Shown piece after piece: positions 1-17,901 of a DNA stretch of 17,901 bases. The notes under the pieces are model-generated. The model had not been told where the DNA came from and searched no databases. It worked only from the letters and a program-made list of their open reading frames with translations. This DNA comes from an uncultured archaeon (lineage in GTDB: Archaea; Iainarchaeota; Iainarchaeia; Iainarchaeales; 0-14-0-20-30-16), in assembly GCA_964480435.1 (NCBI GenBank), contig CAYZSS010000017.1, positions 1-17,901 on the forward strand. Reading direction: 5' to 3'. The position numbers and the translations under genes are program-made. Numbering within the stretch: position 1 is the first letter of the stretch; every line of letters begins with the position of its first letter.

Positions 1-25
1 CTAAAGAATAAAAAAATTATATTTT

Positions 26-307
26 TTATTCCTCAGGATCTGCAGCAAGTTGCTTCTCATCAACTATAAAAACATCACTAACTGCGCCAACTGCACTATA
101 TGGTATTTTTATTACTCTTTCATTTCCTAAATTTAAGCTTTTTATTACTCTTGACTGAATATCTACTTCAACTAACAAGTATTCTATATCTCCGCTTACC
201 TCGTTAACAAGAACATCTATTAATTTTCCTACTTCCTCGCCTCGTCCAGTTATTACTCTTTTTGAAGCCAATTGTTTAGCTATTGTGTATTTATACATTA
301 ACATCAC
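26..307 (-). CDS. PRC-barrel domain protein (93 aa)
   Basis: Intact ORF. The segment KRVITGRGEEVGKLIDVLVNEVSGDIEYLLVE...IKIPYSAV fits the PRC-barrel pattern (G-x-x-v-G-x-v-x-D-v-x-v-x-x-x-sG-x-i-x-x-lvv) typical of small archaeal PRC-barrel proteins. Recognised from memory, no search run. Confidence 0.6.
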   Translation of the reverse strand: MMLMYKYTIAKQLASKRVITGRGEEVGKLIDVLVNEVSGDIEYLLVEVDIQSRVIKSLNLGNERVIKIPYSAVGAVSDVFIVDEKQLAADPEE

Positions 308-556
308 CCTCTCTTCTCAGTATTAATTATAACAATTAAATAAAAAGCTAGGTTATATTTAAATGTTTCCTTAAGGTATTCAAAATAGATTACCCACCCC
401 CCATTGTTCCAGCATTAACTTTCAAAATTAAACTTCTTTTAAACTTCTTTTTATACAAACCAGCTTCACGATAGAAAAGTATTTATATAAGTATTATTTT
501 CTATAATATGTAAGGGATTAGTTCCTTTAGTCAATTAAAAAATTAATTTATACTAT

Positions 557-892
557 ATGGTAGGGGGAATAAAAATGTTAAGATTATCAGAATTGTTTGG
601 AAGAGATATATACACAGATAATGGAGATTATAAAGGTAAGGTATATGATATAGTTGTTAACCTAGAAACAGGTAAATTAGAAACTATAACTACTGAGCCT
701 TTAAAAGTAAAGACAAAGCAACAAGCAAAAAAAATTATTACTGAGAAAAGTATTCCTTATAAGAACGTTTTAGCAGTAAAAGATATTATAATTGTAGCTT
801 CAAAAAATAGAAAAATGGAAGAAATTAGCGGAGTATCCGACGATAAAAAAAAAAGTAATATAAGAGCAGGGGCACTAGTGAGTTATAGGTAA
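557..892 (+). CDS. PRC-barrel domain protein (111 aa from ATG 557; more likely 105 aa from ATG 575)
   Basis: LSELFGRDIYTDNGDYKGKVYDIVVNLETGKLETI...IPYKNVLAVKDIIIV is PRC-barrel-like and paralogous in pattern to the 26-307 ORF. The second ATG (575) follows a purine-rich GGGGGA (563-568) at SD distance. The Lys-rich C-terminal tail is low complexity. Confidence 0.6.
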   Translation: MVGGIKMLRLSELFGRDIYTDNGDYKGKVYDIVVNLETGKLETITTEPLKVKTKQQAKKIITEKSIPYKNVLAVKDIIIVASKNRKMEEISGVSDDKKKSNIRAGALVSYR

Positions 893-1029
893 AATATTTT
901 TACCTTATCTCAAGCTTATTTTTTCCTATTTTTAAGTTTTAAAAAAGATTAAATTATAAACCTTATTATTCTTAATATACATAACTATTTACAAATATAA
1001 TATAATAGATAATACTAGAACAATAGGGT

Positions 1030-1623
1030 GTGACAATGGTAGATGCTTTTTTAGTAAGATATAAAATCAAAGTTTTAGATGAAGTAAAGCATTCTTCTTA
1101 TTTATATCAAAAGCTTTTTAGGGCCATATATGGATACACTCAAGTGGTTTGTAAACAAACAGGTAAAAAATACATTTATCATAGACCAGGGGTTTTGAGT
1201 AAGTTTGCTTTCATAAAAGAAGGTAAAAATGAAATTATAGTTACGAAAGAAGGGTTTTCTTATCTTATTAATTTTTTTAAAACAGGAAAAAATCCAGCCC
1301 ATAACTGGCAAAGTAAGGGAAATTGGACAGCAAGCTACAGTGTAGTAGATATAACTGTAGATGATGCAAAAGTAACTAAATCAGTTGAGAATCAATTAAG
1401 AAATACATACTCTCTTGATAACCAGGGGAACTATAAATTGCTAATTGACATCCTGGAAGAGTTGTCTATGGGTAAGCACATGGATAAGATGTTTCTAAAG
1501 CAGTATGAGCCTATAATAGTCCTTATACAAAGCGGTAAATGGTACGATATTGCCTTTAAAAGAAGTGGATTAGTTAAAAAGTTTGACAAGTTGGTCGGCT
1601 TTTATATTAAATATAAAGGGTAA
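1030..1623 (+). CDS. hypothetical protein (197 aa from GTG 1030; likely starts at ATG 1036)
   Basis: Long ORF with normal composition. GGTGTGAC (1027-1034) lies directly before ATG 1036, so the GTG at 1030 is probably part of the RBS. No family recognised. The N-terminal 85 aa alternate beta-like and helix-like segments (FLVRYKIKV / YLYQKLFRAIYGY / EIIVTKEGFSYLINFF). Confidence 0.55.
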   Translation: MTMVDAFLVRYKIKVLDEVKHSSYLYQKLFRAIYGYTQVVCKQTGKKYIYHRPGVLSKFAFIKEGKNEIIVTKEGFSYLINFFKTGKNPAHNWQSKGNWTASYSVVDITVDDAKVTKSVENQLRNTYSLDNQGNYKLLIDILEELSMGKHMDKMFLKQYEPIIVLIQSGKWYDIAFKRSGLVKKFDKLVGFYIKYKG

Positions 1624-1625
1624 AT

Positions 1626-2114
1626 CTACTTTGTTACTTTTAAACCTGATTTATTTTTTGAAGTAATTACCGCTCTATCCTTATTTATAGATATAAGAAT
1701 CTCTCTTTTTTTCCATTGTCTCTTTCCGCCAATAGAGTTTGTCTCTAATAATCCGATGTCAACAAGTGTTTTTATATAAGGATATAAACTTTTTTCGTTT
1801 TTATATTCAATAAAAAATAGTTGTTTTATTCTGTCTTTTACTGTTTGCATATCAACCCATTCTTCGAAGCCAATAACACTAATTACATGATAGGCCTGAG
1901 TATTTTTTAAAGGATCTATATAATTCCATAAATCGTCTACAACAGAGTCATCTTCTTCTTCTTCTTCAGGTTCGTTATGTACAAGTTTAACAGGCAAATT
2001 AGTTATTATGTTTTTCTGTTTATTTTCTAGAATTGGCTTGTTTTCCTCTTCAAGTTGTAACTTTGTTTCTTTTTTCCCAAAAAAATTTCTTAATTTATTA
2101 AATAAACCCATCAT
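1626..2114 (-). CDS. hypothetical protein with an acidic disordered N-terminus and a possible winged-helix C-terminal domain (162 aa)
   Basis: Intact ORF, convergent with the 1030-1623 ORF across a 2-nt gap. The N-terminal 60 aa are low complexity (EPEEEEEDD). The C-terminal part (LYPYIKTLVDIGLLETNSIGGKRQWKKREILI) looks like a recognition helix plus wing of a wHTH. That reading is inference only. Confidence 0.5.
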   Translation of the reverse strand: MMGLFNKLRNFFGKKETKLQLEEENKPILENKQKNIITNLPVKLVHNEPEEEEEDDSVVDDLWNYIDPLKNTQAYHVISVIGFEEWVDMQTVKDRIKQLFFIEYKNEKSLYPYIKTLVDIGLLETNSIGGKRQWKKREILISINKDRAVITSKNKSGLKVTK

Positions 2115-2123
2115 TGATCACTG

Positions 2124-2204
2124 GTAATTACGGTTATTACAATAATTACACGGGAGTATTTATAATAATTACTGTAATTACCGACAGTAATTACCGTTAT
2201 TACC
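2124..2204. repeat. seven 9-bp units RTWATTACN in tandem blocks (2124-2150 x3; 2165-2182 x2; 2187-2204 x2)
   Basis: Read directly: GTAATTACG GTTATTACA ATAATTACA; ATAATTACT GTAATTACC; GTAATTACC GTTATTACC. The core GTAATTAC is its own reverse complement. The blocks bracket a TATA-like TTATAAATA (minus-strand sense, about 2158-2168) upstream of the 1626-2114 gene, whose start codon ends at 2114. One isolated extra copy lies at 2288-2295. Confidence 0.85.
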
Positions 2205-2445
2205 TTATTTTGAGATGATATTGCGAAAATAAACGGATTTATTAGAAAAACAGCAAAAAACATAGTTAATTATGTGAGGTTTTTCATGTAATTACTTTTA
2301 AAAATACCTGCACTTACTCTTATTTTTTAATAAAAAGTTAACTTTTGGTAACTAAAAGCAACAAAAATCAAACAAAAGTAATATGTCCAACAAATTGTGT
2401 AAAAGCACATTAAAAAATTAAATAAAATACAACAAAAATAGGCCG

Positions 2446-2481
2446 GTAACTACAGTAATTACCGTTATTACCGTAATTACT
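2446..2481. repeat. four tandem 9-bp units (GTAACTACA GTAATTACC GTTATTACC GTAATTACT)
   Basis: Read directly. 2452-2472 (ACAGTAATTACCGTTATTACC) is a perfect 21-nt direct copy of 2184-2204. The block ends about 30 nt from the 3' end of the tRNA gene. Confidence 0.85.
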
Positions 2482-2511
2482 CAGTTAAGTTGTTAATCAT
2501 TTAAAAAGAAG

Positions 2512-2586
2512 TAGCGGGGGTTGGATTTGAACCAACGACCTCCGGGTTATGAGCCCGGCGGGCACTCCAGGCTGCCCTACCCCGCT
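2512..2586 (-). tRNA. initiator tRNA-Met (anticodon CAT), 75 nt, no intron, CCA not encoded
   Basis: The minus strand reads AGCGGGG TA GGGC AGCCTGGAGT GCCC G CCGGG CTCATAA CCCGG AGGTC GTTGG TTCAAAT CCAAC CCCCGCT A, a full cloverleaf. The A1:U72 pair and three consecutive G:C pairs at the base of the anticodon stem (G29-31:C39-41) are the archaeal initiator signature. Confidence 0.92.
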
Positions 2587-2608
2587 AAGTTATATCTATT
2601 AGATAGCT

Positions 2609-3154
2609 TTACTTTTTATTCCTTTCCCTAATGAAACTGGATAAAATTGCATTTTCATTTTCTATATTTGCTATTAGTTCTTTAATTTCGCTTTGTTTTT
2701 TTGCTTGATCTAAAACATTTAAATTTTCGTTACACATCGGGCAATAGAAATTATAATGTGCTGCAACTTCAAATTCAAAATCCTTGCATTTATTTGTACA
2801 AGTAAACATTTGGTATTCTTCATACTTTTTGCAACTGATTTTTAAGCTATCAAGTTTATCCAGGTTGTTTATTAAAACAAGTTTAGCTAATTTTTCGTAA
2901 TCCATATGCCACTTAAAAGTAAACCAGCCGGAATTTTCATTTTTTATTTTATCATAATTTACTATTCCATAAAAATGTAGTTTATTTAGTATGGATCTTA
3001 TTACTGTAATTTTGCAATCTAAATGTTGTGTAAAAAAATCATCTGAAGTAGTATCAGGGTATTTTCCCCAAATATTTATTAATTGACTTGCTGCGGTATC
3101 TACGTTTTTCAAATAATTTTGAACACTCCCCAGATTTAAAATCTTCGCAGCCAT
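2609..3154 (-). CDS. tfe: transcription factor E, alpha subunit (TFE / TFIIE-alpha homologue)
   Basis: 181 aa. Winged-helix part ITVIRSILNKLHFYGIVNYDKIKNENSGWFTFKWHMDYEKL carries the GW..F.W signature. It is followed by a Cys4 zinc ribbon (CTNKC ... CPMC). The T/A-rich box about 25 nt upstream of the ATG is compatible with a leaderless mRNA. Confidence 0.75.
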   Translation of the reverse strand: MAAKILNLGSVQNYLKNVDTAASQLINIWGKYPDTTSDDFFTQHLDCKITVIRSILNKLHFYGIVNYDKIKNENSGWFTFKWHMDYEKLAKLVLINNLDKLDSLKISCKKYEEYQMFTCTNKCKDFEFEVAAHYNFYCPMCNENLNVLDQAKKQSEIKELIANIENENAILSSFIRERNKK

Positions 3155-3205
3155 ACTAGAAACTAGCTACATTTTTTTTAAAAAGCGATATGTGATTATA
3201 CATAA

Positions 3206-4957
3206 CTAGTAAATATAGTAATTACTACTTCTTTTTTGTTCTTTATCTTTTGCAGAATCAAATTTATTTACTCTCGGCCTGCCTGATTTTGCATCTTTTC
3301 TATAAGTAATATTTAAAATTTTTAAAAATTCATTCATGCCTGCTTTTTTTTCTTTAGGTTTTGTGCAAAAACCATTTTTTCCTGGTTCTCCATCAAATAC
3401 AAGTAGTTTATCAGAAATGAAATCTATAAACAAAATATCATGGTCAACAATAAATGCTGCTTTTTTTCTTTTTGCGATAATACTTTGTACTATTTTTGCG
3501 ATATTTAACTTTTCTTCAACATCTAAAAAAGCAGATGGTTCATCTAAAAGATAAAGATCGGCATTAGTAGCGAGTATTTTTGCAATCCATATTTTTTGTA
3601 AGGTACCTGTATTTAATTCATCAAGATAAAGATCCTCAATTTCATTTATTTTTAATTTAAACCAAATTTCTGACATAAGAAGTTCAGTATTTGTATTTTT
3701 AAAAAAATCTTTTACTTTTATATGTTCTGAATAAATGTCTTGTGGTTTATATGCCATTGTTTTGTTTAAAGTACTGTTGTTTTTGTCATCAGAATATTCA
3801 TCGCCAGTAAGCAATTTTATAAAAGTTGTTTTTCCTATGCCATTTTCCCCTATTATTCCCACAATTTCCCCCTCATAGATATCACCTGATTCTGCTTCTA
3901 GGGAAAAATCTGTGAATGTTTTTGTCATTTTGGGGTAGCTAAAAAATAAATTAGTTTTTTTTGCTTGTTCATCTCGGTAATAAAAATTTATTTCATAATC
4001 TCGGAACCTTAAGTTTTCATCGCTAATAAAACCATCTAGAAATTCGTTTATTGCCTGGTTTGTGCTTTTTATGCTTGATACAACCCCATAGGCGTGGGCT
4101 TTTCCAAATAAGATATGCAAATAATCACAAAGATAATCCAGTAAAGCTAAGTCATGTTCTACAATCAAGTTTGTATCCTTTAATTCGTTAATTAAATTTG
4201 CAAAAATAAATCTTTGTTTTATATCTAAAAATGAAGAAGGTTCATCATAAAAGTATATACTTGCCTTTTTTATAATTGTTGCGGCAATAGCTACTTTTTG
4301 TAATTCTCCACCCGAAAGAGTTGAAACTTCTTTATTAATCATATTTTGCATTTTTAATAATTTTACGACTTCTTCAAGTTTGTTCCTTTCGTCTACTTTT
4401 TTCAATAAGTCTATAACTTTTCCAGTAACTGTTTCTTTTATTCCGTTGATATTTTGTGGTTTATATGCTACCTTCATCTTTTTTTCCGCAATATCAATAA
4501 AGGTCTGTTGCAGTTCTTTTCCTTTATAATAATTAATAATTTTTTCGTAATTACCCCCCTCTTCGTAATTACCTAAGTTTGGGACAATATTTCCTGAGTA
4601 AATATTTAATATTGTTGATTTACCAGTTCCATTTTTTCCTATTAACCCTACAGAGTTGCTATTTCTAATGAAGGGCAATCTAAATAATCTAAACTTATTT
4701 TTCCCATATTGGTGTGTTGGGTCATTTAAATCAATTGACAAATTGATTATATCTATTGCATTGAATGGGCACTTTTTTGGGCAGATTCCACACCCACTAC
4801 ATAGGTCCTCAGAAATATGTACTTTTTTATCATTATCATCATAATAAATTGCCTCTTTACCCATCCTGATTACCGGACAGATGTTATAGCAGGCAAATCC
4901 GCAACTTTCTTTTCTACATTTTTTATAATCAATAATGGCAATTCTCTTTTTTTGCAT
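3206..4957 (-). CDS. abce1: ABCE1 / RNase L inhibitor homologue (ribosome-recycling ATPase)
   Basis: 583 aa. N-terminal double 4Fe-4S domain (CRKESCGFACYNICP; CSGCGICPKKCPFNAI). Two ABC NBDs: Walker A GKNGTGKST and GENGIGKTT, Walker B FYDEPSS and LLDEPSA, signature LSGGELQK in NBD1, H-loops VEHD and VDHD. Confidence 0.95.
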   Translation of the reverse strand: MQKKRIAIIDYKKCRKESCGFACYNICPVIRMGKEAIYYDDNDKKVHISEDLCSGCGICPKKCPFNAIDIINLSIDLNDPTHQYGKNKFRLFRLPFIRNSNSVGLIGKNGTGKSTILNIYSGNIVPNLGNYEEGGNYEKIINYYKGKELQQTFIDIAEKKMKVAYKPQNINGIKETVTGKVIDLLKKVDERNKLEEVVKLLKMQNMINKEVSTLSGGELQKVAIAATIIKKASIYFYDEPSSFLDIKQRFIFANLINELKDTNLIVEHDLALLDYLCDYLHILFGKAHAYGVVSSIKSTNQAINEFLDGFISDENLRFRDYEINFYYRDEQAKKTNLFFSYPKMTKTFTDFSLEAESGDIYEGEIVGIIGENGIGKTTFIKLLTGDEYSDDKNNSTLNKTMAYKPQDIYSEHIKVKDFFKNTNTELLMSEIWFKLKINEIEDLYLDELNTGTLQKIWIAKILATNADLYLLDEPSAFLDVEEKLNIAKIVQSIIAKRKKAAFIVDHDILFIDFISDKLLVFDGEPGKNGFCTKPKEKKAGMNEFLKILNITYRKDAKSGRPRVNKFDSAKDKEQKRSSNYYIY

Positions 4958-5009
4958 ATTTATATTTTCTAGGGATACTGTTAAAAAATAATCTCTTTAA
5001 AATTCATAT

Positions 5010-6044
5010 ATGAGATATTCTATTTTACAAAAAGAAGTAAAAATTATACTAACTCCTGAAAACCTAGATGACCTTTGGATTGTATACAATATCGTACAAA
5101 ACGATGATCTAATTTCTGCAAAGACTACTAGACGTTTTAGAGTGGATAACTCAAAAGATAGCGAAAAAAAAACTGTTTTTGTAAAAATAAAATTAGAAAA
5201 AAAAGAACTTGACTTTGAGACTGGACATGTTAAGTTTACTGGCCAAATTACTGACGGAACCCCTATTGAATTTGTGGACGTTGGATCATACCACACTCTT
5301 GATATAGAGCCAGGAGACCAAGTTAAAATTGAAAAGACTGCTTTTTTAGGGTATGAAAGAGACTTTCTAGAGTCTTCAAAAAACAGCACCCTGGGTCCAA
5401 AAATATTAGCTATTGTTTTAGATGATGAATCTGCAACAATCGCAGAAATCAATTATAGTAATTATAATGTGATAGCCAGAGCTAATTCTAAGAACAAAGG
5501 AAAACGTTATGCAGTAGATGAAGATAAAACTTATTTTAAGGAAATTTATGACACTCTAAAAAATCAAAAATATGACTTATTGGTTTGTGCAGGCCCTGGA
5601 TTTGAAAAAGAAAAAGTGTTGTTATATCTAAAAGAAAAAGGATTAAAATCAAAAAATACTATTGTTGGTTTAAATGGGGTTGGAACGAATGGCCTATTAG
5701 AATTAATTAAAAGCAAGGCCTTATCTAATGTTCTGCAAGATTTTAAAATATCCCAAGATATAGAAAAAATGAATTTTGTATTGCACAAAATAACCAAAGA
5801 CAAAAGCAATATTGTTTATGGTGAAAAAGATATTGAAAATATATTAGAAAACCAAATAACTGCCATATCGGAGTTAATAGTTTCAACAGATTATTTCAAT
5901 AAAAACTTTTTAAAAATAAAACCATATTTTTTAAAGTTAACAGGGCAAGGAGCAAGAATCCATCTTATTGATTCAAAAAACGACGCAGGAAAAATTCTTG
6001 AAGGTTTAGGCTCTTTAATACTAGTGTTACATTATTCAATCTAA
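5010..6044 (+). CDS. pelA: Pelota (Dom34 homologue), mRNA surveillance / stalled-ribosome rescue factor
   Basis: 344 aa. N-terminus ...KIILTPENLDDLWIVYNIVQNDDLISAKTTRR matches the conserved Pelota N-domain. The eRF1-like central and C-terminal layout and the length are typical. Confidence 0.9.
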   Translation: MRYSILQKEVKIILTPENLDDLWIVYNIVQNDDLISAKTTRRFRVDNSKDSEKKTVFVKIKLEKKELDFETGHVKFTGQITDGTPIEFVDVGSYHTLDIEPGDQVKIEKTAFLGYERDFLESSKNSTLGPKILAIVLDDESATIAEINYSNYNVIARANSKNKGKRYAVDEDKTYFKEIYDTLKNQKYDLLVCAGPGFEKEKVLLYLKEKGLKSKNTIVGLNGVGTNGLLELIKSKALSNVLQDFKISQDIEKMNFVLHKITKDKSNIVYGEKDIENILENQITAISELIVSTDYFNKNFLKIKPYFLKLTGQGARIHLIDSKNDAGKILEGLGSLILVLHYSI

Positions 6045-6394
6045 ATATCATAATTTTTCTTAGTGCTTTTGTATTCTTCTAAAAACAGATTAGTAAACTC
6101 ACCGGCGTAGTATATTTCTTTATTATTTATTTTTGTCTTATTTAGCAATTTTATGCTTACAAGCATATTCAATAGTAATTCTAGATCGGCTAATTCGATT
6201 CTATGAAATGAATCTGACGCCAAAATCTCTTTAATTGTGGCCCCGGACTTCGATAAAAAAGAAAGCAAGTTTATACATAATTTTGATTTAGCAATAGCAT
6301 ACTGTTTAGGGTATTTTTGTACATATTCAATAAAATTATACTCCATTTTTATCCCTTTTTTAGTATTTTTCTTCAGAAACGTATATAAAAGCAA
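6041..6394 (-). CDS. hypothetical small protein, possibly winged-helix (117 aa; likely 101 aa from ATG 6346)
   Basis: ORF overlapping the Pelota stop by 4 nt, convergent. The segment LSKSGATIKEILASDSF...LLNMLVSIKLLNK resembles an HTH plus wing. The upstream 16 codons run into the rpoK promoter region, so the internal Met at 6346 is the more plausible start. Confidence 0.4.
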   Translation of the reverse strand: MLLYTFLKKNTKKGIKMEYNFIEYVQKYPKQYAIAKSKLCINLLSFLSKSGATIKEILASDSFHRIELADLELLLNMLVSIKLLNKTKINNKEIYYAGEFTNLFLEEYKSTKKNYDI

Positions 6395-6627
6395 TGGGTA
6401 TAATAGATAATATTATACTTATTTATATAGGTGATGCTTTGGAACAATCAAAATTTGAAAAGACAAGATTACTATCTACGCGGTCATTACAGATCTCAGA
6501 TAATGCTCCGCCACAAGTAAATGCAGAAATTAAGGATACTCCTTATGAAGTAGCATTAAAAGAATACGCGGAAAAGAAAATACCTTTAAAGGTAGTAAAA
6601 TACAAATTGGATGGCACAAGAGAGTAG
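6394..6627 (+). CDS. rpoK: DNA-directed RNA polymerase subunit Rpo6 (RpoK)
   Basis: SKFEKTRLLSTRSLQISDNAPPQV...TPYEVALKEYAEKKIPLKVV matches the RPB6/RpoK core (tRFEkARiiGaRAlQis.gAp ... a..El..g.iP). The likely real start is TTG 6439, preceded by AGGTGA (6429-6434), giving about 62 aa as in other archaea. ATG 6394 lies only about 10 nt after a TATA-like box. Confidence 0.85.
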   Translation: MGIIDNIILIYIGDALEQSKFEKTRLLSTRSLQISDNAPPQVNAEIKDTPYEVALKEYAEKKIPLKVVKYKLDGTRE

Positions 6628-6639
6628 AGGTGTATAATT

Positions 6640-6840
6640 ATGGGTAAATCAATGTTAAAACCATTAAAGTCAAAAGCTGATGTAATGATAGAGGCACTTG
6701 GAGAAAATATTACTGCTGATTTTGAAAACAACAAGAAAAAAGTTAAAGAGCTTGATCTTCCAATAACAAAAACAAATAGAAATAAAATTTCTGGGTATAT
6801 GTCAAGACAAAAGAAAAGAGGCAAAAAAAGTAGCATTTAA
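6640..6840 (+). CDS. rps17e: 30S ribosomal protein eS17 (S17e)
   Basis: 66 aa. MGK...ADFENNKKKVKEL...NRNKISGYMSR matches the archaeal S17e pattern (MG...DFE.NKK...RN.IAGY.TR). GAGGTG Shine-Dalgarno lies 7 nt upstream. Confidence 0.8.
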   Translation: MGKSMLKPLKSKADVMIEALGENITADFENNKKKVKELDLPITKTNRNKISGYMSRQKKRGKKSSI

Positions 6841-7415
6841 ATTTTTAATATTGCCTTACAAAAATTTTTTAAATCAATATAATTTTTTTCTAATTTTTTA
6901 TTTGCTTTAGCTATCATAATAGCTAATTGTTTATCATCTAATATTTGATTTTCATTTATTTTTATGGGTAAGCTTAAATATTGGGATCCAACTAGCTCTA
7001 TAAGATATTTATTGTCTTTAATGTAAAAAATACCTCCTCTTCTAATGCCCGAATCAGTTTTTATTTTTAACATTTTTTTTGCGGTTTCTAAATCTCTTAC
7101 TCCAAAATGAAATATAAAGGGTTCTTGTTTAAGCCAAAGTTCTTCAAATTTATTATTAAGTAACGCGTTCTTTATTTCTTTAATTGATACCTTGTTGTGC
7201 TTCTTGAAAACAAATAGTTTGGGTTTTTTCGTTTCTTCTTGGTCGAGGCCAATAACCATTATTCTTCCCGCACAGCAACTGGACGTATAAATATTCTCTT
7301 TTTTATTAATTTTTTTAAGAAACGGTATAAGTTGCTTGTCTACATAACCTTTCTCTAAAGCTACAGAAAATTTAGATAGGTTGCTTTTCTTACACATTTC
7401 AAATCTGGAATCCAT
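6837..7415 (-). CDS. taw3: tRNA wybutosine/wyosine biosynthesis methyltransferase Taw3 (TYW3 family)
   Basis: 192 aa. N-terminal FE..K...L...GYVDKQLIPFLKKIN and the TSSCCAGRI motif correspond to the TYW3 SSCSGRI signature. The length is typical. Confidence 0.65.
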   Translation of the reverse strand: MDSRFEMCKKSNLSKFSVALEKGYVDKQLIPFLKKINKKENIYTSSCCAGRIMVIGLDQEETKKPKLFVFKKHNKVSIKEIKNALLNNKFEELWLKQEPFIFHFGVRDLETAKKMLKIKTDSGIRRGGIFYIKDNKYLIELVGSQYLSLPIKINENQILDDKQLAIMIAKANKKLEKNYIDLKNFCKAILKI

Positions 7416-7550
7416 GTTATTTAGTAGATAGCAAAGGTATATAACATTTTTTATGTTATATTATATACCTAAAAGGTGGTTAAATGTTCAAGTTTGTGAT
7501 TTCTGAAATGAGAAATCAAAACAGGCAACATAAATATTGGATGTGGGTTT

Positions 7551-8318
7551 ATGTTCAAAAAGTTGTTTTTGCTGACGGTAATTATGTTAATTGGTTTTTC
7601 CTACTCTATTGGCTTTGTTAAACCAGTGGATTACGATATAGAATCAGGAGAAATAAGCTCTTTTGCTGAAATAATGCCTGGACAGGTTTTAGAAATCTCT
7701 TTGTTATCAACATATGATAAAGAGAGTATTACTAACGTTGCCTTAGGCTATGATAACACAGCTTTCTCTGTAGGGAATATAAACTATGGGAATCCATTTA
7801 TCGATATTTCATTAAATGTTAAAGATGCAGCCCTGCCAGGAAACTATAAACTTAATTTTGATATTACCACTAATAATGGGAAAAGAACTATTGACGCCTA
7901 CGTAATGGTTTCAAAATCGCTTATTAGGGCACAACTTTTCTTTGTAGGAAACGAGTTTAGTTTGCATAATGAAAAAGATTTCAAAGTAATAGTCGAAAAC
8001 CCAAGTGATGGGGCAGTAAGTTGTATATTTAAGTCTAATTTAGCTGATTCTTGGATATTATATAAAAAGGTGGAACTTAAACCGCGGGAAACCAAAGAAT
8101 TAAGTAATGTCTTTATTGCAAATAATATAGGGGATTATGATATAGATTTTTGTTGTGAGAATCAAAAAGGAATAAATCTTTTTAGTCTTAATAAAAAATT
8201 AAAAATAATCACAACCCATAATGAAGAAGAAAAATTTCAGTATTTTGCATATCCAATAATCAACAACTCTTTGTCTCCGTTTTATGCAATACTAAATTAT
8301 TTGTCACAATTGTACTAA
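7551..8318 (+). CDS. secreted or membrane-anchored hypothetical protein with beta-sandwich (CARDB-like) repeats
   Basis: Classical signal peptide MFKKLFLLTVIMLIGFSYSIG. Two segments carry the adhesion-domain-like pattern (LPGNYKLNFDITTNNG; KVIVENPSDGAVSC...VELKPRETKELSNVFIANNIGDYDIDF). The domain call is tentative. Confidence 0.55.
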   Translation: MFKKLFLLTVIMLIGFSYSIGFVKPVDYDIESGEISSFAEIMPGQVLEISLLSTYDKESITNVALGYDNTAFSVGNINYGNPFIDISLNVKDAALPGNYKLNFDITTNNGKRTIDAYVMVSKSLIRAQLFFVGNEFSLHNEKDFKVIVENPSDGAVSCIFKSNLADSWILYKKVELKPRETKELSNVFIANNIGDYDIDFCCENQKGINLFSLNKKLKIITTHNEEEKFQYFAYPIINNSLSPFYAILNYLSQLY

Positions 8319-8351
8319 AAGAATAAATCCTTTTTCTATTTTTTATTTATT

Positions 8352-9914
8352 ATGCAGAATATAAAAGCTTACTCTAAAGAGTTAATCAAAGTTTTAAAAT
8401 CTAAAGACAAAGTTACTCAGCTTGAACTAAATTCTATTAAAATGAAAATTTGTAAAAAATATAAGCTAAAGCAACTTCCACTTAATTCAGAAACTTTAGA
8501 ATACTGCTCAAAAAAAGATAAAGAAAAAATAAAACAAATTTTACAAATAAAAAATATAAGAGTTAATGCAGGGGTAAATGTTATAGCTGTAATGTCCCCC
8601 CCCTCAAAATGCCCTCACGGAAGATGTGTTTTTTGTCCAGGCGGGGTGACCGAAAAATTGCCACAGAGTTATACTGGCTTTGAGCCTGCTGCGATGAGGG
8701 CAAAACAAAATCATTATGATCCCTATAGGCAAACAGAGAACAGATTATCACAATTATTAAATGTGGGTCACCAGGTATCTAAATTAGAAATAATTGTTAT
8801 GGGTGGCACATTTCCTGCACAGGATTTTTTGGTTCAAAAAAAGTTTATGAAAGGTATTTTTGATGGGATTTCTTTTGAAGATAAAAAGTCAAAAACTTTT
8901 GATTTAGCAAAGAAAAAAATGGAGACATATAAATATAGACCAATAGGTGTTACCTTTGAAACTAGACCCGATTGCGCAACAAGTGAGCAAATAAAACAGA
9001 TGCTTTATCTTGGGGGCACAAGAATTGAATTAGGCGTTCAACATCTTGATAATAAAATATTAAAACTAAATAATAGAGGACATACAGTAAAAGATATTAT
9101 TCTTACTACTCAAAGATTAAAAGATGCAGGCTTCAAAGTTTTATACCACATAATGCCCGGGCTTTATGGTAGCAATTACAAAAAAGATTTAGCTGATTTT
9201 AAAAAATTATTTGCTTCTGATTTTGCGCCTGATATGCTAAAAATCTACCCTTGTCTCGTTATAAAAGGCACTGAATTACACAAACTTTGGAAATCAAAAA
9301 AATACGAGCCATACACAAATGAATTGTTTGAAGATTATCTTACAAAAATTTACAGTAAAATCCCTTATTGGGTAAGGGTTATGAGAGTCCAGAGGGATAT
9401 CCCCTCAACAAAAATAGAAGCAGGCCCTAAAAAAAGCAATTTTAGAGATATTGTACTAAAGAAATTAGACCCGTCAAAAATAAAAGAAATAAGAGCAAGG
9501 GAATTTGGAAAATCAAAACTTATTGACTCTGATGTAAAATACTTTTCTCAAAAATATAAAGCAAGCAAAGGAACAGAATATTTTATTTCTGCTGAATCGC
9601 CTGATAGAAAAACATTGTTTGGTTTTATAAGATTAAGATTTCCATACAAACCAATTATAGAAAATTTAAAAAATTCAGCAATAGTAAGAGAATTGCATGT
9701 TTATGGTAATATGACTTCTGTAGGTACAAAAAATAAAAATAGTTTAGGGCAGCATAAAGGAATAGGAAAAATATTGTTAGCTATGGCAGAAGATTTAGCA
9801 AAAACAAAATACAACAAAATTTCAGTTATTTCTGGAATTGGAGTAAGAGAATATTATTATAAATTAGGTTATAAATTAGATGGGGATTATGTCTCCAAGA
9901 TTTTAGGTGATTGA
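8352..9914 (+). CDS. elp3: Elp3-type radical SAM / GNAT tRNA-modifying acetyltransferase
   Basis: 520 aa. Radical-SAM cluster motif CPHGRCVFCPGG, TIM-barrel core (IIVMGGTF, ETRPD, RIELGVQ) and C-terminal GNAT (VRELHVYG...QHKGIGKILL). Confidence 0.92.
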   Translation: MQNIKAYSKELIKVLKSKDKVTQLELNSIKMKICKKYKLKQLPLNSETLEYCSKKDKEKIKQILQIKNIRVNAGVNVIAVMSPPSKCPHGRCVFCPGGVTEKLPQSYTGFEPAAMRAKQNHYDPYRQTENRLSQLLNVGHQVSKLEIIVMGGTFPAQDFLVQKKFMKGIFDGISFEDKKSKTFDLAKKKMETYKYRPIGVTFETRPDCATSEQIKQMLYLGGTRIELGVQHLDNKILKLNNRGHTVKDIILTTQRLKDAGFKVLYHIMPGLYGSNYKKDLADFKKLFASDFAPDMLKIYPCLVIKGTELHKLWKSKKYEPYTNELFEDYLTKIYSKIPYWVRVMRVQRDIPSTKIEAGPKKSNFRDIVLKKLDPSKIKEIRAREFGKSKLIDSDVKYFSQKYKASKGTEYFISAESPDRKTLFGFIRLRFPYKPIIENLKNSAIVRELHVYGNMTSVGTKNKNSLGQHKGIGKILLAMAEDLAKTKYNKISVISGIGVREYYYKLGYKLDGDYVSKILGD

Positions 9915-10326
9915 TATGGATTTTTTATTTATTTTATTGGTTTTTTGTGCGTTGGTAATTGGAATAATCATCGGTTTTGTGTTGATGAAAATCCAAATAT
10001 CAAAATATGAAAAAGAAATCTATACTCTTATAAAAGATAACAGAAAAGATGCAATAAAAAGATCAAGGTCTGTTATTTCTGGGTTATTAAATGAACAGTT
10101 AGCTCCATATCTGCCAAACTTTCCATATAAACCATCTGAGATAAAGTTTTTTGGAAAACCCATTGATTTCGTGGTTTTTAAAGGGATGGATTCTGGAAAA
10201 ATAGAGGAAGTTGTGTTTGTAGAGGTAAAAACTAACACTTCTGGTCTAAATAATATGGAAAAGAGCCTAAAAGAGGCTATAAACAATAAGAAAGTTAAGT
10301 GGTTTGAATACAGAATACTTAAATAA
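9907..10326 (+). CDS. membrane-anchored endonuclease-like protein distantly related to archaeal Holliday junction resolvase (COG4741-type); likely starts at ATG 9916
   Basis: N-terminal TM helix FLFILLVFCALVIGIIIGFVLM. C-terminal core GKPIDFVVFKG...EVVFVEVKTNTS is typical of restriction-endonuclease-fold resolvase-like proteins. AGGTGA (9905-9910) precedes ATG 9916, which lies 1 nt after the elp3 stop. Confidence 0.5.
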   Translation: MIDMDFLFILLVFCALVIGIIIGFVLMKIQISKYEKEIYTLIKDNRKDAIKRSRSVISGLLNEQLAPYLPNFPYKPSEIKFFGKPIDFVVFKGMDSGKIEEVVFVEVKTNTSGLNNMEKSLKEAINNKKVKWFEYRILK

Positions 10327-10358
10327 ATATACCTTCCTTTTTTAATAAAGGTGAAAAA

Positions 10359-10835
10359 ATGGCAGTTCTTGATCAATACGATTTTAAGATACTACAAATA
10401 CTTATAAAAGATGGTAGAGCGTCCTTTAGTAACATTGCTAAAGAGATTGGAATAAGCGACGTAGCAGTAAAAAAAAGATTTGAAAGACTAATATCTAAAA
10501 AAATAATTAAGCAAATATCTTTGGATATAGGTTATGATGTAGTTGGATTCCAAGGGATGTTTTTAATCCTATTAAAAGCAAATAATTATTTTTATAAAAA
10601 AATAATGGCATCACTAAAATCAGAAGATTTTGTAAAAACAATTTATAGAACAACAGGTGATTTTAATATAACCTTTTTCTATCTTGTTCCAGACATGTCG
10701 CAAATAGAATTGTTGGATAATGTTTTAACAAAGCTAGAAGGGGTAATTGATTTTAAAATATTAATTATAACAGGTAAAGAATATGAAAAAGATTCATTAC
10801 CACTGTCAAGTTTGCAAGTGTATTATAGGCACTAG
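10359..10835 (+). CDS. Lrp/AsnC family transcriptional regulator
   Basis: 158 aa. HTH_AsnC segment DFKILQILIKDGRASFSNIAKEIGISDVAVKKRFERL followed by a RAM-type C-terminal domain. AGGTGA lies 6 nt upstream. Confidence 0.85.
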   Translation: MAVLDQYDFKILQILIKDGRASFSNIAKEIGISDVAVKKRFERLISKKIIKQISLDIGYDVVGFQGMFLILLKANNYFYKKIMASLKSEDFVKTIYRTTGDFNITFFYLVPDMSQIELLDNVLTKLEGVIDFKILIITGKEYEKDSLPLSSLQVYYRH

Positions 10836-10879
10836 CAAATTTTATTTATACTTTTTAAAAAATATACTGGTGTGACTTT

Positions 10880-10903
10880 ATGAACAAGAAAACTTTTTGC
10901 TAA
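10880..10903 (+). promoter_or_regulatory. 7-codon upstream mini-ORF (MNKKTFC*) in the topA leader with a duplicated RBS and start
   Basis: The 16-mer GGTGTGACTTTATGAA at 10869-10884 is repeated exactly at 10937-10952, where it provides the RBS and ATG of topA. Translation of the mini-ORF is not shown. Confidence 0.3.
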
Positions 10904-10947
10904 AAAGGCAAAATGTTTCAGGCTCATAAAATATAAGGTGTGACTTT

Positions 10948-13008
10948 ATGAAAACAATAATAATTTCTGAGAAACCAATTGCTGGAAAAAAAATATCTGA
11001 AATTCTTTCTAAAAAAAACTTTTCCTCTAAAGTATATAACAAAGCACCATATTTTGAATTTTCAGATAAAAAATTAGGAGAAGTAACTCTAATTCCATTA
11101 AAAGGACATATTTCAGATGTTGCATTTCCTCCCAAATATGCTAGATGGCTTGGAACAGATATTAGATTGCTTGTAACAAACCCTGAAATAAAATATTTAA
11201 TGAAAGAGAAAGATATTGCTCATTTGTTGAAAAAATTTGCAGTTGGCGCAGAAAAAGTAATAATTGCAACAGATGCAGATAGAGAAGGAGAATCAATAGG
11301 AAAAGAGGCTGTTAATTACTTGCAAGAAGGAAATAGCAATATAGAAATAAAAAGGGCGTATTTTTCAGCAATAACTTCTGATGAGCTTGGAAAATCTTTT
11401 GATAACCTGCAAGAATTAAATTACAGTTTAGCTGATGCAGCAGACGCAAGAAGAGAAATTGATTTAATCTGGGGTGCAGTACTTACTAGGTATTTATCTA
11501 TTATTATTAAAAGAATGGGGCCTGATTTTTTATCAGCAGGTAGGGTTCAAAGCCCAACCCTTGCAAAGATTGTTGAAAAAGATTTAGAAATTGAGGGCTT
11601 TAAGTCAGAGAAATACTGGCAAATAGAATTGCTTTTGAAAAAGGGCGAAGAATTTACTGCCTTATATGAAAAAGAAAGAATAGAAAGCAATGAAATAGCA
11701 GAAAAAATATTTGATACAGTTAAAGACAAGGTTACTGTGAAATCGCTTGATAAGAAAAAAAGAAAAATTCCCAGGCCCGCTCCATTTAATACAACTGATT
11801 TTTTAAGAGAAGCAACAAAGCTTGGATTTTCTGCTGAAAAAGCAATCAATATTGCAGAAAACCTTTACATGAATGGATATTTAAGTTACCCTAGAACAGA
11901 CAATAGAAAATATGTAGGGGTAGATATTTTTAAAATTTTACAGGACCTAGAACCGGGATTTAAAAAAGAAGTAGCGAAACTAAGAAAACAAGATAAAATA
12001 GTCCCTTCTGAAGGGGTAGAAACAAAAGATCACCCCCCAATACACCCAGTTGGCTTATTAGAAGAAGATAAAACTTCCAAATATGAATGGAAAATATACA
12101 AATTAGTTGTTGATAGATTCTTTGCAACTCTTGCAGAAGATGCAGAAGCAAACGCAACTAAAGTAGTATTCTCTACTCCTGAATATTTGTTTGTATCTGA
12201 CGGATTAGAAATATTAAAATCCGGCTGGCTTGATTTTTATCCTTATAGAAAAGTAACAGAAACTTCAATTCCATCTTTAGAAATTGGGGAAGAAGTTCCA
12301 GTTCTTGATAAAAAAATTCTTGCTAAAGAAACAAAGCCTCCTCCAAGATATTCCCAAGGTACTCTGTTGAAACTTATGGAAGATCTGAACATTGGAACAA
12401 AAAGTACAAGACCAACAATAATAGAAAAATTATACTCTAGAAATTATATTGATGGAATAAAGCAAATTCTTTCTACTGAGATTGCTAAGGCAGTTATATC
12501 TGCCCTAAGCGAATATGCAAAAGAAATAGTAGTTCCTGAAACAACCGCAACTCTTGAAATGGAAATGACAGCAATAGAGAATAAAGAAAAAACTAAGGAA
12601 CAAGTAGTGAATGATTCCAGAGATGTTTTGTTGAAAATTGTTGATGAATTAATACTAAATAAGGCACTAATAGCAAAGAGATTGGTTATTGGCATAAATA
12701 AGTTTGATGCTTTTGGGCCTTGTCTTTGTGGCGGTAGCCTGCGTAAAATGAAGTCCAGGGTGGGCAAAAGCTTCTTAGGGTGTAGTAACTATCCCAACTG
12801 TAAAATAACCTACTCTCTGCCTCAAAAGGATATGTATATCTATAAAGGGAAGTGTCCTGTCTGTAATGCTCCAAAGATAGAGCTTAGGAAAGGTAGAAGA
12901 AAACACGAATTTTGTTTGAACCAAAATTGCCCAACCCAGAAAGAGTATGCCAGACAAAAGGAAGAAAGAGCAGCAAATAAAAAAGAAGATAAGGAAGAAA
13001 AAAAGTAA
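10948..13008 (+). CDS. topA: DNA topoisomerase, type IA (archaeal TopA / topo III-like)
   Basis: 686 aa. TOPRIM (MKTIIISEKP; ATDADREGE), QSPTL, catalytic-Tyr motif GYLSYPRTDN, and C-terminal Cys4 zinc ribbons (CLCGG...CSNYPNC; CPVC...CLNQNC). Confidence 0.93.
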   Translation: MKTIIISEKPIAGKKISEILSKKNFSSKVYNKAPYFEFSDKKLGEVTLIPLKGHISDVAFPPKYARWLGTDIRLLVTNPEIKYLMKEKDIAHLLKKFAVGAEKVIIATDADREGESIGKEAVNYLQEGNSNIEIKRAYFSAITSDELGKSFDNLQELNYSLADAADARREIDLIWGAVLTRYLSIIIKRMGPDFLSAGRVQSPTLAKIVEKDLEIEGFKSEKYWQIELLLKKGEEFTALYEKERIESNEIAEKIFDTVKDKVTVKSLDKKKRKIPRPAPFNTTDFLREATKLGFSAEKAINIAENLYMNGYLSYPRTDNRKYVGVDIFKILQDLEPGFKKEVAKLRKQDKIVPSEGVETKDHPPIHPVGLLEEDKTSKYEWKIYKLVVDRFFATLAEDAEANATKVVFSTPEYLFVSDGLEILKSGWLDFYPYRKVTETSIPSLEIGEEVPVLDKKILAKETKPPPRYSQGTLLKLMEDLNIGTKSTRPTIIEKLYSRNYIDGIKQILSTEIAKAVISALSEYAKEIVVPETTATLEMEMTAIENKEKTKEQVVNDSRDVLLKIVDELILNKALIAKRLVIGINKFDAFGPCLCGGSLRKMKSRVGKSFLGCSNYPNCKITYSLPQKDMYIYKGKCPVCNAPKIELRKGRRKHEFCLNQNCPTQKEYARQKEERAANKKEDKEEKK

Positions 13009-13018
13009 AAAAAGGCTT

Positions 13019-13762
13019 TTATCTTTTTAAATAAGAATCAAAAATATCAAATTTAGTAAGATAAATTATGGTTTTTGTTATTTCTAGAGCTGGTACTAAT
13101 ATTATTGTATTAATGATTAATCCAACTACTGCTCCAGCGGTTCCCCCGATATAGGTCCCTATTAAACCAACAATAAATATTAGAATTATAAAAACAATAT
13201 ATATTAAGAAAGTAGTTAGTTTGTGTTTTTTTATAAAATTATAATTGTGACGTAATCCAAATCGCAACCCCTCTTCATCAATTATTATAGACTGGGGGGT
13301 ATAGAAGATAAAAATTGAAGCAATTAAATATACTAAAGGCATAATGAATGCCACTACTGTTTTCGAAACTAAAAAGTACAAAATAAAGAATAAAATATTA
13401 AGTGATAAAATTAAAGTAAATATTTTTACTCCGGATTGTATTATGTGTTTTGACATTTCCATTTTCTTTACACCCTGGAATAAATCCCTTCTTACAACAA
13501 ATACAAGTATTGAGGTAAATAGAGCATAAACCAAGCTGGAAACAATTATTGCAAGCAAAATAAGTAAATAGATTCCAAAGCCATACCCTTTGGTGTAAAC
13601 AAAGGTTACATTATTATTTATTATAGAAAAAGCATAATTATTTAGTAATAAAGTAATAAATAGCCCTATTGCATATCCAATTACAACATGAAAGTGTTTA
13701 AAGTAGCTAGTAACACCATTAGTCAGTATATTTCTAAACTTTAACATTAATATCACACCCAA
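13019..13762 (-). CDS. polytopic integral membrane protein, function unknown (likely starts at ATG 13747)
   Basis: About six hydrophobic helices across the ORF. The listed start is a TTG inside GGGTGTGAT, and the ATG 5 codons downstream (MLKFRN) sits at SD distance from that motif. No family recognised. Confidence 0.6.
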   Translation of the reverse strand: MGVILMLKFRNILTNGVTSYFKHFHVVIGYAIGLFITLLLNNYAFSIINNNVTFVYTKGYGFGIYLLILLAIIVSSLVYALFTSILVFVVRRDLFQGVKKMEMSKHIIQSGVKIFTLILSLNILFFILYFLVSKTVVAFIMPLVYLIASIFIFYTPQSIIIDEEGLRFGLRHNYNFIKKHKLTTFLIYIVFIILIFIVGLIGTYIGGTAGAVVGLIINTIILVPALEITKTIIYLTKFDIFDSYLKR

Positions 13763-13830
13763 TATTATATTTTAGTCTAATAAATAAAAGAAGGAAAGGG
13801 ATTTAAATGTTTATTCTTATTTACTGTACA

Positions 13831-14068
13831 AAAAACCCAATTTTTGCTACCTGGTTCAGTCTTCCATGCAAGGCTAGTTTTTGGTGATAGTTTCCTTTTG
13901 AGAGGGAAACCTTTACTGGTGTGATCCCCCTTTTGTGCAGTTTCTCTCTGTTTTATATTTTAACTAAGAGGCGGGGGGGTTTGCGAAGTGCTATTCGCTA
14001 AAGTTAACCTTGGAGTTAACAAAAGTAAGCGAAAAGTTTAAATGGGCTTGGTGGTAGCCCATAGAAGG
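13831..14068 (-). ncRNA. candidate structured non-coding RNA, family not recognised; ends approximate, strand inferred
   Basis: G+C-enriched island in an AT-rich genome with no ORF. Perfect hairpins: GTTTCC/GGAAAC (13890-13910), GCGAA/TTCGC (13983-13998), GTTAAC/GTTAAC (14003-14020), ATGGGC/GCCCAT (14042-14062). On the minus strand there is no internal T5+ run, and the island ends in GGGTTTTTTG (T6, plus coordinates 13831-13836). The plus strand has two T5 runs early (13841-13845, 13878-13882). TATA-like boxes lie upstream in minus sense (14074-14081, 14091-14098). Confidence 0.35.
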
Positions 14069-14073
14069 ATAGT

Positions 14074-14081
14074 TTTATAAA
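14074..14081. promoter_or_regulatory. palindromic TATA-like box TTTATAAA, possibly bidirectional
   Basis: Centred about 27 nt upstream of ATG 14105, which fits a leaderless ATPase mRNA. It reads identically on the minus strand, where it would place a start near 14050 for the candidate RNA. Confidence 0.3.
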
Positions 14082-14104
14082 TAAGTAGCCTTATATATGT
14101 TACT

Positions 14105-15373
14105 ATGAAGAAAGATGTTTTTAAATTTATTATTAAAGAATTTCATGAAAGTCCACTTTTAGATACATATGCGCGTAGCCTACAGTTGCCGTCAACAAAA
14201 AAAATAATTGCTCTTGTTGGTTCAAGAAGGGCGGGAAAAACAAGCTATTTTTATAATTTAATAAAAAATCTTATTGAAGAAAAAAAAATAAAAAAAGATC
14301 AAATAATTTATATTAATTTTGAAGATGACCGCCTATATCCGTTGGAACTTGCAGATTTAAATGATTTGTTAGAGGCATATTATGAACTTTATCCTGATAA
14401 TAAAGAAAAGACAATTTATTTTTTCTTTGATGAAATACAAAATATAAAAAACTGGGAAAGTTTTATTAGGCGATTAGATGATACCAAAAAATCAAAAATA
14501 TTTGTTACTGGCTCAAGCTCAAAATTATTAAGTAAGGAAATAGCAACTGCATTGCGAGGAAGAAGCCTCGCCTACCACTTATTTCCGCTTAGTTTTAAAG
14601 AGTTTTTAATATTTAAAAAAATTGATCTAACTAAAAACTATGAGTATTCTTCACAGAGATTCAAAGTAAAAAATGCTTTGGAAGAATATCTGGAATTTGG
14701 GGGATTTCCAGAAGTAGTATTGGAACAGAAAAGATTAAAAAATAAAATATTAAGCAATTATTTTGATATGTTTATTTATAAAGATTTAGTTGAAAGATTT
14801 GCAATAAGAAACACCACTTTGTTAAAAAGCCTTAGTAAATACCTCTTAACCAATCTCTCAAACTTATTTAGTATAACCGCATATCATAAGGCCATTTCGA
14901 AAGAGATGCCAGTAGGAAAAGATACTCTTATGGAGTATTTGTCTTATTTGGAAGATATAAATTTTATGTATTTTCTGCAAATGTTTAGTTATTCTGCAAA
15001 AAAGCAGCAGCTAAATCCTAAAAAAGTTTATTGTGTTGATGGGGGGCTAAGAAATGTAGTGGCATTAAAAAATTCTAAAGATTTAGGTAGATTAGTAGAA
15101 AATATTGTGTTTATTGAATTAAAAAAACAAGAAAAAGAAATATATTATTGGAAAAACAATAATGAAGTTGATTTTGTAATAAAAAATAAAGATGCAACTT
15201 TAGAAGCCATAAATGTTACTTACACAAATGAAATAACTGAACGGGAAATAAAAGGTCTAAATGAATTTGAAAAAGAATTTAAGAAAACAAAGAAAGTAAT
15301 AATAACAAAAGACTTAGAAAAAGTTGAAGAGGGTATTACTTATATCCCTCTTTGGAAATGGCTCTTAATGTAA
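14105..15373 (+). CDS. AAA+ superfamily ATPase of the AAA_14 + DUF4143 type (COG1373)
   Basis: 422 aa. Walker A GSRRAGKTS, Walker B FFFDEIQ and an arginine-containing segment LRGRS. The C-terminal half (YCVDGGLRN...EVDFVI) resembles the DUF4143 nuclease-fold-like region typical of this family. Confidence 0.75.
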   Translation: MKKDVFKFIIKEFHESPLLDTYARSLQLPSTKKIIALVGSRRAGKTSYFYNLIKNLIEEKKIKKDQIIYINFEDDRLYPLELADLNDLLEAYYELYPDNKEKTIYFFFDEIQNIKNWESFIRRLDDTKKSKIFVTGSSSKLLSKEIATALRGRSLAYHLFPLSFKEFLIFKKIDLTKNYEYSSQRFKVKNALEEYLEFGGFPEVVLEQKRLKNKILSNYFDMFIYKDLVERFAIRNTTLLKSLSKYLLTNLSNLFSITAYHKAISKEMPVGKDTLMEYLSYLEDINFMYFLQMFSYSAKKQQLNPKKVYCVDGGLRNVVALKNSKDLGRLVENIVFIELKKQEKEIYYWKNNNEVDFVIKNKDATLEAINVTYTNEITEREIKGLNEFEKEFKKTKKVIITKDLEKVEEGITYIPLWKWLLM

Positions 15374-15457
15374 TGCACCCTAAGGCTAAATTAGTCTACA
15401 AAGTAAAAGCCTTTCTGTCTAACAAAGTTTCGCAGAATAAAAAAGGGAAAAAGATTA

Positions 15458-17901
15458 TTACTCTTTACAAGTAATGCTTATTCCAAATCTTATTTGTGTT
15501 CTATTATTAATGGAATTTTGTGACATTCCAGAAATCCAGCAAGTAATTCCGCCTGTATCTATAATATTTGACTTTGTCTCCCCCGGTGTAAACTGTTTTC
15601 CCCAATTTTCACTTGTTATACTTCCCGAGGGGTTTTCGAAGAAATACTCTGACCAACCATTAAATTTAATGCCTGCTTTTTTAAGTATTCTTTGCCCGGT
15701 ACTAAATAAGCCACAATTAAAACTATCTGTCTTTTCTATAGATACCGTACACTTGCTTAGGTCGGTTACACTGGAATTACAAACAGGTACTTCCTTATCT
15801 CCGTCTATGTCGCCAAGGCCTATAAATCCTAAAGATACCATACTGCTGCATATCATTGATAAGTTATAGCTTATTTTGACTTTTTTTAATGCATCAAGTG
15901 TAGCCTTTGCTTTTGTTTGTTTATCTTGTGCTTCTGTTTTACTGCTACAGCTTCCGTTTGAAAGACAGTAAGGGAAAGCAGCTCCAAACATATAATTGCA
16001 TAAATCGTCTCCAGTCTTACTAGCTATTGTATTGGCCTTACAGTTCGGAGCATAAAACCCGTTGCTATACCTAACCCAATTTAAATCATATGCTCTCTCT
16101 GTGTTTTTCACTAATAGACCTTTTGAATTTGCATATGCTTGGGTAGTGTACAAATATAAATTATCTGTTGTTGAAGTAGCACAGACTGTCTTTCCGCCGA
16201 TATCAGAACAATAATTAGATTTACACTGCTCATTGTAAGTGCAAAGTGTTAATAATAATAATCCAGTTGTAGTTGCGGAAGGCATAGAACAAACACCACT
16301 ATTACAAACTAAACCACTTTGACATTGGGCCATCTCTTGACAATACCCTCCAGCTGTAAGTAAACCACACTTTCCTGTTAAAGAAGAGGTTGTTACTTCC
16401 CACCCAGTTTTTTTGAAAACCCAATTGTTTAATTTATCATCAATATACTCGGAAGCAATTAATTGGTTATTATAGATACATACATTTTTACACAGAGGCG
16501 AAGAGTTACATTCTGCACCATCATCGAGAGCCTTCTTCTGCTTACAGTCATTTCCCCAGCCAGTTACTACATAAATATTATTTCTGAAACAAGAATAAGA
16601 CCCTGTTGGACAAAATGAGACAACATTCTTTTCTGCTTTACAAGCAATATCTCCGCTCTTTTTACAGGTCTTTGTCTGCCCATCACAAACAAGGTCTCCT
16701 GAACAGTTACTATTGTTAACACAACTATCCCCCGCAAGCCCTAAGCAAGTCTTTGTCTTTGAATCACATACATTACTGGCGCACTGCTCATTGGTGGTAC
16801 ACTCATTTGGGCTTTTTATTTTTTCTTTACAAGCCCCAGTATCACAATATTTTCCTGCGTCACAATCTTTAGATGTTGAACAAGTTGCACAAATATTATT
16901 TTTACAAACTCCGCTCTTACACTCATTTGCATTTAAACAGTTTGCTCCTCCTGCACTGAAACCGGCTGGAGCACATTTGCTTGTATTTGAGTCACAAACA
17001 GCCCCTAGCAAATCAAATGGTTTTCCGTCTTCTAAAAATGTTTTACAGGTGCTATAAAACTGTGTGTTTCCCGTAGCAGGATCACAAGCAAGAGAATTAA
17101 TTGCTGTTTTTACACATTTTTTTGTAGTTGTATTACAATATCCTAATTGAGAACTAGTTTGGGTCCAAGGACACTCTTTATCATAATCACATTTATCTCC
17201 TTTAAAACTGGCAGATAAAGTAGAACAATATGCAACCTGTCCGCTCTTTAATTTAGTGTCGCTAAACTTTATTCCAATATAACTATTGTAGTCTTTTCCT
17301 GCCGCGTCTTTTTTTACTTCATAAGTTGCACAAACCAAAGGATCTGCACATTCACTGGAATTAGTACAATCTGATTTAGTTTTTTTACTTCCTGAACTGC
17401 TTGTATGTCCCCCTGAACTACTCCCTCCACTTGCACTTCCTGGAGAAGATCCGCTTCCTCCACTAAAGCTTCCTGGAGAAGATCCACCCTCTCCCGTACT
17501 ACAATTTAATCTTGTTTTAAAAAAATAAAAAGCAGTCATTTCAACATTACATAAAATATCTTTTAATTGATTTTGACCAATGCCATTACAGAAACAGGAA
17601 TTCTGTACATCAAAAGTAGTTGAATCTGATGGGCTTGTACTTACTTTACTACTTGGGGTAGGTGTAATTGTCTTGCTACTATTACAAGCAGTTTCTAGAA
17701 TGTTTTTCTGTGCAAGGTTGCTTACTGCTGAAATATTAAAAACGTTGGCTATTGCTCCAGTCGCCACTTCACAGCCTTGTGCTTGTGTGGGGCTAATGCA
17801 TTTATATAAATAGGTACCATCCTGAACATCAATTGTATAGTCTGAAGGGCAAGCGGAAAAACCCATGCCTATAAAGATAAAAACAAAAAATATAGAAAAT
17901 A
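15458..17901 (-). CDS. very large Cys-rich secreted / surface (possibly lipid-anchored) protein, 5'-truncated by the window edge
   Basis: The frame stays open upstream of ATG 17866 to position 17901 and encodes ..FSIFFVFIFIG-MGFSAC, a hydrophobic signal or anchor ending in a lipobox-like FSAC. The real start is therefore outside the window. I count 62 Cys in the 802 listed residues. There are nine C-x5-C-x3-5-C-x4-8-C modules, a Gly/Ser/Pro linker (GGSSPGSFSGGSGSSPGSASGGSSSGG) and many N-x-S/T sequons. Confidence 0.8.
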   Translation of the reverse strand, partial: FSIFFVFIFIGMGFSACPSDYTIDVQDGTYLYKCISPTQAQGCEVATGAIANVFNISAVSNLAQKNILETACNSSKTITPTPSSKVSTSPSDSTTFDVQNSCFCNGIGQNQLKDILCNVEMTAFYFFKTRLNCSTGEGGSSPGSFSGGSGSSPGSASGGSSSGGHTSSSGSKKTKSDCTNSSECADPLVCATYEVKKDAAGKDYNSYIGIKFSDTKLKSGQVAYCSTLSASFKGDKCDYDKECPWTQTSSQLGYCNTTTKKCVKTAINSLACDPATGNTQFYSTCKTFLEDGKPFDLLGAVCDSNTSKCAPAGFSAGGANCLNANECKSGVCKNNICATCSTSKDCDAGKYCDTGACKEKIKSPNECTTNEQCASNVCDSKTKTCLGLAGDSCVNNSNCSGDLVCDGQTKTCKKSGDIACKAEKNVVSFCPTGSYSCFRNNIYVVTGWGNDCKQKKALDDGAECNSSPLCKNVCIYNNQLIASEYIDDKLNNWVFKKTGWEVTTSSLTGKCGLLTAGGYCQEMAQCQSGLVCNSGVCSMPSATTTGLLLLTLCTYNEQCKSNYCSDIGGKTVCATSTTDNLYLYTTQAYANSKGLLVKNTERAYDLNWVRYSNGFYAPNCKANTIASKTGDDLCNYMFGAAFPYCLSNGSCSSKTEAQDKQTKAKATLDALKKVKISYNLSMICSSMVSLGFIGLGDIDGDKEVPVCNSSVTDLSKCTVSIEKTDSFNCGLFSTGQRILKKAGIKFNGWSEYFFENPSGSITSENWGKQFTPGETKSNIIDTGGITCWISGMSQNSINNRTQIRFGISITCKE

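Follow-up and report, generated by a model that had tools for sequence, protein, structure and literature searches.

The window, by which we mean the whole stretch of 17,901 nucleotides analysed, is chromosomal DNA of a low-GC archaeon of the Iainarchaeota/Diapherotrites (DPANN); Candidatus Iainarchaeum and Diapherotrites are the source names attached to close homologues of its 162-aa protein. Its genes encode two PRC-barrel proteins, proteins of 197 and 162 residues, the initiator tRNA-Met, TFE-alpha, ABCE1, Pelota, TYW3, Elp3, an Lrp/AsnC protein (10359–10835) and a topoisomerase. The orphan winged-helix gene, listed at 162 aa, occupies positions 1626–2114 on the minus strand. Its constant downstream neighbour is the convergent gene for a 195/197-aa protein at 1030–1623 on the plus strand, for which no Pfam or NCBIfam match, NTPase signature or fold match was obtained. 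On the other side lies a tRNA-Met(CAT) gene (2511–2586, minus strand). The original prediction placed an initiator tRNA beside the repeats, and this is borne out by the A1:U72 pair and the three G:C pairs closing the anticodon stem, which we take to be archaeal initiator hallmarks.

Across the family, TFE-alpha is followed by tRNA-iMet, a long intergenic region, the 162-aa gene, the convergent 195-aa gene and a PRC-barrel gene, with insertions of dus or glycosyltransferase genes in some lineages. The tRNA gene adjoins the repeat region directly in most lineages, another gene lying between them in lineages L133 and L134. We also considered an integrated element that used tRNA-iMet as its att site and the winged-helix protein as an excisionase-like factor, and rejected it, since the 3' end of the tRNA is not duplicated at any locus. 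The tyrosine recombinases found near the locus in L010, L011, L012, L135 and L196 have Xer-type domains (Phage_int_SAM_1 with Phage_integrase).

Between the tRNA and winged-helix genes are 12 units of the form [G/A]T[A/T]A[T/C]TAC, in the number and arrangement first proposed, at 2124, 2133 and 2142; 2165 and 2174; 2187 and 2196; 2288; and 2446, 2455, 2464 and 2473. The 9-bp phase is strict inside each block, and Tandem Repeats Finder reports period-9 arrays at 2125–2150 and 2446–2480. Over both strands of the whole window RTWAYTAC matches 37 times, compared with 7.9 ± 3.0 in shuffled sequences, and the perfect palindrome GTAATTAC occurs 10 times where 0.43 copies are expected; none of 200 shuffles reached the first count or equalled the second. 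The 21-nt direct repeat ACAGTAATTACCGTTATTACC (2184–2204 and 2452–2472) and the 14-nt palindrome AAAAGTTAACTTTT (2333–2346) are present as claimed. Two dyad axes alternate along the array, the first centred on each 8-mer and the second on each TTAC-N-GTAA junction. Four further perfect GTAATTAC copies lie outside the repeat region, at 1663, 3218, 4547 and 4565. Those at 3218, 4547 and 4565 fall inside the ABCE1 gene and, read against its translation, on Gly/Ser-Asn-Tyr codons (GGT/AGT AAT TAC); they were rejected as regulon sites because of this coincidence.

Read from the tRNA gene towards the winged-helix gene, the region begins with a distal block of four 9-bp-phased units, GTAACTAC, GTAATTAC, GTTATTAC and GTAATTAC (2446–2480), which starts 30 nt past the 3' end of tRNA-iMet. 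Within the spacer that follows are a separate 16-mer, CACAATTTGTTGGACA (2384–2399, minus strand), which bears no relation to the 9-mers and occurs once in the window, and, in the middle of the spacer, an isolated GTAATTAC unit (2288–2295). Next come an upstream pair, GTAATTAC C GTTATTAC (2187–2203), and a second pair (2165–2181) that abuts the TATA-like box of the 162-aa gene on what is, on the minus strand, its BRE side. The box itself, TTATAAATA (2157–2165, minus strand), was identified by eye in the sequence and does not vary among four relatives. The usual archaeal distance from TATA box to transcription start is about 26 nt, so that with the box at 2165–2157 on the minus strand transcription should begin near 2134, placing the upstream pair at roughly −69 to −53. 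A proximal block of three units (2124–2149) lies between the TATA box and the start codon and covers this predicted start; as first proposed, there are units on both flanks of the TATA-like box, which is conserved. Just 5' of the start codon (ATG at 2114 and 2111) is GTGATC (2116–2121, minus strand), also read from the sequence and Shine-Dalgarno-like in its presumed complementarity to the 3' end of 16S rRNA. The second ATG, at 2111, is the probable true start of the protein, yielding MGLFNKL...

Conservation of the repeats across lineages

The locus was compared in 14 lineages (the window, L004, L006, L054, L008, L133, L134, L197, L010, L011, L012, L135, L040 and L196), whose proteins are ∼40–70% identical to those of the window, with about 64–65% identity for the relatives in the four-way alignment described below. 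In all 14, GTAATTAC-type units are found at the promoter of the winged-helix gene or of a dus-wHTH operon, and this linkage survives both the dus and glycosyltransferase insertions and the 50%-GC genome of L011. The units come within 9–12 nt of the start codon or overlap it.

Three relatives, L004, L006 and L054, share the full architecture of the window: beyond the tRNA comes a distal block, then a single central unit, then blocks on both sides of a TATA box. The TATA box ATTATAAATACT is identical in the three, and the last block ends just before GTGAT, found at the same place in each, and the start codon. In the four-way alignment of these loci with the window, unit columns are 80% pairwise identical, compared with 43% for other intergenic columns. 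The central unit (2288–2295) is invariant despite diverged surroundings, the pair GTAATTAC[A/C]GTAATTATTATAAATACT is kept with a single substitution, in L054, and the proximal block GTAATTATTGTAATAA-N-N-GTAATTACCA is kept in four close relatives with variation at the two N positions only. The 16-mer CACAATTTGTTGGACA is also invariant in this alignment; in more distant lineages it directly follows the stop codon of TFE-alpha or lies shortly before dus, and it is probably either a site for another factor or a gene-boundary signal.

Only this clade of four has the distal block and the central copy, and their distance to the last proximal unit is fairly constant there, at roughly 330–390 bp. The distal block is absent from L010, L011, L012, L135 and L040, which have promoter-proximal units only; in these five, as in L196, the TATA box is seen as ATATAA and is flanked by two to five units, which stand immediately before the gene and run into the start codon. 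The lineages that contain dus (L008, L133, L134 and L197) carry arrays upstream of that gene, plus one unit just upstream of the winged-helix start.

The closeness of motif and gene is clearest in L010, L011, L012, L135 and L040, from which 5–20 kb of sequence was read per lineage. All 12 perfect GTAATTAC copies in these 74.7 kb lie less than 100 bp upstream of the gene; such 100-bp intervals make up 0.67% of the sequence, and simple arithmetic for five independent coincidences gives a probability near 1e-11. Several family proteins in the databases carry spurious N-terminal 'VIT' extensions, which are translated GTA-ATT-ACN units and show independently that the true start lies right beside the array. 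Among the more divergent lineages, conservation is best for the junction dyad ATTAC-N-GTAAT, exemplified by ATCATTAC-A-GTAATGAT in L010, which leads us to suggest that what is recognised may be the point where two units meet and not the 8-mer as such. Taken across lineages, these comparisons show that the repeats are real, under selection, and tied to the promoter of the winged-helix gene in every lineage examined.

The pairing of the repeats with the winged-helix protein, as opposed to its gene, is one that we infer, and the units could instead be sites for a different, unlinked DNA binder, such as a global regulator or chromatin protein, that regulates the winged-helix gene while the winged-helix protein recognises something else. 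Other DNA binders are indeed encoded in the window, for example the Lrp/AsnC protein at 10359–10835, and a few extra GTAATTAC copies occur outside the promoter. The motif nevertheless tracks the winged-helix gene when its neighbours change through dus and glycosyltransferase insertions, and in distant lineages it is found only at that gene within the 5–20 kb examined. The extra copies in ABCE1 coincide with Gly/Ser-Asn-Tyr codons, and the motif and the winged-helix domain are both unusually invariant. We regard an unlinked binder as improbable.

Among the matches listed (at least 120) from a scan of GTDB genomes for three RTWAYTAC units, most are chance matches or coding repeats, and two, L040 and L054, are further copies of this locus. 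When metagenome contigs were scanned for three perfect units spaced 9 bp apart, 60 matched; only two of the 60 carry the winged-helix gene by tblastn, and both represent the same locus (L143 and L187). Some of the other metagenome matches, often from sequence richer in GC, have the array in a long frame free of stops that reads as (VIT)n or (G/S-N-Y)n. Among the local loci examined that carry the winged-helix gene, none showed a second array; a wider regulon or further arrays may exist elsewhere in the genome. A search of the literature on the motif, and on DPANN winged-helix autoregulators, yielded nothing relevant.

The spacer and the question of a replication origin

The 247-bp spacer between the repeat blocks had been described as almost entirely A/T. 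This description does not hold, since its G+C content is 23% (23.2%), inside the range of 12 to 35% spanned by the 10 other intergenic regions of the window, which has 30% GC overall. The spacer is therefore not a distinctive A/T-rich element.

This bears directly on one of the two functions first suggested for the region, that of a replication origin, in which the repeat blocks would be the iterons bound by the initiator and would flank an A/T-rich unwinding element. Its attraction is that two repeat blocks do bracket the spacer, within an intergenic region of ∼400 bp in a compact genome, and that other dispersed repeats, ACTCACTTTT, occupy the equivalent region in more distant lineages. Gene annotation confirms, as was noted with that suggestion, that the window contains no orc1/cdc6, and among the called genes no orc1/cdc6 or other initiator gene was found in any lineage within the stretch of up to about 10 kb covered on each side. 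The spacer has the same GC content as other intergenic regions, and the block-spacer-block layout occurs in one clade only, whereas promoter-proximal units are universal among the lineages compared. The repeat units are also, as far as we can judge, unlike ORB or mini-ORB elements, which again counts against an origin. Cumulative GC skew, computed for the window, has its minimum at ∼4.5–5.5 kb, at the divergence of ABCE1 and Pelota and not at the repeats, and skew inside the window follows gene orientation. Ca. Forterrea has the only closed genome described for Diapherotrites, and there the origin defined by skew adjoins cdc6 (PMC5905446). We conclude that the proposal of an iteron-type origin is not supported, and that an origin at this site is highly improbable. 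Repeat blocks around an A/T-rich spacer are insufficient for calling an origin, and a tempting misreading of this locus is thereby corrected.

The spacer might alternatively encode a small structured RNA or a small protein, with the repeats acting as its promoter or terminator elements. Conserved islands in the four-way alignment (CACAAATTATTGGACA, TTAACATATTTAA and TTTTTTGC) could be read in this way, as could the ability of the last two distal units to form a hairpin, followed by a T-run. Hairpin and T-run are not kept in L004, however, and Rfam matches the tRNA only. Folding z-scores are +0.89 and −0.21, and the consensus structure has an energy of −0.24 kcal/mol and no compensatory pair. 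No credible reading frame emerged either: the small ORFs of the spacer, among them the ones called in L010 and L012, were rejected as being of low complexity and not conserved, and one of them overlaps the tRNA. We think a spacer RNA or protein extremely improbable. Derivation of the spacer from a decayed dus gene was likewise rejected, tblastn showing no similarity.

The neighbouring winged-helix protein

From its N-terminus, the 162-aa protein consists of a cationic amphipathic segment, a linker that is acidic and disordered and, at the C-terminus, a winged helix. The last of these had been offered as a possibility from the sequence, and it is supported both by an AlphaFold2 model and by its Foldseek matches. 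In the model, pLDDT exceeds 90 over residues about 60–150, and the winged helix consists of helices at residues 73–80, 89–100 and 111–119 followed by a β-hairpin wing at 123–136. Foldseek comparison with the PDB retrieved winged-helix DNA binders only, namely Fur/PerR, F-93, RosR, TubR (at ranks 20 and 41), MecI/BlaI, PadR and histone H1, with modest scores (E-values of 2e-3 to 2e-2 and TM-scores near 0.35–0.45). Together the model and these matches show that the predicted structure has a DNA-binding fold.

Sequence searches with this protein gave no match in Pfam (E≤0.01) or NCBIfam and no convincing one in the PDB. When 1.84 billion representative proteins were searched exhaustively with a HMMER profile, only 40 representative clusters were recovered, and viral, plasmid and phage collections yielded no relatives. 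From the reach of these searches, we regard the protein as a member of a lineage-restricted orphan family, phylum-specific and uncharacterised. TFE-alpha is a constant neighbour, and for this reason we considered whether the protein could be a divergent TFE-beta; this identity was rejected, there being no TFIIE-beta or RPC34 match in Pfam or among the top fold matches.

In an alignment of 24 family members the N-terminal half is variable and the C-terminal domain of ∼80 residues is extremely conserved, with 25 invariant positions. These concentrate in the third helix, which is the usual recognition helix of a winged helix, and in the wing, and the DNA motif is unchanged across the family. No effector- or ligand-binding domain and no known dimerisation domain is evident in the protein. 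The C-terminal metal-binding dimerisation domain of Fur is also lacking, the model having only a short C-terminal helix after the wing. The N-terminus, MGLFxKIKxLFxKK or its equivalent, is cationic and amphipathic in most members, with a hydrophobic moment of 0.5–0.96 and a net charge of +2 to +4; several shuffle controls of its amphipathicity were not significant.

Predicted function of the array and comparison with known systems

The other function first suggested for the region, that of an autoregulatory operator, is well supported by the modelled winged helix and by the association of motif and promoter in 14 of 14 lineages. We therefore favour, with moderate confidence, the view that the GTAATTAC array is probably an operator bound by the winged-helix protein encoded just downstream. 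The protein (1626–2114, minus strand) would bind the 9-mers and so control its own promoter. Since the units flank the TATA box and cover the predicted transcription start, their occupancy, at 2165–2203 upstream and 2124–2149 downstream of the TATA box, should block either TBP/TFB binding or the recruitment of RNA polymerase, and the outcome would presumably be negative autoregulation. The 9-bp phasing and the alternating dyad axes suggest that the protein could bind side by side and cooperatively. In the clade of the window, the distal block (2446–2480) and the central copy (2288–2295) would act as auxiliary operators, either raising the local concentration of the protein or perhaps closing a repression loop of some 330–350 bp.

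Several features sit less easily with autoregulation. The 12–16 units over about 360 bp, with a distal block beside a tRNA gene, exceed what simple autoregulation needs; a conventional winged-helix dimer is not readily fitted to an 8-bp palindrome that recurs every 9 bp; an effector-binding domain is not evident; and the amphipathic segment conserved at the N-terminus is left without explanation. The array might alternatively be mainly structural, a centromere-like site or a chromosome-to-membrane anchor, on which the winged-helix protein would polymerise along phased repeats, as in ParR/parC, TubR/tubC and omega/heptads, while its N-terminal helix would tether the complex to the membrane in the manner of Noc. 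Autoregulation would then be a by-product, because the array encloses the promoter. The iteron blocks do flank the promoter of the gene itself, as parC and tubC do, and the units, in three clusters, are more numerous than a simple operator requires. TubR is among the fold matches (ranks 20 and 41), a cationic amphipathic N-terminus followed by an acidic disordered linker is found in most members, and the arrays are unique to this locus within the local sequence examined.

Other observations argue against such a structural role. According to the gene lists, a ParA, ParM, TubZ or SegA-type NTPase gene is adjacent in none of the lineages, and most lineages have just two to five units on the core promoter, like an ordinary operator. 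The family is without plasmid, phage or viral relatives, and membrane binding is read solely from a sequence pattern for which several shuffle controls were not significant. We consider a mainly structural array unlikely. Its most specific form, in which the protein is membrane-anchored and polymerises on the array to build a motorless chromosomal anchor or centromere-like complex beside tRNA-iMet, autoregulation being secondary, seems to us a little less likely again. A membrane tether or centromere, if true, would be a first clue to chromosome organisation in Iainarchaeota.

Because DPANN archaea are uncultured, next to nothing is known of how their genes are regulated. At this locus a winged-helix family that is phylum-specific and unannotated is paired with a DNA motif that is both sharply defined and deeply conserved, and this protein-DNA pair is directly testable with recombinant protein and synthetic DNA.

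Several known systems share part of this architecture. Among partition centromeres, ParR/parC of plasmid R1, TubR/tubC of pBtoxis and omega/heptads of pSM19035 likewise have tandem iteron blocks flanking the promoter of the binder gene, and TubR is itself a winged-helix protein found among the fold matches; the array described here differs in having no adjacent motor NTPase and in being chromosomal, situated among core genes and conserved across the phylum. The met-boxes of MetJ resemble it in that an 8-bp palindrome is repeated head to tail (2–5 copies) and bound cooperatively by adjacent dimers, but MetJ is a ribbon-helix-helix protein with an 8-bp period, whereas the predicted binder here is a winged helix with a 9-bp period. 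Archaeal oriC, with ORB or mini-ORB elements around a DUE, also has a non-coding A/T-rich stretch bracketed by repeat blocks; our array lacks an orc1/cdc6 neighbour, an excess of A/T, and conservation of the layout beyond one clade.

Fur provides the best structural matches of the winged-helix protein, in the DNA-binding domains of Fur and PerR. Fur operators are A/T-rich short-repeat arrays over a promoter, made of GATAAT hexamers or overlapping 7-1-7 dyads and extendable by polymerisation, and TAATTAC-N-GTAATTA in the present array is likewise a 7-1-7 dyad. The winged-helix protein has neither a Fur Pfam match nor a metal-binding dimerisation domain, however, and the period of its array is 9 bp rather than 6. 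Comparison of the features that define each of these systems thus leads us to conclude that the array and its predicted binder do not belong to the Fur, ParR/TubR or MetJ families, and that the region is very probably not an archaeal oriC.

In operation the array would resemble both Fur-box arrays and the promoters of the archaeal winged-helix autoregulators Ss-LrpB, Pyrococcus LrpA, MDR1, Phr and RosR, which have several operators on their own promoters. As in these autoregulators, a small protein is encoded next to sites that lie over the BRE/TATA region and transcription start of its own gene, the sites are several in number, suggesting cooperative binding, and RosR is among the fold matches. 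Theirs are spaced inverted repeats of 13–17 bp, whereas the present array has an 8-bp palindrome every 9 bp, with up to 16 units extending about 360 bp upstream. The protein also differs from the archaeal autoregulators in belonging to no established family, in lacking a ligand-binding or known dimerisation domain, and in its amphipathic N-terminus. The proposed mechanism is of an ordinary class; what is unusual is the 9-bp geometry of the iterons, together with the amphipathic segment at the N-terminus of the protein. What is new is probably the regulator itself, an uncharacterised, phylum-restricted winged-helix protein with a putative cognate operator.

Hairpin and conserved elements next to tRNA-iMet

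The last two units of the distal GTAATTAC block make up a hairpin with a 9-bp stem, followed by TATTTTT (2444-2464, minus strand). This hairpin with its T-run 3' of tRNA-iMet looks like an intrinsic terminator; the T-run is not kept in L004, one of the loci (L-numbers) that carry the winged-helix gene in other lineages. In lineages without the distal block, ACTCACTTTT recurs as 2-5 scattered direct repeats in the interval from tRNA-iMet to the winged-helix promoter (L012, 9690-9910; L135, 5560-5830; L010, 9775-9860; L011, 9630-9920), the version in L011 being TTACTTT.

A second conserved element, the 16-mer CACAAWWWNYTGGACA, is present as one copy within the spacer (2384-2399, minus strand). 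Five copies are seen in 20 kb of L010 (at 9491, 14136, 14239, 15262 and 15937), with further copies in L011 (9306), L012 (9367), L040 (2308 and 4270) and L008 (2674). The 16-mer lies immediately 3' of the TFE-alpha stop codon in distant lineages, and is sometimes found just upstream of the following start codon, as for dus in L008 and at two intergenic sites in L010. The element might mark gene boundaries, acting in termination or initiation, or might be bound by a different factor.

Motif copies in coding sequence and in unrelated contigs

Perfect copies of GTAATTAC also occur within the minus-strand ABCE1 gene (3218-3225, 4547-4554 and 4565-4572), two of the three spaced 18 bp apart. They match Gly/Ser-Asn-Tyr codons, in LGNYEEGGNY and in SSNYYIY at the C-terminus, and probably arise by chance from the coding sequence, not as operator sites. 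A ATTACTGTAAT dyad is located within the TFE-alpha gene (3000-3010).

Many unrelated contigs, often GC-richer, hold perfect GTAATTAC arrays with a 9-bp period (metagenome contigs L136-L195; L067, 7690-7724), several being supplied by the same assemblies (CXWJ01, WBZQ01). Some of these arrays fall within a long frame free of stop codons, translated as (VIT)n or (G/S-N-Y)n, and some are inside giant ORFs of >1000 aa in which the flank RAEAY[KR]V is conserved.

Other genes of the window

The convergent gene for a 195/197-aa protein (1030-1623, plus strand) is conserved phylum-wide. AlphaFold models the protein with very high confidence (mean pLDDT 92.5, pTM 0.87); Foldseek searches gave nothing significant against the PDB (best E 0.12) or BFVD, and there was no match in Pfam or NCBIfam. 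The protein may represent an undescribed fold or family. At the other end of the window, an 802-aa cysteine-rich protein (15458-17866, minus strand) is possibly secreted or surface-located, judging from its sequence; G+C is raised around its gene, at 36-39% compared with ~29% in the rest of the window.

N-terminus of the winged-helix protein

Several database members of the winged-helix family have false N-termini, the gene callers having run upstream through the operator array (P0002, P0019, P0032, P0040 and P0043; L134, 6001-6036; L197, 3001-3040). The VIT or VVI in these extensions is translated GTA-ATT-ACN, and the proteins actually begin at the internal MGLF/MSLF. In the 162-aa protein, residues 2-15 (2070-2111, minus strand) belong to a conserved segment, MGLFxKIKxLFxKK, which is cationic and amphipathic and is followed by an acidic disordered linker. 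The segment appears similar to the helices that target PspA/Vipp1, SepF or Noc to the membrane; a transcription factor that binds the membrane, if that is what the 162-aa protein is, would be unusual.
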